Origin: a virus | Taxonomy: Duplodnaviria > Caudoviricetes | IMG/VR virus record: IMGVR_UViG_3300021387_000688 | Direction: 5' to 3' (one strand) | DNA length: 64,000 nucleotides | Part shown: positions 1 through 64,000 of the stretch, piece after piece | Position numbering within the stretch: position 1 is the stretch's first letter | How the letters are laid out: each line of letters opens with the position of its first letter | Program-made: the position numbers and the translations under genes | The notes under the pieces: generated by a model | The model's input: only the letters and a program-made list of their open reading frames with translations | The model's database searches: none | Told to the model about the DNA's origin: nothing

Positions 1-515
1 GGTTCAATTTCTGCAATGATGTCTCCTGGAGCGGCTTCCTGAGATTCATAAGTAAATACTACATAATCTGAATCGAATGGGTAGTTACAATCAATTGACT
101 TATAACGAATGTTATGAGAGATTTCTCCTTTACGATCTGCATTCATAATAGAACGTTCAATATTGTCACACAAATCGTAAACGGTAGCTGAACTTTCTTT
201 TAAGTTACCTTTTGACTTCTTTGATTCTTTCAATGATAAGGCTGTGGCTTTGTCTACAATCTTTCCCCAGAATATACCAGTGAATGGGAATTTATCCCAA
301 TCCAATACATCTGTTAAAACCTTTAAGGAACTTACATCGAATCCGGCCCCCATATTATATCTAATTTCAGATAATAAATCTTCAGCCAAGTCATCTAGTT
401 TCGAATGAGGGTTAAAAGTTTCTCCATGCAATTCTGCATTCTTCTGCTGCCATTCAACACTATTCAAAATGCTCTTAAAAATCTTTTCAAAATCTTTATC
501 TAATTTAACCTGCAT
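1..515 (-). CDS. Partial ORF (runs off window), putative virion-internal protein with LKES motifs
   Basis: ATG at 515 after AGGAG; reads MQVKLDKDFEK...LSLKESKKSKGNLKESS; open to the window edge; CTAATT motif at 537-542. Confidence 0.6.
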   Translation of the reverse strand, partial: MQVKLDKDFEKIFKSILNSVEWQQKNAELHGETFNPHSKLDDLAEDLLSEIRYNMGAGFDVSSLKVLTDVLDWDKFPFTGIFWGKIVDKATALSLKESKKSKGNLKESSATVYDLCDNIERSIMNADRKGEISHNIRYKSIDCNYPFDSDYVVFTYESQEAAPGDIIAEIE

Positions 516-548
516 TGTTTACTCCTAATAATAAAAAATTAGTAGTTT

Positions 549-842
549 TTAAGGAAGTTTGTATTCCCCGGATTCGTCTGGATATAAATGAATTAGGTTT
601 TTCGTTCCTAGTAATTTGTCAAGGGGATTTTTCCTGCTCGGACCTTCTTTTAAAATATCTATTAGTTCTTCAAAAGGTTTATTCAAATCATAAAACCAAC
701 CGGATTTCCAATCATCCGGTATTAAAATACATTGAGAAATAGGGACTTTATAAAGTTCAGCTACTTTGTGGGAGGGTATATAATGTTCTTGACCATCATT
801 TATGGAGTTTACGTACCCTCCAAACACTGCATATTTTTTCAC
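549..842 (-). CDS. Hypothetical phage protein
   Basis: 97 aa ORF overlapping its neighbour by 4 nt. Confidence 0.6.
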   Translation of the reverse strand: MKKYAVFGGYVNSINDGQEHYIPSHKVAELYKVPISQCILIPDDWKSGWFYDLNKPFEELIDILKEGPSRKNPLDKLLGTKNLIHLYPDESGEYKLP

Positions 843-1141
843 GATACGTATACCTTATTACCATCAATATCGTAATATTTGTTGCGATGTTTTCTGAGCA
901 ATTTAAGTTCATCTACTGCATCGTACCACTCTGTATAAAATCCCATAGGACGATAAGCTCTATGAGTAGAAGGTGTATTAAGAATTTCCTGTACTTTGGT
1001 TATATCCAAATTGTCAATTGGTTTCAAATGCTCGCAATGAATCTCATTATCATAAGGATAACAATTATCTACTGTACCAATAAAAAGATGGTCCCCTTTT
1101 CTAGCGGCGTCTACACAAAAAGCAATTTCGCGAAAATTCAT
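839..1141 (-). CDS. Hypothetical phage protein
   Basis: 100 aa ORF, coupled stop/start, AGGAGG upstream. Confidence 0.65.
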   Translation of the reverse strand: MNFREIAFCVDAARKGDHLFIGTVDNCYPYDNEIHCEHLKPIDNLDITKVQEILNTPSTHRAYRPMGFYTEWYDAVDELKLLRKHRNKYYDIDGNKVYVS

Positions 1142-1374
1142 TACGCTTCCTCCTTAATACGAAGTTCAGAAACATCCCACTTATCTTCCATGCACTTGAG
1201 GGCAAACTCAGGAGTAACATCTTTCCAGAAGCCACCGTCTCCGTGGTCATCCCAATACTGAATTGTTTTACCGAGCAATGAAGCTGCAAGCAATTCTGAA
1301 GCCCTTTTAGCTTTTGCATCCATCTGTGCCCATACATTGGCCATCAATTTTGCAATTGTCTCATTTGCTTCCAT
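1141..1374 (-). CDS. Hypothetical phage protein
   Basis: 77 aa ORF with AGGAGG SD. Confidence 0.65.
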   Translation of the reverse strand: MEANETIAKLMANVWAQMDAKAKRASELLAASLLGKTIQYWDDHGDGGFWKDVTPEFALKCMEDKWDVSELRIKEEA

Positions 1375-1388
1375 AATTGTCCTCCTGG

Positions 1389-1676
1389 TTATTTATCAAG
1401 CTTTGAATATACAAAGTTATGAATGTTCTTCATATGTTTTTCCCGAGCTACAGGATCATTATGCCATGGACCTATAACATTAAATTCAATAGTTGAATAA
1501 ATACTTTTACGTGAAATCCTTTTTTCTGCAAGTTTTGCTTTCCAATTTGCAAGTGTTTCTTCTGGAATTGTGTCAAGTGTAATTGCTTCGCCAGTAGACT
1601 TTAGTTTAAGATGTCCAGCCTCTGCCTTAACGATTGCTACTGCGATTGAATCCCTAACGTCCTTTTTTGTTGCCAT
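1389..1676 (-). CDS. Hypothetical early protein
   Basis: 95 aa, GAGG SD, directly after a GAAATT-N18-TATATT promoter. Confidence 0.65.
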   Translation of the reverse strand: MATKKDVRDSIAVAIVKAEAGHLKLKSTGEAITLDTIPEETLANWKAKLAEKRISRKSIYSTIEFNVIGPWHNDPVAREKHMKNIHNFVYSKLDK

Positions 1677-1696
1677 ATTTCGTACCTCTTGATAAT

Positions 1697-1726
1697 AATA
1701 TAGCTAAACCCGGAACCCTGAATTTC
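1697..1726 (-). promoter_or_regulatory. Class A promoter GAAATT-N18-TATATT
   Basis: Same two boxes and 18-nt spacing recur at 27417-27446 and 38538-38567. Confidence 0.7.
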
Positions 1727-1741
1727 TAAAAAGGCAAAATA

Positions 1742-1767
1742 ATACTCCTATTTTTCAATAGGAGTGT
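1742..1767 (-). terminator. Intrinsic terminator
   Basis: Inverted repeat ATACTCCTAT / ATAGGAGTGT downstream of the 1773 ORF. Confidence 0.65.
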
Positions 1768-1772
1768 TTTTA

Positions 1773-2468
1773 TTAAATCCTTCTTAAATGATCTTTTGAA
1801 ATCCAACCCGCTAGATATAAACCTACTACTATGTCTCTACCGTCGTAAGAATCTTTTCCTTCTATAGTTATAATATCCTTTGCGGTTCTTCCTAAGTCCG
1901 TTATTGTACCGTATTCGACGGGATTGTCTTTGTCTTCCCAAATTTCTATTTTATCATAACGGTTATTTACATAAGGGATTTTTCCTTCTTTAACATATCT
2001 TTCTGCAATCTCTTTACATTCTTCCATAGAAGGTACATACAATACGGCAGATTTTACATGACGGGAACCTGTAACTTTATTTTCATCCCCTTCATGTCTA
2101 AACTCTACTAAGTAGTATTCTCTTACATCGTTTTCACTTGGCTTTTTAACTTTAGCACTTCCTATAAATTTCTTGTAAAGTTTTTCTGCCAATTTTTTAA
2201 CTTCTTTAGGGTCCTTATAGATTTCTAATGCTTTTTTCCTTAAGTATGCTTTTGAGGTCATCTGTACAACATTTTTATCTGTATATTTTACGACTTCCTC
2301 TACACTAGTCATGCCTTTATCATATACGGCTTCTTCTACTTTATTGGCTATTTCTGTATTAAGACTGGTCCTGAATTTAAATTCATTACCTATATACTCT
2401 ATTGAGTCCATGTAGAGTTTATCTTTATCAATGTTTGCTACTTCAGATTCTCTTATTATTCTAGCCAT
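1773..2468 (-). CDS. Hypothetical protein, possible head-internal protein
   Basis: 231 aa; N-terminus MARIIRES resembles a prohead-protease-cleaved leader. Confidence 0.55.
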   Translation of the reverse strand: MARIIRESEVANIDKDKLYMDSIEYIGNEFKFRTSLNTEIANKVEEAVYDKGMTSVEEVVKYTDKNVVQMTSKAYLRKKALEIYKDPKEVKKLAEKLYKKFIGSAKVKKPSENDVREYYLVEFRHEGDENKVTGSRHVKSAVLYVPSMEECKEIAERYVKEGKIPYVNNRYDKIEIWEDKDNPVEYGTITDLGRTAKDIITIEGKDSYDGRDIVVGLYLAGWISKDHLRRI

Positions 2469-2470
2469 GA

Positions 2471-2878
2471 CTAATCTCCGTAAGTAATATTAGGTGCCCA
2501 AGTTTTTTCTTCGAAAGGTTCATCACCCCATTTGACGCCTGGGTTTTGTTTCTTTGTAGGGAATGGATCATCCCCATATTTGATTCCAGGAGTCATAGAT
2601 TTCTCTGGGAAAGATTCTCCATATTTAATGCCTGGCTTATGTACACCGTTTTCTCCGCCTTTTGCATCCCAAGAAGCGAAAGCAGCTTTTCTTCTTCTAT
2701 TACGAATATTGCCACCATCGTTAAATTCATCATTCTCTTCGTATTCAAAAGGTTCTTCTACATCTTCTCTTAAGGCGTTTTCTTTTAGATATTCTTCTTC
2801 CCAATCATAGTCATTTTCAGCTTCTTTAAAAGAATATTCTTGAGTTAAACGTTCTATATCTTTTTGTAAATCACTCAT
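2471..2878 (-). CDS. Acidic protein with four ~16-aa PGIKYGD-type repeats
   Basis: KPGIKYGE / TPGIKYGD / NPGVKWGD / APNITYGD; CTAATT motif 6 nt before ATG. Confidence 0.65.
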   Translation of the reverse strand: MSDLQKDIERLTQEYSFKEAENDYDWEEEYLKENALREDVEEPFEYEENDEFNDGGNIRNRRRKAAFASWDAKGGENGVHKPGIKYGESFPEKSMTPGIKYGDDPFPTKKQNPGVKWGDEPFEEKTWAPNITYGD

Positions 2879-2893
2879 AAACTTAATTAGTAA

Positions 2894-3898
2894 CTACTTT
2901 AGTATCTCAATAATCCTTACGCCGAAGTTTTCATCTAATACAACTACTTCACCTTTTGCAATAGTTTTTCCATTGCATGTAATGTCACAAGGTTCTCCTG
3001 CCAACTTATCGAGTTCGATAATTGTACCTTCTCCCATTTTTGAGATTTCTTTCAATGTTTTAGAAGCGGAACCCAATTTAACTTCTATTGGCAACTTAGT
3101 ATCCATTAAAGGATTTAATCCAATATCTTTAGGGGCGGTTTTAATTTCTTTTTCTCCGTTAATTTCTTTCATAAGTTTTTTTATTATCCTCCAATCAAAT
3201 CCTATATTAAAAAATCCTTCTGATGTAGATTTCTCATCAACCTCTGCACGAAATTCGAAAGTTAATAAGCAATACATTTGGCCCATTTCTAATGGAGACT
3301 TATCTGAATGGTAAGGGTCATCAAAATATTTGATTTTATTTATAGTAGGTGTTTTTAAGTTTTCATAAGAACTGAATGATTTCTTCAACAAACGAAGAAT
3401 AGGATGGAGTACAAGTTTATTATACTTTTTAACTTCTGTAGAAGTAAGTACTCTATTTGTCATTTTAGCTTCAGTTGGTTTACCTTTTGACAAAACAGGA
3501 GGATTATGAATTCCGCACAGATCAAAAACTATAAAAGGATCAATTGAAACAATCATTTCTTGATTATTAAAGTTGCAAACAGTAAAAGGAGAGGGGCAAG
3601 GAAAACTTCTTATACATTCTTCATAGGTTAGTTGATCTACAGAATCTATATGAATATGCACATTGTCTTTTCCATATTGTTTAGAATTAAATAAAAGAGA
3701 TAACTTTTTGGCAAAAAGTTCCCCGATATTAGATACTCTCCTTAATTCTTCTCGAGAAAATCTATCGGGCCTTTTGAAATCGTATATTTTAATTTTTCTA
3801 CGACGATGTTCGTCCATCTCTTCATGATCGTCGTCTCCTGAAGATATTGCTTTCAATAATTGATCTATTTCTGCTTGAGATAATGGTTCTGATCCCAT
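2894..3898 (-). CDS. fliM: Flagellar motor switch-like protein: FliM N-terminal and middle domains fused to a FliN/FliY-type SpoA domain
   Basis: [10 protein letters not shown] CheY-binding peptide, [19 protein letters not shown] (FliM); C-terminal [15 protein letters not shown]...[17 protein letters not shown] (FliN/FliY). Confidence 0.9.
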
Positions 3899-3925
3899 CT
3901 TTTACACTCCTACTTATAATATAGA

Positions 3926-3949
3926 AAAGCCTTCCACTAGGAAGGCTTT
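3926..3949 (-). terminator. Intrinsic terminator abutting the FliM promoter
   Basis: AAAGCCTTCC-ACTA-GGAAGGCTTT; CTATATT at 3918-3924. Confidence 0.7.
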
Positions 3950-3969
3950 ACTTAAAAGTAAATTAAAAA

Positions 3970-4389
3970 TTACTCCTCTTCTGTTTCATCTTCAAGGTCT
4001 TCATCCTCGGCTTCGATTTCTTCCTCTTCTTCAGGTTCTTCACGAACTGGGGCATCTACTGGATTACCTTCTAACGCAGCTTTGAATTCATCTACGAACA
4101 ATACTGTGTCGTCAAGGTCCATATCCAATTCTGCATATTCACCTGCCCAAGCTTCAATCTTATCTCCCTGACTATCTTTTGCAGTAATCTCATAGGCTTC
4201 CGGGTCCATTGTAAACTCAAAATTCAATTCTGCTTTACCGCAATCTGCAAACCAGTTTACGGCAGAGTTGGAAAGTCTCTGTACAGTTATATCTTCTCTT
4301 CCTAGTTCGTTAAGGAAGTTCAATACCCTTGCTCTCATCTTGGCATTGTAGTTACCTAAGCGCGCTTCCTGTATACGTTCTTTTCTCAT
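3970..4389 (-). CDS. Acidic hypothetical protein, possible head-internal protein
   Basis: 139 aa, MRKERIQEA leader, AGGAG SD, CTAATT at 4410-4415. Confidence 0.6.
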   Translation of the reverse strand: MRKERIQEARLGNYNAKMRARVLNFLNELGREDITVQRLSNSAVNWFADCGKAELNFEFTMDPEAYEITAKDSQGDKIEAWAGEYAELDMDLDDTVLFVDEFKAALEGNPVDAPVREEPEEEEEIEAEDEDLEDETEEE

Positions 4390-4415
4390 TAAAGTCTCCT
4401 TTATAGGATAATTAG

Positions 4416-4927
4416 TTATTTAGAAGAGAATTTAATAGTAACTGTTTTACTTAGATTGTCTACTTGATAATCAAATGCAGGGTCTTTAAGATGCAAATCT
4501 ACATTTCCGTTCCCATTAAGGATTTGAAATTCTACATCATGCAACGATAACCCCTCGTTAGCCCAAAGTTGGAAAAGATTAGCAATACCTGCTACTGTTA
4601 ATTTTTCAGACATTTCTCCTCCAATAATCATCTCTATTCTTCATATTAGATACATGATCCATGTATACAAAGATGCATACAAATACAAATGCCATTCCCA
4701 ATGCTAATGAAATCATATTAATTCTCCTCCATTTTACAAGCTTTATATCCTGCAATAAAACTTTGACGGGCTTGCAATTCCTCACAAGGATCATCAAAGA
4801 ATTTATTACTACTATACTTCTTCCAAGCTAATTCTGCTTTCTTTTGAATACTTGCAAATTCTCTTATTTCAAGAGGTTGCTTAGTTTTTACCTTCTTCGA
4901 CCCATTCGAGAAAAATCCCATCTTCAA
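4416..4927 (-). CDS. Three small hypothetical ORFs (4416-4631, 4606-4797, 4718-4927; true starts probably internal)
   Basis: Tightly packed ORFs with SD sequences; the middle one has a transmembrane segment. Confidence 0.45.
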
Positions 4928-5267
4928 ATGCTCCTCTTTCTTTTCGCTTTTTAATTACTGCTTCAAAAACCTGCTTAGTAGATATGTTAAAGGCTTTCAA
5001 AGCATTTATATAAACTTCAAATAGGTCTGCCATTTCTTCTATAAGTTTTTCATATTCGGCGTCCCCATGACCTGCTTCAACACCGCAAACATGATCAAGC
5101 CATTCCCATGCATTAAAAACTTCTTCAGATTCTTCTTTAAGTTTCTTTGCAATAGCTCTATCGTAAGCAGAGCCTTTTACAACTTTTGCTTTAAAGGAAA
5201 GTCCTTTACCAATAATAATGTTAGGAATCTTATCTCTTACAAGTTTATTATAAGTTGTCTTTTTCAT
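4881..5267 (-). CDS. MazG-like / HisE-like NTP pyrophosphohydrolase
   Basis: YNKLVRDKIP start, KLKEESEE and EEMADLFEV acidic motifs, KRKERGAF end. Confidence 0.8.
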   Translation of the reverse strand: MKKTTYNKLVRDKIPNIIIGKGLSFKAKVVKGSAYDRAIAKKLKEESEEVFNAWEWLDHVCGVEAGHGDAEYEKLIEEMADLFEVYINALKAFNISTKQVFEAVIKKRKERGAFEDGIFLEWVEEGKN

Positions 5268-5703
5268 TCTTCTACCTCCCTATTCTGTAATGGAGTTGAA
5301 TTCAAATAATATTCTGGGCATTCACTCATATCGTCATCTAACTCTTCTTCTGTTAGTTCTACACCTGAACAATTGCAAAAATATTTATTTTCTTTTCCTT
5401 TGCAAGCTACTGCACAATACCTGCAACAATGTTGATACGCTTTCATTAATACCTTCCTATTACAAAACCTACTATCATTCCTAAACCGAAAAAGATTATA
5501 CCAAACATTATCCGGGTCCAAAATGAACGATTAATGTTAAACTTTACCCCAGGGCCAAATAAAGCTTTTATTGGATTGTAATCCTCTTTTACCATTTCCA
5601 ATTTTGGAGGCTCGGGAACCGGAACATCTTTTGCAGTTAATCTCTTAGCTTCTTTTCTTAAAGCTTCTTTCTCTTCTTCAGTTACAGGAATTTCTGTCAG
5701 CAT
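5264..5703 (-). CDS. Small Cys-rich ORF (5264-5521) and small membrane ORF (5446-5703)
   Basis: CCRYC...CNC...CPEY; C-terminal hydrophobic helix. Confidence 0.5.
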
Positions 5704-7001
5704 TTTGAGCCCACCTTTATAATTAATTCCAACATTTGTTTTAAGATACTCTTTACCTGGGAAATATCATAACTGTGAGGTAAACGATTCAAACTTTCGT
5801 TTATAGCATTAACCATATCTGCAGTAGAATTAGATTCACCACCAATTGTTTCTATATAACATTTATCCCAATGTTCAGGGTCTCCATAGTCTTCAGGATG
5901 TTCTTTAGCGAATTTTCTAAAGTCTTCTGCCTCTTCATCTGGAAGTTCTTTAAGATGTTCTTCTAATGAAATGCGTTCAATGCCTCGTTCCTTTTTCAAA
6001 AATTCTCTATAAAGTTTTTCCCATTCTTCATAAAGGATAGGTTCGAAAATCGCAAGCATTGCAGGATAATTAATTTTCAAGAAAGTTTTAAAATCTTTAA
6101 TTCTTTCATCTTCTTTAACTTGAGATTCGAGATAGTCTTCAAGTGTGTAAAGTCCTACTTTTTTATTCTCATACTTTTCTGAAAACTTTTTATAATCTTC
6201 CTGCCATTCTTCTCTTGTTCTTTTTAGAGAGATATCCCAATCTGCTGATTGACAAAATGCACTTGCTTTTACTTTGTCATCAATGAAAGCCTCAGTATAT
6301 TCTGACAAAGAATAAGTTTCTGCTTTAAGATTCTCTTCGGCTCTCTTCTTAAAGATTTCTTCTAATTCCTTTTGAGAGGTTTCTGGAAGATATTCTTTCT
6401 TTCCATAGAATCTCCAAATATTTGGAGAATACCATCGAAGCATTTTAATATTATTTTTTACTGTAACGATGTTGCAGAAGTTATGATTGTAACAAAAAGC
6501 TAACATAGGGATATTTTCAAGATCCCATTCTGTAACCATTGGTTCTCCATACTTCGCTTTAAATTCCATTACTTGTTCGTAAGTAGGATCATTAAACTTT
6601 AAGCGAATCTTTCCTTCTGCAAATTGAGAGAAGTCTAAAGGAAGTCCTGGTGGAAGTACATTCCATTCATCTCCATCAAAATATTCAATTTCTGCACCCT
6701 GCTCATAACAATTTTTCAAGAGTTTCTGAGAGTCAATTAAAAATTGATTTTTATTTTTCTTTTCCTTTTTAATCATTTCTTTTCCTTCTGTCGTATACAT
6801 TTTGTGCAAGTTTCCCCATCCTTTGATGCTCATATCCTCATATTCATAACCTGCTTTTTTAGCCCACTCCTCAAAGTCGATTGTATCTGCTTTACTATAT
6901 CCTAAAGTCTTGCAGTATTCTTCGAGACTATAAGGTTTATTCTTTTCATATTCTAATGCTTCTTGCAAAGAATCAAAAGTGTCGCAAATAAGTCTTTTCA
7001 T
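5697..7001 (-). CDS. Hypothetical protein with internal helical repeats
   Basis: 434 aa; YSLEEY / YSLSEY / YTLEDY / ISLEEH repeat starts. Confidence 0.65.
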   Translation of the reverse strand: MKRLICDTFDSLQEALEYEKNKPYSLEEYCKTLGYSKADTIDFEEWAKKAGYEYEDMSIKGWGNLHKMYTTEGKEMIKKEKKNKNQFLIDSQKLLKNCYEQGAEIEYFDGDEWNVLPPGLPLDFSQFAEGKIRLKFNDPTYEQVMEFKAKYGEPMVTEWDLENIPMLAFCYNHNFCNIVTVKNNIKMLRWYSPNIWRFYGKKEYLPETSQKELEEIFKKRAEENLKAETYSLSEYTEAFIDDKVKASAFCQSADWDISLKRTREEWQEDYKKFSEKYENKKVGLYTLEDYLESQVKEDERIKDFKTFLKINYPAMLAIFEPILYEEWEKLYREFLKKERGIERISLEEHLKELPDEEAEDFRKFAKEHPEDYGDPEHWDKCYIETIGGESNSTADMVNAINESLNRLPHSYDISQVKSILKQMLELIIKVGSKC

Positions 7002-7003
7002 TT

Positions 7004-8622
7004 TTACATCCTTGGAATATGGAAAGCGTTCAAAAAGTTTTCCACAGCTTCTACTTTTTCTTTATAAAAACCAATTTCTTTTCCGGCAGGATGACTATTG
7101 TAGCCATCATCAAATCCATTTATTCTAAACTTTTGCAATAGATCTATAGCTTCTCTTTCGTCCTTAAACTTCCACCAATCTGGACCTTTCTTCTTTTCTT
7201 CGTTTATTAAATCTCCAAATGTTGGTACACTAGCCATTATTAGTTGCCTCCGTTTGTAATTGCAATTCTTCTCTTATTACTGTAGCCATAAGTTTCTTAG
7301 TAGAATCTGGTAACGTTGCTAAGAAAGCTTGAAACGAAATTTCTGCAGGAGTTGTACAATGCAAGATTTGTTCTGCATCATCATATCTAAAATAATGAGG
7401 GTACTCATCTGCTACATGCCACCATTTTTTATTTGAATCATGAACCCAAGCTATTTTCAAACTCATCAATCCATTATAGATTTTAGCATAACAAGCTTCC
7501 ATAAAGGATTGAACAAATTGATGCCAACCTGTCATTACATAAATTGCAGCTATGATTTGTTCATCTCTTATAATTGTCATTATATTATCCTCAAACTATG
7601 TAAAACTAAAGCTTCTTTGTATCTTAAGGTATCTTCTTCTACAAAGTAATCCGCTACATGCTCTTCACCGGCCCTAAGTAGAGCTATTTGAATACCTTCA
7701 TAATCAATATTAATATCGGGGTGGTCAAAGTTTAAGTAACCTTTTAGGTTAATTTTGGAAACATATGTTTTAATACAATTACTGATATAATCATAATCGT
7801 TTCGATGATTCATGTACCAAAAATATTCTTGGCTTTCACAGTAACGTTTTATATCCTCCTGTATGTGATCTAGAGTATCAGATAACTGACAATATATGGC
7901 ATCAACTATAGCTTGACAAGGATCATCCCACCTGACTAAATCAAACTTGTCAAAATCTAATAAATGTTTCCAATTCATTTTTACCAGCCTAATTTTTTAT
8001 TTGGGTTTGATGTTCTTATTACTACAAGATTAGTAGGGTCCCATCTACCTGCAATTCTTTCACCAGTAAGGTCTTTAGCTATAACTTGATGCACGTCTAC
8101 TGCACTTACCCCGTAGTTATCACATGGATGTGATATAAAATCCCCTACTTCAATTTTGACACCAAACTTATCTTTGTGAGGGGAATTTACGGCTACCATT
8201 TCTTCAGCTTCTTTTGTAATAGAAGTTAATTTTGCTTCAAACTTAAATTCCCATGAATATAAATCTTTTCCAAAAACAATTTTTAGAAGTGGAAGAGTTC
8301 TTGCCTCATCAAAATCATGTCCTAAATTTGAATCAGAATATAATTTACCATCTGGTTGTATAACTGCTTCCTTAACGGTGACTCTATGGGTTGAAGGGTT
8401 AAGAGTAACACTAAACAGGATTGTATTTTTATTTAATTCTATATCTGCTTCTCCTAAATCCTGCCCGTAATACGTTACTACTTTTTCAAAATCATCGCAA
8501 CAATTTTCTAAAGAAACTACTTTTGTTTTAGGAGTACATTGCCAATATCTTGCACGACCCCCTTTTGTATAACCGGTGAGTGTTTTAACCCACTCATCTG
8601 CATTTACGTGAACAAATTTCAT
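7004..8622 (-). CDS. Four hypothetical ORFs (7004-7237, 7230-7580, 7580-7978, 7981-8622)
   Basis: Co-directional, translationally coupled ORFs. Confidence 0.6.
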
Positions 8623-8624
8623 AC

Positions 8625-9683
8625 CTACTCCTCTATGTTATAATTTGACAATGAAAGCTTAAAAGCTTCTTCAAATGTTTCTTTACCATAAGGAATTCTC
8701 TGCCATTTAGATTGAGTAGAAGATCTTGCAATTTCTCTTTTTACAGCATCAAAATAAAATGTACTAGGCGCGTCCTTACCTTCTGGGTCCCCGTAATCAT
8801 TACCTTGAAATCTTTTTCGCCATTCTTTATCAGAGATTCCTAAAATAGTTTTTACAGATAATTGATTTATGGCTGCATTATCAAAAGACATTGTTTCATA
8901 AAAATCTACTCCAAAATTCTTTTTCCAATTTCTAATTCTTTGTAGATGCCTTATCAACCAGTTCATTCCGTCGCAGATTTCCTGCATGTGTTCTTCATAG
9001 AAATGACTGCCTCTGCCCGTACCGGATTTATATCCAAGAATCAAAACTTTATTATTTTCGCAATAATTTGCTAAAGCTTCATTATAGATTCCTGCAATAA
9101 CATGGAATACGATGTTCTTGGTTATTTTCTTTAATTCGTCTATTGCTTTTTCTTCTTCTGGAGTAGGGGGATAATTCAAAGAGATTCCTATCCCCTTAAT
9201 TACATCCTTAAGTATTAAACCCTTCAACTCTTCTAAATGTTTAGGAAGATGTTTTTGATTTATAGTTACATTACAAATAACACCTTTATGAGTCATATCG
9301 CTTACAAACTTCGTAAAGTCAGGATGTTCTAAAGGATTTCCTCCGCCAATTGCAATTTCAGTACCTGCATGCCAAGTTTTGAAAATAGGAATCAATTCCC
9401 CATTAGTCTCATATAACTTTGCATGTTTACCTCTAAGAGAACTATTTTCATGGCAATATTTACAACCACCGTCGCAATAATTGGTTATCTTAACATCTAC
9501 ATTTTCGGCAAAATCAAAAGTGCATTTCTTAGAAAAGATAGAAGGTACATAACGAATTCTTGTACCATCTGATAAAAGGTAAGTGATGTGATTACCATTT
9601 TCATAAGAGGTAAAACTTAAATTATGTAGATCGCAATATCTAAATATTTTGCGATCCATTTTTCCAACTCTTTTATAGTTCAT
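8625..9683 (-). CDS. Radical SAM protein
   Basis: ITNYCDGGCKYCHE (CxxxCxxC) and GGGNPLEHPD. Confidence 0.9.
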   Translation of the reverse strand: MNYKRVGKMDRKIFRYCDLHNLSFTSYENGNHITYLLSDGTRIRYVPSIFSKKCTFDFAENVDVKITNYCDGGCKYCHENSSLRGKHAKLYETNGELIPIFKTWHAGTEIAIGGGNPLEHPDFTKFVSDMTHKGVICNVTINQKHLPKHLEELKGLILKDVIKGIGISLNYPPTPEEEKAIDELKKITKNIVFHVIAGIYNEALANYCENNKVLILGYKSGTGRGSHFYEEHMQEICDGMNWLIRHLQRIRNWKKNFGVDFYETMSFDNAAINQLSVKTILGISDKEWRKRFQGNDYGDPEGKDAPSTFYFDAVKREIARSSTQSKWQRIPYGKETFEEAFKLSLSNYNIEE

Positions 9684-10258
9684 TATTTAATTACATCCTT
9701 TGATTTGAAAAGTCCGTAAGTATCTTTTGCAGTATCTAATTCATAAAGCTCTTCTAAACAAGAAGAACAATAATCTGGCCAATCCCCTCCATATTCGTAA
9801 GTTCCTCCGAACATGTGATTAAGATGTTCGCACATAACTTCATCTTCAATAAAGTCATAATCTGGCATATAAAGATTACCGCAATGCTTACAAATCTTTA
9901 TAGGATTTTCCATATTATCAAAAGCAATTTTTGAAGGATCAATATCTGAACACTCTGGGAACATTTTATTCGGAGTAGATATATCATCTATTTCATAAGC
10001 ATCAATATAAATTCTCCAGATACGATTTGCAGAATCATCTAAAGGATCATAATCATGAGGTTCGTTGATTCTTTTTTCAAACTTTTCTCGGATTTCCTCT
10101 GGAAGTATTCCTTCCAAGAGGTATGATTTTCCTCCAGAAACTTCCAACTGGTGTTTAAGAGAATAATCCCCATCGTGCTTTACTTTGATAAACTTAAGAA
10201 AGTTATTCCCTTCCATAAGATTATAACCTATTAACATAAGGTCTCTTCTAGAACCCAT
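9683..10258 (-). CDS. Hypothetical Zn-binding protein
   Basis: CKHC and CSSC motifs. Confidence 0.55.
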   Translation of the reverse strand: MGSRRDLMLIGYNLMEGNNFLKFIKVKHDGDYSLKHQLEVSGGKSYLLEGILPEEIREKFEKRINEPHDYDPLDDSANRIWRIYIDAYEIDDISTPNKMFPECSDIDPSKIAFDNMENPIKICKHCGNLYMPDYDFIEDEVMCEHLNHMFGGTYEYGGDWPDYCSSCLEELYELDTAKDTYGLFKSKDVIK

Positions 10259-10262
10259 AGTT

Positions 10263-10601
10263 TTATACCCCCAATTTTTTGTTAATTTTCTTTATTTGTT
10301 TTCTCGCTTTCTTTTCTTGTTTTTTAAGTTCTTCTTCTGAAATAATGTAGCCTTGTTTTTCCATATACCGTTCTGCGGCTTCTATAGCTTTATCAGCTTT
10401 CTTCAATAAGGCATCCGTATGAGGATTTATATTTTTGACAGGTTGTTTAGGGAGAGGGTTGCCACAATATGGGCAAGTGTCCTTTTCTTTGTGAGGGAAA
10501 AATCTCCAACCGATTAAGACACCTGTCCATACTGAAAGTATAATGAATATTAAAAATGTAAAAACATCTATTCCGGCACTTTGAATTAACAATTCTTTCA
10601 T
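10263..10601 (-). CDS. Membrane-anchored zinc-ribbon protein
   Basis: N-terminal TM helix, CPYCG; TATATT 6 nt before ATG. Confidence 0.6.
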   Translation of the reverse strand: MKELLIQSAGIDVFTFLIFIILSVWTGVLIGWRFFPHKEKDTCPYCGNPLPKQPVKNINPHTDALLKKADKAIEAAERYMEKQGYIISEEELKKQEKKARKQIKKINKKLGV

Positions 10602-10629
10602 GCTTATAATATAGAAAAATTAAAGAACG

Positions 10630-11292
10630 TTATTCTCTATTAACACTACCCAATTGCATAGCTTGCTGAGCCAATTTTTCTACAGCGTTATCATCAGAAT
10701 CTGGTGGTAAATAATTTTGTGCTTTATAGTTTGAACCATTTGCATAAGCTTCAGCCTGGAGGTTTTTACTTACAGTTCCTAAAGCGAATTGATAAGAACC
10801 CCAAGTTTCCAAAAGATGCTTCATGAATGAATAACGTCCTTCTGCTACTGCAAGCTTAGCATTAAGTTTAGCAAACTTAGCTTTATACTTTGTATGAGCC
10901 GCAGCTTGAAGTTCTGTACTTGAATACCAAACCTTCTTATTATCATCTCGGTTATATTCTCTTTTAACATCCATTAAGGCCTGGTCTTCGAAAGCCTGTA
11001 ACTCTTTCTTAACCCTATCTGCATCATATTTTGCTCTTTGATATAAAGTGTTTAATGAGAAAGATTCTCCAGCCCACTGCAAAAGGTTTGTATTTACATC
11101 TGTAAGGGTCGGCATCTTTACAGTAAGAAGTTTCTGCTTCATTAATTCAATATTTTGTTGAACGAATTTTATAAGTTTCTGTTCAGATTCGGAATAGGCT
11201 CCTCTAACAAGTTCTTCCCCGGAAGCTATTGATTCTTCTTGTAACTCTATTTCTTTTTCTTTTTCTGATTCTTCTGCTTCGCTAATATTCAT
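10630..11292 (-). CDS. Coiled-coil protein, possibly UvsY-like recombination mediator
   Basis: Long amphipathic helices with a UvsY-like pattern; start revised to 11292 (GAGG SD). Confidence 0.4.
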   Translation of the reverse strand: MNISEAEESEKEKEIELQEESIASGEELVRGAYSESEQKLIKFVQQNIELMKQKLLTVKMPTLTDVNTNLLQWAGESFSLNTLYQRAKYDADRVKKELQAFEDQALMDVKREYNRDDNKKVWYSSTELQAAAHTKYKAKFAKLNAKLAVAEGRYSFMKHLLETWGSYQFALGTVSKNLQAEAYANGSNYKAQNYLPPDSDDNAVEKLAQQAMQLGSVNRE

Positions 11293-11351
11293 AGTAATCC
11301 TCTTTGAAGTATTATAGAAAAAGTTTTCCACTACTATAATCTAAATAAATT

Positions 11352-11750
11352 ATGAGACGAGATAAAGATGATCAACAATGGCAAGAAGTTAAAAGAAAAG
11401 TTTTTGAAATAGATAAAGGTCAATGTCTTTTATGCCAAGACCTTACCCCTGCAGAAATGGAATTGTGGAAGCAATCTGGAACTGACGGATTCTCTACAAC
11501 TAAAATGGACCCAGCCCATCATCACCCTGTTTCTCTTTATACTGAATTAATGTACGATGTAGACAATCTTTACACCCTTTGTAGATGTCACCATGAAAGA
11601 TTAGATTATATGATGCACCCTCTTACGGGTAAACATATTCAACAAGATGAAGTTGAACAATGGTGGCAAAGAATTATAAATCGTAGAAAAATAAATCAAG
11701 GTAAAGGTAAAGTTGAATTAACAGAAATGTATTATGATTCTTTAGATTAA
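11352..11750 (+). CDS. HNH endonuclease
   Basis: CLLC...DPAHHHP...NLYTLCRCHH. Confidence 0.8.
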   Translation: MRRDKDDQQWQEVKRKVFEIDKGQCLLCQDLTPAEMELWKQSGTDGFSTTKMDPAHHHPVSLYTELMYDVDNLYTLCRCHHERLDYMMHPLTGKHIQQDEVEQWWQRIINRRKINQGKGKVELTEMYYDSLD

Positions 11751-12094
11751 TTTACTTTAGTGTATCCTCCAGTTTCTTTATTAAGAACCCACTTGAAATA
11801 TCTTTTAGCATCCGGATCGTATATCATTTCAAATTCTGGACGTTCAATGATTTGAGGTTCAAATTCTACTTTTGAATACTTCTCATGTTCCCTTTCATTA
11901 AGTAAAGATCTGGTAGGTGCAATAGTAGTCTGCCCTACTTTAGGAATATAACCCATCATCCAATTACCAGAAGCTTCGCCGAATTGCTCTTCGGCTAAAT
12001 GATAAGCTTCTGTTTTATCTTTGGCTTTAATGGATCGGATTTGACCGGTTTTGTAGAATTGGATATAAAACTTTTTTAACTTATCTTTTGACAT
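11747..12094 (-). CDS. Hypothetical protein
   Basis: 115 aa, coupled to the ligase-like ORF. Confidence 0.55.
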   Translation of the reverse strand: MSKDKLKKFYIQFYKTGQIRSIKAKDKTEAYHLAEEQFGEASGNWMMGYIPKVGQTTIAPTRSLLNEREHEKYSKVEFEPQIIERPEFEMIYDPDAKRYFKWVLNKETGGYTKVN

Positions 12095-12927
12095 TAAGCT
12101 TCACCTACAAGTTTGAGGAACTCTGTACTTGTAATGATTGGTGTACCCAACTGCTTTGCTTTTACGTTCTTAGAAGAACCAGATTCGGTATCATCGGTTA
12201 CGAGATAAGAAAGCCCCTTCTTAACGCTTGCAAGAGTTCCGCCATTATCTACTACCAATTTTTCAAGTTCCTTACGTGGACGAACTGCAGCACCTGTAAA
12301 ACAGAAACTCATTCCTGAAAGAACTCCACCTTCTTTCTTTACTGGAGCTGCGTCTGCAATTTTGAAATATTCCATACAAGATAAGATTTCAGGAAGTGCC
12401 TTTTTGATACCTTCGTAAATCTTAGTAGCCATTGTATCTTTGATTCCTTCTCCGATATACTGAGTGTAATTACCCTGCTTAAGGAAGAAGTTGATATCAT
12501 AGTTGTTTGAATTTTTCTGGATTTGTTCAATACGTCTGCGGCCTACATCTTCGATATCAAAGATTGCGATATAGTCAGAAACTTTAACATCTTTTGAAAG
12601 AACTTTGTTTACTTTATTGTAAATCTTTGTACCATTTACACCGCCAGCCCACTTGCAAGATTCTTTATCACTTTTTGTGATTGCCTCGAAGAAGTCTTCA
12701 AGACCTTTACAATCTTTAGAAGCTGCTTCAAAATAAGCTGGACCTGCACCTTTGATTTCAAATACATCAAAGAACTTTTCGATTTTGTGAGCTATCTTTG
12801 ATGTACAAAGAGGATTAGCACATTTAACTTCCCCGTTTTCCTGAATTATAATATCCCCGCCACATACAGGGCAAACTTCTGGGAGACCCAAACCATCGAA
12901 ATAAAAATTAGATTTATTGATAATCAT
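12094..12927 (-). CDS. NAD-dependent DNA ligase C-terminal module only (Zn finger, HhH, BRCT)
   Basis: PEVCPVCG...CANPLC; IKGAG and IEDVG HhH; LSGMSFCFTG...YLVTDD...SSKNVKAKQLG BRCT; no KxDG adenylation domain. Confidence 0.85.
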   Translation of the reverse strand: MIINKSNFYFDGLGLPEVCPVCGGDIIIQENGEVKCANPLCTSKIAHKIEKFFDVFEIKGAGPAYFEAASKDCKGLEDFFEAITKSDKESCKWAGGVNGTKIYNKVNKVLSKDVKVSDYIAIFDIEDVGRRRIEQIQKNSNNYDINFFLKQGNYTQYIGEGIKDTMATKIYEGIKKALPEILSCMEYFKIADAAPVKKEGGVLSGMSFCFTGAAVRPRKELEKLVVDNGGTLASVKKGLSYLVTDDTESGSSKNVKAKQLGTPIITSTEFLKLVGEA

Positions 12928-12945
12928 TGCATACCTCTTGCTAAT

Positions 12946-12975
12946 ATTATAGCTTTACTGGGTATTTGCATTTTC
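12946..12975 (-). promoter_or_regulatory. Class A promoter GAAAAT-N18-TATAAT
   Basis: Matches the recurring motif and spacing. Confidence 0.6.
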
Positions 12976-13757
12976 CATTTTTTTAGCTTTTTTGTTATTT
13001 ATGTCTACAAGTAAATCTAAATTCTGAGAAATTGCATCTTGAAGGGTTTTTAATAAAGCATTTGCCGAACTTTCTATTCTAAGTTGATCCCTTCTAACTT
13101 CATCCTCAGTTTTGTTAGGTAAATGAAAGTTGGTCATTATTGCTCCTTAGTTACTGTATAAGAAAAGGAGTCTACGTCTGTACAAGAGAAAGTAGTGTTA
13201 ATAAAACTCTTTTCATACTCTTCCAATTCTTCTTCAGTTTGAATGAAAATCTTTTCTTTAGAAGGGCGGCTTACAGAAATAGTTGGGGTACAACCTTCTT
13301 TAAGATTGAATGTTCTTTTCATTAATCCAAACCATTCTTTAAGTTCTTCATCCTGTTCGTTTTCAATATTTTTTATTTCTTCTCTAACAGGACTAGGAGG
13401 ATAAATGGTTAATTCATATTTAGGACTAACCCAAGTTTTTATAACACCTTCTTCATAATACTTGAAGGTAACTTTATTTAACACATCTTGAATCTTGCCA
13501 ATCTTTTCATTAATAGGTAAAGGAATATTATGTTTGCGCCAAATAGCATTCATTTGAACATTGGGGATCATTCTTGCCCATGGGTATTTAGCTTTATTCT
13601 CTGGGTTCTTCCACCACTCTTCAATTTCTCTCAAAACAACTTCTACAAGTTCAGGTTTGTTTTGAACGCACCAAGCTGCGGCTATTGAAATCTCTTCATC
13701 GTGAGCTTTAATTTTTACTTCTTCTTCCAATTCATTTGGGTCTAATATTACATGCAT
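12955..13757 (-). CDS. Two hypothetical ORFs (12955-13137, 13137-13757)
   Basis: Coupled ORFs. Confidence 0.55.
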
Positions 13758-13915
13758 AGATTTATCCTTGTTTTAATTATAGTAAGTGGGTGTCTACATT
13801 TTAAAGGTAAAAATATAACAAACAATTTTAATTAAAATAATAAATTTTAAAAAATATTTTTAGTAAATATTTTTATTTCAGTCCACGGGGATAATTCTAT
13901 ATAATATAAAGAATT

Positions 13916-13969
13916 AATTGAAATGTACAAAAAATGACCCTCATACATTTCAATTCGTACATTTCAATT
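13916..13969. repeat. Three copies of a 12-13 bp element (one forward, two inverted) in a divergent intergenic region
   Basis: AATTGAAATGTAC at 13916-13928; TACATTTCAATT at 13944-13955; GTACATTTCAATT at 13957-13969. Confidence 0.75.
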
Positions 13970-14010
13970 GAAAAAGGTTTCATAAAGAAAACCTCTTCTA
14001 TATTTTAGGT

Positions 14011-14998
14011 ATGTTAGAAATGTCGTTAGAAGAAGCAGAAAAAACATTGAGTTTTTTGAGGGATATGATTACTTTGTTCCCTACAGATGAGTTGGATAGA
14101 GTTCAGGCAGATATGCAGGACTTTATGATAGATGAAAAGGCCCTCCAAGAATACAGTTCTTTTGATAGAGATATTCCTAATCTTAAAAACTTGATTAGAG
14201 TTTTAAGAAAGGCAAAGAATTTACTTGCAAAAGATGGAAAGGTTGATAAGATTTTCAACGATGAAAAGTTCGCTCAAAAGGATTTGGAAGATTGGTATGA
14301 TGCATATGTACGTATGCAGAACTCACTTCTCCAGATGGGTGTAGATGCAAAGAAAGAGCTTGCAAAAATGGAGCAGGAAGAGCAAAACGAAAAGGTTGCA
14401 AAAATTGAAGCTTTGATTGAAGAGGGAAAGAAAAAGCAAGCCGAACTTAATGGAAAGAAGGAATAGGTAATGAACGATCTTCAAGAAGCATGTGATGCCC
14501 TTTTAGCATTAGTTCCTCAATTAACAGATAAGGTAGTATCCTTAAAAACAGATAAGGATAACCTTACTGCAGAATTGAATAAACTTAAGGATGAGAACTC
14601 TTATCTTAAGAGCCTCAATGAAGAAAGTGCGGAGAAGTTTACTCTAACAGATGAACGTAAAATTCAGATAGAAAAACTTCTCAAAGACACAAAGTATATT
14701 TTGGAAACTACTTAATTACCCACTAATTGAAAATATGGAAATAGGACTAACACAAGAAGTATCAATTTGGATGAATAGGTTTATCAATGACTTGGCTGCA
14801 GATAAGCAAAAAGTTTTAGATGCTATAGCTTTGTTTCCTGGAAACCAAAATGTTGTAAAAAATGCAATTGAAAATGGGCCAGAAAACCTTTCAAAAGAAG
14901 ACGCAGATACTTGTAGAGAAATCTTAAACTTTATAGAATTTTACGCAACTGGGTCTATTTCCAATTTAGGGGTAGTTAGCAATGCCAGGAAAGAATAA
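14011..14998 (+). CDS. Three small helical/coiled-coil ORFs (14011-14466, 14470-14715, 14735-14998)
   Basis: Open frames; TATATT and CTAATT motifs 6 nt before the first and third ATG. Confidence 0.6.
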
Positions 14999-16781
14999 TA
15001 GATTTTCAGGAACAGGATCTCACGTACATCTTTTTGAAAAAGAAGTATATAACACAGTCCCTTCAAATTATATTTTCTATTATAAAGGTAGAGAAATTGC
15101 CAGAAGGGTAAACTATTCTTTGGAACAAGATCCTGTATACAAAACTCAATTCAAAAATGAGTGGCTAGCCAATGCTGTTGAACCATTAAACGAATATACC
15201 CAAATAGATTTATTTGATGCTCAAGGTAACAAAATAAACTTAGTTGCTAACTTACCACATTTGGATATTAAAAGAGCTTCATTAATCTATGAAGTTGAAC
15301 CAATCAATAATATTCCAGCCTCAATTTCTGTAGTTGTTTATACCGGTCCTACAGAATTAAATACAATTGTATCTAACGGAATGAACCAAATGGATGAAGG
15401 TTACATTCCTATTGAAGATAAAGATGTAGTTACTAAAGATTACCTTGACGATATAATTGAAGATTTCGTAGCTTCACATTCTGCTATAAGCACTATCGAT
15501 ATTTACCAAGATGAGAAACCTTTACCTAATGGTATAAACCATATCGATAATTTAGAGTATCCTGTATTGTTAGTAAAGGGGCAGAATAGTTTACCTGTAA
15601 AGAAATCTCAAATTGTCGTAGCACCTTTCGCAATTAGTAATTCTTATGTAGAACCTACTTTATGTATTCTTGTAAACGGAACTAGAAAATTATATGAAAC
15701 TAAAGTAGAAGACATTCTTGAAGAAAGGACTACGGTATGGCAAACCATTTCTACAGAAAACATTTTCAAATTAGGCGAACCTCCTGCAAAAACATATTGG
15801 AAGAATAGCTATAAAGTAGAATTCAACCCAATTGTATTAGAGGATTTATTAAACAATGATAACCCAATCTGTACAATTTCTTTAATGGTATCTGACCCTG
15901 TTAGTAGACAATCTGTACAAACAGAAATAAAAACAATAGGTATAGACATGCTTATTGGTAAAGGTCACGGGGAACAAGAAGTAACTTATGATCCAGATGT
16001 AATAGAACATCATAAAACGGTTTGGGTTTCTGGAACAGCTTACTATCCTAACACGGAAGATAATTATACTTTACCTTTAACTGTAAATTTGAAAAATAAT
16101 TTCTTAAACAATTTCAGGCCTAAAGTGGTTGCGAAAATAGTAAGAATACAAGATGATGAAAATGAAGAGACTTTGAATGAAATCTCTTTACCTAGTCACC
16201 TTCCTTTATCAGGTTTTGTAAAAGAAATACAAGTAACTTCAAAATACAATATACATACAACTGCATTAGAATTACACACTTATAATGTAAGGGGTGATTT
16301 ATTAGATGTAGTTAGAATTGAAATTGATTGCCATATTGATGAAAGCGATGAAAGTAATAGAGTTACTACACCAGATGCAGAAATTGTTTATCCTAATACA
16401 GAATTTGGGGAACCTTGGGACTCTAAAGCACCTTTAAACATTTTTGATATGATTTTGAAGGACGGGGAATATCATCACAACGATCCTAGAATTTCTGCAG
16501 TATGTTTCAAATATAAACCTATAGATTGTTATAGCCATGCTATCTTAGATATAGATACAGATGGAGATATCCAATTAATGTCAGAAGGTAATACAGGTTG
16601 GTTAGACGGAAAATCTTTATTACAACCTTTCCATGCACCTACTGCTCACGGAGACCCTTGCAAAGTAGATAACGGTACTAAAGGGTATTATTCATTTGGA
16701 AGAGTGGTTTATAAATCTCCGGTATTCGTAAGAATCATTAAAGCAACTCATGCAAAAGTAAATTCTATCGTCATAGAGTAA
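14982..16781 (+). CDS. Putative virion structural protein
   Basis: 599 aa, beta-rich, VVTKDYLD fibre-like motif; C-terminus similar to the next gene. Confidence 0.55.
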   Translation: MPGKNNRFSGTGSHVHLFEKEVYNTVPSNYIFYYKGREIARRVNYSLEQDPVYKTQFKNEWLANAVEPLNEYTQIDLFDAQGNKINLVANLPHLDIKRASLIYEVEPINNIPASISVVVYTGPTELNTIVSNGMNQMDEGYIPIEDKDVVTKDYLDDIIEDFVASHSAISTIDIYQDEKPLPNGINHIDNLEYPVLLVKGQNSLPVKKSQIVVAPFAISNSYVEPTLCILVNGTRKLYETKVEDILEERTTVWQTISTENIFKLGEPPAKTYWKNSYKVEFNPIVLEDLLNNDNPICTISLMVSDPVSRQSVQTEIKTIGIDMLIGKGHGEQEVTYDPDVIEHHKTVWVSGTAYYPNTEDNYTLPLTVNLKNNFLNNFRPKVVAKIVRIQDDENEETLNEISLPSHLPLSGFVKEIQVTSKYNIHTTALELHTYNVRGDLLDVVRIEIDCHIDESDESNRVTTPDAEIVYPNTEFGEPWDSKAPLNIFDMILKDGEYHHNDPRISAVCFKYKPIDCYSHAILDIDTDGDIQLMSEGNTGWLDGKSLLQPFHAPTAHGDPCKVDNGTKGYYSFGRVVYKSPVFVRIIKATHAKVNSIVIE

Positions 16782-16799
16782 TTTACCACTAAATAATGT

Positions 16800-19700
16800 A
16801 TGAGTAACATATTAGACAAAAGCACTACACTATGGAAAAATTATAAAGGTTGGGGCGACACTCATTCAGAAAGAGAAACTTTCGAAGAGTTGTACAGAGC
16901 TTTTAATAGGATTTCATCTGAACAAGTTTTAACTTACGGTCAGGATATTCCTAGAGAACCTTCTGATGCTTTATACGATGCAGTATCTCATTTAACTGCA
17001 ACTAACGATACAGCTTATTTACAAGAGTCATTATATAAGAAAATACCTATTGTTAAGAAACATGTAGAGGTAACTCTTGAACCAATCTCTCCAAATTGTA
17101 ACCATTCATTCATTGTAAAGATTGATGGTAAGCAAGCCAAAAATATTATACCTTTTGATTACAGTGATACAGGTATCTATAATTATGAATTAAAAACTCA
17201 AGAAGGTAGAGAGATACCTTTTGGTATATGTGATTGGATTTTAGATACAAACTCAAGTTTATTAGTTTTCCAAAATGGTACTCCATTAGGTGTAAGTGCA
17301 TCTAAACCTCCTGTATTGACATTCTATCAGTATGTTGGTCCAAGTGGTGAAAGACATTATATCGATGCAATCTTATTAGACACAGAGAACGTAGAATTTG
17401 AAAACGGCAGCCCAGTAGCCGATGTTACTCCTTATGCAAGAAATTCTACAAACAACATTGAAGAAGATTTCTTACACAAATATGGTTTACATGGAGGAGA
17501 TGGTAATCCAGGTATTGGATTGGAATATAACCTTCTTACTCCAGTAACAGATTCTAATACAAATGACCCTATCATGGGTTATGATGATAATAGTAACAGC
17601 CAAGTAGTAAATCTTTTATCAAGTAAAAAAGGTACCGGACCTTTAGAAGTATTATTTGTTTCTCAAGAAATTGAAAACGGAGAACATGTTGTAGTTGTTG
17701 AAAAAGATGGTATTTCTAAAATAGATGAAGAGCATGGCTTCTTTGTAGTTAAAGCAGCTCCAGGTACTTATACAATTACAGTAGAAGAAACCGAAGAACT
17801 TAAGACTGTACTTTTAGTAAAGGATAATGAAACTCAAGATTGGGAATTATTCTTCCCTCGCAGTCCTTTACAATTAACAGTTAAGTTACCAGTATTTGCA
17901 GATTTAATTACATTGCCTCCACATCTTAAATTATCTGTATTCAATTCTTATTCAGACCATATTACTCATCAATATTATGGTCCAAGGACAGTAGACTTTG
18001 TAATTGCAACAGATGAATCTGCTAGTTGGAGATCTGCAGACTTTGTAATTTATAACAAAGACAAATTCTATTTGAAAGACGCCTTCGCCGTAAAAGAAGG
18101 TAAACATATACTTGCAAGAAATGCAACTTATAAAAACCATGATGAAGAATTAGAAATTAAAGGTATGACTTTCTCTGGAGAAACTAAAGAGAATGTTATA
18201 TTAAAAGAACTTTCAATCAAACTTGAGGATGCAGTATTAGAGAACGCTGTAATAGAAGGGGACATTGAAGTTTCCGGAACTTCTATTTTAAGAAACGTTA
18301 AATGTACTGGTACCATAACTGTAAAAGAAGAAGGTACATTATTAATAGAAGACAGTGAATTAAATACTGTAGAAAACTATGGCGAGTTGAAAGTTTTCGA
18401 TTCTGGTGTAATTAATATTAGAACTTATAAAGTTCAAAAAGAAGATATAACTGCTTATGCAGTAACTACTATCTTTGATACTACAGTTTCTAATGATTTC
18501 TATTCAGAAGGAAAAGTTTATGTAAACGGTGGTTACGTAAATAACTTTACAGTAGAAGAGGGTGCCTTCTATGTACAAGGTTCAAGAATTTCAAACTTGA
18601 AAGCAGTTGAAGCTGAAGAAGGTTCATTACTTGACACTACTTCAATTGACTATGTAGAAAACTTGCCTTCTACTGTTAAAATTGATTCTTCTTATGTAAC
18701 CAAATTCTCTGATGCTGTTGAAAGACCTGTTTATCCAGACGAGGCTACAATGCCTTTCTATACAGCTTTCAATAATAGAGTTTATGCAAAAATACCTGCA
18801 CCATTTAAGTACGAGCCAGAAACAAATACATTAGAACTTAAATTGGATAGCATTACTCATACATTATTCATTAACGATAATGGAGAGTTGCAGGCAAGAT
18901 TCTTCAACAGTGATGAAATTGCATTTACTTCTAAAGACAATGTAAAGACTCAAATTGAAGAAGTTTATGGCGAACACGCAGATACTGTATTAGATAAAAA
19001 ACGTCCAGACAATGTTGATGAAGCTTTGATTGATTTGTATTGGTCTAAAGCAGATTTGAAAGGCGGTAAAATTCCTCTTGATCAAATCCCAGACGCTATT
19101 GCAAGTGGCGGTTTGTCTCCAGTAGGTACTTGGTCATTTGAAGACCATGGAGGTAGATATCCTACATTCGCAGATATAGACTTTAGGTTTATGAGCGATG
19201 ATAGTTATACTGACTTACAAAGAGGATGGTTCTTCATTGTAGCTGCTTCTCATAAAGATGACGATCCTTGCTACCCACAAAGAGCAATTGACGGAGTTGA
19301 ATTTACTGCAGGTGACTGGATTGTATATGGAGGAAGAAATAAAGAGTTAGTAAGAGACAATATTACAGTTCAGCCTTTGAATGGAATGTCCCCTGTAAAA
19401 GAAGATAAAAATACTTTTTTACAATACTCTAAAGATTATGGAAAGACAGCTGTATTCTCTTCTTGTAAACAGTACAGTGATAAGAATAAGAAGTTTAATG
19501 ATTTAAGTACAGTAGCTTTCTTCGAGAATAAAGTTGACTTATACAAATCTGAAGGTAACTTCCATTTTGTAGAATCTTATCCAGTTGAATATATTGAAGG
19601 AGTATTTACAGGAGATAGAGAGGGAGTTGTCCCTTATAGAACTGTAACTCAGATTAAGATTGGAGAATATACATTTAATGTATTAGGTACTGCAGTAAGA

Positions 19701-21767
19701 AGTGATGCAACTTCTTATAATAATCTTTATACCCATTACCTTACTAAAGAAGATTACTTAAATGGTAAGGCAGGTACAGTAGGTCGTTTAATCTTAGAGG
19801 CCGCCAATGATGAATCTAAAGATTGGGCAGAATCTATATTTGAAACGGTAGATGGTAAGTTTGCTTTAAGACCAACCATGATAGATGGTTGGTATGGCGA
19901 AACTCATGCAGAGAATGATTTGCCATTGGATAAATGGGATGCAATATATACAATCATTGCTTATTGGAGTGGTGCAGTTCCAGGAGCAGATCATCAATTT
20001 GATAAATGGGAAAAGATTGATAGAGCTTATCTCGATCCTGTATATTCCAGATTACCAGAAATGGCACCTGTAAAAGATGGTGTAAACGTACATTGGTCTG
20101 TAGATGATGGTGGTACAGGTTTATTGAGATTAGATTATAAGACTTTAGCAGAAGCTATTAGACTTATAAATGAACAGTTGTTAAACTTCTATCCTGATAG
20201 ACCAACTACTATTAGAAAAATTCAACCAACAATTGATGTAGAGAAAACAACTTCTCCATTAACAGAATATATTGAAATCGATTTAGGACAGTTGAGTCAA
20301 TATGTAACTGATGCTCCAAAATATGCTTATGATGCAGGTTTAGGTGTAGTAGCTATTTCTCAAACCGGCGTGCACGATTATTTGCCACTTGAATGTTGCT
20401 TCTATTCTGGATTAGAATCTACTGTAGATGTATTAGATTTTACAAAATCTGTTTTGGCAGATAATGAATTCAATATTGAAAAGTTTGATCCTTATGAAAA
20501 ATACAAATTAGGATTTAGAGCCCCTACTAAGATATTAGCAACTGAGATTAATGGATTATTAAATATGGGGTTGATTGAAGGTTATGCATTCAATCACTCT
20601 ATTAGATTCTCTCAATACGATTTAGTAGCTGACGCAACTGTATTGAAAATACCTGAATTGGAAGGAGAGTCTTTAACATTAGAATTTGAAGAAAGAAAAT
20701 TCTATGATATGTCAGAGACTATCATTAATCCTTGCGTATCGACTGAAGTAAATATTGCAGCTTTGAACAACTTAATGAACTCAAACAGAACTGGTGGTAT
20801 AGGATTTATACCTAATGGAACTTCTGTAGTAGGTCAATTCAAGATTAACAACTTTACAAAGTATAAGTCAATTTCTAAAGATGCAAAAGTTGAAATGACC
20901 GCAAGATTTGGAGAAGTAGAACTTCCTGTAGAAATTACAAGCCAGTACTTGGATTTAGTAAATAGGGAAGAAGGTGCATTTGACCTTACAGTACAATTTG
21001 CAATTCCTATCGAATTAGATATAGATGCTGTAGATGAGCTGGAAGTAAAAGCAAGTTGTTCGAACTTTGGATATGACGTTCCTGAAACAACAATCTTAGA
21101 TATAAAAGATTTGTATGTTTGTCAACCAAATGAAATGATGGAATTACAAGTACAGCCAGGTGTAGGAGTCAATCCAACATTCGGTACAGGTGCAAACGAT
21201 TTCGGTGCACCTTATGTTAAGAAAGATTCTATCAATGCATGCAATGAATTAGCTTGGTTAGACGATGAAGGAATTGGTTATCAATTCCCTAAGAAAGATT
21301 TATATTTGAACAAATTAAATAATGATTTGGAAGCAAATAATTATCAGCCTAATGATAAGAATGGTACTCCAATAGAAGATGAAGAATACCGTTACGTAAT
21401 GTTCAAATATTCTTTAGGAGAGATTAAAGACATTTGCGGATTTACAATTGCACTTGATTGGGATACTACATTGCCAGAAGTTTCTAACTTAGACGGTACA
21501 TTGAAAGGAGTTACTTTACAAGTAATGCCTCGTTCTCAAGAATTGCAGAATGTTAATTTATCTAATGGTAATTCTCCAGTTCCAGTATTCTTCCAAGCCG
21601 AATTCACTCCTGATGAACCTTGTTTATATCCTGGTCACGGAGATGCTAAATTCAGAAGAATTACATTTGGTAGAAAGCCTATTCCAGTAGAAGATATTTA
21701 TATAAGAGTTGGTATCGCTAAAAATACAGGTCTGTGTCTAAATAAAATAGGAGTGTTCTTAGAATAG
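16800..21767 (+). CDS. Large putative virion (baseplate/tail fibre-like) protein
   Basis: 1655 aa, acidic, beta-helix-like central region, KADLKGGKIPLDQIP and GDWIVY fibre-like motifs. Confidence 0.6.
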   Translation: MSNILDKSTTLWKNYKGWGDTHSERETFEELYRAFNRISSEQVLTYGQDIPREPSDALYDAVSHLTATNDTAYLQESLYKKIPIVKKHVEVTLEPISPNCNHSFIVKIDGKQAKNIIPFDYSDTGIYNYELKTQEGREIPFGICDWILDTNSSLLVFQNGTPLGVSASKPPVLTFYQYVGPSGERHYIDAILLDTENVEFENGSPVADVTPYARNSTNNIEEDFLHKYGLHGGDGNPGIGLEYNLLTPVTDSNTNDPIMGYDDNSNSQVVNLLSSKKGTGPLEVLFVSQEIENGEHVVVVEKDGISKIDEEHGFFVVKAAPGTYTITVEETEELKTVLLVKDNETQDWELFFPRSPLQLTVKLPVFADLITLPPHLKLSVFNSYSDHITHQYYGPRTVDFVIATDESASWRSADFVIYNKDKFYLKDAFAVKEGKHILARNATYKNHDEELEIKGMTFSGETKENVILKELSIKLEDAVLENAVIEGDIEVSGTSILRNVKCTGTITVKEEGTLLIEDSELNTVENYGELKVFDSGVINIRTYKVQKEDITAYAVTTIFDTTVSNDFYSEGKVYVNGGYVNNFTVEEGAFYVQGSRISNLKAVEAEEGSLLDTTSIDYVENLPSTVKIDSSYVTKFSDAVERPVYPDEATMPFYTAFNNRVYAKIPAPFKYEPETNTLELKLDSITHTLFINDNGELQARFFNSDEIAFTSKDNVKTQIEEVYGEHADTVLDKKRPDNVDEALIDLYWSKADLKGGKIPLDQIPDAIASGGLSPVGTWSFEDHGGRYPTFADIDFRFMSDDSYTDLQRGWFFIVAASHKDDDPCYPQRAIDGVEFTAGDWIVYGGRNKELVRDNITVQPLNGMSPVKEDKNTFLQYSKDYGKTAVFSSCKQYSDKNKKFNDLSTVAFFENKVDLYKSEGNFHFVESYPVEYIEGVFTGDREGVVPYRTVTQIKIGEYTFNVLGTAVRSDATSYNNLYTHYLTKEDYLNGKAGTVGRLILEAANDESKDWAESIFETVDGKFALRPTMIDGWYGETHAENDLPLDKWDAIYTIIAYWSGAVPGADHQFDKWEKIDRAYLDPVYSRLPEMAPVKDGVNVHWSVDDGGTGLLRLDYKTLAEAIRLINEQLLNFYPDRPTTIRKIQPTIDVEKTTSPLTEYIEIDLGQLSQYVTDAPKYAYDAGLGVVAISQTGVHDYLPLECCFYSGLESTVDVLDFTKSVLADNEFNIEKFDPYEKYKLGFRAPTKILATEINGLLNMGLIEGYAFNHSIRFSQYDLVADATVLKIPELEGESLTLEFEERKFYDMSETIINPCVSTEVNIAALNNLMNSNRTGGIGFIPNGTSVVGQFKINNFTKYKSISKDAKVEMTARFGEVELPVEITSQYLDLVNREEGAFDLTVQFAIPIELDIDAVDELEVKASCSNFGYDVPETTILDIKDLYVCQPNEMMELQVQPGVGVNPTFGTGANDFGAPYVKKDSINACNELAWLDDEGIGYQFPKKDLYLNKLNNDLEANNYQPNDKNGTPIEDEEYRYVMFKYSLGEIKDICGFTIALDWDTTLPEVSNLDGTLKGVTLQVMPRSQELQNVNLSNGNSPVPVFFQAEFTPDEPCLYPGHGDAKFRRITFGRKPIPVEDIYIRVGIAKNTGLCLNKIGVFLE

Positions 21768-23888
21768 ATGCTGACAGACTTAAAGAAATACGATCCTAAT
21801 AAATATATGAGAATGGATGACCAGTTTTTGGACATCCTGCTTGATGCACTTGCAGGGGATCCAAAGGCTTTGGCCATGCCAGAGATTCAATCTATTAACG
21901 TAGATAACTTAAAAGCCGCTTTAGAGTTTTATGCAAATTCAAATTCCAAATTAGGAGATTATGCAAATACATTAGCTTCAGATGGATGGAGGTTGATGTA
22001 TAAAAGAAAGCCACCTACACCTGAAGAATTTTTAACTTATGAATGGATAGGTCCTCAGTCTGAAGGTTTGTGGCCTAACGTTAAAAAAGCATTCGTAGAG
22101 TTCTGCGATCCAAGTCCATTAAATCCAAAACGAGGGTTGGCTTTGTCAACTTCAATTGGATGGGGTAAATCTTTACTTTCTAACTTAATTGTAGCTTATA
22201 CAATCTTGCAATTCTGTTTCATGCGAGAACCTTATAAAGTATTAGGTCATTCGGCAATGACTTCTTATTGTATTGCCTTAGCTGCATATTCTTTGAATAA
22301 AGTATGGGACTTGTTAGGTACACCACTTGAACAGTTTATTGAGCAGAGTCCTATTTTTGAAAAAGTACCTCACCGTGAAGACGTAGTTAATGCAGATAAA
22401 CTTGATCCAGGCTGTAATAAAATCATTTATTCAACTGCAGGTCGTGGATCTGCTCGTATGTTGTTTAGAAATAATCTTCAGTTGAAGATGATGTCTACTG
22501 AAGGTCACTTGTTAGGAAACACGATTATTGCAGCAGTATTTACTGAGTTGGCATGGTGGGAACAAAACGGTTGGACAAAAGAACAAATTAAAAGATTCTT
22601 TGATAAAGCCTGTCAACGTGTTGACTCTCGTATGGGTGGACACTTCTTAGGAAGATATATTATCGACTCTTCTCCTTTCTCATTAGAGTCTCCAATTGAT
22701 AAATGGATTTGGGAAGAAGCAATTTATGATCCAAAATGGTATTGCGTATTAGGTGCCAAGTGGGATTATTTTAAGAATGAGTTCCCTGGCTTCTTTGATA
22801 AGAATGGCGAAGAAATACACAACTGGGATGTAGGTTTCCAATGTTATAAAGGCGGAAAAAATGAACCTCCTAAGTGTTTGAAATCTGAAGTAGAAGCTCA
22901 ATTATATGATCCATTAGACTTAGTATGGTGTCCAAGATTGGATGTTACTGCAAAAGGTACTACACAATTAATGTCTCTTGCAATGCAGAACCCAATTGAA
23001 TTCTTAAGAGACTGGGCAGGTATTCCTGCAGGTTCTTCTGATAGAATTTTCCAAGCCGGTGCTGTAGTAGAAAATATCTTTGACAACGATTTGAAAAATA
23101 TTTATACTTCTATTGTAGCGGATGCCGCCTATGAACCTAAAGATTTAATATGGAATCAAATTAAAGATAAATTGTTTATAAACTTTAACGGCAATTACAT
23201 GTTTTATAGAGAGCCTCATGCTAAACGCGTATTATCTGTCGACCAGTCATTGACAGGAGACGCAACAGGTTTATCTGTATGTCACTGGGAGTTTGAAAAA
23301 GAAAAAGATGGAGTGACTACACATAATATTTGTGTAGTAGATTTCACTTTAGCTATTATTCCAAAAGGTGGAAGAATTAACCTTGATGCTATAAAGGACT
23401 TTATTATGGCTTTAATAGAATATGCCGGTATGAATATTGCATATGTAAACTTCGATACTTTCCAATCTGAATCTACTAAACAGTATTTGAAGAGAAAGAA
23501 AATACCTATCGAATATATTTCTGTAGATAAGGATAACGGTCCTTATCAAACTTTAATTGATTATGTAACTCACGAAAGATTGGTTTGTGGAAAGAACATT
23601 TTCTTTAAGAATAATTTAAGATCTTTGCATTGGTCTAAGAGAGATACAGGTTCTGTAAAGATTGATCACTTTAAAGGAAAGATAACTAACGAATCTTCAA
23701 ATACAAGTTGGGAAGATTCTATGTTAGGAACAAATGCAAAGGACGTTGCAGATACAGTGGCAGCTTGTATAGCCATGCTAACAAAATATGATGTAGAATT
23801 AGCTCCATCTACAGAATGGAGAAATACTAAGCTTCTTGGTCCAAAATCTGTAAATGAAACTTTGAAAAAATACGGATTTAAGATTTAA
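21768..23888 (+). CDS. terL: Terminase large subunit
   Basis: Walker A STSIGWGKS, AVFTEL Walker B, SVDQSLTGDATG RNase H-like nuclease, FDTFQS, KIDH...KDVAD. Confidence 0.9.
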   Translation: MLTDLKKYDPNKYMRMDDQFLDILLDALAGDPKALAMPEIQSINVDNLKAALEFYANSNSKLGDYANTLASDGWRLMYKRKPPTPEEFLTYEWIGPQSEGLWPNVKKAFVEFCDPSPLNPKRGLALSTSIGWGKSLLSNLIVAYTILQFCFMREPYKVLGHSAMTSYCIALAAYSLNKVWDLLGTPLEQFIEQSPIFEKVPHREDVVNADKLDPGCNKIIYSTAGRGSARMLFRNNLQLKMMSTEGHLLGNTIIAAVFTELAWWEQNGWTKEQIKRFFDKACQRVDSRMGGHFLGRYIIDSSPFSLESPIDKWIWEEAIYDPKWYCVLGAKWDYFKNEFPGFFDKNGEEIHNWDVGFQCYKGGKNEPPKCLKSEVEAQLYDPLDLVWCPRLDVTAKGTTQLMSLAMQNPIEFLRDWAGIPAGSSDRIFQAGAVVENIFDNDLKNIYTSIVADAAYEPKDLIWNQIKDKLFINFNGNYMFYREPHAKRVLSVDQSLTGDATGLSVCHWEFEKEKDGVTTHNICVVDFTLAIIPKGGRINLDAIKDFIMALIEYAGMNIAYVNFDTFQSESTKQYLKRKKIPIEYISVDKDNGPYQTLIDYVTHERLVCGKNIFFKNNLRSLHWSKRDTGSVKIDHFKGKITNESSNTSWEDSMLGTNAKDVADTVAACIAMLTKYDVELAPSTEWRNTKLLGPKSVNETLKKYGFKI

Positions 23889-24670
23889 CAAGCTTCGTCA
23901 TAACTAACATCCAAGAATGCACTTTCTAATACACCTCTTAAATGATTAGACTTAACTTGATTGACTTGTTGATAAGGGTCTACTAAAGAATAGGCGGTAG
24001 TAGCAATTGCAGATACTTTTTTATCTTGACGACTTTTCTGCAACATAGAAATGTATAAAAGATATTCAAGGAACATTGTATCGAGTTTTTTATAATCATG
24101 CAACTCTTCTACTTTTTTAAGTTCTTCGCAAGTACGATCTACTCTATTCATAATATAATCGATTGCTTCATCTAAATCGATTTCTTCCCCTTGTTCTTTC
24201 AAATACTCTTTATAAGAAAGACGGGTTTCATTAGAAATAGAATTTTCATCATCTCCCCAAGTTGCATTTAATGACATCTTGGAGTCAACGTTTGTACCTT
24301 TGAAATATTCTGATAGAACTTCACGTACCTTAAAAGTAAGAATACCATAGAACGAAGCACCTACTGCAGGTTCATCATTTCTGAAGTATCTCTTTAAGAA
24401 GTTTTCAGCTGCAGTATCTGCCATGCCTTCTACGATAGCGCCATCAATATAATCGTTTCCTCCAGACAGCATTTTCAAAAGAATAGACTTAGCATATTCT
24501 CCTAATGCTTTCTTGAAATCTTTTAACACTTTATAATTATTTTTTACCAATACTTCATACTGGTAATTTTGACAATCTACTTCAATCTGTGGCGGATTTG
24601 GCTTATAATAAAACTTGCTTTTGAACTCTTTATATTCTTCTTCGGTCATTCTAGGAGCATCATAAATCAT
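23885..24670 (-). CDS. Putative phage sigma factor (gp55-like)
   Basis: VEGMADTAAENFLKRYF...GASFYGILTFKVRE...KMSLN resembles sigma regions 2-3; weak. Confidence 0.4.
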   Translation of the reverse strand: MIYDAPRMTEEEYKEFKSKFYYKPNPPQIEVDCQNYQYEVLVKNNYKVLKDFKKALGEYAKSILLKMLSGGNDYIDGAIVEGMADTAAENFLKRYFRNDEPAVGASFYGILTFKVREVLSEYFKGTNVDSKMSLNATWGDDENSISNETRLSYKEYLKEQGEEIDLDEAIDYIMNRVDRTCEELKKVEELHDYKKLDTMFLEYLLYISMLQKSRQDKKVSAIATTAYSLVDPYQQVNQVKSNHLRGVLESAFLDVSYDEAC

Positions 24671-24741
24671 TTAACTTTTCCTTTTACGCGGCCATACTTG
24701 CCGGTACCTTAGAAGTATAGAAAGGGGTTTTCGATTATTTT

Positions 24742-25056
24742 CTATAATTTTATGTCATCAAAAGTATAGTCTAAATCTTTTGCATCTGCGACCAATTTTG
24801 AAGTACCAAATAGTTTATCATAAGTTACATTATCGATACCTTTTTCTTGATCTCTATACTTTTTTAATTCTTTAGCAATTTCTTCAATCCAATCGAGACC
24901 ATTATAAGTCATTGAGACTCCTAATATATCTGCCATACCTGCAAGTATCGCAATTTGGCCGTATCTAAAAACTTCTTCTTTCGAAAGGTCTTCTGCTTTA
25001 TATCCTTTCTGTTTAAGAAATTCGTTAAAACTTATAAGTCTCATTGTTCTTCCCAT
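24742..25056 (-). CDS. Hypothetical protein
   Basis: Start revised to 25056 (GAGG SD; CTAATT at 25075-25080). Confidence 0.55.
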   Translation of the reverse strand: MGRTMRLISFNEFLKQKGYKAEDLSKEEVFRYGQIAILAGMADILGVSMTYNGLDWIEEIAKELKKYRDQEKGIDNVTYDKLFGTSKLVADAKDLDYTFDDIKL

Positions 25057-25106
25057 AATTTTCGTCCTCTTAAAAATTAGTAGGTAAATTATTTTTGGCA
25101 AAAGAA

Positions 25107-25130
25107 AACCCTCTATTCACATAGAGGGTT
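25107..25130 (-). terminator. Intrinsic terminator
   Basis: AACCCTCTAT-TCAC-ATAGAGGGTT followed by a U-rich tract on the minus strand. Confidence 0.75.
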
Positions 25131-25147
25131 AAGTAAACAAATAAGGG

Positions 25148-26323
25148 TTACAACAATTTACCAGACAACATCTGAATTTCGCCTGATCTTAAAGCAACCG
25201 CATTATCTACATTTTCATCATATATAAAGGTCAACAACTGATTTCCCTTTACAATGTTACAAATAGATCTGAGAGGAAGTGCAATTGCGAATGAAGTGAA
25301 AACATCATCGCTTGGATTTTCATCTGCAACGTTTCCTACATTTACATTTACTTTTGAAGTAGATGCTTCATCAGATCCTGTCGACATTTCAAATGAAACA
25401 CCTTCACCGTTCTTATAAAGTTTAACTTCATAATTCCTTGTTTCAATAAATGTCTGAATCTTGCTACCAACAACATCGAATGTTGTAAACAATTCATTCA
25501 AATCAACTTCTACTTTTGTAGAAGTATTTTCATCTGGAGTGATACTTGCCAAGTCTTCATCGCTTGGATTCTCATCTGGTGCATCAAATACTGCAGATAC
25601 GTTTCTTACAACTTCATTCTCTCCAATATAACCAACAATCTGCAAATGCTGACCGGACTTAAGTTTTACTGTATCGCAATAATCCAAGTACTGCAAAATC
25701 TTATTTGCCATGTACATGTTTACATAAAGTTCTGAACCATCAGTTGTAAACTTTTCATTGTTTGGAGTTCTGAAGAAGAATGAATCATCGCGGAATGTAA
25801 TTGAGTTTCCAACAAACATAGATGCTTCTGGATTAGAAGACATGTTTGCCAAATAGTCTACAATTGCAGACTGCTTATCTACGTCCAATTCAATATTTGG
25901 AGTTGCATCGTTAGATTCAATAATAGAAAGGAATTCGTTTAACTGACTTTCTACTTCTGATACAGAAGATGTATAAGAATCTTCAGCTCTGAAAGAACCA
26001 ATCTTCATTACAATCTTTCTTTCCTTAAATTCGAAAGTTGTTCCATTCTCCATCATAGAAAGAATCTTAGTTGTAAGAGAAATATAAGTTTCTGTTCCAA
26101 TTGGATTTTCGTCATCATCTGCTGGCAACTTAACAAAAGATAAACGGCTGGCCGGAATAGCACATTCATACAATGAACATTCCCAATAACCATCCTGTTT
26201 AGTTCCTTTAAGTACTACAGGAGTTTTGTTTTTAGAGACATCCTTCAAGTACTTGAAAAATGGAGTTGAATCTCCATTAAGTTCATTAATCTTTTCTAGA
26301 TCAATATTAATTCTGATATCCAT
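25148..26323 (-). CDS. Putative sliding clamp (beta-clamp-like)
   Basis: 391 aa, acidic, apparent three-fold alpha/beta pattern; own promoter and terminator; no diagnostic motif. Confidence 0.35.
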   Translation of the reverse strand: MDIRINIDLEKINELNGDSTPFFKYLKDVSKNKTPVVLKGTKQDGYWECSLYECAIPASRLSFVKLPADDDENPIGTETYISLTTKILSMMENGTTFEFKERKIVMKIGSFRAEDSYTSSVSEVESQLNEFLSIIESNDATPNIELDVDKQSAIVDYLANMSSNPEASMFVGNSITFRDDSFFFRTPNNEKFTTDGSELYVNMYMANKILQYLDYCDTVKLKSGQHLQIVGYIGENEVVRNVSAVFDAPDENPSDEDLASITPDENTSTKVEVDLNELFTTFDVVGSKIQTFIETRNYEVKLYKNGEGVSFEMSTGSDEASTSKVNVNVGNVADENPSDDVFTSFAIALPLRSICNIVKGNQLLTFIYDENVDNAVALRSGEIQMLSGKLL

Positions 26324-26393
26324 AATTGAGTTTGTGCTCCTTATTTGTTTTTATTCAATATAGGTGGGAGTTTAAGATGTGAACCAATTATTT

Positions 26394-27397
26394 TTATTTT
26401 GGGAAACCTTGAGTTTTATAATTTGAACCTGCTGTATAAGCTTGTGCAAGTGTAACATAATCTGGCTGCCCAAAACTATTAGGACCTTCTCCGAATTTAC
26501 GGTCATCGTTTTCATACTTTGGCCAGAAATAATCTGAACCGTTATCATCATAACCGTCTTCAAAGGCTTGCTGAATATAGCACATATCTACTTCATCAAT
26601 AGAAGGAAAGATTTCAGAGAAGAAGCCATTGTAATAAAAATCACTCCATGCTTCTTCTTTTATATATTTGTAACATTTGTTTGCGTCTTCATTTTTCCAA
26701 ATTACTTTTACGTCACCGCAACATAAATCTAATTCACTTTGATTCCAAACATGGAAATCGCTTGGGTTTGGGGACATTGGAAGTTGTACTACATAAAACA
26801 TTATTCTTCCTCCTCTTTTTCATCTTCTTTCGAAGCAGCTTCTTTTTCAGCTTTATAAAGCATAAACTCTTTTAATTCAGCAAGCTGCTTGAGTTTGAAT
26901 TCTTTGAGAGTCCATTTATCCCAATTAGATTGTTTCGCGCATTCACTGCCAATACAAGCAATGAAGAATCCTATAAAAATTCCTAATATAATTTCCATTA
27001 TTTTTTACCCCTTGGAAACCATTCCTTCCAGTTTTCAAGTAAAAGGAAAAATATTACACTTCCAATTAAAATAAAAACTGAAGCAACCTTATGAGTATCC
27101 ATAAAAGCCGTTACAAATACTTGGATTGGATTATTCATACTGAGCCTCCGTTATGACATAACAAGGTACTCCACAAGTTTTGCGAATATCTTCATCCATT
27201 ATAAGCTCTCTGTTGATAGGAGAGTAATGAACCTGAGCCAATCTCTGAAGGTAAGGAGAAACACGATCCATCAATGTATCAAAATATTTACTTTTAGAAT
27301 CCCATTTAGCAGGAAAGTAAGTATGAGCACTAGGATCGTATACATGATAAACTTTTTTATTTACTAGTTTGTTTACTGGTAAAGGGTTAAGTACCAT
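26394..27397 (-). CDS. Four small ORFs (26394-26801, 26801-26998, 26998-27138, 27131-27397), two with TM helices
   Basis: Coupled ORFs; 26998-27138 (46 aa, MNNPIQVF...) found by manual translation. Confidence 0.55.
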
Positions 27398-27416
27398 TTC
27401 TGTTTCCTCCTATAAT

Positions 27417-27446
27417 AATATAGGAGTTTTCAGGTTTAAGAATTTC
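27417..27446 (-). promoter_or_regulatory. Class A promoter GAAATT-N18-TATATT
   Basis: Exact motif and spacing. Confidence 0.7.
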
Positions 27447-28194
27447 TATCTTTTTTCACCAACTCATCCAAGTCAAATACTTTATAAGGGGAGTCGGGAT
27501 TGTCCCAGCAAATATTTTTATACATTTTAGGATCGACTACAAATTGTTCCCAATTCTTTTTGTGCTGTAAAGGTGGAACTTCCCTTCCAGAATCTTTGTA
27601 GGCTTTTCTTACCATTCTGTAATTTTCCAAATCCCAAGTAAAGTAAGATTCGTCAACGGGAATTTGATGGGTATGGCCATGGATGTTTATGAATTGAGAA
27701 TTCTTTTTTAAGAAAACAGGTTCGTGACTTAAGATAAAACTATCCTTGTAAAGAATTGGTCTATCATAAACTTTATCAAAACCAAGATATCTAAAAATAT
27801 CTTCCAAAGAAGAATTCTTGTCAAAAGGTTCAATTTTATCCCAATCCTCTTTCGATTTTCTAAAATGATTGAATTGACGATCATGGTTTCCAAGAACAAT
27901 ATTCAACTGACGGTAATTACCCTTCATTACATCAATGAAAGCTTTCAACTGATCGAGAGTACATTCTCCAAATAATTTACCGTAAAATAAATCCCCAAGA
28001 TTCCAAAGTATTACTCCTTTCTCATCTGGAATTTGCTTGTTAATTGAGTTTACAATATCCCAAGACATTTGTATAGATTTTTCATCATTAAAGGGGAGAT
28101 AATCTTTTCGTTCTGCGTATTTTATAATATTGCTATGAAGTAAGTGACTTACTTAATGTAAGTCAGAAGTAATATAATTTCTTTCTGACTGCAT
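27436..28194 (-). CDS. Calcineurin-like metallophosphoesterase interrupted by an in-frame TAA (candidate translational bypass)
   Basis: AGGAGG SD and ATG at 28194 give MQSERNYITSDLH*VSHLLHSNII, in frame with LGDL, GNHD, SHEP and HGHTH. Confidence 0.85.
28144..28165 (-). other. Candidate ribosome-bypass element: hairpin with the stop codon in its loop
   Basis: TGACTTAC-ATTAA-GTAAGTCA perfect 8-bp stem; CAT (28158-28156), TAA, GTA, AGT, CAC (28146-28144). Confidence 0.65.
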
Positions 28195-28281
28195 TTTTAT
28201 GTCCTCCTAAAATAATTAGCATAATTATATTATAGTATTTGATTATGTTAGTGTGTAACAAATGTTTGCACTAATTAAAGT

Positions 28282-29300
28282 ATGAATTACGAAAAAAATT
28301 ATTATGATTATGTAAATTATGTAAAAAACACCATGTTAAGCCTAGAAGTTTAGGAGGAGACAACTCTAAAGAAAATTTGATTTTACTTACAGCAAGAGAA
28401 CATTTTCTAGCACATTATTTACTTTGTAAATTTACAAAAGGAGAAGATAAAAAGAAAATGGTTTGGGCTTTCCATAGACTATGTTATTCGGATTCTTCTA
28501 ACCATATTAGAAAAGAAAATAATTTCAAAATGAGTAGTAAATTTTATGAATATTTAAGAAAAGAATTTGTTAAAATTTTTGAAAGTGAAGATTGGAAAAA
28601 AGCATGTAGTGAACGTAGTAAAGACAGGGTTTGGATAAACGACGGTAAAAACTCTAAAATGGTTAAGGATTTTGAATTAGATGATTTCTTAAAGGATGGC
28701 TGGACAGTCGGAAGAATTATGAATAAATCCAATTTAGGAAAGTATACACCTACAGAGGAGGAGAAAAAAAGAAAAGCATTAAAATTATCCATTAGAGGGA
28801 AAAACTCTGTTTGGGTCCACAATGATTTAGAAGACAGAATGATTCAAAAAGATCAATTAAAAGAATTTTTAGATAAAGGGTATTCAGAAGGTAGAACCCA
28901 TAAAAAGAAAGCATCTTCCAACGGTCAAATTGGTAAAATAGCTGTTTACAATCCTTTAACTGATGAGGAAAGGAGGATAGATAAGAAAGATTTAGAGATC
29001 TTTTTAAGTAAAGGTTTCATTAAGGGTAGAAGAAAAGCCAGTGAAGAAACTAAACAAAAAATGAGTAAGTCCCATACAGATCCGGATAGTAAATCCCAAA
29101 AATATTATCAAAGCCTTAGAAATGGTATTTCTAAAAGAAAACATTTCGAAGGTAAAATTGTACATAAAGATGGTATTTATAAAGGGGTTTCTTTGGAAGA
29201 GTTGGACACCTATTTATCTAAAGGGTGGCAAATAGGTGCCAGACCTAAATCAGAAGATTGGAAAAGAAAAGCCAGAGAAAGAAATCAAAAAAAGATTTAA
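28282..29300 (+). mobile_element. HNH homing endonuclease, frameshifted near the 5' end
   Basis: MNYEKNYYDYVNYVK then, in the -1 frame, KHHVKPRSLGGDNSKENLILLTAREHFLAH; four C-terminal ...FLxxG(W/Y/F)xxGR-type repeats and a SEETKQKMS NUMOD-like motif. Confidence 0.8.
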
Positions 29301-29302
29301 AA

Positions 29303-30569
29303 TTATTTTGTAACCTCCTGATTAGGTGAATGAGTAACATCATCTTCAAACATTCCAAAATGATTTAAGAACTTCCACCTCTTTTTAATAGAGAATCCTC
29401 TTGTCAATTTGTATTTAAGGGCTGCCCGAGATAATCTTAAATTATTAATAATTTCTCCTGCTTTTTTATTATCCTCTTCTTTTTGAGGATCGAGCCCGGC
29501 TGTAAGTCTACCACATTCATTTGCATAATCTAAAACAACTGTTGCAAAATTAACAAACATTCTTTGAGTAGAATTTAAGAAAGGAGTGGTTGCAATATCA
29601 TTAGGTTCTACCTGCCAGTAACACTCTGTAAGCATTCCCAATAATGTTTCGTAAAGCTTACGGTCTTTCTTAAATAAAAATTTTGGCGGATTGTTAAACC
29701 AATTTGCTTTCAATTCCAGCATTCCCTTTTCAAGCAAATCCATGTATTGCTGTTCCAGCCAATTGTATACTACAACTTCGTACATCATTATTTTATTTCT
29801 CCTCTTGCTTTATATTGAGATTCTGTTAAGCAATCTCTCTTTACAAAGTCTATATCTTTAGAATATTGATTCTTTTCTACCCACCGGATCATGGTACCAA
29901 AAGGTCTACTTACTGTACACTTTTCATAAAACTGCGAATTATCCTTATTAACATAATGCCAGAAAACTTCTTGGTTTTCATATTTGCAAACAGGTAGTAC
30001 TAGTTTTACATAAAGATCATCTTTTACATCTTTATTAAATTCGTTACTAAAAGTTTTGTAAGGGGCTACGTGGAATCCGTTTTCGGTATCTATATCTAAA
30101 AGTACATAGTATTCTTCTTTGTAAAGACTTTTAGTTAAATCAGCTTTAGTATTTCCTGCTAAGTAAATATCTCCAATTCTAGGAATCGCCCCTGTTTTGA
30201 AATCAAAAATCTTTGTAGAATCGTTTAAGTCAACATAATATAAATTCATTATTCAACTCCCCTTTCTTCGTTTAATTTTTTCATTTTATTTGTTAAAGGT
30301 TCAAAAAGCTTTCTTAAGCAATCAAAGATTAAGAAAATAAAAGCCATTACAAAATAAAGAGGACTGAATACCAAATTAAAGATTCCTTGAGATATTTCAT
30401 ATCTGTTGGTACGTTCATCCCAAAAGAAATCAGTCCATATTTCTTTGAATGGGGTTTCTTTTCCTTCTATATGGTCACTGAGCCAAAGCGTGCAAGCCAA
30501 TAGATAATAGAAGGCAGCTTCGACAACTACCCATAAAGTTATAAATGATACGATTTCAATAATATTCAT
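29303..30569 (-). CDS. Three hypothetical ORFs (29303-29788, 29788-30249, 30249-30569; the last is a membrane protein)
   Basis: Coupled ORFs; TATATT 6 nt before ATG 30569. Confidence 0.6.
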
Positions 30570-30594
30570 GAAAATAATATAGGCGGGAAGTTTG

Positions 30595-30963
30595 TTATAT
30601 GTATGGAATTATTTTAACTTTCTTTTCAAGTTCTTTACAGAAATCTATTGAACTTTTAGTCCCTTTAGATTTATAGTCCCAAAAGGCTAAACAACAATCG
30701 CATTCTTTAACCATTTGTTTATTTCGAATTGGGCCTGCAGCTTTTCCATATTTGTTCCAATCTGCAGGGTATTTTTCTAAGAGGATGTTATGAGATAAAG
30801 CGAATTCTTTTGCGAAGGAATCGGCTCCGGTAGGGCACTCTCCTTCTAAAATAATTAAATGAGAATAGTCGAGGTTTTCTTCTTCAAGGAATTTTTGGAT
30901 GGAAGAGAAGCACAATTCTTTATTTGCGAAATCTCTTCCACCACATATCATTAATTTATACAT
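30595..30963 (-). CDS. SLOG family (YspA/DUF2493-like) protein
   Basis: ICGGRDF, GECPTGAD, ADWNKYGKAAGPIRNKQM, FWDYKSKGT. Confidence 0.9.
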   Translation of the reverse strand: MYKLMICGGRDFANKELCFSSIQKFLEEENLDYSHLIILEGECPTGADSFAKEFALSHNILLEKYPADWNKYGKAAGPIRNKQMVKECDCCLAFWDYKSKGTKSSIDFCKELEKKVKIIPYI

Positions 30964-31375
30964 TAGGGTCTTCTACTATTTCCCACATCTCGTTAAAATC
31001 TTCAGGGCTATAACCAAGTTCAATATGTTCGAAGTCTCCGTAATTGTCACGAATCTTACTCATCATCTTAGCCCTTTTTGTAAACCACATTGTTTTTGGG
31101 CGCTTGTACATATCTCTTCCTGGAAGGATAAAACGAGCTTCTGGTAAAAGATACATATTATATTTGTTGAATCTACTACGGATTGTTTTACCTTCCAATC
31201 CTCTAAAGAATCTTAAATCATCTACTTCTTCATCAGAAACTTTACGTACAGGTTCAATAATCCAGCCATTACCTGTAGTAGTTTTTAAGCTATATAAATC
31301 TTTATATTGATTAATAAGATTGTCTAATGCTACTGTAAATTGATCCCTTCGAATCATGATATCGGCTTCTGTCAT
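30956..31375 (-). CDS. Hypothetical protein
   Basis: 139 aa, AGGAG SD. Confidence 0.6.
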   Translation of the reverse strand: MTEADIMIRRDQFTVALDNLINQYKDLYSLKTTTGNGWIIEPVRKVSDEEVDDLRFFRGLEGKTIRSRFNKYNMYLLPEARFILPGRDMYKRPKTMWFTKRAKMMSKIRDNYGDFEHIELGYSPEDFNEMWEIVEDPNV

Positions 31376-31402
31376 TTTTGACTCCTATAGAAATAATAAG
31401 TG

Positions 31403-32122
31403 TTAAAAGATTTCTTCCCAGAGAGATTTGCCAGCAGAAATCATGTCTGCAAGGTGAAGTAAATGAGCTTCTGCATATTTCATTTTGCGATTAAGTCCTT
31501 TTGTATAATTCTTATTGATCTTTTCACGATCTGCAAATTCACAATTGAAGCGACCATCATGCCACTTAATCAAATGTGCAATAAACTTAAACTGCTTTCT
31601 AAGTTTACGATTAAAGTTCTTACTGTATTCCAAAACATTCTTTGCTTCAATTGCTGGATGTTCTGGATGTGTATGTTCATCACTGCAAATTGTATACTTA
31701 GACATGTCGTGGAGGATTGCTGCAGCATAAACTTCATCCCATTTCAAATTAGGATAAGCTCTATTGAATACCTGAAGAATTTTTACAACATTCTTTGTGT
31801 GGCGACCATTTCCTCCTTCCCCATTCTGCCAACTTGGATGATACTTACCTGTAGAAGAAGTAGGTCTTTCCATTTTGAATTTAGGCTGTCTTGCAATATA
31901 AGAAGTTATGGCTTCTCTCAATTCATCATCATTGATATAATGAAGTTCCTTTTCAAAATATTTATCCAAAGTCATATAATGATTCAAAAGCGCAATATCT
32001 GCATCGATGCGCTGATCGAATGCACTTTTTGGAGTATTCTCTGTTATTGGGTGTTCTACAATAGTTTCACCTTTCTGTGATTTTTCGCGTCTCTGCTGTG
32101 AAAGTGATTTTTCTTTTGCCAT
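31403..32122 (-). CDS. HD-domain phosphohydrolase
   Basis: SSTGKYH, RHTKNV, AILHDMSK, WHDG, HLADM. Confidence 0.85.
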   Translation of the reverse strand: MAKEKSLSQQRREKSQKGETIVEHPITENTPKSAFDQRIDADIALLNHYMTLDKYFEKELHYINDDELREAITSYIARQPKFKMERPTSSTGKYHPSWQNGEGGNGRHTKNVVKILQVFNRAYPNLKWDEVYAAAILHDMSKYTICSDEHTHPEHPAIEAKNVLEYSKNFNRKLRKQFKFIAHLIKWHDGRFNCEFADREKINKNYTKGLNRKMKYAEAHLLHLADMISAGKSLWEEIF

Positions 32123-32186
32123 AATATTCTCCTTATCTTCTGTAATAATATCGCTTAAAAAGGAATCTCGAATTCCTTAAAATGAG

Positions 32187-32214
32187 AAAAAGGTGTAGTT
32201 TCCTACACCTTTTT
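32187..32214 (-). terminator. Intrinsic terminator
   Basis: AAAAAGGTGTAG-TTTC-CTACACCTTTTT. Confidence 0.8.
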
Positions 32215-32232
32215 AATGATAAGAAGTTTAAA

Positions 32233-32538
32233 CTACTTCTTATTCAAAACTTCTGCTACTTCAGCTTTAAGCTTTTTGGTAAGTGCCTTAAGCAAACTCA
32301 ATACGAAGTTATAAGCAACCTGTACCAAAGTAACTGTACCTGCTACAGCACCTACATACTGGATTACTGTAAGCTTTCCACCAAGACCTGTAACTCCAAG
32401 AATTACAGGAACTACAACTGAAGCAACTAATGAAATAGTTGCCTTAACCTTTGCACTTGTGCCTTCTGGAAGATAGATTTTAACAAGTTCCATCAATCCT
32501 ACAACTGCAACTGCAGCAAAAGCAATAACTGTGATCAT
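32233..32538 (-). CDS. Holin-like three-TM membrane protein
   Basis: Three hydrophobic segments, basic C-terminus, AGGAGG SD. Confidence 0.55.
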   Translation of the reverse strand: MITVIAFAAVAVVGLMELVKIYLPEGTSAKVKATISLVASVVVPVILGVTGLGGKLTVIQYVGAVAGTVTLVQVAYNFVLSLLKALTKKLKAEVAEVLNKK

Positions 32539-32556
32539 TTATGATCCTCCTTTTTT

Positions 32557-33234
32557 TTATTCATCTTCTACTGGTGCATTAGCATCAATATAATCTTTTA
32601 CAAGGTTGTAAGCGGTTTCTGTCATTTCACAATAAGTTACCTTATCCTGAACTGCATCCCCTACATCTTTACCTTTCATTCCTCTCACAAAGATTTTAAC
32701 CAATCCTGTATACTCTCCAGCCGGAGCAAAGTTCAACTCTTCTGATTTAGGTGCATGTTCGTCTTTAATCTCATCATTATAGGAATCGATTGTTTCCATA
32801 TAAGATTTAGAACTATCCAAAGCATCGTTTACAGCTTCTTCTCCGATGTCCGCATGCGCAAACTTTTCAGAATCAATAGTGATTGTGATACCTTTATCGG
32901 CCAAAGCTTTAAAGTAATCGTCTAACATAGAAGACATGTTAAACTCTTCGATGGCTGCAATTGTATCATAAAGTCCTTTAAACTTTGATGAAAGCGGGTC
33001 CTTCTTCTTAGCTTCTTTATCCAAGAACAATGGATCTCCTGCAACCCATCCTTTACCCTTATCTTTGTAATATTTACGAGTCTTGCTCCAGTTTGTCTTA
33101 TCTGCTCCACCTGCTTCTTCCATTACTCTTTTAGTAATTTCCTTAAGAGCTTTAGAAGCAATCTTTTTGTTTTCAAGTACTTCAACTGTTTCGTCGAGCA
33201 ACTCTTCTGCATTCTTAACGTTTTCCATTTTCAA
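32557..33234 (-). CDS. Hypothetical protein
   Basis: 225 aa helical ORF. Confidence 0.6.
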   Translation of the reverse strand: MKMENVKNAEELLDETVEVLENKKIASKALKEITKRVMEEAGGADKTNWSKTRKYYKDKGKGWVAGDPLFLDKEAKKKDPLSSKFKGLYDTIAAIEEFNMSSMLDDYFKALADKGITITIDSEKFAHADIGEEAVNDALDSSKSYMETIDSYNDEIKDEHAPKSEELNFAPAGEYTGLVKIFVRGMKGKDVGDAVQDKVTYCEMTETAYNLVKDYIDANAPVEDE

Positions 33235-33240
33235 TCTCCA

Positions 33241-33924
33241 TTAATAAATATCTGGGAAAATCTTTGCAAGACCGTTATCATATCTATCGTGACAGGTTTC
33301 GCATTCTCTACATGGTTTCTTAAATTCGATTCCATCTACAGTATACTTTTCTCCTGTACTAGCTCTATAACAGCTCCAAGTATGAGGGATATCCAATCGA
33401 GTCATACCTGCTTCCATACCCCATCTAATTACTTCATCTTTTGTCTTTTCAATCAAAGGCATTTCAATTGTGAACCATGGATAAGCAACGCTTACGCAAT
33501 TACGAGCCGCTGTATAGAAAGCTTCAGTACAATCTACAAATCCTCCAGCCGCATCTGAATAATGGGCTCCATGCCACAATACTGTACAATCCATCTGCAT
33601 TGCTTTTGCAGTTGCACATGCAATTAATACCATGTTACGATTATACATTTTACGAGTACCGTTTGGAGTACTTTTATCCCCAGTTACTTCTTCCATTGAA
33701 ACATCTTCAAAAATCTGCTTAAGATTCAATTCCTTAGTCTGAGTTACTCCAAGCTTCTTAGTGAAATATTCAAAAGATTCTTTTTCATCGTTTACATTGC
33801 GCTGACCGAAATAAGTATAAATTGCAACTACATTTTCAGCTCCAAACTGCTTTACTGCTTGAAACAACATTGCAGTAGAATCAAGCCCCCCTGAATATAA
33901 AACTGCTACTCTTTTAGCATCCAT
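33241..33924 (-). CDS. queC: 7-cyano-7-deazaguanine synthase-like protein
   Basis: YSGGLDS PP-loop, RNMVL, DC, KTK, TWSCY, CRECETC. Confidence 0.9.
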   Translation of the reverse strand: MDAKRVAVLYSGGLDSTAMLFQAVKQFGAENVVAIYTYFGQRNVNDEKESFEYFTKKLGVTQTKELNLKQIFEDVSMEEVTGDKSTPNGTRKMYNRNMVLIACATAKAMQMDCTVLWHGAHYSDAAGGFVDCTEAFYTAARNCVSVAYPWFTIEMPLIEKTKDEVIRWGMEAGMTRLDIPHTWSCYRASTGEKYTVDGIEFKKPCRECETCHDRYDNGLAKIFPDIY

Positions 33925-33965
33925 AATTTTATAACTCCTTAATAAAACAAATATAGAATAAGGCC

Positions 33966-34481
33966 TTACAAGATGCCCGATTTTATCATGTCTTTTACTT
34001 TACCAATAAAAGTATTTCCTAACCCTGGAACGTTTTTCTTAAACAAAGCTTCTCCAAGTTTCTTATAAAGAAACTCTTCTGCTTCATCAAATCTAACCCA
34101 TTGGTATTCAACAAACTCAGGTAATTGTTTACCAAACCAATCAAATACTGCATGGCATTCAAGCTTATTAGGCTCTTCTGGTAATACCAAAACGTAAATA
34201 AATCCTTTACCTTCTCCATATTTAACATTTCCAAGGTAAGTCATTGGTACACCTTCTATATCTAAATCCCCTTCTTCATAAGCTTCTCTTACAATTGTTT
34301 CTGCAGGATCGTCTCCATATTCAATGTGCCCTTTACCTACAATGTCCCAAGTATGGGGTTTAGATTTAGATTTGTTAGGAGCTCTACCTATTAACATTTT
34401 TTCCCTATCCGGAGAAAGTATGATAGGTATAGCTCTGTTTTTTGAATCCTGACTGTTATCTGTTGTATCTATTTTAACCAT
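33966..34481 (-). CDS. Nudix hydrolase
   Basis: GKGHIEYGDDPAETIVREAYEEG Nudix box. Confidence 0.9.
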   Translation of the reverse strand: MVKIDTTDNSQDSKNRAIPIILSPDREKMLIGRAPNKSKSKPHTWDIVGKGHIEYGDDPAETIVREAYEEGDLDIEGVPMTYLGNVKYGEGKGFIYVLVLPEEPNKLECHAVFDWFGKQLPEFVEYQWVRFDEAEEFLYKKLGEALFKKNVPGLGNTFIGKVKDMIKSGIL

Positions 34482-35216
34482 TTTTCCACATCTCATAACT
34501 TGACTTTGATAGTGCCAAGTTTTTCAATTCTGCTACCAAATATTCTGCAATAATAAAATCAGGTAAATTCAAATCGGCGTCGATATTTAACCTGTTTATA
34601 TTACTTTGAAGTACTTCTTCCAACTCTGCTAATCTCTCTTCTGGAGGTATATGAGTTGGTGAATCAAATGTTTTTAATTCCAATTCGTCCATTTTTACAT
34701 CCTTTACCAAAGCCACATTTCTTCGGTATAACTATCTTTCATATCTCTTAAAGAGTTTTTATAACGATAGTATTTTCCATCTACTTCTGCTACTGGGATG
34801 AACTTTTTAGTACCTTTAGTAAATATTTCATAATACCAAACTTTGAGGGGTTTGAATTTTTTACCGGCAAATGCTTCTCCAAATGTTTCTGGCTCTAATA
34901 CAACTTGCCTATCTTCATTTTCCCAAGTACCATGTAAAGATACTATTACAGTTCTGGCTTCTACGGGAGGAGTTTTTATATACCTATTGAAACTTAAATC
35001 CTTTACATACCAAGACTGGTTAGTAGAGGCCTTTAGTTCCTGTACATAAAACCACATTTCCTTGTGAGCTTCTTCATCCCAAATAGTAGCATCTTGACAG
35101 CTATCTACAAGGGAATAATGCCCGCAAAGATTTAGAAAAAATTTTTCATTATGATTTACAATGGCATATCCCCTACTCATATTACTCGTCCACCCAAATC
35201 TTAAGGCGCTTTTCAA
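34474..35216 (-). CDS. Two hypothetical ORFs (34474-34716, 34704-35216)
   Basis: Overlapping co-directional ORFs. Confidence 0.55.
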
Positions 35217-35427
35217 GTACCCTGATATAATCTTTCTGGATTCTAAACTGCTTATTCAAAAGCTTTTTCTGTTCATTAGAAAGAGAATCTAAAAGCTTTT
35301 GATGGTTTGGCATATTATCGGATTTGATCTTGCCGAGCAAGTTTCCAAGCTTTTCATTACGCTCTTTCAATTCTTCGAGTTCCATCTGTACACGTTCTTT
35401 TGCTGTAGTTCCTTCTTTCTTAACCAT
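35182..35427 (-). CDS. Small coiled-coil phage protein (crAss001_48-like)
   Basis: R...ELEELKERNEKL...LLNKQ...YIRVLEKRL pattern. Confidence 0.6.
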   Translation of the reverse strand: MVKKEGTTAKERVQMELEELKERNEKLGNLLGKIKSDNMPNHQKLLDSLSNEQKKLLNKQFRIQKDYIRVLEKRLKIWVDE

Positions 35428-35439
35428 AGCGACTCCTTT

Positions 35440-36279
35440 TTAATAATTGATGATTTTTACATCATTTGTTTCTGTATCTATTATAGCATAATATTCTTGT
35501 TCCGGAGAATCTAAGAATACATATGTACAATCTAAGTTATCAGGTTCATTACCCTCTTCGTATTGATACTTATAAAACTTTTTGTTATCCCACCAATCTT
35601 TTGCTTTAACAATTCGGGATTCAAGATTCCAATACTCCATCATGTTTTCATCTAATGCAGTATGACCAACGCACTGATTGTAACCTGCAATTCCAAAACG
35701 AATTAAAGATGGCGGCCTAATCCACATGCAAGTTTCATAAGAATCGTCCCCGTACGGATCATCTCCATTAAAATTGAACACTGTCAAATTATGATTATGG
35801 AATATTTCTTTAATCTTATCCAAGCTACTGTTTGTTAATTCTGGGAAGAAAACACTGGCGTGCATAGGGTCATTCAACCATTCCTGAGTTACCCCTGCAT
35901 GAGAGAATAACCATTTATCAACAATAACAAATGGTTCAAATTCTTCAAACATATTTGTTAATGTATCTTGGATATCTTTAGCTGAAAAATGTTGATATTG
36001 AGAACAAGACCTTCCACCGTAATTACCCATATAAGATAAATCGTGATTACCAAATAATGTATCAACTGTATGCGGGTTAACAAGGTTGACTGCATGTTTC
36101 CATTCCATTATCTTTTCGAGTTCTCTTTTCTGGTCACTCCATGTATTAAATGTATCATGACTATCACAATAGTCGCCTAAGAAAATTACTTTATCTGCAC
36201 GACCTTCTCCATAAACCTTTTTTGCGTTTTCTAATACTCTTTCATTGCCATGTACGTCTGGGATTACTAATACTTTCAA
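35440..36279 (-). CDS. Metallophosphoesterase (intact)
   Basis: PDVHG, LGDYCD, GNHD, SHAG, VGHT. Confidence 0.9.
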   Translation of the reverse strand: MKVLVIPDVHGNERVLENAKKVYGEGRADKVIFLGDYCDSHDTFNTWSDQKRELEKIMEWKHAVNLVNPHTVDTLFGNHDLSYMGNYGGRSCSQYQHFSAKDIQDTLTNMFEEFEPFVIVDKWLFSHAGVTQEWLNDPMHASVFFPELTNSSLDKIKEIFHNHNLTVFNFNGDDPYGDDSYETCMWIRPPSLIRFGIAGYNQCVGHTALDENMMEYWNLESRIVKAKDWWDNKKFYKYQYEEGNEPDNLDCTYVFLDSPEQEYYAIIDTETNDVKIINY

Positions 36280-36343
36280 AATGGTATCTCCTCCTAATTA
36301 TTATAGATATCATTTCTATAATAATGACGAAGAGGTTTAATAA

Positions 36344-36577
36344 ATGGCAGAATTAAATTTTGATTTGAAGCTTAAAAAGTTGAAGGAAAATATAACAAAA
36401 AGTTTAGACGAACTTGAATTGCAATCATATACCGGTACCCCTAATAAAATATTGGCAGGTTATTTAACAGATCAAGTATTAGTTTATTCAAAGCTTCTTT
36501 CCGATATAAGAAAAGAATTAACAGAGGAAGAAGAAACCGTAGTAGAAATTGACTCCCACTCAACTCCAATCGTTTAA
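36344..36577 (+). CDS. Hypothetical protein, paralogue of 34474-34716
   Basis: GTPNKILAGYL versus NLPDFIIAEYL. Confidence 0.6.
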   Translation: MAELNFDLKLKKLKENITKSLDELELQSYTGTPNKILAGYLTDQVLVYSKLLSDIRKELTEEEETVVEIDSHSTPIV

Positions 36578-36591
36578 TAAAAATCCAAAAA

Positions 36592-36619
36592 AAAAGGAAC
36601 TACTTTCGTAGTTCCTTTT
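36592..36619. terminator. Bidirectional terminator
   Basis: AAAAGGAACTAC-TTTC-GTAGTTCCTTTT between convergent units. Confidence 0.85.
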
Positions 36620-36782
36620 AGGGATACCCGGAATGGATATCCTCCACCACCAAGTTTCATTAATATTTAGAAAACGGGCAAGCATTTTCAATTGCGTAAT
36701 TGACGCCTTACTTTGTTTAAGTTAAGTAGGATGACTTAACCCCATTTCTTTGAAGGAAGCTTCAAGAAACTTAGAAACAAAT
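36620..36782 (-). ncRNA. Unassigned structured RNA candidate
   Basis: Four hairpins plus an enclosing helix; G-U pairs form only on the minus strand; no ORF in the supplied track. Confidence 0.45.
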
Positions 36783-36786
36783 ACCT

Positions 36787-37587
36787 CTATAAAATTATAG
36801 TCCCTGTTTCTTTAAATTGTTCCCTTAAAATTGGAAGAGTTTTAAGGTTGTGCCTTACAAGCCACATTCTTAATTGTGCTGGGGAGCCGAACCCCGCATG
36901 CTTGGATAATTCTTCGATTTTCATATTGGTTTGAAGACCTTCAAGTATCTTGGATTGAACTTTAGATATCCTATTTTTTAAATCGTTTGCGTATAAAGCT
37001 TTTAAAGAAGCTTTTACTTTAGCTCTAGTTTTTTCACTCCTGTTTGCGTTATGCCGTTTTGCATTTTCTGACATTGCCTTTCTGCCTTCTTCTGAAAGGT
37101 AAGGATTTGATTTACCTTTCCAAGAGCATGGGTGTGAAAAACTTATACCTTTTTCTTTACAGGTTTTGGCAGTTTTTAAAGACCTCTTTTTGAAAATATC
37201 AGGATCTTTTTCTCTAAGTTTTTCATAAGTTTCTTTTTGCCGCTTTTTAGCAAAATCGTAATCTATAAATCTAGAATTGTCTCCGCCATCCCCTCCGTCA
37301 GCTAAATTATATTCGGCTTTACCAATTAATCGTTGGGTTGCAATAATACATTTCTCAAAACGATTAATTTGTTCTTTAGAAAACTCTCCGGAAAGGATTA
37401 TTTCTTTTTTAAAGTTATCTAAACCATATTTTTTCTGGGCCTTTTTAAGAAGAGTACCAGAACCCCAATAAAGATCTGAAGCCAAATTTTTACATTTAGT
37501 ACTTACAGTTCTTTTACCGAAATAATTTTTACCATTTATTACATTAGTTATGCAATAAATATACCGAACTCTTTTTTCGCTAACCAT
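36787..37587 (-). mobile_element. GIY-YIG (Seg-like) homing endonuclease
   Basis: YIYCITN...NYFGKR, YWGSG, E...YNLADGG; start revised to 37587 because the longer ORF overlaps the tmRNA. Confidence 0.85.
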
Positions 37588-37614
37588 ATTATAATTAGCG
37601 AAAAAGTTCGGACC

Positions 37615-38008
37615 TGGAGATGCCGAGAATTGAACTCGGGTCCCATACAACCTTTTACAAATAAACTTCTATACAAGCTTAAGCTAGTTTTCGATTCGGG
37701 ATAGCTACCGGATTCTGCCCAAGTACGTGACTTTTACAAGCCACTTTCGTAAAGAGATACATGCTCTCGCTCCGCCTCTACTCTTTACTAGTCATCGCAA
37801 TCTTTCAAGTATATAAGCTATTGTGACTCGTTCACTTAAAACCCGCTAGAGCTCTGTTTTGGCTCTAGAACTTGAAATGGTGCTTACGCAACCATTGCCA
37901 AGTCTTCGTACTCTGTTTCGTCGTTTACTTACGGTGCTTTTAGGGTACACTAACCACTGTGCTTGATTTATCTGTTACTGAGTTGCAGGTCGAAACCTTT
38001 ACACCCCC
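37615..38008 (-). ncRNA. ssrA: tmRNA, predicted tag (A)DETEYEDLAMVA*
   Basis: 5' GGGGGTG pairs with 3' CATCTCC-A (G3-U alanine determinant); T-arm CCGAG-TTCAATT-CTCGG; helix 2 pairings; tag frame 37922-37884 preceded by TAAAC; CCA not encoded. Confidence 0.95.
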
Positions 38009-38133
38009 GTAAATATTATTCGCTTTCGCCTAGGATGTCTTACTGTGAGTGTTGTCCCTAGGTTACTTACTTGCAGGTCAAGGTTTAATATAGCTGAACC
38101 CTCACTGCCATGAAACTACGGATTAGATTTTAA

Positions 38134-38517
38134 TTAGTTTCTTTCTCGACGTGCATTATTATCTACAATATCATCAAACCAGCGTCCACCAATCTGCAGT
38201 CTTGGAAGTGCAATTTTTCCTGCATTTTCAAAAGCATCAAGCGGAACTGAAAGAATATTCAAATCTTCTGGATAAGCATTATCCCCTGTAAGGCCGTACT
38301 TATCATTCATCATCTTTCCTGAGAAAAGATATGCAGTTACATTTTCATTTACTTTTGTAAAATCTTTGAAGAATCCAATCCACAAAGGAGCTTCTTCAGG
38401 TACAACACCTATAAAAGTCAATGCAGATCCGTTATAAAGCTCATCCAATTTTGAGCTGTAATTTTCATCAGTGAGCCTTTCGATTGGATTAGAAGCTGAT
38501 TTCATTTCTTCTGACAT
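38134..38517 (-). CDS. Hypothetical early protein
   Basis: Start revised to 38517 (AGGAGG SD), after a class A promoter. Confidence 0.65.
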   Translation of the reverse strand: MSEEMKSASNPIERLTDENYSSKLDELYNGSALTFIGVVPEEAPLWIGFFKDFTKVNENVTAYLFSGKMMNDKYGLTGDNAYPEDLNILSVPLDAFENAGKIALPRLQIGGRWFDDIVDNNARRERN

Positions 38518-38537
38518 GTATTTGTTCCTCCTATTAT

Positions 38538-38567
38538 AATATAGAAAATTCCGGAGGAACAAATTTC
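38538..38567 (-). promoter_or_regulatory. Class A promoter GAAATT-N18-TATATT
   Basis: Exact motif and spacing. Confidence 0.7.
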
Positions 38568-38573
38568 GAAAAG

Positions 38574-41500
38574 CTACTCTTTTGTAATCATGAATAATTC
38601 TGGATGGTTTTTAATATAATCCATGAAATTCTCAAACCAGTGATCGATATCCTCTAACCCTACTAAGGGTACAGGATTCATTTTAACGATGTAAGTATTT
38701 GGATGCCCGCAAGAGAATTTCATTCCCGCTCTATAACTGAAATTGTTAGGATCTACTTTAAACCAATTCTCCCCTTCATGGGCTTGACAATAAACTACAT
38801 GATCGTCAATCATCCATTGCATTACAGTTTTCCAATCAGTTGTTTTGTCACAATTACTTTCTACGTTCTTGGTATTCATAAAATGAACATACTCCCTTGC
38901 AAAGTTTTCATTTTTGAATCCTCTTTCGAAATGCCAATCATTCGAAATAAGTAAAGGATCTCTTTGATAGAAATATTTTTTCTCTTTATTATTGAGGAAA
39001 CTATCTCCATTTGTCCATTGAAGATTAGAGAATACTGCAAATGGGTAATACCCATGCAGATCACCGAGATCAAATTCTGTAGAAGCTGCAGGGTCTTCAT
39101 TATGTTTCAAGAAAGATATATAATGTTCAAACCACTCTCCTGCTTCATAATGTTCGTTTACTTTTTCTCCCAAATAATTGCGGAAACTTTTTTCATTATA
39201 TTGATCGTGTCCTAGACCATTCCAAAATGTATCAAAACTTGACTTAGGCATCAATTTTGTACCTCCTTAAAAATTATTTCTTTTCTACTGGCGTTGTTAC
39301 AGGATCTTTTTCATAAACAAAATCGGCCATTTCAATCATCTCATCTCTGGTAAGATTTGTTTTACCCATTCTGTAAGTTGGATCTGTTTTGCGACGGTCA
39401 TTTACATATTCTGCATCCATGGCTTCCAAATCCTTGAAAGTCAATGCACCAAAACTTTCATCAGTATTATCGACAAGGGTATTTGCTTTCTTATTGTTTA
39501 CTTCCCAATCCTTTTTAATCTTATGATCTTCCCAGGCTTTCTTAATTCTATAACTAAGAGTAGGAACCATTTTAGCTTCTTCTCCGTTTGTCAAAGCAGA
39601 AATGGCTGACTTCTTATAGGTAGATTTAGGTTCTTTATACTCAACCCATCCATTAGTCCAATGATCGTACTTATAATGAATCTTGCCTGTACTTATATCG
39701 CAACTTCCCAATTCTGCATCTACCCAGGCTGCTTTAGCTCCTTCAGGATCTTTTTTAAAAAACTTAACCCAACCCTTCTCATCCAAAGAAGATGCTTTTA
39801 CAATACTTTCAAGTCTTTTATTATCTTTCTTAAAAGACTTAGGTGTTTTAGGTAAAAGGGATTCTGAAACGGATGCAGGTCCAAACATGTCACTCAATGT
39901 TTTAATGTCATTGGTTTTCTTCATAAAATATACTCCTTGTATAGGATAACGACTTTCTTAATAGATGCGTATTTTCTGTATACATTTTAAGTATAGAAAA
40001 GGTACTAACTCAAGCACCAACCGCAAGTATGTTCAGCCCATTTTGGAGTTTCACATAGTTTCCAACCTTTACAATATTTTTGACCTTTTTCATCAGTTTC
40101 TACTATAGGTTCGAACCACATGCAATTTACTTTATCAAAAGGATCTTTTAATCCCAAAAGACCTTGTTCGTGAGCTTCAATTACTGCATATTGGTAGTAA
40201 TTACATTCCCATAAATCTGTCCAGTTTTCAGTAACAGCTTTGAAAGCTTTATTGAAATCATAATAGAATCCCCAAGTCCTTGCATCATGGTTTTCATATT
40301 TATAATCTTTTGGAAGTCCTTTTGCTTCTTTTACACAATCGGCTACTTCTTGTTTAACATCCCTAACAGAAGCAATAAAGTAAACTGTTCTATCATCAAA
40401 GAATTTTAAGAGTTTAGTTCTAGCCCTTTCTTCAATTCGTTGACGATGTTTAACAAAGGCTTTTGCTTCTCTACATCTATCGGCTTGATTTTTTCTTATC
40501 ACATTTATTTTACACATTGTTAGAGGTACCAAATATGCATTATAATAATGTGCACGATTAGAAGAAGGGATTGAGCCATCTCCATTAAAATAACCATGCG
40601 CTTCTTCTATGGCGACTTTAGCAAACCTTTCTTCAATCCTTTCTTTTGTTTGATTTTCATATCGAAGGAATCTCATAGCCACTTCTCTTTCTTTGTTGTA
40701 CTTTCTACGGGCCTCTAAAGTAACTTGTTTACATCTTGCATAATCATCTAACAATGATTTAATAGTGGAACTCATTTTTCCTCCGAAAGATTCATTTCAA
40801 AATTTTCTTTTTTCATAAACTGGGCATTTTTATAATTTGTAATTACTTGTTTAATTGCATCTAATATTTTTGGTAAATTATCTTCAATGATTTTATAAGA
40901 TGCTTTTTCTACAGTAGCTTCATATAAATCCGAATCCATTATTTTTATAGGATCAAAAACAACCCAACGTCGGTTTCCATCCCAGTTTGTCCAGTTTTTA
41001 GATTCATCGTGTTGGTCACTTCTCCATTCTGCTCTCTCCCCGCTTTTGAAAAATATCTGTAAGTAAAAGCCTTCATCGGGGAGTATATAACTTTGGGTTG
41101 CAAAAAGTCTTAAATGGTATTCATCTGGTTTATCCATTTCCACAATGTAAACTGATTTAGTTTCACAGTTACCCATAAAGTCTTCGATACAACCTTTGGT
41201 ACGAAGTAATTCTGAAAGAGCGGTTTCAATCTCTTTAATAGATTCTTTATCAAAACCCCTTCTTTTTATTACAAGTTTCTTAAAAACTTTACATACCAAG
41301 CTTACTAAAATCATTATTACAAGTGCGCATAAAAGGCTTATAATAGTTTCTTTCATCATTTCTTTACCCCGTCTGCAAATTCATAATGGATTGCATTTCC
41401 TAAAGGTTTAGGAGGATCAAACATATCCTGTACTTCCCAGCGAATTTCTTGAATAGCACTGAAAGGTACAAAACCATCTCTTGCTTTATAGACATCTATA

Positions 41501-43132
41501 TAAGCATTTCTTGCAGCATATACCATTTCTTTATTACCTTTGAAAGCTTCTTCAAAATAAGGAGCCACATTGTAATGGTAATGCTGAATCATATTAGCTT
41601 TAAACAATTCTTTTTTGTCTTTAGTTTCTACAGTATATTCCCCGCAATCTACAACTGTAGGTTTTGTTGAAAACATTTTACATGCATCGTAAATAACGCA
41701 AGCGGTTAATAAAGCAATTGGAATAATATAATAACTCATTTTTAATCCCCCATAGGAACATCAAATTCAGGATCATAAGCATCAGCAACTACGCCGACCC
41801 CTTCAGGTAAACATTTAATACATTGTTCTCCCATAATCTTATCTGGATAAGTAGGATTACCATCTGATGGATTTCCCCAAGCCCAATCCATATAAGTTTT
41901 TCCATATCCACATTCTTCCATAATACCTCCCCAGTATCTGAAAGAACAAGTCCATTTATAAACTCCGTTGAGCGTCTCACCATCTTCTACTTCATAGTTA
42001 CCCATACCTTTTACTTCAAATACAGGTGTACCGTAATCCCCGTTTTGGTGATAATCCCCACTGAATTTAATTTTATTTTCCTGAAGCCGAATCTTTAAAG
42101 TAAATTCAGCAGCTCTCATGAACTTAGTCAATCTGTCTGCCAAATAATCTTTACCAGATGATTTCAATTCCATAATAACATCTGTGAAGTCTTTAATTTC
42201 AGGATTGCTAAAATAAGTCCAACCCTTGAAATAAATTCTACACTCATCTGCATCGTAGCAATCTTTAGTGATATAACCCATTACAATTTCTCCAATCTTT
42301 CATTGAAATTATCTTTGTTAAGAAAATCGAGGAATCCAACTCTTGCGGTAGCCTGGCCTAATATGAACATTGTTTTAAACATTGTTGTAATTAAATCCTC
42401 CTGAGGAATCTCAAGTACTTCATTTGCATAATATAGGGCCTGCTGGTAAGCACTTGCTTTAGAAAGTTCTACAGCTTTTTCATAGTCAATTGCAAGTCTT
42501 ATTGGATGCTCTTTATAAACTTCCGGTCTAGCTTTTTCTACAACAGAAACTGAGAAATCTGAACCCTGACCGGTAATGTAATTAAATTCAAAAGTATATT
42601 TATCAAACTTGATAAACAATCGCTGTTCTGGGAAATGACGAGAAACGTCTTCTGTAAAGTAAGCAAGGTGATGAAAGAGTTCTTCCAAATCCCCCATTGC
42701 TCCATAATAACGATCCAACAATTTATGATCGTCATCGGTATCTTTCAAATACCATTCTGGAATTTCTTTCTTCCAATTTTCTCCATATCCAAAATCATCA
42801 GTTCTGAGGAAAGTGTTTTTACCTTCATCTGCACATTGAGTAAGCCATTTAAGAATACCATAAGCATCACTTTCGGGTCCAAAACTTTTTGCTTCATAAG
42901 CTTTCTCTTTTGCTTCTAATTTCTTTGCAATCTGTTCAGCATTGTATTCATAAGCTTTCTGTTCGATTTCTTCAACACGTTCAATCTCGTCACAAAGCCA
43001 ACGTACCTTGTCAAGATCTTCTTCCCCGTTGCACATTTCATTTAATTTCTTAAGGACTTTTCCAAGGTAAAAGATGTCCTTATCGTCTTTGATTTCAGTT
43101 TCTTTGTAAATTTCTATTTTTATATCTTCCAT
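38574..43132 (-). CDS. Seven hypothetical ORFs (38574-39254, 39274-39924, 40005-40775, 40772-41359, 41356-41739, 41742-42281, 42281-43132)
   Basis: Co-directional, tightly packed ORFs; two have N-terminal TM helices; no recognised motifs. Confidence 0.6.
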
Positions 43133-43161
43133 ATAAATAATATAGAAACTTGGGCAAAAGA

Positions 43162-43187
43162 AAAGTCCTCAAATAAATGAGGACTTT
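43162..43187 (-). terminator. Intrinsic terminator
   Basis: AAAGTCCTCA...TGAGGACTTT after the STAS gene. Confidence 0.75.
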
Positions 43188-43190
43188 AAA

Positions 43191-43703
43191 TCAAAGAGAT
43201 ATCTCTAAATCATCGTTTACATTTATTATACTTTTACAATTCGTACATCTAAACCTTCCCGGCTTAGTTAACGTAATGTGTTTTTTACATACAGGGCATT
43301 CAGTTTCCTTATCCCCTATAAGAGTTTTTGCTATTTTATTATTAAGTTTTTCAATAGCTTCTTTTTTATCTTTTCCAATCAAGAAGAATTGATTAAAACC
43401 TAACAAATAGAATATTTCTTCTATTTTAGGGTACAAACTATAGAAAGCAATCCCTCCTCCTGCTTCTCTTGCATATTTTAAAATTTCTACAAAAGTACCA
43501 ATACCGGTAGATGAAACAAAAGTTAAAGCAGAGCATTCAAATATTATCTTACAAAATCCTTTTTGTATTATACTATGCAGCACCTCTAATAAAAATTCGT
43601 GAGAGTTGTACGTGTCTATATAGCCCTGCAATTTCACGAACATTATTCCATCTGACCCCTCTTCATAATGTAGCTGAAGAGAATCTATTTCTTTAAGTTT
43701 CAT
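43191..43703 (-). CDS. STAS-domain anti-sigma factor antagonist with C-terminal zinc ribbon
   Basis: LQGYIDTYNS, LTFVSSTGIG phospho-Ser motif, LLGF; CPVC...GRFRCTNC. Confidence 0.9.
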   Translation of the reverse strand: MKLKEIDSLQLHYEEGSDGIMFVKLQGYIDTYNSHEFLLEVLHSIIQKGFCKIIFECSALTFVSSTGIGTFVEILKYAREAGGGIAFYSLYPKIEEIFYLLGFNQFFLIGKDKKEAIEKLNNKIAKTLIGDKETECPVCKKHITLTKPGRFRCTNCKSIINVNDDLEISL

Positions 43704-43769
43704 GAATTTATACTTCCTTGGGATTTTAATTAGTTAATCAAAGATGGGTTACTTTTCTATATTTTAACC

Positions 43770-44051
43770 ATGAACGAAGTTATTAATGTTTTGGATACCG
43801 GTATTCTAATTTCACCGGACCTTCCAGTTGAGAGGCCATTTAGGCAAACATGGGGTGGATATGAAAAGGATAATATATTTTATCTTTTCCATAAGCAATA
43901 TACTACAACTTATAAATTCCTCAAAAAAGTAGATCGTTATAATAAGAAGGTTAATTATCAATTAGTTATGCCAGACGGTAATGTTATCGTATTTGGGGAT
44001 GATAGCGAAGGTATTAAGGAAATGAGTAAATTCATTGAGGCAATACTTTAA
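43770..44051 (+). CDS. Hypothetical protein
   Basis: 93 aa; TATATT 6 nt before ATG. Confidence 0.6.
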   Translation: MNEVINVLDTGILISPDLPVERPFRQTWGGYEKDNIFYLFHKQYTTTYKFLKKVDRYNKKVNYQLVMPDGNVIVFGDDSEGIKEMSKFIEAIL

Positions 44052-44060
44052 GGAGAACAC

Positions 44061-45170
44061 GTGGACAAATTATATAAAAAGACAATCCAATTAAAAAACA
44101 ATTGGTTAGAAAAATATCCAGACGACGCTTTGCATTTATTAGTTATTGGCGGTACCCATGGTAACGAATCTAATGCAGTAAAGATGGTTGCAGATTTTAC
44201 AAACAAGTTGACTAGCCGTGCAAATTACAGTTCAGGTTGTTGGTGGGAAAACACTAACATTTCAAAAGTAACTATAGTTAATGCATTAAACTCAATTGGG
44301 TTAAAGTATAACGAAAGAGAGTTTAACGAAGAAGAAAAAAGAGAAACAAATGATCTAAACCGTTACTTTGATTCAAAAGAACCTACTACTAAAGAAGAAA
44401 TTATGGGCGAATTAGAAAACATAATGAAAGATATAGACATTGTTGTAGACGTCCATAATAGCCCTAACATACTTCCTTGTATTTCAATTGCATTAAATAA
44501 AAATGCACCAGCTTACATTGACTGGGCAATTAAGAACAATGTGCACTTCGTATTAGCAGATGATACTCCTACTATTAAAAGACATGCAGATATGGACTTA
44601 GGTAAAATTGCATTCACTTATGAATTTTCTGGAATGGGTTATGATCAACAAAGAGATCCTAATTGGCCAGAATGGGAAGTAAATGGATTTGAAAAGTTCT
44701 TAGAGAGTATTGCAAAGACATGGGACTTTGATAAATTCTTTGAAAGGGAATGGGAGTATGACAAAGGAAACTCAAGGGTTTTCAAACATACTTTCTGGAA
44801 GCGTACAGAAAATCCTTACATAACTTATTTACCTTATCTTTATGAAAAGAAGTATTTTCCAATCCCTACCTACGGTAATGGTGTATACAGTTGGATTAGA
44901 GGTAACCCTTTAGGTCACTATAAAAAAGATGAGCAAATTGCTTTTATTAATAATCCAATTGATGGTGGAATGGAAGGAGAGATTAGAGCACCTTGCGATG
45001 GTACTTTAATAGATGTAGATGATTCTTGGTGGGCTTGTTTTGATGGAGCTGTAGGAGATTTCCAACCAGACTTAAATCCAGATGCTTATGATTATTGGAA
45101 CATTGAAGAAGTATCTAAAAGAGAAAAAGCAAAAGAAGAAGCTTCATTGCCAAGAGAGGAGGTTAATTAA
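44061..45170 (+). CDS. M14 family succinylglutamate desuccinylase/aspartoacylase-like Zn hydrolase
   Basis: GGTHGNE, DLNR, VDVHN, FTYE, IRAPCDG. Confidence 0.85.
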   Translation: MDKLYKKTIQLKNNWLEKYPDDALHLLVIGGTHGNESNAVKMVADFTNKLTSRANYSSGCWWENTNISKVTIVNALNSIGLKYNEREFNEEEKRETNDLNRYFDSKEPTTKEEIMGELENIMKDIDIVVDVHNSPNILPCISIALNKNAPAYIDWAIKNNVHFVLADDTPTIKRHADMDLGKIAFTYEFSGMGYDQQRDPNWPEWEVNGFEKFLESIAKTWDFDKFFEREWEYDKGNSRVFKHTFWKRTENPYITYLPYLYEKKYFPIPTYGNGVYSWIRGNPLGHYKKDEQIAFINNPIDGGMEGEIRAPCDGTLIDVDDSWWACFDGAVGDFQPDLNPDAYDYWNIEEVSKREKAKEEASLPREEVN

Positions 45171-46069
45171 TGAAAAATATATGCGATGATAAAACTGAAA
45201 TGACATTTGAGACTTTTTCTAATCTTGCAGATATAAGTCCTATAGGTATAGAAGATTTTAAAGCTGATACGGGTATAGCAAATATTGATACATTCAAAGC
45301 CTCCTACACTGCTTGGAAAAAAACCTATTGTGGTTGGGCTAAAAATTATTCTTCATTAAAATGGATTCCTTTCAAAGATGAATTAAAGACTGAATTTAAT
45401 TTCCCTATTTATGAATTCATCCCAGATGGTTTTTATGAATATACTGAAGAAGGTATGCCGGATATGGAAGGCCGTGAAGATTATAAGTTTGTAAGACGTT
45501 ATCGTCATAGAGATTATGCTATAACTTTTATGAAGGTTCATAATAAAGCATTAAGAGAAGAATATGCAAAAGCCAATAGACCTGTAGGTATAATAGAAAA
45601 AGATGATATTGCTACAAAAGTTGCACATTCTTTAATTTCCAAACCAAACGAATTCTTAGATCAACTTGAAGAAAATTGCAATGAACATCTTGGGGTTAAA
45701 GACCCAAACATACTTGATTGGAAAGAAGCAATGAAAGCTTTAATTGAAGGTAAGAGAATTGAAGCATGCCATGTCGATAATGAGAAAGGTACATCTACGT
45801 TATGGTTTGAAGTAGAATTTGCAATATACCCAGAAGATAAAGAATTGGGGGAAACCGTAAGGCTTGGAAGAGATTGGAAATATCGAATTTTAGACGATTC
45901 TCAAGAAAGAGAAGAACTTTTTGAAGAATGTGAAAAGTTGGGAATTATAAATGTAAGTAAAGTTTCTAAAGTTTCAACTTCGCTCTTGCACGATATTGTA
46001 GATGCCGTTAAGTCAATCAATTTGGATTGGGAAGCAATAGCAAAACAAATAAATGAGGAGACAAAGTAA
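45170..46069 (+). CDS. Hypothetical protein
   Basis: 299 aa coupled ORF. Confidence 0.6.
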   Translation: MKNICDDKTEMTFETFSNLADISPIGIEDFKADTGIANIDTFKASYTAWKKTYCGWAKNYSSLKWIPFKDELKTEFNFPIYEFIPDGFYEYTEEGMPDMEGREDYKFVRRYRHRDYAITFMKVHNKALREEYAKANRPVGIIEKDDIATKVAHSLISKPNEFLDQLEENCNEHLGVKDPNILDWKEAMKALIEGKRIEACHVDNEKGTSTLWFEVEFAIYPEDKELGETVRLGRDWKYRILDDSQEREELFEECEKLGIINVSKVSKVSTSLLHDIVDAVKSINLDWEAIAKQINEETK

Positions 46070-46545
46070 TGAGTTACGATTCAACAAAAGACACAGAAAA
46101 GCACATTGCAAAAGTAAGTAAATACATAGATAAATGTATTGACGAAATGGCCGAAAGAAGTGTACTGCACGATCATGACAAGATTGATGATGCTACAGAG
46201 AAAAAACTTTTTGATGAGTATACCCCAAAACTAGTAGATTGTACTTACGGAAGCGATGAGTATAAAGAATTTTTGAAGGGACTTAAACCTGCATTAGATC
46301 GCCATTATAAAAATAATAGACACCACCCAGAACACTTTAAGAATGGTATTAAAGGCATGAACCTAATCGATGTACTTGAATTAATTTGTGACTGGAAAGC
46401 TTCTTCAGAAAGGCATGAAGATGGAGACGTTTATAAGTCAATTGAGCTCAATCAGGATAGATTTAAGTATTCAGATGATTTGAAATCAATTTTGAAAAAC
46501 ACTGTAGATTTCTTAAACGGAAAAGGAGGTACTCAAGATGCTTAA
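46069..46545 (+). CDS. DUF5662-like HD-related protein
   Basis: HDHDK, HYKNNRHHPEH, ELICDW. Confidence 0.75.
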   Translation: MSYDSTKDTEKHIAKVSKYIDKCIDEMAERSVLHDHDKIDDATEKKLFDEYTPKLVDCTYGSDEYKEFLKGLKPALDRHYKNNRHHPEHFKNGIKGMNLIDVLELICDWKASSERHEDGDVYKSIELNQDRFKYSDDLKSILKNTVDFLNGKGGTQDA

Positions 46546-47354
46546 GAAAATAAATGTAACTGTTGAAATTATTGTAGAAGAAGATATTGACGAGCAGGAC
46601 ATTAAAGACAATATTGACAACTTAAACTACCTTTCTGAAAAAGGTGTAAAGTATGTTGATAGTGAATTTGTAGAGTGGGACTAATGGCTGAAGAAAAGAA
46701 ATATGATTCATTTTATGAATATGTAATGGATGCGGCTAAAACAGTTTGGGAACATCAAAAAGGTGGTCCAGCCCGTTATACAATTCTTTCTCCTGAACAA
46801 ATTGAAAGATTGGAAAAAGGTGAGAGCGAATTTGAAATAGGAACGGGGACTGTTCCCTTTATTACTAAAGAACAATATTTAAGGGAGAAAAACGAATGGA
46901 CAAAGAAACCTTCATAATTAGATTAAAGAAAATTAAAGAGTTGAATGACATCTTAGAAACTAAGCATGAATTGATGGTAGAACAGAATCCTTTTGTAGAA
47001 GACGGCGGAGGAGTAATGCCAACTTGGCTGACCAATCTTGTTTTGGAACATGTTATTACTCTTTTTGCTGCAGTAAATGAAAAAGCCTATTATCGTACAA
47101 AGTTGGATGAATGTAGAGATTCTTATCCTGGAATGACGTTAGAAGAAATTGCAAATGAAATTGGTATGAGCGTAAACAAGCTTAAAGACAATTGCGAAGA
47201 AGTTTACGTTCTTACAGATTTGGCAGAATATTTCCTTTATGAAATGGATTGGGGCGGAAGAATATCTATTGGTAAGGATGATAGTGACACTTCAAGAGAT
47301 TACGATTTTTCTGATTATGGAAGGTTGTACGATTATATAAAAGAGGAACTCTAA
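46538..47354 (+). CDS. Three small ORFs (46538-46684, 46684-46917, 46896-47354)
   Basis: Coupled; the first (48 aa) found by manual translation. Confidence 0.55.
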
Positions 47355-47980
47355 TGGTAGAAAACGAACACTCAAGTATTGAGCCAGGATATATTTATAT
47401 TTGCTATCAAGGTGTAGGCAAATCAAGTACAGTAAATGAAAACTCAGGGTTCATTGATTTAGAGTCTAGTAATTTTAGACTGGAAGATGGCTTTAGACCA
47501 GATGATTGGTATAAGTATTATGCTCAAGTTGTATTCGATTTAGCAACTCAAGGGTATTCAGTATTTACTTCTTCTCACGATGTAGTAAGAGAAGAGTTGG
47601 CAAGACTTAGAGATACATATCATCCTGAAGTTAAGATTGCAATTATTTATCCAAACCCTGAATTAAGGGATGCATGGGTTGATAGATTGCAAGCTCGCTA
47701 TGATGCAAACCCTACAAAAAAGAATGAGGCCGCTTTAGGAAATGCAAAAGATAGACTTCCAGAAAACGTAAAAGAAATGGAAGATGATGCTTACGCATAT
47801 AGTTTTGGAATTATTAAAATAGATTCTACAAATTATAAACTGATTGATAAACTCCCATTACAAGACCCTAATGTTGCAATTTCAGTTGCAATTGATGAAA
47901 CAGATTTTAATCCAGAAAGGGATGAAATAGGGGTAACTATTCGCAAAGAGGTAAAACAAGATGGTGGAGAATGGGTATAA
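47354..47980 (+). CDS. P-loop kinase-like protein
   Basis: YQGVGKSS Walker A, IDLESS. Confidence 0.7.
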   Translation: MVENEHSSIEPGYIYICYQGVGKSSTVNENSGFIDLESSNFRLEDGFRPDDWYKYYAQVVFDLATQGYSVFTSSHDVVREELARLRDTYHPEVKIAIIYPNPELRDAWVDRLQARYDANPTKKNEAALGNAKDRLPENVKEMEDDAYAYSFGIIKIDSTNYKLIDKLPLQDPNVAISVAIDETDFNPERDEIGVTIRKEVKQDGGEWV

Positions 47981-48251
47981 AGAAAAGCCTCCTACATTTA
48001 CAGAATGGTACATAGCAGAATGCGCAAAAGATAAAGAAAATATTTTACCCCCGCCTTTACCTTATGATTTAGGAATTCATTTTTTAAAGCAATATCTTCT
48101 CGGGGAAGATTGGTATGTAAATTATCCAGGCTCGGGAGAACAAATTGCAACTGATATAGTGTATGCTATATTAGATAAGTATTCAAAAAAGTTTAGAAAA
48201 GAATTTAAGAAAGCACTTAAAGAGGAGCAAAAGAAAAGAAATGGAAATTGA
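47961..48251 (+). CDS. Hypothetical protein
   Basis: 96 aa overlapping both neighbours. Confidence 0.55.
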   Translation: MVENGYKEKPPTFTEWYIAECAKDKENILPPPLPYDLGIHFLKQYLLGEDWYVNYPGSGEQIATDIVYAILDKYSKKFRKEFKKALKEEQKKRNGN

Positions 48252-48906
48252 GATGAAAGCAAGACTCAATGATGAGCAACTTGATAAAATTCTTTGGTGT
48301 ATTGACAATGAAAGTGAATATTTAGAAAAGAGCGATGAATATTTTTCTTTCGATGGTATAGCTCCAAAGAAGCCAAAAAACATTATTCGTATTAGAAAGG
48401 AAAAAGCTGGGAACGCCAATAAATGCTTAGCTGCATTTAGAGGGGGCTGTAGTGTAGATACTGTTAAATGTATTTTAGTAGGAGCCATTTATCCTTTTGC
48501 AAGTGTTGAGGCTGACAAAGAGCAAACTTGGTTGACGGTAAAAGCAAAGAATACAGACTCCGCCGGTATCGAAACTAATGAAGAAACAGAGGGTCAATTA
48601 TTCAAAGGAGCTGAAGAAGCTTTCCGCAAGTCAATGGAAATTACTCACTTCAAAACATATTTTACAAAATTCAAAAGATCTTTCTCCTTCTATGTAAAGA
48701 ACAAGGACAAGAATAAAAACAATTTTACAATGCATGCAGAATTGGTTTCTGTAGACGGAGTGGGACCTTATCTTGAAATTGAATCGGTTGTAAAAGAAAA
48801 AGATGCTGCAGAAGCTAGTGACCAAATTAAATGGTTCTTTGAACATGAATTGGGTATTACAGAATTTGATGGTCGTAGTTGGGCTGACATCGTGGAGGAA
48901 AAATAA
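48241..48906 (+). CDS. CYTH-domain (class IV adenylate cyclase/triphosphatase-like) protein
   Basis: MEIEMK, DEYF, RIR, LTVK, EETE, YLEIE. Confidence 0.85.
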   Translation: MEIEMKARLNDEQLDKILWCIDNESEYLEKSDEYFSFDGIAPKKPKNIIRIRKEKAGNANKCLAAFRGGCSVDTVKCILVGAIYPFASVEADKEQTWLTVKAKNTDSAGIETNEETEGQLFKGAEEAFRKSMEITHFKTYFTKFKRSFSFYVKNKDKNKNNFTMHAELVSVDGVGPYLEIESVVKEKDAAEASDQIKWFFEHELGITEFDGRSWADIVEEK

Positions 48907-49637
48907 TGATTGAGATTTTGAAATGGACACCAAGCGACCCTTTGAACCAAATTGGGTTTTGTGCAGGAGTTTGTTGGAATGCCCCTACAGACGATGTAGA
49001 GAAAAATATTAAACGTGCAAAGAATTGCATCAAATCTAATCACGGAAGAACAGAAGAGTTTCCAGACGTTTATGTAGTATTGGATGAATACTCCGCCAGA
49101 GTGTTTAGGGAGTTTTATACTCATATTATTGGTACAACTCGTTTACAGTCTTCTACAAGATATGTAGATGCAAAAACAATGGACCCAGAAAATGATTTCT
49201 TTATACCTTCTAAATTTACTACGGCTCAAAGAAATGAATTGTTGAGGGGTTATCAGGAAATTATGAGAACCTATGCAAATTTGGAAGAGTTGGGAGCTGC
49301 AAAAGAAGATGCCGCAAACATATTACCTTTAGGAATGAACTCAAAAGTAGTTGCAAAGATTAATATGAGGGCCTTGGAACACATGGCTCATAAAAGATGT
49401 TGTAATAGAGCTTATCATGAATTTAGAAAGTTGATGGGGGAATTTATTGACACTCTTAAAAAATATTCAGATGAGTGGAAGTGGATTTGTGAAACTTTGC
49501 TAGTCCCTGAATGTAAAGCTTTAGGATATTGTCCAGAAACAAAAGGTTGCGGTATGGAGATTTCTAAGGAAGAAGCATTGAAAGCTATTAAGTATTGGAA
49601 AGAACACAAATCCAAAATTGAGGATGATGGAAAATGA
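48906..49637 (+). CDS. thyX: FAD-dependent thymidylate synthase
   Basis: HGRTEEF, SARVFRE...H...QSSTRY, EDAANILP, NMRAL...KR. Confidence 0.9.
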   Translation: MIEILKWTPSDPLNQIGFCAGVCWNAPTDDVEKNIKRAKNCIKSNHGRTEEFPDVYVVLDEYSARVFREFYTHIIGTTRLQSSTRYVDAKTMDPENDFFIPSKFTTAQRNELLRGYQEIMRTYANLEELGAAKEDAANILPLGMNSKVVAKINMRALEHMAHKRCCNRAYHEFRKLMGEFIDTLKKYSDEWKWICETLLVPECKALGYCPETKGCGMEISKEEALKAIKYWKEHKSKIEDDGK

Positions 49638-50110
49638 CAGAGTTGAAGGAAGACCTTTTCAAACAATATGAATTTCTTAAACTTGCAGAAGAGGAATGTA
49701 TTATAGTTCATTGCATTTCTTCTGATAAGGCAATGGGTGCAGGAATTGCATTGCCAATGCAAAACAAATTCAAATTGAGAGAAAATTGGCCTTCTAAACT
49801 CCCTGAAAGATTAAAAGGCTGGGCCGGAGAGGGTTATTCAGTTTTTGTTACAGGGGAAGAAAAACAGATTGTATGCAATCTAATTACAAAGGAACATTAT
49901 TATGATAAGCCTACTTTAGAAACTTTTAAGCAGGCTTTGAATGATGCCAAATATACTTTAGATGAATTATCTCAAATAGGTTTTAATGTTCCTAATAAAA
50001 TTCTAATGCCAAAAATCGGGTGCGGGTTGGATAGATTAAACTGGAATGATGTTAAACCTCTAATAGAACTTTTCTTCAAAGGTTATGACATTACAGTTTG
50101 CTATCTATAA
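49634..50110 (+). CDS. Macro domain (ADP-ribose processing) protein
   Basis: HCISSDKAMGAGIA, NLITK, MPKIGCGLDRLNW. Confidence 0.9.
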   Translation: MTELKEDLFKQYEFLKLAEEECIIVHCISSDKAMGAGIALPMQNKFKLRENWPSKLPERLKGWAGEGYSVFVTGEEKQIVCNLITKEHYYDKPTLETFKQALNDAKYTLDELSQIGFNVPNKILMPKIGCGLDRLNWNDVKPLIELFFKGYDITVCYL

Positions 50111-50124
50111 TAGAGGAGATTTTT

Positions 50125-50283
50125 ATGAACGGGAATAGTCAAATTAACTTAGACGAGTTTTGTGAGATTAGTAAACTGACTCCAAGTGAGAAAGAAAAGT
50201 TTACAAAATATCTAAAAGGAAAAACAGAGAGTCGTCCAATCAATGCTTGGCTATTAGTATTTAACAAATTCTTTGATAGGTAA
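50125..50283 (+). CDS. Small hypothetical protein
   Basis: GAGGAG SD, ATG at 50125. Confidence 0.55.
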   Translation: MNGNSQINLDEFCEISKLTPSEKEKFTKYLKGKTESRPINAWLLVFNKFFDR

Positions 50284-50286
50284 AAG

Positions 50287-50314
50287 AAAAGGAGCTTCTT
50301 TTGAAGCTCCTTTT
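50287..50314. terminator. Bidirectional terminator
   Basis: AAAAGGAGCTTC-TTTT-GAAGCTCCTTTT between convergent operons. Confidence 0.85.
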
Positions 50315-50322
50315 TTATTTGG

Positions 50323-51383
50323 TTATTTGTCTTCTATGTTAAAGATTGAAGAATAATCATCTCGATACTTTTTTTGTTTATAAACCCAGTTCTCGCCTAC
50401 ACCGATAAAATCTTCTCCAACCCGCCTAGATTCATTATCCTCGTACCAAGAACAATCATGGAATTCTTCAATAACGCTAAGGTTGTTACCCCAACGGCAA
50501 TCTACTTTGAGTTTCAAATCCGGGTTTGCATAAGATTTAATCTTATCATCTGCAAAGAGTTTGAAAATAGTTTTGACATCTTTTCCAGTGATTAAAACAT
50601 CTGTATATTTGTCTTCATATTTTCCTTCGCCCAAAAAAGTTCTATTGCAATATTTCCATTCCCAATCATCACTTAATGTTTCAGCCCACTCGGAAATTAC
50701 ATCCCACTGCCATCTACTCAAAGTGATATTGAATCTGTATTTATCCATAGTGAATCTAAGTTCAGTATCATGGCGTTTTCTTTTTTCTTCTTTTTCTGCA
50801 GCCTGATATTCTTTCCAAAGCCCTTTAGTTTTAATCCAGGCTTCCATAAAGTCACTTTTCTCGTAATAACCCCAAGACATCACTACTTAATCTCCTTTGC
50901 TATTTTAAGGCAACGTTCAATAGTATCTTTATCTATTTCAGCTACAACTTCTGCCAAAGCTTCCTTCTGTTTCTTTTCAAAATCTTTGTGAGCTTGGTTC
51001 GCTGTTGGAATCTTTTCTTTCTTGGCTCTTTTAGCCTTTTCATCTTTCATCCATTTCTGTGCCAATACGCCTACCATAAATTACTCCTCAAACCCATCCA
51101 CCATCATTTGGTCTAAAGCATCCGATAGAAACTTTGGGCTTATTATTGCTTTATCATAATCTTCATCTTGTTTACATAAATGAGATTTTATGCAATTAAT
51201 GATTTTAAGAGATAGTTGAGATTCAAGTTTTGTAATCCGCTTTTCTCTTGACCCGGCGCCATCTATATACCCTTCTTCATAGCAGTCGTGTCTAACAAGT
51301 TGTATTGAATCACAGATTTGTGGACTTGGATATTTTTCAAATGCTTGTTCTTCTGCTTCTTTTTCAAGTTCGTCTCTATCCAT
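50323..51383 (-). CDS. Three hypothetical ORFs (50323-50883, 50883-51077, 51081-51383)
   Basis: Coupled ORFs. Confidence 0.55.
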
Positions 51384-51523
51384 TCTTTATTTCCTCGTAA
51401 TAGTCCCTAGTACTTAAATCATGTAAATAGTCACCTGGTTTACAGTCAATAAACTTACTTATATCGATGCTTGCTATTTCTAGCATTTGACGCAGGTGTT
51501 CAAGTTCTAAAAGCAATAACTCA

Positions 51524-52270
51524 TCATCCATTTTTTAATTCATTCCATCTAGTAATAAGAATTTCAGCCAACAACTCATCACTCATTCCGTACATTCCAA
51601 AACTGAATCCATCAGTCATTTCGATAAGAGCGATATCTCCTTTATTTGTAACTCCTGCATCCAAACAATATGCGGAATTACCTTCTTTATTTTCATCGGC
51701 CATTTGCTGAACCGTTTCAAAAAGACGTTCCCGGTATTTTATATAATCATAAGTATTAAAGTTTAGATAATGATAACAACCTCTTAATTTACCGTTAACA
51801 ATTGGGCATCTAAATTCTGAAGTAAAATGAATAATATCGGAACACCAGATATTTACATTATTACCTGCTCCCCTTGCATTCTGACTTATGTCATCAATAG
51901 ATTCGCAAACGAAACCTGTAAATCTTTTTAACTTACCTCGAGGTTTAATAAAGATTGGCTTGTTCAAATAACCTGTTTCAAAAATCTCATTACGAATGGC
52001 TTTCATTGTAGAAGGCCAAACATTTCTGAGTAAATACTTTCTAAGACTTTCAGGGTAATCTGTATAAGAATAATCTATTCCAAGTTGTCTCATTGCTGCA
52101 TACATAGCAGGTATGTCTCCCGCAATGAAATCATCTTTTGTGATTTTTAGTTTATTCTGTACAATTTGTTTTCGATAAAAAGTTTTATAATTCCCTTCGC
52201 CAAAATATCTTGCCAAGGCTTCTTCTTCAGGAGAGAATTTTGAGTTGTCCATTAATTGAAGATAGTTCAT
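51524..52270 (-). CDS. ATP-grasp protein (DUF4343-like)
   Basis: DYPESL, IFIKP...KRFTGFV, SEFRC, YCLDAG, ALIE. Confidence 0.85.
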   Translation of the reverse strand: MNYLQLMDNSKFSPEEEALARYFGEGNYKTFYRKQIVQNKLKITKDDFIAGDIPAMYAAMRQLGIDYSYTDYPESLRKYLLRNVWPSTMKAIRNEIFETGYLNKPIFIKPRGKLKRFTGFVCESIDDISQNARGAGNNVNIWCSDIIHFTSEFRCPIVNGKLRGCYHYLNFNTYDYIKYRERLFETVQQMADENKEGNSAYCLDAGVTNKGDIALIEMTDGFSFGMYGMSDELLAEILITRWNELKNG

Positions 52271-52293
52271 TTTTTGTCTCCACTCTGGTATTT

Positions 52294-53597
52294 TTAATTA
52301 TCCCATTCTCCATTATCTATTTTTACACCGCAGCCTAAAATAGCTGTTTTTGTTTTTGGATCATAAGATAAAATATGTTGGCCTATTCTAAGCTCTAGTT
52401 CTTTCTTATCTTCTTCCCAATTTTTTGAATTTAAATATTTCTCGTCAAAGAGTGCACTAGATAAATCTTCTTTATTATCTTGCTTTAACATATATACTAA
52501 TCCATTTCATTTTCTTCTTTTGCATAATCTACAAAGCTAGATACGAATGCCCGTACATCTTCGTAATAACTAGAATCAGGATCGTAATAGTCGAAATCTG
52601 GAAACATCTTCCATATTTTTCGAGATACATCTTCTGAGAAGATTTTATCATAAAGTTTGGGCCAAACTGTAGGGTCTTCATGATCCCATTTACACATGTT
52701 TCCTGCTCTATCGAAAGCTTTTTGAAGCATTCCAGCAACTGCTATGGCAGCCATATCTTCCTGGACTATAACATCCTGAAACTCATCGAACTCTCTTCCT
52801 GACAGCTCTTTTAAGTATGATTCTATGTCTCCATAGCCTCTAGCTGTTATTACATCTTGAGCCGCGATTTTAAGCATTTGCTTAAACTTATCGGTATCAT
52901 GTATTTCGTCTAAAATCATTTTTTTTCACACCTTTTTAATAATTTAGATATAGTCCGGATTCTGTCTTTGAACGGCCAATGTAGAATCGATACCATCCGA
53001 ATGGCCTTCATCGTATCCTTTATCATAACCAACTTTTGCAGCATCGCAAAATATTTCTACGCATTGTTTTCTTAACCAATCCGGTTCTGAGTAGCCATGT
53101 TCTTTAGCATATTTATTTGCTATTTCTGTAAAATCCATATTTTATTTCTCCGGTAATGCATTTGTTTCAATTACAACCCATCCGACATTGTCTGGGGTTT
53201 CAACAGATTCATATCCATCATAATCTGTAATACGGTACATTGGAGTAGAGATTTCTTCGATTCTTAATTTTGCACAACTACCATTTACTTCTTCTCCAAG
53301 TGCTTCAACTACAGCTACAAGATCTTCATCATGGCGAGGAATTTTATAAATATCGTATTCCATACATTCATCTGGAATTTCATCTACGAGAACATCGCCA
53401 TAATCCTTTGTAACAAAATAATATGTATCAAGACTGCTGCAGTTATCAAAATCCGTTACTTTGATATAGTTGTTGTTTTTGTAATCTAATGCGTAAACGA
53501 AAACTTCTTTACCAGTTTTTCTTTCCCAGAGAAGTTTTTCAGCTTTTGGAGAGAGTGAGAATCCGCCATAACAAGCATTGTATACTACTTTGTACAT
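52294..53597 (-). CDS. Four hypothetical ORFs (52294-52491, 52497-52919, 52944-53138, 53142-53597)
   Basis: Co-directional; the last has the common phage motif KVVYNACYGGFSLS...RHD...YDGYE. Confidence 0.6.
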
Positions 53598-53634
53598 AAA
53601 TACCTCTTGTTTATAATATAGAAATTTTAGAGGG

Positions 53635-54381
53635 CTATTGTTTCCAATAACAGTACAAACATTTATGAGGACAAACTTTTTTGACAGGGATTAATTCTTT
53701 TTTCAATGCAAGGCAACCACAAGCAGGTCTTTGACCGCCTTTGAATTCCTTTTCCAATTCGATTCCTAAAATATCTAAATCAATTTTAGAAACGCATCCA
53801 TTGCAAGGAATTCCTGGTTCACCGCAAACTTCTAATTTTATAGTGTTATGATTTGCAAAAACTTCCAACCAATCTTTTCTTACATTTAATGGAAGGTGCA
53901 TATCATCACCATAATGTTTCTTTAGATGTTCTTTTACTTGCGGGTATTTATCTAAACGATTCCAAACATGGTTGTACATATCCATGAAGGAAATTCTGAT
54001 TCTTAAACTATGGTCATGCCCAAACTTTAATATTTTAGCCACATTCTTTTTATAAGCTTCTCCATCAAAGTCTGTACCTTTATAATCAAAAAGCGCAGGG
54101 CAAATTGGATCGCATCTTAATACAACATGTTTCTTTTGATATTCATTTAAGTTACTTATATAATTTAATACTTCATCAACCGGAGGGGTATTTGGTTCAA
54201 ATATTGTACCACTTAAACCTGTACAGGAAATATGGAAAATGATATTGGAAGGATAAGCCCCTAAGAAATGTTTATGGACTCTTGGGAAGTTTTTTGAAAT
54301 TAAAATTGTAGGCTGATAGGAAGCCCACTTTTCCCAATCACTGCAAAACACAGGATCAAATCCTTCAGTTATTCCTATCAA
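53635..54381 (-). CDS. DUF1848-like / radical SAM-related Fe-S protein
   Basis: FEPNTP, LRCDPI, QRPACGC, C-terminal CPHKCLYCY. Confidence 0.8.
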   Translation of the reverse strand: MIGITEGFDPVFCSDWEKWASYQPTILISKNFPRVHKHFLGAYPSNIIFHISCTGLSGTIFEPNTPPVDEVLNYISNLNEYQKKHVVLRCDPICPALFDYKGTDFDGEAYKKNVAKILKFGHDHSLRIRISFMDMYNHVWNRLDKYPQVKEHLKKHYGDDMHLPLNVRKDWLEVFANHNTIKLEVCGEPGIPCNGCVSKIDLDILGIELEKEFKGGQRPACGCLALKKELIPVKKVCPHKCLYCYWKQ

Positions 54382-57300
54382 TCTCCAATCTCCTTTATAT
54401 CGTTGTAAAGTCCTTCGAAGAACTTTAAGCTTTCTTCTGTTTTTTCAATCCATCCACTTCTTGGAGAAGTTCCGTAATCACCGTACATTAAAACAAACAT
54501 TGTCCAATAAGTATTTAATTCCTTATCATGATACCAATCTTTGTTAATATCATCTGTTGAAAGATAATGGCTGGATTCGTCTTGATTGAATTCCTTAAAT
54601 CTATCCCCAATTGTTTTAATTGCTTCCGCGCCAACATTATACCAAAGTGCATCTACTAATGCTCTATAGGTTTTATCGTTTTCATATCTTTCAGTCAATT
54701 TTAATTTTCTCCTCTCATGCAAAAAGAAACACCGTCGGCTGTAATAAGTTTAGGCACTTTATCTTCTATAAAAACTCCATTTTCTATGTGCCCGAAACTT
54801 CTTGTAATCATAATAAGGCTTCCATCTTCTCTAACTTGCATTTCAGAATCGTTATGCTCTCTGTTCCATTTATCGGCTATACATTCTAAAGCCTGAGGGG
54901 TAAATTGTCGCCAATTCTTATTTGGAACATTAGGTTTAGCTAATTCAAATGTAAAAGTCATTTTAATCCTCGTGAATGATTTTAATGTTTTTACCTCTTT
55001 CTTTTACATGGTTGATAGTTTTTTTCTTTTCCATGTAATCTATAACCATACAAGTTACTAAGAGAATCAAAACTATTAATCCTACAATTATTCCGCAAGC
55101 CAATGCAATAAGTCGGAACGTTTCCCCAATATTCATTTAACCCTCATTTACTGCTTCTACAGCATCGCTGTATCTTTCAATACTATAAACAAGAGCAGGG
55201 TCATTAAAATATTCTAAAAACAATGCCTTCAAAAGAATTGCAGCATTATCCAAATTCATATGATCTGCAACTACATGCCCGTCCTGATCAACTACTCTAT
55301 ACTCCCATTCTGCCATTTTCTTCTCCTTCTAAAAATTGCATCCAAAAATAAGGATCGCGTTTATATTTTGTAATTTGATTTGCGTTAATACAATTTACTT
55401 GAAAATAATTTTTTAATTTTTCATAGTATTTTTCTTTCATCTCTTTGATAGGATCCCCTTTTGGTTTTGATCCAAAAATCCTATCAATAAATTCTTTTGC
55501 AGTTTCGCAGAAAGCAGGTGTCGGGGTATCGATGGTTTCAATGTGTAGCATTTTCATATCACCATTCAAATCCATTTTAGATACTTCATAAGTGTAAACA
55601 GTAATTATTCTTAAATTAGGAATAAAACCATCATCAGAATTGTAAACTAATTCCTTAAAGGCTCCAGGTTTTTCATAACCTCCATCAAGAATGTATTTAC
55701 CTCTGTTGATTATTTCGACCCCGTCTATGTCCTTAAATTCAAAGACATTGCAAAACTCCATTAAATTCATTTCTGCGGTATCCCCATATATTCTTCATTA
55801 TATTCTTTAGGACTCATTATTTCCTTAAGAGTGTCAACCCCATCATAATATGAGGAAACATAATTAAAAGAAGGAATCAAATTTCCAAATTTAACTTCTT
55901 CTTCCGCTTTAGAATCTTTTCCAGTTAAGATAGGTTCTCCTGCGGGAACTAAATCCTTTTCTTTGAAAGAAGGGTGAGTAAAAATCTCTAAAGAAATACC
56001 TTTACATTTTGGGTCTTTATCCCATTCAATCTTAAAGGCTTTCATAAATGCATCGTCATCAGGGTTGTATATAACTCTTAGAGTATCTAAAAATCTTGTC
56101 TTTGCCCAATGCAAAAAGTCGTTACGGAGACTTTTATAACCTTTGAAATGTTTATTCTTTGCAAACATATTATACCGGCTTTGGTGTAAGCCACTCCTTG
56201 AGTTTATTTTTCAAGTCCTCTTCATGGTATGAAGAACATATAGAATCCCAGCTACATGAAGAACTTGCATAGGAAAGTCTCAACTTTCCATAATCTAAAT
56301 AAAGCAAATGTTCCCTGTCTAATTTTTCTGTATCAGGAATTGTCAATTCATAAAGATGGTCGAAAACATCATCCTGTATTTTGAAAATAACTTCAAATGC
56401 ATTTTCTCCCCATCCAAAATACCTAATCTCTTGAATACCAATGTGATAACCTAACATATCACTAATACGGTGAGTAAGGTATTCGAATTGTTCTTTTTCT
56501 TCATACCTTTTTCTATGGTCAATTTTCTCGCCAGAGTTTAACATTTTGAGCCATTTAGCGGTTCCATGAATTGCATAAGTTAAATGCAAATACCTTCCGC
56601 GGAGAGTGTCTTTCAAAGTACTCAATTCATCTTCAAAAGCCAGTTGTGCCAATTTCATATACTTTGCGGCTTCTTTTTCCATTTCCAAAGTAAGTTCGTG
56701 AGCCTGCTCTATAGCCAAAAACTTCTTCTGCTCATCCATGGCTTTTTGATATTCAAAAAAATCTATAGTTTCACTCATAATTTATACCTCCTGGTATTAA
56801 TAAATACTAGATAGATCCCTGAGTTGGAGGAATTAATTCGCAAACATCTACATCTACTTCCAATCCCAATTTCTCTAATTGGATTCTTTGGGCTTCGGTT
56901 ACAATTAATCCTTCGCTGTACCAAATATTTGAACGACTAGCAGAATTGTAATAAACTTTTACCCAACCTTCTTTTTCCAACTGCTTCTCTGATTTCTTAA
57001 AATACAGTTCGGCAACTTTAGCATGGTCTTCATATTTACAACCATAGAATCTTCCATCTGGAGAAATCCATCCCAGTAGAAGAGAATTATCGATGAGATA
57101 AGACCAATCCAAATCTGTCCAATCGTTGGCTTCTACAACTTTGGAATACTTCCACATTTCGTCGTTAGGATCAGCCTTATGTCTTCCTCCTACGCGGTTG
57201 TAAAGATAACCATCTTCGTATTCCCACCAACCGTTGTATTCGAAAGTACCATCATCTTTTTTATAAGTTTCTAAAACGAATCTTTTCATTATTTGTATCT

Positions 57301-57684
57301 CCACTTATAAACTTTGATATGTTTCATTTCGTCAGCTTTAAGCCAACCCAATCTCATAGAAAACCAAACTTCATCTCCGTCCTGGTCTATTACGTTTTCT
57401 GTAATCCCATCCCTAACAATTGGAGGGAAGTCATTCAATTCTGTATAATGCCAACCTTCCATGTTATTTCTATTGAGATGGGCTTTATCTTTTTCATATG
57501 CATTTCTTACTTCTGCACATTCTGGACAATACCATCTTTTATTAGACTTGCTGTAAACCCAGTTTTTTGCTTCGGCGCTATTCTTCAATGCTCCGTAATT
57601 CTGTAACAACTGTTGCGGGTATGATTTAATAGTTTCATTAAATTCAATTCCGCAAAAATCACATTTAATGCAAATATGTATCAT
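54378..57684 (-). CDS. Run of hypothetical ORFs (54378-54722, 54701-54961, two <60 aa ORFs in 54963-55316, 55297-55770, 55767-56168, 56170-56778, 56807-57304, 57289-57684)
   Basis: Tightly coupled; 56807 has GWISPDG..H; 57289 has CDFC/CPEC. Confidence 0.55.
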
Positions 57685-57694
57685 GCCTTATTCC

Positions 57695-59575
57695 TTAAAC
57701 ATATTCGTTCATTTTATTGCTTTTAATAACAATCTTTTCATTATCATTAAAGCAAACGTTATCCCAGAATTCTTTAGAATAATTGAAAGTATAATCCTTT
57801 CCTTCTTCATTAAGTCCAACAATTAATTCGCAATTAGCATTAGAATAGTTGCTATTTTGTTTAGTATGTTCGTTGTACGTACCTGCAATAGGATGTAAGT
57901 TTAATTCTTTCAAGTAATTGCAAATCCATTTACCAGTAGGAGTCTGATATTCATATTCCGGATCATATCCTGCATCTTCTATCCATAATCCAACCTTCAA
58001 AGTATTTGGGACCTTGGTTAAAGGAATCAAATGTTTTATATTTATTTCATTACCTGAATAAACTTTCCAATTATCACATGCTTCGTAATAATTGTCCATT
58101 TCGGAAAGAGCTATTACTTGATGCTTTGTAAGGAAAGGGAATTTATCATCATGCTCCTTATAGTCTTCTACAAAATGGAATAATCTTAAACCGCTCAACT
58201 CTGGAGGAGTCAATGCATGTTCTTCAGATCTGTTAGTAGCATATACAAAATTCTTATTTAATTTTGCACAAACACATTCTCTGTCATCTGCATGAGCTAC
58301 AGGTAAATTCAAAGCTTCTTTCATAGGGATAGGAGTTTTGTATATAAATCCTATACTGTTTCCTTCATAATAGGAAGGATAATATTCTCTCTCGTTATTC
58401 AAGTATCTTGGTTTAGCAATATAAGCTATAAGGGATTTAGGCATCCAAGGAGTTTTTACATTTTCTTTCCAATCCCTTCCAGAAGAATGAAGCAACCCAT
58501 CTTCTTTTCTTTCAAACGTTATAAAAGGTTTGTTAGATTTATATTCTACCATAGCCCTGTATATACCCCATTCTTCTTTTGAGATACGAGACCCTTCAGG
58601 GTAAAATCTTCTAACCGTTTTAATCCATTTATCTTTATATTTTTCTACAGTTTCAAATCTTTCAAGAATTGTTTGAAAGATTTCATCTTCCCATTCAGGT
58701 TTCTCTAAAATAAGAGAAATTTCTTCTTCATAAAGTTTACAATTGTTAGAAATTCCTTTTTCTGCTAACAATTTTTCCCATTTAACTTTAAGACTATAAT
58801 CGTGAGGAACTGCAGGAATTTCTCGACCAAATATACCTGAAGTACTTATTTCTGCAGCGTATACCGGTTCTTCAATATCCTTTGCTTCAGGTAACCATAA
58901 AAAGTCCTTATGCTTCTTTAAGAAAGTAGATGCAGAAACTACTTCTGCTTCTTTTAAATTATAAGCATCTACAACTTCTGGATCAAATTGTTTTAGGATT
59001 TCTTCTGTAGAATCTTTTAAAGAAGCTTTTCCTAAGTACAAATATTTTGCATTAGAATCTGGACTGTTATTCATTCTAATGCTACCTGCTATCTGGGATG
59101 CAACTTCCGCATTAGGCGCCTTTATCAAGTAAGGATGAGAAACTTTATTGTAATGAATTACAAATATGCAAGCAACTTTTTCATCTTCTTTTTCTGGATA
59201 AAAAACTGTACGAAAATCCTTCATGGTTTTGAATTTAAGTTCAGAAGGCCTTTTGATCTTCTCATAATCTTTTTCGAATTTTCTAAAGTTTATTGGAAGG
59301 ATATCGCTTTCATCTATAGGATAAATAAATTTGTAATAATTGTTTGAATAATCATCTTTAACACGGAAAACAGCGTCGCCTATATCCTTGTCACTCGCTT
59401 CATCGTATTTTCTTTTCTTATACCCAACACCATCCAATTTGAAAAGATGTCCAAGTTTTTCATTCTCTACATAATCTTTCAATTTAAGAAGGCTGTTATC
59501 CATAAAGGCTTTACTACCTTCTTTAGCTTTATCTGCCGTAAATACATTCAGTACTTTGTTTGGGTCGAATTCCAT
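57695..59575 (-). CDS. Large hypothetical multidomain protein
   Basis: 626 aa ORF; CTATAAT motif upstream. Confidence 0.65.
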   Translation of the reverse strand: MEFDPNKVLNVFTADKAKEGSKAFMDNSLLKLKDYVENEKLGHLFKLDGVGYKKRKYDEASDKDIGDAVFRVKDDYSNNYYKFIYPIDESDILPINFRKFEKDYEKIKRPSELKFKTMKDFRTVFYPEKEDEKVACIFVIHYNKVSHPYLIKAPNAEVASQIAGSIRMNNSPDSNAKYLYLGKASLKDSTEEILKQFDPEVVDAYNLKEAEVVSASTFLKKHKDFLWLPEAKDIEEPVYAAEISTSGIFGREIPAVPHDYSLKVKWEKLLAEKGISNNCKLYEEEISLILEKPEWEDEIFQTILERFETVEKYKDKWIKTVRRFYPEGSRISKEEWGIYRAMVEYKSNKPFITFERKEDGLLHSSGRDWKENVKTPWMPKSLIAYIAKPRYLNNEREYYPSYYEGNSIGFIYKTPIPMKEALNLPVAHADDRECVCAKLNKNFVYATNRSEEHALTPPELSGLRLFHFVEDYKEHDDKFPFLTKHQVIALSEMDNYYEACDNWKVYSGNEINIKHLIPLTKVPNTLKVGLWIEDAGYDPEYEYQTPTGKWICNYLKELNLHPIAGTYNEHTKQNSNYSNANCELIVGLNEEGKDYTFNYSKEFWDNVCFNDNEKIVIKSNKMNEYV

Positions 59576-59672
59576 TTTAATTTCCTTTATAAGAGTTAAT
59601 GTTAATATTATAGCTTTTTTTGGAACCGCGTATAACTATATTTTTACTAAATATTAAATATAAGGAGACACT

Positions 59673-62600
59673 ATGGCAAAATATAATACACCATATAAAT
59701 ATGTTTTGGAAGGGATTCAAGACGCTATTGATATGGGATACCTTTCTGAAGACCGCAAGACTTGGTGGCTACAATGTAGTTGGCACATCAATGGAGAAGA
59801 CATAATTTGTTTCTTTGAAGTTCTTCAAATGTTGAAAATAGATGTATTTAGAAGAATGGGTGCACGTCCCGTTGTTATAGAATATACAGAAGGTGAAGAA
59901 GAAAACAATATAGAAGAAATAGGATTCGATGGCGGATACAAAATCTCATCTGAAAAATTCCCTCCAATTTATATAGGATGGTGTGCAGGTACAGGTGCAC
60001 CTGCAAAAGAATTGACACCTGTAACTAAATTGGCAATTAAAAATTCTACATTACCTTTTATAGAAAATAAATCAAAGAAAGCTAAGAAAGAAGCTAGGGT
60101 AAGTAATTTCGATTTAAGTCCTTATGATTTACGTAATCAAATTAAGAGTTATGTAAGAGGAAGATTGTATGATTTAGTAGGGGCTGATGGTGCAAGGAAT
60201 TTCAAAATCAATCAACCTAAATGGGATATGATATATGACGGTGCACAAGGTGGAACTAGCTTTGCAATCAGAACCCAAGGGGAAGATTACTATATGTCAA
60301 CTTTCATAAACTCGTCAATAGATTGGCAGGGTAAAGGATTCGAGGAATTCAAAGAAGATTTCGAAGATATGGTTCAAGAATGTTTTAAACAGATGTAGGA
60401 GAATAGAATTATGTTAACAAAAGAAGATTTTATCAACAATTTCAAAGAGGCGCTTGAGGGTTCAGGTTATGAATTTAATGAAGCTAATTTAGACCGTGCT
60501 ATTAAATTCATGTTCAGGACTTATGCAACAGCATCTGAGGTAAAAGCTAATGCATATGATGAAGGAGAAAACCTTTCGTTAATAGACGTTAAATTAATGA
60601 TCAAAGACGACCTGGACACTCTGTTAAAAACAGGTCAATTTGAAGACCCTTTCGTAGAAGGTGCAATAGAAATGGGATTTGCAAACAACCTTGATGAAAT
60701 CCATGAAGGAGGACCAGATTCAAGCATAGGCGCAATCATCATTAAGAAAGAGAAGTCTGGCAGTTTGCACAAAAAGGTTGAGAGTATATTAAAAGGAGCT
60801 TTCAACAACCTTCTTTATTACGAAGTATCCAACAATGGAAAAGCTGCTAAAAGATTCTATGCAGTGGATGTACATGCAAGATATGATGATATAGGTCAAG
60901 GAGAGGCTTACGACTTCTTTGAGGAAACGGATCGACACGTAGATTACGCTTTTGTTCCTGCAAAATATGTAGAACCTTTCTTAGAATATGTTGCAGATGT
61001 ATTGAGAAAAAAGCATTTGTATAAAGGTTTATATATTTGCGGACTTCCAGTAAAACATGGTAGCGTAATCGCAGTAGAAACTGGTTGTATTCGTAGAGTA
61101 TTCTTCTCTTCTGAAGCAGCCAATGAAACAGCTGTAGCTATATAGGAGTATTGGATGGACCACAGATTTAGTAAAACCGATAGAGATTATATACATAATA
61201 TATCCCAAATGGCTACTGTTGAATATATGAGGGTTTCTAAAGAATTCTTAGACGCCATTGAAGCCCCTGAAGAATTAAAAGAAAAGTTTGAGAGTTTCAA
61301 AACCAAATATGGTAAATATCCTCAGTTTGCTTATAACTCTAAATTCAGAAGCACTAAAGAAAAGACTAGTATATCTTTCCAAAAAACAATAAACGGAAAT
61401 CACGTAGCAACTTTCTTTACAGAAGAAGATCTCGAAACTTTGGTAAACTGTTGGATTGATACTTACAATTCTATTTCTGAATATGAAAATAGTAGAAGCA
61501 ATGTAGAAAAAGTTGTAGAGAATGTTTGTGACTTCGTTAAAGATAATAAATTGGCTATAGGCTGTGCGGTATTTGGAGTTGCCGCTTTGGCTACTGTTGT
61601 TCCTGCAATTGTCAAAAAATACAAGTCGGAAGCAGATATAAGAGAAGCTGTTTCTTATTTTATGAATTCTGTTGATTGGGATGAAAACGATAGAGATAAA
61701 ACAATTGCTACAACTCACACTTCTGTTGATTCCAAAGGTAATTTACATACAACTACTCGAGCAAGAACATTAAGTGGTAATAAGAATACCTCAAAAGCTA
61801 TATTCACTGCAGTTGCAAAGTATGCTAAAAAGAATGGTATAACTGCAAGAGATGCATTCCACGAATTAGATGGTGCAAAAACTAGAACCCTTTTCGGAAA
61901 CATAACAGATGAAGATTTTTACAAGTTTGATATCATAAAAGATAACAACGGTGTATTAACTATCAATGTTTGGAATAATGCAGGTCGTAAACCTAAGACT
62001 TTCGAAATTGATACAAATACGTATCAGAGAATTGGTGACGTTCAATATTCTTGGAACGAAAGTAGAAAGAGATCTGGTCATATAAAAGAATCTAAAATAG
62101 CATGTGATAAGGCTAGTGTTTATCAATTTCAACTTAAGTTGTTAGAATTCTTTGATAACTATTTAGGCGACCCTATTGTAAAAGCTAAAGCAATAAAGGG
62201 GGATATGCCTAAACCTTTTACATATAGGAAATGGAATGATCGGGGTTCAGATTTTTATGAAGTTAGCTTGTTTGGCGAGTATGAAGATGATGTAGTAATT
62301 GAACTCCGTTCTGTTATGATTGGTGGAGGTTGTTCTTATAACTTATTAACAGGAGACGGATCTGAGTGCGAATATTGGACTGGAATGTCTTTGGACGAAT
62401 TTGAGAAAGACCTTAGTGAATGTTTTAAGATTGCTTTAAGCAATGAGGGTAAAAGGATATAGGAAAGGCGCGAATTGTTCTACTAAGAAATACGCACACT
62501 TTATTGCCAAACTAACTATATTGAATAAATAAAAGGAGAGTAAAAGAAATGGCAAGAACTATTAAAGACTATAACGAATACAAAGGTTTTACGCCTGCTC

Positions 62601-63310
62601 AGAAAAATAATGCATTCCATGGATTTGTTAATTTCTTAGACGATATTGGTGCGCCTTGGGAATCAAATAAAGATAAACAGGTATCCGGAAAGTATTGGGG
62701 TATCGAATTCACTCTTAATTATGCAGGTATGGGTGGTCACGCTTATACAATAGATGCAATGAATGTAGTAAAAGGAACTATTCAAGATCAGTGGGTTGGC
62801 GATTCTTACTCAGACTTCTTAGAAGATTTAAGTGAATTGAGAAACGAATATGGTGCATTACATTCAGGTCGTTATCCAGATGATCCTGAAAACTTAGAAG
62901 AGTCTAGAAAATTAAAAGAATCTGCTTCTTGGAAAAATAAATTTGAACAAAAAATAAAACAAAGAGTTGTAAGACTCTTCCAGGATTGGGTAGATGAGGA
63001 TAACGCTCAGGGAATGGTAGATGATTTTGATATTAACCCTGATAATGCAGTAGAAGAACTTATTAACGAAATCCTTGAAAACGAAGCAGATGAAATCCAC
63101 GAAGGAAGATATGAAGATTTCCTTTACACTATTATGGACGAAGAAGACATAAATCAGAAGGAAATCGAAAAAGTTGGAGAAGCTTATCTTGATAAACTAG
63201 AAGCCCTAAACATAGAAGAAAAGAGAAAAACATTTGGGGAATCTTATTGCAATAAATTAGAAAAACAAATGCAGTATGTTTCTGCTTTTAGTGATGAAGA
63301 TGAGGATTAA
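59673..63310 (+). CDS. Four putative head-internal proteins (59673-60398, 60411-61145, 61155-62462, 62549-63310)
   Basis: CTAAAT at 59647; shared WxGxx(F/L/Y)x(E/D)FxxD(F/L) module in three; IREA / IKES / LKES sites. Confidence 0.55.
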
Positions 63311-63312
63311 AA

Positions 63313-64000
63313 ATGAAAAAACTCAGGGAAGACTCTTTAGAAGACTATTCAAGTGAACTTAGTGATGTTTATCATTTTGCAAAAGCAAAACATGACGCGA
63401 CTGGAGCTATTAGAAAAAATTCTGGTCTTCCATACTTCGTTCATCCTGAAATGGTAGCTGAAGTAGTAGCGGCTTATGGGGGTACAGATGCCCAAATCGA
63501 AGCTGCTTTACTTCACGATACTGTAGAAGATACGGATACCACTGCAGAAGAACTAGAACGACTATACGGTCCAGAAGTTGCACAAATTGTAGAAGAAATC
63601 ACAAATTACAAGCCAGATGTTGAATATTATGGAAAGGAAGATTATATCAACCACGAGTTGGTAGAACTTTCAGATGAAGCACTTTTAGTTAAAGTTGCAG
63701 ATTGTGTTTGCAATTATTTGGATAGTCCAAAGCCAGGTCAAGCAGAAAGGTTAGTTAGAAACTTAAAATATTTAATTGAGTTTAGACCTAATTTGCCTGA
63801 CGGGGTTAGAAGATTACTTAAAAGTATTCCTCCATTGAACGATGTATATGATTTAGACAAAGATGAATTTGATGAACCTTACATTGATGATGAAGAAGGA
63901 TACCAAAGAATCGTAGCTTCCAAAAAGATGCCTAAAAATAAAATAAAAGAAGGTTATGCGGATATGACAGAAACCTTTGAAGAATTTGTTGCATCTAAAA
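63313..64000 (+). CDS. Partial RelA/SpoT-type HD hydrolase (Mesh1/SAH-like)
   Basis: AKAKH...RKNSGLPYFVHP...AALLHDTVEDT...VKVAD; runs off window. Confidence 0.85.
   Translation, partial: MKKLREDSLEDYSSELSDVYHFAKAKHDATGAIRKNSGLPYFVHPEMVAEVVAAYGGTDAQIEAALLHDTVEDTDTTAEELERLYGPEVAQIVEEITNYKPDVEYYGKEDYINHELVELSDEALLVKVADCVCNYLDSPKPGQAERLVRNLKYLIEFRPNLPDGVRRLLKSIPPLNDVYDLDKDEFDEPYIDDEEGYQRIVASKKMPKNKIKEGYADMTETFEEFVASK

Follow-up and report, generated by a model that had tools for sequence, protein, structure and literature searches.

Why does a phage carry a lone gene for a flagellar switch-like protein? The question arises from a 64,000-nt stretch of DNA from a Caudoviricetes virus (IMG/VR record IMGVR_UViG_3300021387_000688), which we call the window and in which one minus-strand gene encodes a protein that begins like FliM and ends like FliN. 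A preliminary description, made from the letters alone, had read this gene as a FliM-FliN chimera that hijacks the host flagellar switch. We find that it is a host-derived phage gene of the FliM/FliN superfamily with a distinctive, selected architecture. As to function, we give an even chance to the reading that its product is a subunit of the C-ring base that binds phosphorylated CheY (CheY-P), is uncoupled from FliG and re-programs switching or export.

The gene, its parts and its conserved neighbors all lie on the minus strand, as follows:

2471..2878, minus strand: 135-aa acidic gene, the conserved downstream neighbor (78% identical to its counterpart on L001, a related phage contig)
2894..3898, minus strand: FliM-like coding sequence of 334 aa, stop codon included (ORF list; Pfam FliM and FliMN_C)
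2900..3115, minus strand: FliN/FliY-type SpoA domain, residues 262-333 (TIGR02480, match to 1O6A, identities)
3149..3784, minus strand: FliM-type middle domain, residues about 39-250 (PF02154, AF2, Foldseek)
3455..3523, minus strand: variable loop that replaces the GGxG FliG-contact loop, residues 126-148 (alignment A1)
3764..3796, minus strand: segment with the KIYDFKRPD motif, residues 35-45 (most conserved segment of the family)
3839..3889, minus strand: CheY-P-binding-type peptide, residues 4-20 with core 6-15 (read from the sequence, alignments A1 and A3)
3907..3949, minus strand: upstream signals of the FliM-like gene (consensus scan and sequence reading)
3970..4389, minus strand: 139-aa gene, the conserved upstream neighbor (74% identity over 112 residues to its L001 counterpart)

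The reading frame is intact for 334 codons from an ATG at 3898. Toward this ATG run, in order, a terminator-like hairpin (3949-3926), CTATATT (3924-3918) and an AGGAG Shine-Dalgarno sequence (3911-3907), so that the promoter-like element and ribosome-binding site ascribed to the gene at the outset were both located. The string TCTATATTA occurs five times in the window, on the minus strand every time, and the copies that we placed against the ORF list lie between ORFs; a count of five was matched in 10 of 100 shuffles, which makes for weak statistical support. The acidic gene starts 15 nt past the FliM-like stop codon and is probably co-transcribed with it. On L001, the genes matching the two neighbors flank the FliM-like gene on the same sides as in the window.

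The surroundings are those of a phage. Recognizable products include QueC, ThyX, several homing endonucleases, NUDIX and radical-SAM proteins and a BRCT/ligase-like protein; the majority of window ORFs have no family, and none of the recognized families is a housekeeping one. We found no virion gene in the window, and tblastn searches with two large window ORFs gave no match among known phages. Pfam detected no flagellar family among 43 ORFs, and HMMs built from the family, run against all frames of the window, turned up no further FliM or SpoA gene, which bears out the early view of an isolated gene among phage genes.

The match to the FliM family is well beyond chance. Pfam assigned residues 39-182 to FliM (PF02154, E 3e-18) and residues 264-333 to FliMN_C (PF01052, E 3e-22); at E ≤ 0.001, 6980 of the 8000 candidates scored were homologues, as were 13430 representative clusters. 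The N-terminal peptide core (residues 6-15) corresponds to the FliM motif LSQxEIDxLL. None of the 23 sequences in alignment A1 departs from L6, E10 or L15. Alignment A3, with 30 members of the short type, likewise keeps L6 and L15 throughout, and conservation is 90% or more at E10, I11, L14 and I18. By short type we mean FliM N-peptide, FliM middle domain and a FliN-type SpoA domain, the architecture of the phage protein. An AF2 model predicts a helix at residues 8-19 within the peptide. Residues I38, Y39, D40, F41, R43, P44 and D45 of the adjoining KIYDFKRPD segment are invariant in both alignments. The model has a mean pLDDT of 76, with about 85-93 in the middle domain, and Foldseek matched it to the FliM middle domains of H. 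pylori and T. maritima (target TM 0.77-0.86), to Salmonella FliM in cryo-EM C-rings and to FliN.

The C-terminus is of another type. Residues 262-333 pass the fliN model TIGR02480 (92 bits; cut-off 84.05), whereas the whole protein fails the fliM model TIGR01397 (110.5 bits; cut-off 219.6). As controls, Treponema bryantii FliM scored 403.5 bits on TIGR01397 with no fliN match, and the C-terminus of T. bryantii FliY scored 101.6 bits on TIGR02480. Among sequences of solved structures, the top match to the phage C-terminus was T. maritima FliN (1O6A, E 1e-20), and no FliM C-domain matched. In a trimmed alignment, identity of the phage SpoA domain to the C-domains of FliY/FliN was 54-64%, against 11-26% for those of FliM. 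In a SpoA tree of 75 columns, canonical FliM-C forms a separate, long-branched clade (98/98) and the phage domain groups with the FliN-type cluster; this tree contains an unresolved star, and AU tests did not reject placing the FliM-C stem beside the phage domain (p 0.56, 0.75). Since 75 columns are too short for the tree to decide, we base the FliN-type call on the HMM cut-offs and the identities. The two C-terminal motifs quoted in the preliminary description lie at residues 299-303 (LAGEP) and 316-329. Its reading of the protein as a FliM-type peptide and middle domain followed by a FliN/FliY-type end thus holds in each part.

In FliN, L68, A93, V113 and D116 are reported to contact CheY-P, and V111-113 to contact FliH (PMC6700473). 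Aligned through 1O6A, Salmonella FliN L68, A93, V111-113 and D116 correspond to L275, A300, V318-320 and E323 of the phage protein; by this alignment, the CheY-P and FliH contact positions are conserved or conservatively replaced. Searches for other affiliations were negative: Pfam found no CheC family in the protein at E up to 1, PHROGs gave no meaningful match, and PADLOC assigned no defense family to it.

We then compared the region through which FliM meets FliG. FliM touches FliG at the EHPQR motif through the GGXG motif of its own middle domain (PMC6700473), and T. bryantii FliM has GGRG in this loop. In alignment A1, residues 126-132 of the phage protein (DLCGIHN, as first noticed) align exactly to GGSGE, GGTGE or GGEPD of relatives; those that bear GGxG are FliM-FliN fusion proteins of 420-465 aa, one of them annotated as a Treponema FliM. 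Relative to such fusions, the phage protein also lacks the ~100 residues that match FliM-C. The loss of GGxG argues against canonical FliG binding and would still be compatible with another FliG contact.

The same division runs through the whole short-type clade. Expressed as mean identity to the window protein, conservation is 68% for the N-peptide, 86% for KIYDFKRPD and 61% for SpoA, with 29-38% for the middle domain and 19% for the GGxG-equivalent loop (residues 128-148). The span between P121 and N148, both conserved, ranges from 13 to 56 residues within the clade. Selection thus guards the parts that serve CheY-P binding and the C-ring base in FliM and FliN, and leaves the FliG-contact site unguarded.

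Could the gene be a bacterial fliM fragment mis-assembled into a phage record, or a recent capture of no use to the phage? Phage databases do hold bacterial fliM fragments, and the PhiMa05 record has been questioned on this ground (PMC13623518), but several lines of evidence speak against such an origin here. A homologue of 49% identity (P0002) occurs in the same gene order on metagenomic contigs of 14-43 kb; the order shared with the window is radical SAM, MazG-like, FliM-like and a 134-aa acidic gene. An 11.6-kb contig from a second, independent DNA sample spans the FliM-like locus. The frame is intact, and against a 93%-identical variant (L114) dN/dS is 0.11 at a dS of 0.33, similarly low across the peptide, middle and SpoA parts. 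Finally, the composition of the gene has ameliorated to that of the phage: its GC is 31.8% and its GC3 21.8%, like the adjacent phage genes, vs 41.6% and 33% for T. bryantii fliM. We regard the artefact or passenger reading as very improbable and largely refuted. By sequence comparison, the gene is phage-borne, under purifying selection and functional in the phage lineage.

Between the window phage and its diverged relative, the flanking genes are 74-78% identical and the FliM-like gene about 50%; this faster divergence would fit a gene that interacts with the host. Contigs from RNA libraries weakly suggest that the gene is transcribed. In one sheep-gut metatranscriptome run (X19), contigs ~94% alike span the entire gene, and another run of the same study (X20) covers part of it, both with possible DNA carry-over; the gene was uncovered in RNA run X18.

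Which host would such a protein meet? When one genome per species was scanned, the best 80 loci came nearly all from Spirochaetota, with full-length identities of 27-34%; they include Treponema (with T. bryantii) and rumen and gut MAGs. All are canonical fliM-fliY pairs with the sole exception of L007. Over residues 4-22, the phage protein shares 16 of 19 positions with the N-terminus of T. bryantii FliM. Because the best cellular relatives are nearly all spirochaetal and the peptide is so close to that of T. bryantii FliM, the host is most likely a Treponema-like spirochaete, in line with the link to spirochaetes drawn at the start.

Whether the phage protein is special to phages has a divided answer. 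We retrieved 256 relatives: ~80 have the short architecture, ~100 are FliM-FliN fusions with GGxG, and others carry FliN-type domains at both ends. We sampled the genomic contexts of the short type in part. Phage-like contexts were P0002, P0043/P0270 (a 592-kb contig), P0005 and P0012; P0010 was mixed; and bacterial contexts were P0020 and P0031, which both adjoin PcfJ-like genes, and L007, an orphan in a Spirochaetales MAG with two N-peptides at a non-flagellar locus. The chimera is thus carried by phage, as proposed, but ~80 metagenomic proteins share its architecture, some of them at bacterial loci. That it was born within the window phage was an idea we dropped, since bacterial contigs and several lineages of phage have the same architecture. 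Most likely the chimera was captured by the phage and not invented there.

The preliminary description had itself raised the objection that the same fusion might be a normal host chromosomal gene. In part this is so: there are the bacterial loci just named, and T. bryantii has at least four chromosomal FliM-like paralogs without GGxG (L110-L113), each with two SpoA domains. Yet in the T. bryantii family, where 120 of the 121 sampled genomes had a match, 112 had at most two, mostly FliM and FliY, and only nine had three or more at E ≤ 1e-10; no relative above 35% full-length identity was found in the 121 genomes. Given these nine genomes and that ceiling of identity, the short architecture, although present in bacteria, is no standard host gene. 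A middle-domain tree places the phage protein in the starred short-type clade (SH-aLRT 97), weakly sister (75) to L110/L111, and this clade is separate from the tight canonical FliM group (93).

The loci of these relatives bring in another reading, in which the protein is an off-motor adaptor that binds a CheY-like receiver or another partner and works in regulation or in the contest of mobile elements with their hosts, for instance by acting as a decoy. Short-type relatives on bacterial contigs adjoin PcfJ-like genes at non-flagellar loci (L087/L088, L121). One T. bryantii paralog lies beside a PcfJ-like gene, an AAA ATPase with IetA-like similarity and a WYL regulator. Two others have an N-terminal stretch that, by eye from the sequence, resembles an XRE-type HTH, and one of these is located between znuA/truB and ruvA, amid housekeeping genes. 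Members of the family at bacterial non-flagellar loci (PcfJ-like, AAA, HTH fusion) hint at off-motor roles, an observation that runs against a motor-directed function. For the phage protein itself, however, such a role seems distinctly unlikely: its peptide is nearly identical to a genuine FliM peptide, its SpoA domain retains the motor-type contact residues along with its high identity to motor FliY/FliN, PADLOC recognizes no defense family in it, and Pfam found neither a PcfJ nor an AAA partner among 43 window ORFs.

Other huge phages carry switch proteins too. A scan of IMG/VR with the single protein gave no match, and an alignment-based scan gave four viral contigs. The search of other phages that had been proposed for the same fusion thus extended the short type to further phage contigs, among them a 306-kb IMG/VR genome with direct terminal repeats that is rated complete (G008), in which the short-type gene is split by a frameshift. 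In three IMG/VR UViGs, a FliM-FliN fusion directly adjoins a full-length FliG gene. One of these records (G005, L093) measures 329 kb, has direct terminal repeats and is rated 100% complete; it also has a gene for a 284-aa flagellin, which we take to be FlaB-type from its N-terminus. Terminase_6N was not found in the four viral records, which is uninformative on their viral status. Since the short type and the FliG-adjacent fusion type are both found on phage records, the carriage of switch proteins recurs among huge phages in at least two designs. FliG together with a GGxG-bearing fusion, and in one case a FlaB-like flagellin, resembles rebuilding of the motor, an observation that does not sit easily with interference.

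Because other huge phages carry FliG with the fusion, one of them with flagellin, maintenance or rebuilding is a live rival to hijack. Cyanophage psbA, which sustains photosynthesis during infection, offers an analogy. The phage protein would be a working subunit of the C-ring base, a stand-in for FliY or FliN that keeps the periplasmic motor and its export platform going as host expression falls. Working motors keep turning over their FliM and FliN (PMC6700473), the domain order is like that of FliY, and the FliN patch residues are intact. But without GGxG and FliM-C the protein cannot substitute for FliM, and since a CheC phosphatase domain was not detected, it does not count as a genuine FliY; its middle domain, moreover, evolves fast within the clade, whereas the canonical FliM branch is slow. 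We consider maintenance rather unlikely as an account of the window protein. The hijack reading thus keeps its support from architecture, GGxG loss and phage carriage, and the FliG-fusion phages stand against it.

We return to the hijack reading. From the observed architecture, conservation pattern, phage carriage and purifying selection, we infer the binding events and the phenotype that it involves. A derivative of a flagellar switch (C-ring) subunit would act inside an infected, Treponema-like spirochaete. Its N-terminal peptide would bind CheY-P. A single SpoA domain, as in FliN or FliM-C, needs a SpoA partner (PMC6700473). The lone FliN-type SpoA of the phage protein would be unable to fold stably by itself and may pair with host FliM-C, with host FliY or FliN, or with its own second copy; it retains the residues of the hydrophobic patch through which FliN engages FliH and CheY-P. 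Because both the GGxG loop and the FliM-type C-domain are lost, the protein would be unable to replace FliM beneath FliG. It would fill FliN/FliY positions or stay soluble, and the CheY-P signal would not be passed on to FliG. The outcome would be a re-programming of switching, and possibly of FliH-dependent flagellar export, during infection.

A wider version takes the other phages into account. Huge spirochaete phages may hold a modular flagellar toolkit that seizes the periplasmic motor, with FliG, FliM-FliN fusions and FlaB-type flagellin as parts in some phages and GGxG-less proteins in others; the short form would be a phage-adapted subunit that competes for CheY-P and for FliN/FliY or FliH sites and is uncoupled from FliG. 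We put this forward tentatively, well short of an even chance. We also weighed superinfection exclusion of flagellotropic phages and discarded it: the flagella of spirochaetes are periplasmic and hence unexposed as phage receptors.

In full-text literature searches we came across no account of FliM, FliN or FliG encoded by a phage, and phage genes acting on the flagellar switch in the cytoplasm are apparently undescribed so far. The moose-rumen phage W30-1 is enriched in flagellar-assembly genes, a remark made at pathway level (PMC12484599). Candidate precedents in phage databases were set aside. The fliM of MaAM05/PhiMa05 sits in a MotA-MotB-FliL-FliM-FliY cluster of a record that has been questioned as possibly a piece of co-purified bacterial DNA (PMC13623518); the Listeria and Salmonella "phage" entries are short and match only part of the query, and we read them as bacterial; and MT835480 matches in the SpoA domain only.

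If the toolkit reading is true, this would be the first known viral protein to target the bacterial switch complex from within the cell. If the protein binds CheY-P and the C-ring base without FliG, it would be a natural dominant tool to dissect switching and the function of FliY and FliN, most useful in spirochaetes, in which motor control is poorly understood, and huge gut phages would be managing the motility of their hosts. The analysis also brings to light an uncharacterized GGxG-less FliM-like family in the genomes of Treponema, and shows that FliG, a FliM-FliN fusion and flagellin are encoded in complete genomes of huge phages.

How does the phage protein compare with the systems that are known? 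With canonical FliM (T. bryantii L012:5998-7032; Salmonella 8UMD and 8WIW; TIGR01397) it shares the peptide, KIYDFKRPD and the fold of the middle domain, but it has neither GGxG nor a FliM-type C-terminal SpoA, lies outside a flagellar operon, is ~30-35% identical and reaches half of the equivalog cut-off score. With FliY of spirochaetes, Bacillus and Thermotoga (NF005995; T. bryantii L012:7028-8236; T. maritima 4HYN) it shares the three-part order of CheY-binding peptide, CheC/FliM-fold middle and FliN-type SpoA, and its SpoA domain is 62-64% identical to that of Treponema FliY. Its middle domain is, however, FliM (PF02154) and not CheC, it has no low-complexity linker, and its score on the FliY model NF005995 is 106, below the cut-off of 218. 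Like FliN (TIGR02480; T. maritima 1O6A/1YAB; Salmonella), it has a SpoA domain above the cut-off with the patch and the CheY-P and FliH contact residues; unlike stand-alone FliN, it carries this domain behind a FliM N-peptide and middle domain. The uncharacterized GGxG-less paralogs (T. bryantii L110-L113, L007, P0020, P0031) have in common with it a CheY-type peptide, a FliM middle domain without GGxG and a FliN-like SpoA, whereas those of T. bryantii differ in having two diverged SpoA domains, in some cases an HTH-like N-terminus, a chromosomal location and at most 35% identity. The FliG and FliM-FliN pairs of the three IMG/VR UViGs, including the 329-kb genome, are likewise phage-borne and have the same FliN-type ending, but they keep GGxG and FliM-C beside a full FliG, whereas the window carries its GGxG-less protein without FliG.

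Between the window phage and a related phage with the same gene order (window 2471-4389 against L001:9207-11464), identity is ~50% for the FliM-like gene but 74-78% for the flanking genes, so the FliM-like gene is diverging much faster than its neighbours. Despite this fast divergence between related phages, its dN/dS among close variants is 0.11.

A short element, TCTATATTA, occurs five times in the window. The copies that were placed against the ORF list are intergenic, with minus-strand genes starting shortly downstream. A phage promoter element would fit this pattern, though five matches were also reached in 10 of 100 shuffles. ARAGORN additionally called a tmRNA gene with an unusual predicted tag peptide, DETEYEDLAMVA.

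Window 3917-3925, minus strand: TCTATATTA
Window 10607-10615, minus strand: TCTATATTA
Window 37615-38008, minus strand: predicted tmRNA gene
Window 38537-38545, minus strand: TCTATATTA
Window 43138-43146, minus strand: TCTATATTA
Window 53614-53622, minus strand: TCTATATTA

Other huge phages carry switch genes, and one of them also a flagellin. The IMG/VR genome UViG_3300010167_000010 (329,018 bp, direct terminal repeats, CheckV 100% complete) encodes a full FliG and a FliM-FliN fusion with an intact GGxG, the loop that contacts FliG; the fusion gene overlaps the end of the FliG gene. A FlaB-like flagellin gene, flanked by a homing-endonuclease-like gene, lies ~270 kb from this pair. FliG also adjoins a FliM-FliN fusion in two further viral records (G006 and G007). 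In a second complete huge-phage genome, UViG_3300009093_000034 (IMG/VR; 305,833 bp), the FliM-like gene is of the short type (one FliN-type SpoA, no GGxG) and is broken into two overlapping ORFs; a frameshift, programmed frameshifting or an error in sequencing could account for this. GroEL is encoded 1.5 kb upstream of the split gene.

Within L093:6689-9293: FliG, 404 aa, and FliM-FliN fusion, 465 aa (UViG_3300010167_000010)
L115:1495-2349: FlaB-like flagellin, 284 aa (same genome)
L096:7983-9121: split short-type gene, 225 + 155 aa (UViG_3300009093_000034)

Metagenomic and bacterial relatives vary in architecture. The ~500-aa variant P0097, whose contig also carries Fic and two-component genes, has FliN-type SpoA domains at both termini, with the FliM peptide and middle domain between them. 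P0090, a related cluster, comprises 66 members. An orphan protein from Spirochaetales MAG SUG2154, encoded between an outer-membrane-protein gene and hisG, has two LxQDEIDxLL peptides and a FliN-type C-terminus. The chromosome of the cultured rumen Treponema T. bryantii XBD1002 encodes at least four GGxG-less paralogs, each with two SpoA domains, and two of them read as having an XRE-type HTH-like N-terminal stretch. We found no literature on these paralogs. Only 9 of 121 genomes (T. bryantii family) had at least three matches. A gene adjoining one paralog matches no Pfam family, and its internal peptide VLSQEEIDLLLTAIADGE is a motif of the CheY-binding type, here with no FliM context around it.

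L090:1737-3248: P0097
L007:5761-7074: orphan FliM-like protein, 437 aa
L110:8609-9787, L111:8543-9703, L112:8854-10239, L113:8434-9804: T. bryantii paralogs
L110:7343-8518: adjoining gene, 391 aa

On bacterial contigs, a PcfJ-like gene is repeatedly found just upstream of short-type or paralogous FliM-like genes (L087/L088:487-4534; L121:1214-4264; L110:8609-14914), and AAA or AAA_5 ATPases and DUF2201 accompany some of these loci. The association may represent an unrecognised module belonging to mobile elements or defence islands.

Follow-up and report, generated by a model that had tools for sequence, protein, structure and literature searches.

What is known of programmed bypassing in bacteria and phages comes in essence from a single studied family, that of T4 gene 60 and MobA, in which a 50-nt translational bypass lies within a MobA HNH homing-endonuclease element, as Bonocora et al. 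reportedly described in 2011. The latest survey of these elements still regards the cassette as unique and as confined to topoisomerase genes, being found only in Topo2L, and describes how it decays by losing the nuclease and retaining the insert (Manning & Atkins, bioRxiv 10.1101/2022.08.31.505936). Two further settings are laboratory hops in E. coli over a slow-to-decode codon, where 9 nt specify one amino acid (refs 5-8 in bioRxiv 10.1101/2022.08.31.505936), and the byp inserts of 27-55 nt in Magnusiomyces capitatus mitochondria (cited in bioRxiv 10.1101/2022.08.31.505936).

Here we describe a locus in a 64,000-nt stretch of DNA (the window) from a giant gut phage, which in our judgement probably represents a free-standing Mob-like HNH homing cassette with a ribosome-bypassed insert in a metallophosphoesterase (MPE) gene; the bypass, the nuclease target and the immunity are inferred. 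The MPE gene lies on the minus strand (ATG 28194, stop 27436), and its product matches phrog_547 and, over residues 8-188 with the DxH motif included, Pfam Metallophos (PF00149; 30.4 bits, cut-off 21.5). Its opening, MQSERNYITSDLH, is followed by TAA GTA AGT CAC, after which the same frame resumes as LLHSNIIKY... and continues to the stop (Table 1). The insert sits directly 3' of the His codon of the SDLH motif, and the CAC that ends it is the first cognate triplet downstream of the take-off codon CAT. When the gene was aligned with 28 homologues (47-91% identity), none of these had the 12 nt, the four codons being unique to the window, and the site was flanked by the nearly invariant S10/D11/H13 and the invariant H20. 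The original prediction had placed an insert within SDLH of an interrupted gene and, on the opposite strand, an HNH gene starting 88 nt from the start codon of that gene; both placements were confirmed, the HNH gene starting at ATG 28282 on the plus strand.

Table 1. Features of the interrupted MPE gene and its surroundings, in coordinates of the window
Feature	Position	Strand	Remarks
Mobile cassette, as delimited against L003, a twin without it	28138..29302		From just past the stop of the 161-aa gene to ~6 nt beyond the insert
Resumed MPE frame, LLHSNIIKY... to stop	27436..28143	-	Carries the remaining metallophosphoesterase motifs
12-nt insert, TAA GTA AGT CAC	28144..28155	-	Stop codon, 6 nt, landing codon CAC at 28146-28144
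Predicted take-off hairpin	28145..28165	-	8 bp, UGACUUAC/GUAAGUCA; loop AUUAA holding the stop codon; 3' arm from the insert
MPE 5' mini-ORF, 13 codons, MQSERNYITSDLH	28156..28194	-	SD upstream; take-off codon CAT (His13) at 28158-28156
Divergent intergenic region, cassette-borne	28195..28281		Sigma-70-like -35/-10 pairs for MPE, and SD
MPE SD, AGGAGG	28208-28203	-	Upstream of ATG 28194
Sigma-70-like -35/-10 pairs for MPE	28257-28229 and 28251-28224	-	Within the intergenic region
HNH 5' remnant	28282..28353	+	ATG and 22 codons, then TAG; deletion junction 28328/28329 in an A AAA AAC run
HNH main frame	28308..29300	+	HH...N...H motif, then ~four 32-aa repeats, a modular DNA-binding tail; out of frame with the ATG

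The insert is not an assembly artefact, since contig X3 from an independent sample has the same insert and five other assemblies have it with minor differences. Variants of the form TAR GTA AGT CAY were found in L001, L047, L048, L049 and L052/53, and among six alleles of the 12-nt type YITSDLH showed synonymous changes only. Reassignment of the stop codon was rejected, since TAA, TAG and TGA all occur at this position in relatives and the neighbouring ORFs are long under table 11. As to re-initiation directly past the stop, no conserved start codon was found there, a TTG being present only in L001.

The neighbouring gene matches the homing endonuclease family phrog_655 (5.7e-23), and its best tblastn matches are T4-like Mob endonucleases. 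Both the HNH catalytic motif and the modular DNA-binding tail are present, as required of a free-standing T4 Mob-like homing endonuclease, and PF01844 scores above its cut-off in L050 and P0130 and below it in the window's own copy. The frame is indeed broken, but by a deletion and not by a 1-nt slip: 40 nt are missing at 28328/28329 relative to L049, L048, L047, L001 and L050, and contig X3 (~99% identical and from another sample) retains them. Since the gene is dead through this deletion there is no simple frame to repair. A programmed -1 frameshift at A AAA AAC was also rejected, because the five relatives and X3 have the additional 40 nt and a single frame, and the heptamer marks the join left by a strain-level deletion. 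The window HNH gene is a recent pseudogene, with 82-87% nucleotide identity to intact relatives of 352-363 aa, among which dN/dS is 0.08-0.25. The HNH gene is intact in X3, carries the 40-nt deletion in the window, and is absent from contig X6 and L052/53, which nevertheless keep the insert; the window thus captures a decay stage of the homing-endonuclease life cycle, with the nuclease just dead and the insert persisting.

When distinct loci of relatives with MPE were counted, the HNH gene and an insert occurred together at 12, the HNH gene without an insert at none, an insert without the HNH gene at 5 and neither at ~22 (Fisher p = 1.6e-6, without phylogenetic correction). This observed co-occurrence, 12 of the 12 HNH loci having an insert, is what the original prediction expected of a survey of relatives. 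In six phylogenetically independent pairs the association never ran in the opposite direction, with a borderline median p of 0.06 in the sign test. The insert type follows the HNH clade, and two loci retrieved later through more distant HNH relatives both carried the predicted insert.

Five insert types, of 6, 12, 12, 32-34 and 37 nt, are found at the same MPE site. All 17 insert sequences start with a stop codon, with TAA, TAG and TGA interchanging even inside one type, and all 17 end in a codon cognate to the one preceding the insert, from CAY to CAY (His) or from CTT to CTT (Leu); a decoy cognate triplet within the gap was found in none of the 17. The 32-, 34- and 37-nt inserts change the frame, and the 37-nt type has four frame-0 stops. 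Since the frame is shifted, full protein could be obtained from the 32-37-nt types only by skipping, and read-through could not rescue it.

No close relatives were found in deposited phage genomes by megablast of the DNA or tblastn with MPE, nor was there a match in a single-protein scan of IMG/VR. A profile scan of IMG/VR returned only relatives at <=35% identity, which were not included in the inspection for insert and HNH gene, and we found no literature report of an MPE/HNH insert cassette. Truncated calls from an internal Met proved to be an unreliable sign of an insert, P0023/L002 being uninterrupted.

At the take-off site the window is predicted to fold into a hairpin of -9.2 kcal/mol (z -3.3, with 0 of 200 shuffles as good), whereas the insert-less L003 has no structure there (z +0.6). 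The codons of the 5' arm, TCT GAC TTA CAT, are fixed in all six insert alleles, as opposed to 12 codon strings in 14 insert-less relatives. For the long insert types (32-37 nt) the hairpins reach z -4.1 to -5.4, and a 12-bp helix over five long inserts is 98% paired, a figure that falls to 27-57% if the partners are shifted against each other; four of its pairs show compensatory changes, both partners having been replaced. Judged from these alignments, the putative take-off hairpin covaries. An insert-borne hairpin was not seen in the 6-nt type or in the second 12-nt type; in L073 the hairpin lies upstream instead.

Compared with L003, the cassette breaks cleanly at the stop of the 161-aa gene; between the MPE ATG and 28138 the two sequences diverge more strongly, and from 28137 downwards they are ~97% identical. 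The intergenic region is conserved among cassette-bearing loci and lacking from L003, whose MPE start codon overlaps the stop of the upstream gene. The CTAATTA motif, which precedes each of the two divergent genes, shows no enrichment across the window (11 occurrences versus 24 expected). Presence/absence polymorphism at one site between near-identical sequences and co-conversion of the flanks were both observed. Twins with and without the cassette or insert share 96% (window/L003), 92% (L048/L055), 92% (L057/L056) and 89% (L052/L054) identity in the MPE body, and the window and L048 are discordant, being 86% identical in the HNH gene and only 68% in the MPE body, from which we conclude that the cassette is mobile. 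Moreover, L001 and L050 differ in cassette but have bodies that are 97% identical, L141 and L071 show no difference between the SD and the end of the insert but have diverged bodies, and the MPE tree requires at least 10 changes of insert state. That the insert and the HNH gene form a mobile cassette, as originally proposed, is therefore supported by their co-occurrence, by the twins and by the sharp co-conversion borders.

The cassette has inserted between the upstream 161-aa gene and the phage MPE gene, bringing its own promoter, SD, replacement MPE 5' end and a short insert after the His (or Leu) codon of SDLH. To this observed anatomy, co-occurrence, mobility, covariation and purifying selection (see below) we add a mechanism that is inferred. 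An intact nuclease would cut or nick the insert-less MPE alleles of co-infecting phages near the SDLH motif, repair would copy the cassette and a flanking arm across, the insert would break up the nuclease target in cassette-bearing DNA and so give immunity, and ribosomes would bypass the insert, so that the MPE gene would still work. Both the cutting of insert-less alleles and the immunity rest on analogy with MobA and gene 60. That ribosomes hop over the MPE insert is the most likely reading, inferred without protein or RNA evidence. With the stop codon in the A site and the hairpin holding the take-off codon, peptidyl-tRNA-His would leave CAU and re-pair with the next CAY downstream, which in the window lies 12 nt away, to give SDLH-LLHSNII.

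In several respects this arrangement resembles T4 gene 60 and MobA. A Mob-type HNH gene adjoins a gene with an untranslatable insert in a conserved region, take-off and landing codons are matched, a stop directly follows take-off, and the take-off codon lies in the 5' arm of a hairpin; the GGA-UAG of gene 60, in a 10-bp hairpin, shows the same architecture. As with MobA elements, insertion has taken place independently several times and near-identical twins lack the insert, and the nuclease is progressively lost and the insert kept, the nuclease being a pseudogene both in T4 and in the window. In contrast, the host gene is a metallophosphoesterase and not Topo2L, take-off is from His CAY or Leu CUU rather than Gly GGA, and the gaps are of 6-37 nt instead of 50. 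The MPE gene is not split in two, since the cassette sits upstream of it, and the marks of MobA proper (a Topo2L split, CTE/NTE extensions and a gap of ~50 nt) are not met, nor is any sequence similarity evident between the MPE inserts and that of gene 60. Because it lies upstream of a Metallophos gene and has gaps of 6-37 nt, we regard the MPE cassette as an analogue of MobA and not as a member.

The gaps also differ from gene 60 in their recoding signals. Take-off is at codon 13 in the window, and across alleles it is preceded by 12-16 residues of nascent peptide, like those of insert-less alleles; a dedicated nascent-peptide extension before take-off was found in none of the interrupted alleles, so that, judged from sequence alone, the gene 60 nascent-peptide signal has no evident counterpart here. 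An SD-like arrestor, (A)GAG(A) ~6 nt 5' of the landing codon, was not found in the gaps, apart from one candidate, an AAG(G) adjoining the landing codon on its 5' side in the long types. These absences, the insert types without an insert-borne hairpin and the tendency of short peptidyl-tRNAs to drop off all count against bypass.

The 6-nt type (CTT, stop, CTT) has exactly the arrangement of the E. coli laboratory hops, and the His-to-His hop over 12 nt in the window would be a slightly longer version. Those hops are of low efficiency and occur in synthetic or mutant contexts, whereas the MPE inserts are natural and conserved, lie in a gene that is itself under selection, and are linked with a homing endonuclease. 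The byps are likewise short hairpin-forming inserts in essential coding regions, bypassed between matched codons. They differ in spreading autonomously through many genes in the manner of GC clusters, with an unassigned sense codon after take-off, whereas the MPE inserts occupy a single site in a single gene, begin with stop codons and are linked to the HNH gene.

Other explanations have to be weighed. It is improbable, in our view, that the insert merely inactivates a dispensable phosphoesterase, as a scar or immunity mark of a homing cassette with no full-length protein made. An in-frame stop does end the product after 13 codons, the gene caller takes internal starts in several relatives, and giant phages can often do without their accessory genes, but all 17 interrupted alleles keep an intact downstream frame of 216-244 codons, the SD, the ATG and the conserved YITSDLH mini-ORF. 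The stop and matched landing codon are, moreover, conserved over five insert types, a conservation that a mere scar does not call for. Furthermore, MPE dN/dS is 0.054 between the window and L049 (MPE dS 0.56, HNH dS 0.59) and 0.027 between L050 and L131, two pairs in which the HNH gene diverged in step with MPE; between the window and L003 it is 0.087. By this measure the interrupted genes appear to be under purifying selection, with dN/dS 0.03-0.05, although part of the argument is weakened by the possibility that some divergence of the MPE body predates acquisition of the cassette. Quite improbable, too, is read-through of the 12- and 6-nt inserts, which would add 2-4 residues through a suppressor tRNA or near-cognate decoding and leave the long types to another mechanism. 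These two lengths do keep the frame, huge gut phages often carry suppressor tRNAs, and our view is limited to 64 kb of the genome. Yet homologous cassettes have frame-shifting inserts of 32-37 nt at the same site, TAA, TAG and TGA all occur inside one insert type, the 6-nt type would change DxH to DxxxH, there is no tRNA gene within the 64-kb window, and take-off and landing codons are always cognate, a match for which read-through has no use.

Removal of the insert from the mRNA, as a micro-intron or through endonuclease-plus-ligase editing at the hairpin, would fit the presentation of the insert by a hairpin, and the genomes of T4-like and giant phages include genes for RNA repair enzymes. 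We know of no splicing system that removes 6-37 nt, though, only the stop and matched codons, which are translational features, are conserved between insert types, and the 6-nt type has no insert-borne structure; we therefore find this very hard to credit. An equally poor prospect is that the inserts are autonomous, site-favouring mini mobile elements like the Magnusiomyces byps, and that the HNH gene is an unrelated neighbour with another target. L057 does differ from L056 by the 37-nt insert alone, the flanks being identical and the available 240 nt containing no HNH gene, so that an insert can arise or be retained in the absence of the nuclease, and five alleles have an insert and no HNH gene. 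Against autonomy, insert type tracks HNH clade, no HNH locus is without an insert, and a pattern scan of IMG/VR for the 12-nt type gave a single match, a chance one outside MPE in GC-rich DNA. Moreover, the HNH-less L071 and L052 carry a cassette SD and 5' arm identical to those of HNH-bearing relatives and are thus deletion or partial-conversion derivatives.

If the homing cassette with a bypassed insert is real, it would be a second, non-homologous system with the same logic, that of a selfish nuclease with a translationally silent insert that breaks its target, differing from T4 in the gene, the tRNAs and the much shorter gaps. A broader reading, for which we see the chances as even, is that of a family of HNH homing cassettes in giant gut phages with a ribosome-hop insert as immunity determinant, forming a natural series of 6, 12, 32, 34 and 37 nt at one codon, where take-off is from a His or Leu codon at position 12-16. 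On this same reading bypass would need almost no nascent peptide, and the replacement of rival cassettes by one another on the same backbone (L001 versus L050) would suggest an arms race, with selection acting on the length and shape of the inserts so that cassettes evade one another's nucleases. The finding also matters for annotation, gene callers having truncated or mis-started the interrupted MPE genes in every assembly examined. Natural variants are at hand in the five gap types, the compensatory hairpin changes, the three stop codons and the insert-plus and insert-minus twins, and they make testable what the minimum for a ribosome hop is, whether a nascent-peptide signal is dispensable, and whether homing endonucleases generally use bypass to mark conserved catalytic motifs.

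The read-through product of the interrupted metallophosphoesterase (MPE) gene is a calcineurin-like metallophosphoesterase (PF00149, scoring 30.4 bits where the cut-off is 21.5; phrog_547 also matches), and a search of a large protein collection returned 177 relatives, the top one 90% identical. In an alignment with 28 of these, only the window had the four extra codons, which lie between a nearly invariant S-D-x-H and the next, invariant His. The original prediction had placed the insert inside this conserved motif and an HNH endonuclease gene on the opposite strand, 88 nt from the MPE start, and its observation was right throughout, in every detail. The motif CTAATTA stands a little upstream of both divergent starts and is conserved in relatives bearing the cassette (HNH, promoter and Shine-Dalgarno sequence (SD), MPE 5' arm and insert); since it is under-represented across the window (11 found, 24 expected), a role in phage regulation is possible. 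ARAGORN also called a phage-encoded tmRNA, and no tRNA genes were found in the 64-kb window.

Coordinates of the features in the window and in related loci
Feature	Position	Strand	Remark
SD AGGAGG	window 28208-28203	minus	upstream of MPE ATG 28194
MPE 5' frame, 13 codons	opens at ATG 28194	minus	MQSERNYITSDLH; TAA comes next
Insert TAA GTA AGT CAC	window 28155-28144	minus	12 nt
MPE frame resumed past insert	stop 27436	minus	LLHSNIIKYAER..., further 235 codons
HNH gene	ATG 28282	plus	
Deletion in HNH	window 28328/28329		40 nt
Region concerned in X6	window 28252-29317		28251 joined straight to end of 161-aa gene
CTAATTA	window 28213-28219	minus	
CTAATTA	window 28271-28277	plus	
tmRNA	window 37615-38008	minus	tag DETEYEDLAMVA
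Second HNH	L001:2487-3632		
Second HNH	L047:1262-1450		
Second HNH	L057:1152-2107		
Upstream hairpin	L073:1745-1790		11 bp, -19.1 kcal/mol, z -6.4
Scaffold gap	L003:2839-2918		

The HNH gene matches phrog_655, and its tblastn matches are T4-like Mob endonucleases. In the window its ATG frame ends after 23 codons, with the catalytic frame at -1 relative to it, and alignment with five intact relatives revealed a deletion that removed 13 codons directly before the HH motif and shifted the frame. An A AAA AAC "slippery" heptamer, considered as a conserved recoding site, was rejected, as it is the deletion junction. Another sample in the same study yielded contig X3, which matches the window at all but 5 of 701 compared bases and has both the missing 40 nt and the 12-nt insert; the window copy is dead, only just. 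Intact relatives are under purifying selection (dN/dS 0.08-0.25). Successive decay states were represented by X3 (HNH intact), the window (40-nt deletion), a bovine-gut contig, X6 (clean deletion of the entire HNH ORF, promoter region and 12-nt insert retained), and L052/53 and L071 (SD-to-insert arm alone), the same progression reported in a MobA survey, T4's own pseudogene included (bioRxiv 10.1101/2022.08.31.505936).

By sampling contigs that encode close HNH relatives, together with MPE loci drawn from JGI metagenomes without regard to the HNH, we obtained 17 sequences with an insert, of five types at one site. Co-occurrence of insert and HNH had been predicted, and the survey agreed: 12 distinct loci had both, none had the HNH without the insert, five had the insert without the HNH, and about 22 had neither (Fisher p = 1.6e-6, relatedness not corrected for). 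Insert state changed at least 10 times on the MPE tree, seven of the changes being on well-supported branches, and across six independent pairs differing in HNH the insert difference was never opposite, the sign test being borderline (median p 0.06). Moreover, insert type tracked HNH clade: type A occurs with the 80-98% clade, type B with that of 69-74%, and type E with the 41-46% clade, in which the HNH lies in tandem upstream of the MPE; the predicted 6-nt insert was found in both loci fetched later via still-unseen HNH relatives.

Type A (window, L001, L047, L048, L049, L052/53) is 12 nt, TAR GTA AGT CAY, after CAT. Type B (L050/51, L131, L132) is 34 or 32 nt after CAY, with TGA first and CAY last; type C (L057) follows the same design in 37 nt and contains four stops in frame 0; type D (L073) is a different 12 nt with TAG first and CAT last; and type E (L071, L074, L133-140, L141, L142) is 6 nt, one codon earlier, CTT-stop-CTT, the stop being TGA, TAG or TAA. 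In all 17 the first codon is a stop and the last (landing) codon is cognate to the codon preceding the insert (take-off), with no earlier cognate triplet inside the gap in any.

In the window, an 8-bp hairpin with the stop codon in its loop (-9.2 kcal/mol, z -3.3) takes its 3' arm from the insert; the insert-less twin showed no structure. The 5' arm codons, TCT GAC TTA CAT, are frozen at synonymous positions in 6/6 type A alleles, the HNH genes of which have diverged at roughly half of the synonymous sites; 14 insert-less relatives had 12 different codon strings there, none of them this one. Type A inserts vary at only two positions, both unpaired. In types B and C the hairpins are 9-13 bp long (z -4.1 to -5.4), and both the take-off codon and the stop fall within the 5' arm. 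Compared across five sequences, a 12-bp helix was 98% paired and had four pairs in which both sides had changed; with the partners slid, pairing was 27-57%. T4 gene 60, fetched and folded for comparison, has the same architecture, GGA-UAG lying within a 10-bp hairpin with a tetraloop. No insert-borne hairpin was seen in types D and E. In L073 a hairpin in the upstream coding sequence, its 3' arm ending one base into the take-off codon, resembles the gene 60 5' stem-loop for which a role in driving forward movement has been proposed.

Cassette-bearing MPEs each have a near-identical cassette-less twin (MPE-body nucleotide identity 96% for window/L003, 92% for L048/L055 and L057/L056, 89% for L052/L054). 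Close HNH genes can accompany far-apart MPE bodies: between the window and L048 the HNH is 86% identical and the MPE body 68%. Compared with L003, in which the stop of an upstream 161-aa gene overlaps the MPE ATG, the window cassette begins exactly past that stop; divergence is raised from the MPE ATG to ~6 nt beyond the insert and identity is then ~97%. The scaffold gap in L003, the closest relative without a cassette, is flanked by ~75 nt of duplicated sequence, indicating a scaffolding overlap with no DNA missing and no hidden HNH. Starting 9 nt beyond the landing codon, the gene bodies of L001 and L050 are 97% identical, whereas their cassettes differ (12 vs 34 nt insert; HNH 80% nucleotide, 74% protein identity). 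L141 (HNH+) and L071 (HNH-) are identical from SD through insert with diverged bodies, and the SD-to-insert arm is the sole difference between L071 and its insert-less twin L069. Such borders are those expected of double-strand-break repair with co-conversion after a cut near the motif. In some relatives a second, different Mob-like HNH stands at the MPE 3' end; the MPE there has an alternative C-terminus past the HGHTHQ motif, and a remnant of the usual C-terminal coding region follows the HNH. This suggests that two independent homing cassettes have the MPE gene as their hotspot.

That the insert is simply a tolerated knockout of the MPE would explain part of the data, as would its read-through, its excision at the RNA level or its being an autonomous mini-element. 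However, all insert-bearing alleles keep the SD, ATG, conserved YITSDLH mini-ORF and intact downstream frame, and MPE dN/dS is 0.054 for window-L049 (dS 0.56; HNH 0.59) and 0.027 for L050-L131 (dS 1.08; HNH 0.87), pairs in which the cassette was probably present throughout, since HNH and MPE body diverged about equally; in other pairs part of the divergence may predate its arrival. The interrupted genes thus appear to be alive, on sequence evidence without RNA or protein data. Since the type B and C lengths are not divisible by three, read-through could not restore the protein, and the full product is predicted to arise only by skipping from take-off to landing codon. None of the four alternatives accounts at once for the conserved stop, the matching codons, homologous inserts that shift the frame, selection on the MPE gene and insert types specific to HNH clades.

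We therefore consider it likely, though not settled, that we are dealing with a homing cassette: its insert would disrupt the nuclease target where the MPE gene is most conserved, and ribosomes would bypass that insert, so that it does no harm; take-off, landing, nuclease target and immunity are all inferred. While the A site holds the stop and the hairpin forms, peptidyl-tRNA-His would leave CAU and re-pair at the first CAY downstream. Against bypassing, the inserts lack an SD-like arrestor and the nascent peptide at take-off is very short; the hairpin-less types D and E, and the bare insert by which L057 and L056 differ, also remain to be accommodated.

The MPE cassette would work like T4 gene 60/MobA, yet it is not a member of that family, differing in target gene, codons used, gap length and position relative to the host gene; MobA elements reportedly occur in Topo2L alone (bioRxiv 10.1101/2022.08.31.505936). 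Type E, at 6 nt, corresponds to the classic "hop" of laboratory studies, where one residue is encoded by 9 nt. A full-text literature search found no paper describing this cassette, one that should greatly interest researchers on recoding and mobile elements.

Follow-up and report, generated by a model that had tools for sequence, protein, structure and literature searches.

Natural translational bypassing is known from very few systems, namely gene 60 of phage T4 together with its topoisomerase homologues, the byp elements of yeast mitochondria, and terminase genes of the phiHau3 type. In T4, the 50-nt bypass of gene 60 belongs to an HNH element, MobA (Bonocora et al. 2011, as cited in Manning & Atkins 2022, 10.1101/2022.08.31.505936), and the MobA/gene 60 members that have been described are all located in topoisomerase genes, with gaps of 20–50 nt (10.1101/2022.08.31.505936). 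Gaps of 10 nt and 7 nt have been reported for terminase genes of the phiHau3 type, where the junction peptide was identified by mass spectrometry (PMC10732093). Two further cases are taken here as cited in that paper, namely the byp elements in the mitochondria of Magnusiomyces capitatus (Lang et al. 2014, as cited in PMC10732093) and, in E. coli, the 'stop-hopping' that takes place at a low level from a codon to its match (Weiss et al. 1987, as cited in PMC10732093).

The DNA analysed here is a stretch of 64,000 nt (hereafter the window) from a virus of the Caudoviricetes (IMG/VR record IMGVR_UViG_3300021387_000688), in which a metallophosphoesterase gene on the minus strand is interrupted after its codon 13 by 12 nt. 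We propose that these 12 nt form a mobile coding gap, which ribosomes cross by hopping from one His codon to another, a reading to which we give a probability of roughly 0.6 and for which there is no protein or RNA evidence.

The locus shares with T4 gene 60/MobA the matched take-off and landing codons, a stop directly after the take-off codon, a stem-loop that involves the take-off region, and an HNH endonuclease of the same protein family, phrog_655. In both systems the cassette supplies coding sequence to replace what it displaces, its end lies at the landing codon or just past it, and the gap often outlives an endonuclease that has decayed or disappeared; the copy in the window is a pseudogene, as is mobA in T4. 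In contrast, the host gene here encodes a metallophosphoesterase instead of a topoisomerase II, the gap measures 8–14 nt across the loci described below instead of 20–50 nt, and the matched codons are those of His rather than Gly. Take-off would occur here at codon 11–13, so that no long nascent-peptide signal is present. The hairpin is formed between the gap and coding sequence upstream of it, and its loop contains the stop, whereas the T4 stem-loop lies in the gap, and no conserved SD-like element is found in the gap here. The endonuclease gene is located upstream, on the opposite strand, and does not split the gene. The gap sequences of the two systems are not homologous, and no resemblance to the gap of the Acinetobacter phage fHyAci03 was seen in a comparison made by eye only. 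With its PF00149 host gene and its gap of 8–14 nt, the locus thus lacks two features of the MobA/gene 60 family, namely a position in the Toprim region of the gene for the topoisomerase II large subunit and a homologous bypass cassette of about 50 nt.

The byp elements of M. capitatus have lengths of 27–55 nt. Like the element studied here, they are mobile and have a hairpin as well as take-off and landing codons that match, and they are skipped in translation, as is proposed for it; unlike it, they are read by mitochondrial ribosomes, are GC-rich, occur many times per genome and have no linked homing endonuclease. Stop-hopping in E. coli, with events at about 1%, likewise crosses a stop by a jump of a few nucleotides between two synonymous codons, but it is synthetic or adventitious and involves no conserved natural element with a hairpin. 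The terminase genes of the phiHau3 type, from a Streptomyces phage and prophages, have in common with our locus a very short non-coding block in a conserved phage gene, local RNA structure, and an A-site codon that is decoded slowly and has a landing codon nearby. Their trigger, however, is a rare UUA codon and not a natural stop, gene and host are different, and only three such genes are known (PMC10732093); the word 'homing' is absent from the text of that paper. Full-text searches of the literature yielded no paper on endonuclease-linked short gaps outside topoisomerase genes.

Anatomy of the interrupted phosphoesterase gene

The gene and its immediate upstream region in the window comprise the following elements.

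28229..28257, minus strand: promoter-like element within the cassette, TACACA-17-TATAAT overlapping CTAACA-16-TATAAT (consensus scan, 10/12 matches; function inferred)
28203..28208, minus strand: SD AGGAGG, 8 nt 5' of the ATG, supplied by the cassette (read directly)
28156..28194, minus strand: phosphoesterase codons 1-13, with strand β1 and metal-binding motif I (D11-x-H13), from sequence and alignment
28158-28156, minus strand: proposed take-off codon CAT, codon 13
28145..28165, minus strand: perfect 8-bp hairpin with a 5-nt loop, TGACTTAC / ATTAA / GTAAGTCA
28144..28155, minus strand: 12-nt coding gap TAA GTA AGT CAC, absent in 30 homologues and with small variations in 11 loci
28155-28153, minus strand: gap stop TAA, followed by GTAAGT
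28146-28144, minus strand: proposed landing codon CAC
27436..28143, minus strand: phosphoesterase codons 14-248, with motifs II-V, and stop

The arrangement given in a preliminary description of the window, in which an AGGAGG and an ATG at 28194 lead into 13 codons, then TAA GTA AGT CAC, then an in-frame LLHSNII..., was found to be correct on the minus strand. This ATG is the sole SD-led start, the next in-frame ATG (28068) having no preceding SD, and the mini-ORF that it opens reads MQSERNYITSDLH. The downstream part runs for 235 sense codons from TTA at 28143 to the stop TAA at 27438-27436. When the 12 nt are taken out, a product of 248 aa with the pattern SDLH-LLHSNII results, and the earlier statement that their removal restores the family pattern and an enzyme of this length holds.

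The downstream part matches PF00149 with 27.7 bits (Pfam cut-off 21.5), and an uninterrupted twin of the gene matches the phosphoesterase family phrog_547. All of the PF00149 motifs I–V (DxH, GD, GNH[DE], H and GHxH) are present, motif I in the mini-ORF and motifs II–V downstream, and the columns of these motifs are invariant in alignments A1 and A4. In the AF2 model of the uninterrupted twin P0002 (90% identical; pLDDT 95), residues 4–9 form a strand, after which D10 and H12 follow. The top fold matches of this model are 1xm7 and the nuclease MPE 6nvo; the fold search returned generic metallophosphoesterase matches only, and a profile search of PDB sequences gave no match. Gene callers split or truncate genes of this kind, which appear here as ORFs of 210–245 aa without catalytic motif I.

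The 59 long ORFs of the window end 38 times in TAA, 13 times in TAG and 8 times in TGA. Since TAA is the commonest stop of these ORFs, the standard code applies, and stop reassignment is not in play in the window. A tmRNA with the tag DETEYEDLAMVA was detected by ARAGORN at 37615-38008 (minus strand) of the window, which has no tRNA gene.

All 30 aligned homologues show SDLH-[CLF][LFC]H-x-N-I without the four extra codons, and in a wider alignment 45 of 45 have exactly two residues between the His of motif I and the next invariant His. Because the homologues have no room for further residues at this point, the 12 nt represent an insertion that falls exactly between the motif I His and the next conserved stretch. 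The precise insertion that had been suspected from the window alone is thereby established.

Protein differences between the window and the uninterrupted locus L002 cluster at 27560-27680 (minus strand), corresponding to residues ~196–215, where DESYFTWDLENYRMVRK... stands against DKDYMTIDVENSKMVIK.... To judge by the alleles that it matches, such as P0004 and P0008, this looks like a recombination patch in a mosaic gene. The first 64 residues of P0076 (191 aa, from a 2.7-kb ENA contig; MNWNIVNSINKQ... to GNHDKQ) also belong to this phosphoesterase family, and its remainder is a different metallophosphoesterase-like sequence; P0076 may be a hybrid gene or a chimeric assembly.

Gap variants and hairpin in eleven phage loci

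Further loci were collected by tracing truncated ORFs in the homologue list to their contigs and by pattern scans. As this search ran through long ORFs, decayed copies would have been missed. Assemblies from Logan, ENA, JGI and IMG/VR contain 11 distinct phage loci with a break at the same position, and four gap lengths are observed.

12-nt gap, TA[AG] GTAAGT CA[CT]: window, L001, L004, L005, L008, L009, L019/L021 and L104-L108 (8 loci)
14-nt gap, TGA GTGTAAGT CAT, with CAC as the take-off codon: L006/L007
11-nt gap, TAG GTAAG CAC: L032 (a 240-kb IMG/VR contig with only 40% protein identity)
8-nt gap, TAG GT CAC: L074

The 12-nt class can also be written TA[AG]GTAAGTCA[CT]. The same interruption in independent Logan, ENA, JGI and IMG/VR assemblies excludes an assembly error, for which the preliminary description had called for a check. 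With the insert and its variations recurring in all of these and in five samples of one study, which yielded one and the same gap-bearing strain, an assembly or sequencing artefact is hardly conceivable.

Megablast and tblastn searches of 50,697 isolate phage records gave no match, and phages of this kind are known only from metagenomes. In related phages, spirochaete-type flagellar genes adjoin the locus, FlaA-like (PF04620) and flagellin (PF00669/PF00700) genes being found at L009 538-1422 and L003 3339-4205. A 20-mer gap pattern had no match in IMG/VR, a looser 17-mer pattern matched only the L032 contig there, and a scan with the pattern of the 8-nt class returned only an uninterrupted distant homologue. 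Pattern matches in the sets genome_contigs (7/7) and metagenome_contigs (20/22) were discarded as unrelated chance palindromes. Eight unrelated contigs (L011-L013, L015-L017, L024 and L030), one of which measures 3.2 Mb, share a perfect 20-nt palindrome of the same form, which has a TGA in the loop and near-identical non-coding surroundings; it is a conserved hairpin of another organism and is unrelated to the gap.

At each of the 11 loci, and thus in all four length classes, a His codon (CAY) precedes the gap, a stop follows this codon directly (TAA, TAG and TGA all occur), the final codon of the gap is again CAY, and the downstream frame is open for 226–247 codons. No other CAY occurs inside the gaps in any frame. 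Once the gap is skipped, the flanks fit the family pattern SDLH-[LF][LFC]H-x-N-I in all loci (alignment A3). The only variable positions of the 12-nt class are position 3 (A/G, still a stop) and position 12 (C/T, still His), and all four combinations of the two are found if the 8- and 11-nt classes are counted. Although its codons differ by synonymous changes, the peptide T-S-D-L-H is the same in 10 of the 11 loci, L032 having I-S-D-L-H, and the D and H of motif I are nearly invariant. Such conservation would matter only if the peptide of the mini-ORF is joined to the rest of the enzyme. The three other gap lengths resemble the 12-nt gap with 4 nt removed, with 1 nt removed, or with 2 nt added and two substitutions. 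On the assumption that they arose from it, a target of 12 nt has received three indels that change the frame, and none has fallen in the ~700 nt downstream, at any locus.

How could the downstream frame be reached? The 12-nt gap is in frame, and the gaps of 8, 11 and 14 nt shift the frame; because three of the four lengths do so, readthrough cannot account for the whole set. One could instead invoke a mix of ordinary recoding types, with readthrough in the 12-nt class and a +2 or −1 frameshift in the 8-, 11- and 14-nt classes, which would give enzymes with 2–4 extra residues after motif I. It is consistent with the in-frame 12-nt gap and with the frame of the downstream ORF being open across the gap in the 14-nt and 8-nt classes. 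However, such a mix would demand different mechanisms for near-identical sequences and would leave tRNA(His) without a cognate re-pairing site for the +2 or −1 shift. It is also at odds with the homologues, 30/30 and 45/45 of which keep exactly two residues between the two His, and with the standard code of the window, where TAA closes 38/59 long ORFs. We consider this explanation very unlikely. Only His-to-His skipping restores SDLH-[LF][LFC]H-x-N-I in all loci.

The perfect 8-bp hairpin with the stop in a 5-nt loop, which had been noticed before in the letters of the window, was reproduced by folding. Its 5' arm consists of the S-D-L-H codons and its 3' arm lies within the gap. Its energy is −9.2 kcal/mol (z = −4.15), and 0 of 200 shuffled sequences fold as well. 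A hairpin is present in all four classes (−9.2, −11.5, −4.1 and −7.5 kcal/mol; z from −2.1 to −4.2). Its stem comprises 8 bp in loci with the 12-nt gap, 9 bp in L006, 5+2 bp in L032 and 6 bp in L074. In L006, the sole locus with CAC as its take-off codon, this codon pairs with an added GUG, and in L074 it is the Leu codon CUU whose partner is an AGG within the gap. Covariation is described here class by class, the extra pairs of the 8- and 14-nt classes being out of register in alignment A3. No hairpin was found in the uninterrupted alleles that were folded (L002 and L075). Pairing between the gap and the downstream flank was also considered and rejected, since it reaches −4.1 kcal/mol in the window and L009 only, lies between 0 and −1.9 kcal/mol elsewhere, and is not conserved.

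A hairpin conserved at the site might instead guide an unknown cleavage and ligation that excises the 8–14 nt from the mRNA, and a gap length that does not depend on the frame fits excision as well as hopping. Neither an Rfam family nor an intron-like element was found, though, an Rfam search of the gap region yielding no match at E ≤1 except for a chance match to a snoRNA. The size of 8–14 nt is far below that of any known self-splicing intron, and the matched His codons and the obligatory stop would have no role in splicing. An intein, which needs a Hint domain, is likewise not indicated for an insert of this size. To our knowledge, no bacterial or phage system carries out hairpin-directed excision of 8–14 nt from mRNA. 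Removal at the RNA level thus strikes us as highly improbable.

A mobile MobA-family cassette at the gap

One feature of the locus was missed by the preliminary description: the gap forms the edge of a mobile MobA-family homing-endonuclease cassette.

28138..29304, no strand assigned: whole mobile cassette, 1167 nt (blastn break points versus L002)
28282..29300, plus strand: HNH homing-endonuclease gene of the MobA family (phrog_655), pseudogene (PHROG match; tblastn in two frames)

The cassette contains the endonuclease gene, the promoter-like element, the SD, replacement codons 1–13, the gap and two further codons, and it stands in place of 40 nt of L002, namely the first 13 codons of the latter. 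On both sides of it, the window and the uninterrupted L002 share 96–97% nucleotide identity, and the downstream part of the phosphoesterase gene is 97% identical between the two. A run of N at ~2818-2918 of L002, between the same 18-nt sequence on both sides, is a scaffolding artefact of the public record and not a biological gap. The SD AGGAGG is conserved in the module of all 12-nt loci, and the promoter-like stretch TATAATATAATTAT...TTTTAGGAGG co-travels with the gap in L001, L005, L009 and L104.

The endonuclease matches phrog_655 with E = 1e-11 in the window, 9e-29 in L001 and 8e-33 in L005. Ac3_014, the endonuclease of the gene 39/60 bypass cassette of fHyAci03, belongs to the same family (E = 5e-50) and shares 32% identity with that of L005 (BLASTP, E = 2e-14). 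Relative to the intact genes of L001 and L005, the copy in the window has suffered a 40-nt deletion near 28327, by which 14 codons before the HNH histidines are lost and the frame is shifted. A programmed −1 frameshift within this gene (28282-28376) was considered and dismissed, as the A-rich junction is, according to the intact relatives, the scar of the 40-nt deletion.

A second pair of loci, L004 and the uninterrupted L102, gives a further view of the transfer: the introduced tract ends exactly at the landing codon and brings its own S-D-L codons, TCT GAC TTA versus TCG GAT TTG, which form the 5' arm of the hairpin. The right edge is thus located at or just after the landing codon in both donor/recipient pairs and is fixed across loci. 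The left edge varies, falling at the endonuclease gene (window, L001 and L005), at the promoter (L009 and L104) or near the SD (L019, L004 and L008). A fixed right edge combined with a variable left edge is, on the evidence of these break points, the pattern expected of repair tracts that would start at a cut near the gap; the same layout of the two edges has been stated for MobA (10.1101/2022.08.31.505936). A second, unrelated homing endonuclease (NUMOD3 type, phrog_314) was observed in L004 at 1422-2544, ~360 nt upstream of the gap-bearing gene, as an insertion relative to L075 and L102. A 70-aa ORF that adjoins the phosphoesterase start is missing in L004.

On a tree of 75 proteins the interrupted state requires 9 changes, and each gap allele has an uninterrupted twin of at least 90% identity, one of them identical downstream. 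The gap and an intact frame are retained in loci whose endonuclease is dead (window) or lacking (L006, L009, L019, L032, L074 and L104), the strain recovered from five samples among them.

These observations bear directly on the main rival to the hop, which is that of a selfish null allele. Here the endonuclease module, or error-prone repair of its cut, would plant a stop-containing palindrome and inactivate a dispensable phosphoesterase, the bodies of the genes being still intact as the invasions are recent. The mobility of the module is evident, as is its scatter over the tree; the close uninterrupted twins, together with flanks in the window 96–97% identical to those of a gap-free phage, speak for the same explanation, and the bias of our search towards long ORFs has to be counted on its side. 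The dN/dS check of the downstream part that had been suggested could be made, and the pairwise values between gap-bearing copies are 0.07–0.35, but it did not prove decisive. Because the module moves between already diverged alleles and dS is saturated, dN/dS is no test of selection after the insertion; it cannot separate the time before from the time after that event, and the intact frames could reflect recent arrival rather than selection after arrival. On the other hand, a null allele makes no demand for a stop as the first codon, for a terminal His codon, or for a hairpin kept in four length classes. It also leaves unexplained why three length changes that are not multiples of three occur within a gap of 8–14 nt and none in ~700 nt downstream in 11 loci, why the gap and the open frame survive where the endonuclease has decayed or been lost, and why the motif I residues of the mini-ORF are kept. 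On this balance we regard inactivation by a selfish insertion as unlikely, while taking it seriously.

Proposed decoding and its significance

The preliminary description had inferred a very small His-codon hop rather than random decay. This inference gains support from 11 loci with four gap lengths, although the support is comparative only and no product has been seen. We favour the hop over readthrough or simple decay because the 11 loci keep bypass-like features while the length of the gap changes by non-multiples of three.

In the proposed mechanism, ribosomes would start at the ATG at 28194 and synthesize MQSERNYITSDLH. At this point CAU would hold the peptidyl-tRNA(His) and the A site the stop UAA; the tRNA would uncouple from the message, and the mRNA would slide by 12 nt (8–14 nt across the classes). 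The tRNA(His) would then re-pair with the first cognate triplet, the CAY that ends the gap, which is CAC in the window. The move is one from CAU (wobble) to CAC (fully cognate) in five loci. Decoding would resume at UUA and yield the metallophosphoesterase of 248 aa, for which the hop-specific junction peptide is predicted to be NYITSDLHLLHSNIIK.

The role of the hairpin, which is formed by the S-D-L-(H) codons and the gap, is likewise inferred. Both of its arms are inside the ribosome footprint at take-off. It would probably aid take-off or hide the stop, and it may do so by competing with codon–anticodon pairing and by hiding the stop once uncoupling starts; the palindrome may instead act at the DNA level, e.g. 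in resistance to the endonuclease. Within the gaps no consistent SD-like element was found, AGGU or GAGU after the first base of the stop being present in some of them at 0–6 nt from the landing codon. The module-borne peptides share x-S-[ED]-[RK]-[ND]-Y-I-T-S-D-L-H, and L006, L074 and L032 have other N-termini. Because the take-off peptide comprises only 11–13 residues, a nascent-peptide signal like that of gene 60 cannot be the same.

What would the gap be good for? It probably destroys the target site of the endonuclease and so would confer immunity while the enzyme is kept, as in T4 MobA/gene 60; this immunity function, too, is an inference. We extend it only tentatively, and with more doubt than confidence, to the idea that free-standing homing endonucleases of the MobA family, and perhaps others, routinely carry 'immunity gaps' of 8–14 nt, which ordinary bacterial ribosomes would hop efficiently, needing no long nascent-peptide signal and nothing more than a local hairpin, a stop and a matched codon.

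At this locus a homologous MobA-family endonuclease is tied to an unrelated and much shorter gap in a different gene. The four natural length variants and the many sequence variants constitute a ready-made mutational series. If the hop is real, the locus would offer a minimal system of ~35 nt, with take-off at codon 13, in which to ask what a ribosome hop needs, and the pairing of an endonuclease with a bypass would be a general evolutionary strategy and not a T4 oddity. Should immunity gaps indeed prove routine, selfish nucleases would have in bypassing a third general means, next to introns and inteins, of marking essential motifs in phage genes without destroying those genes.
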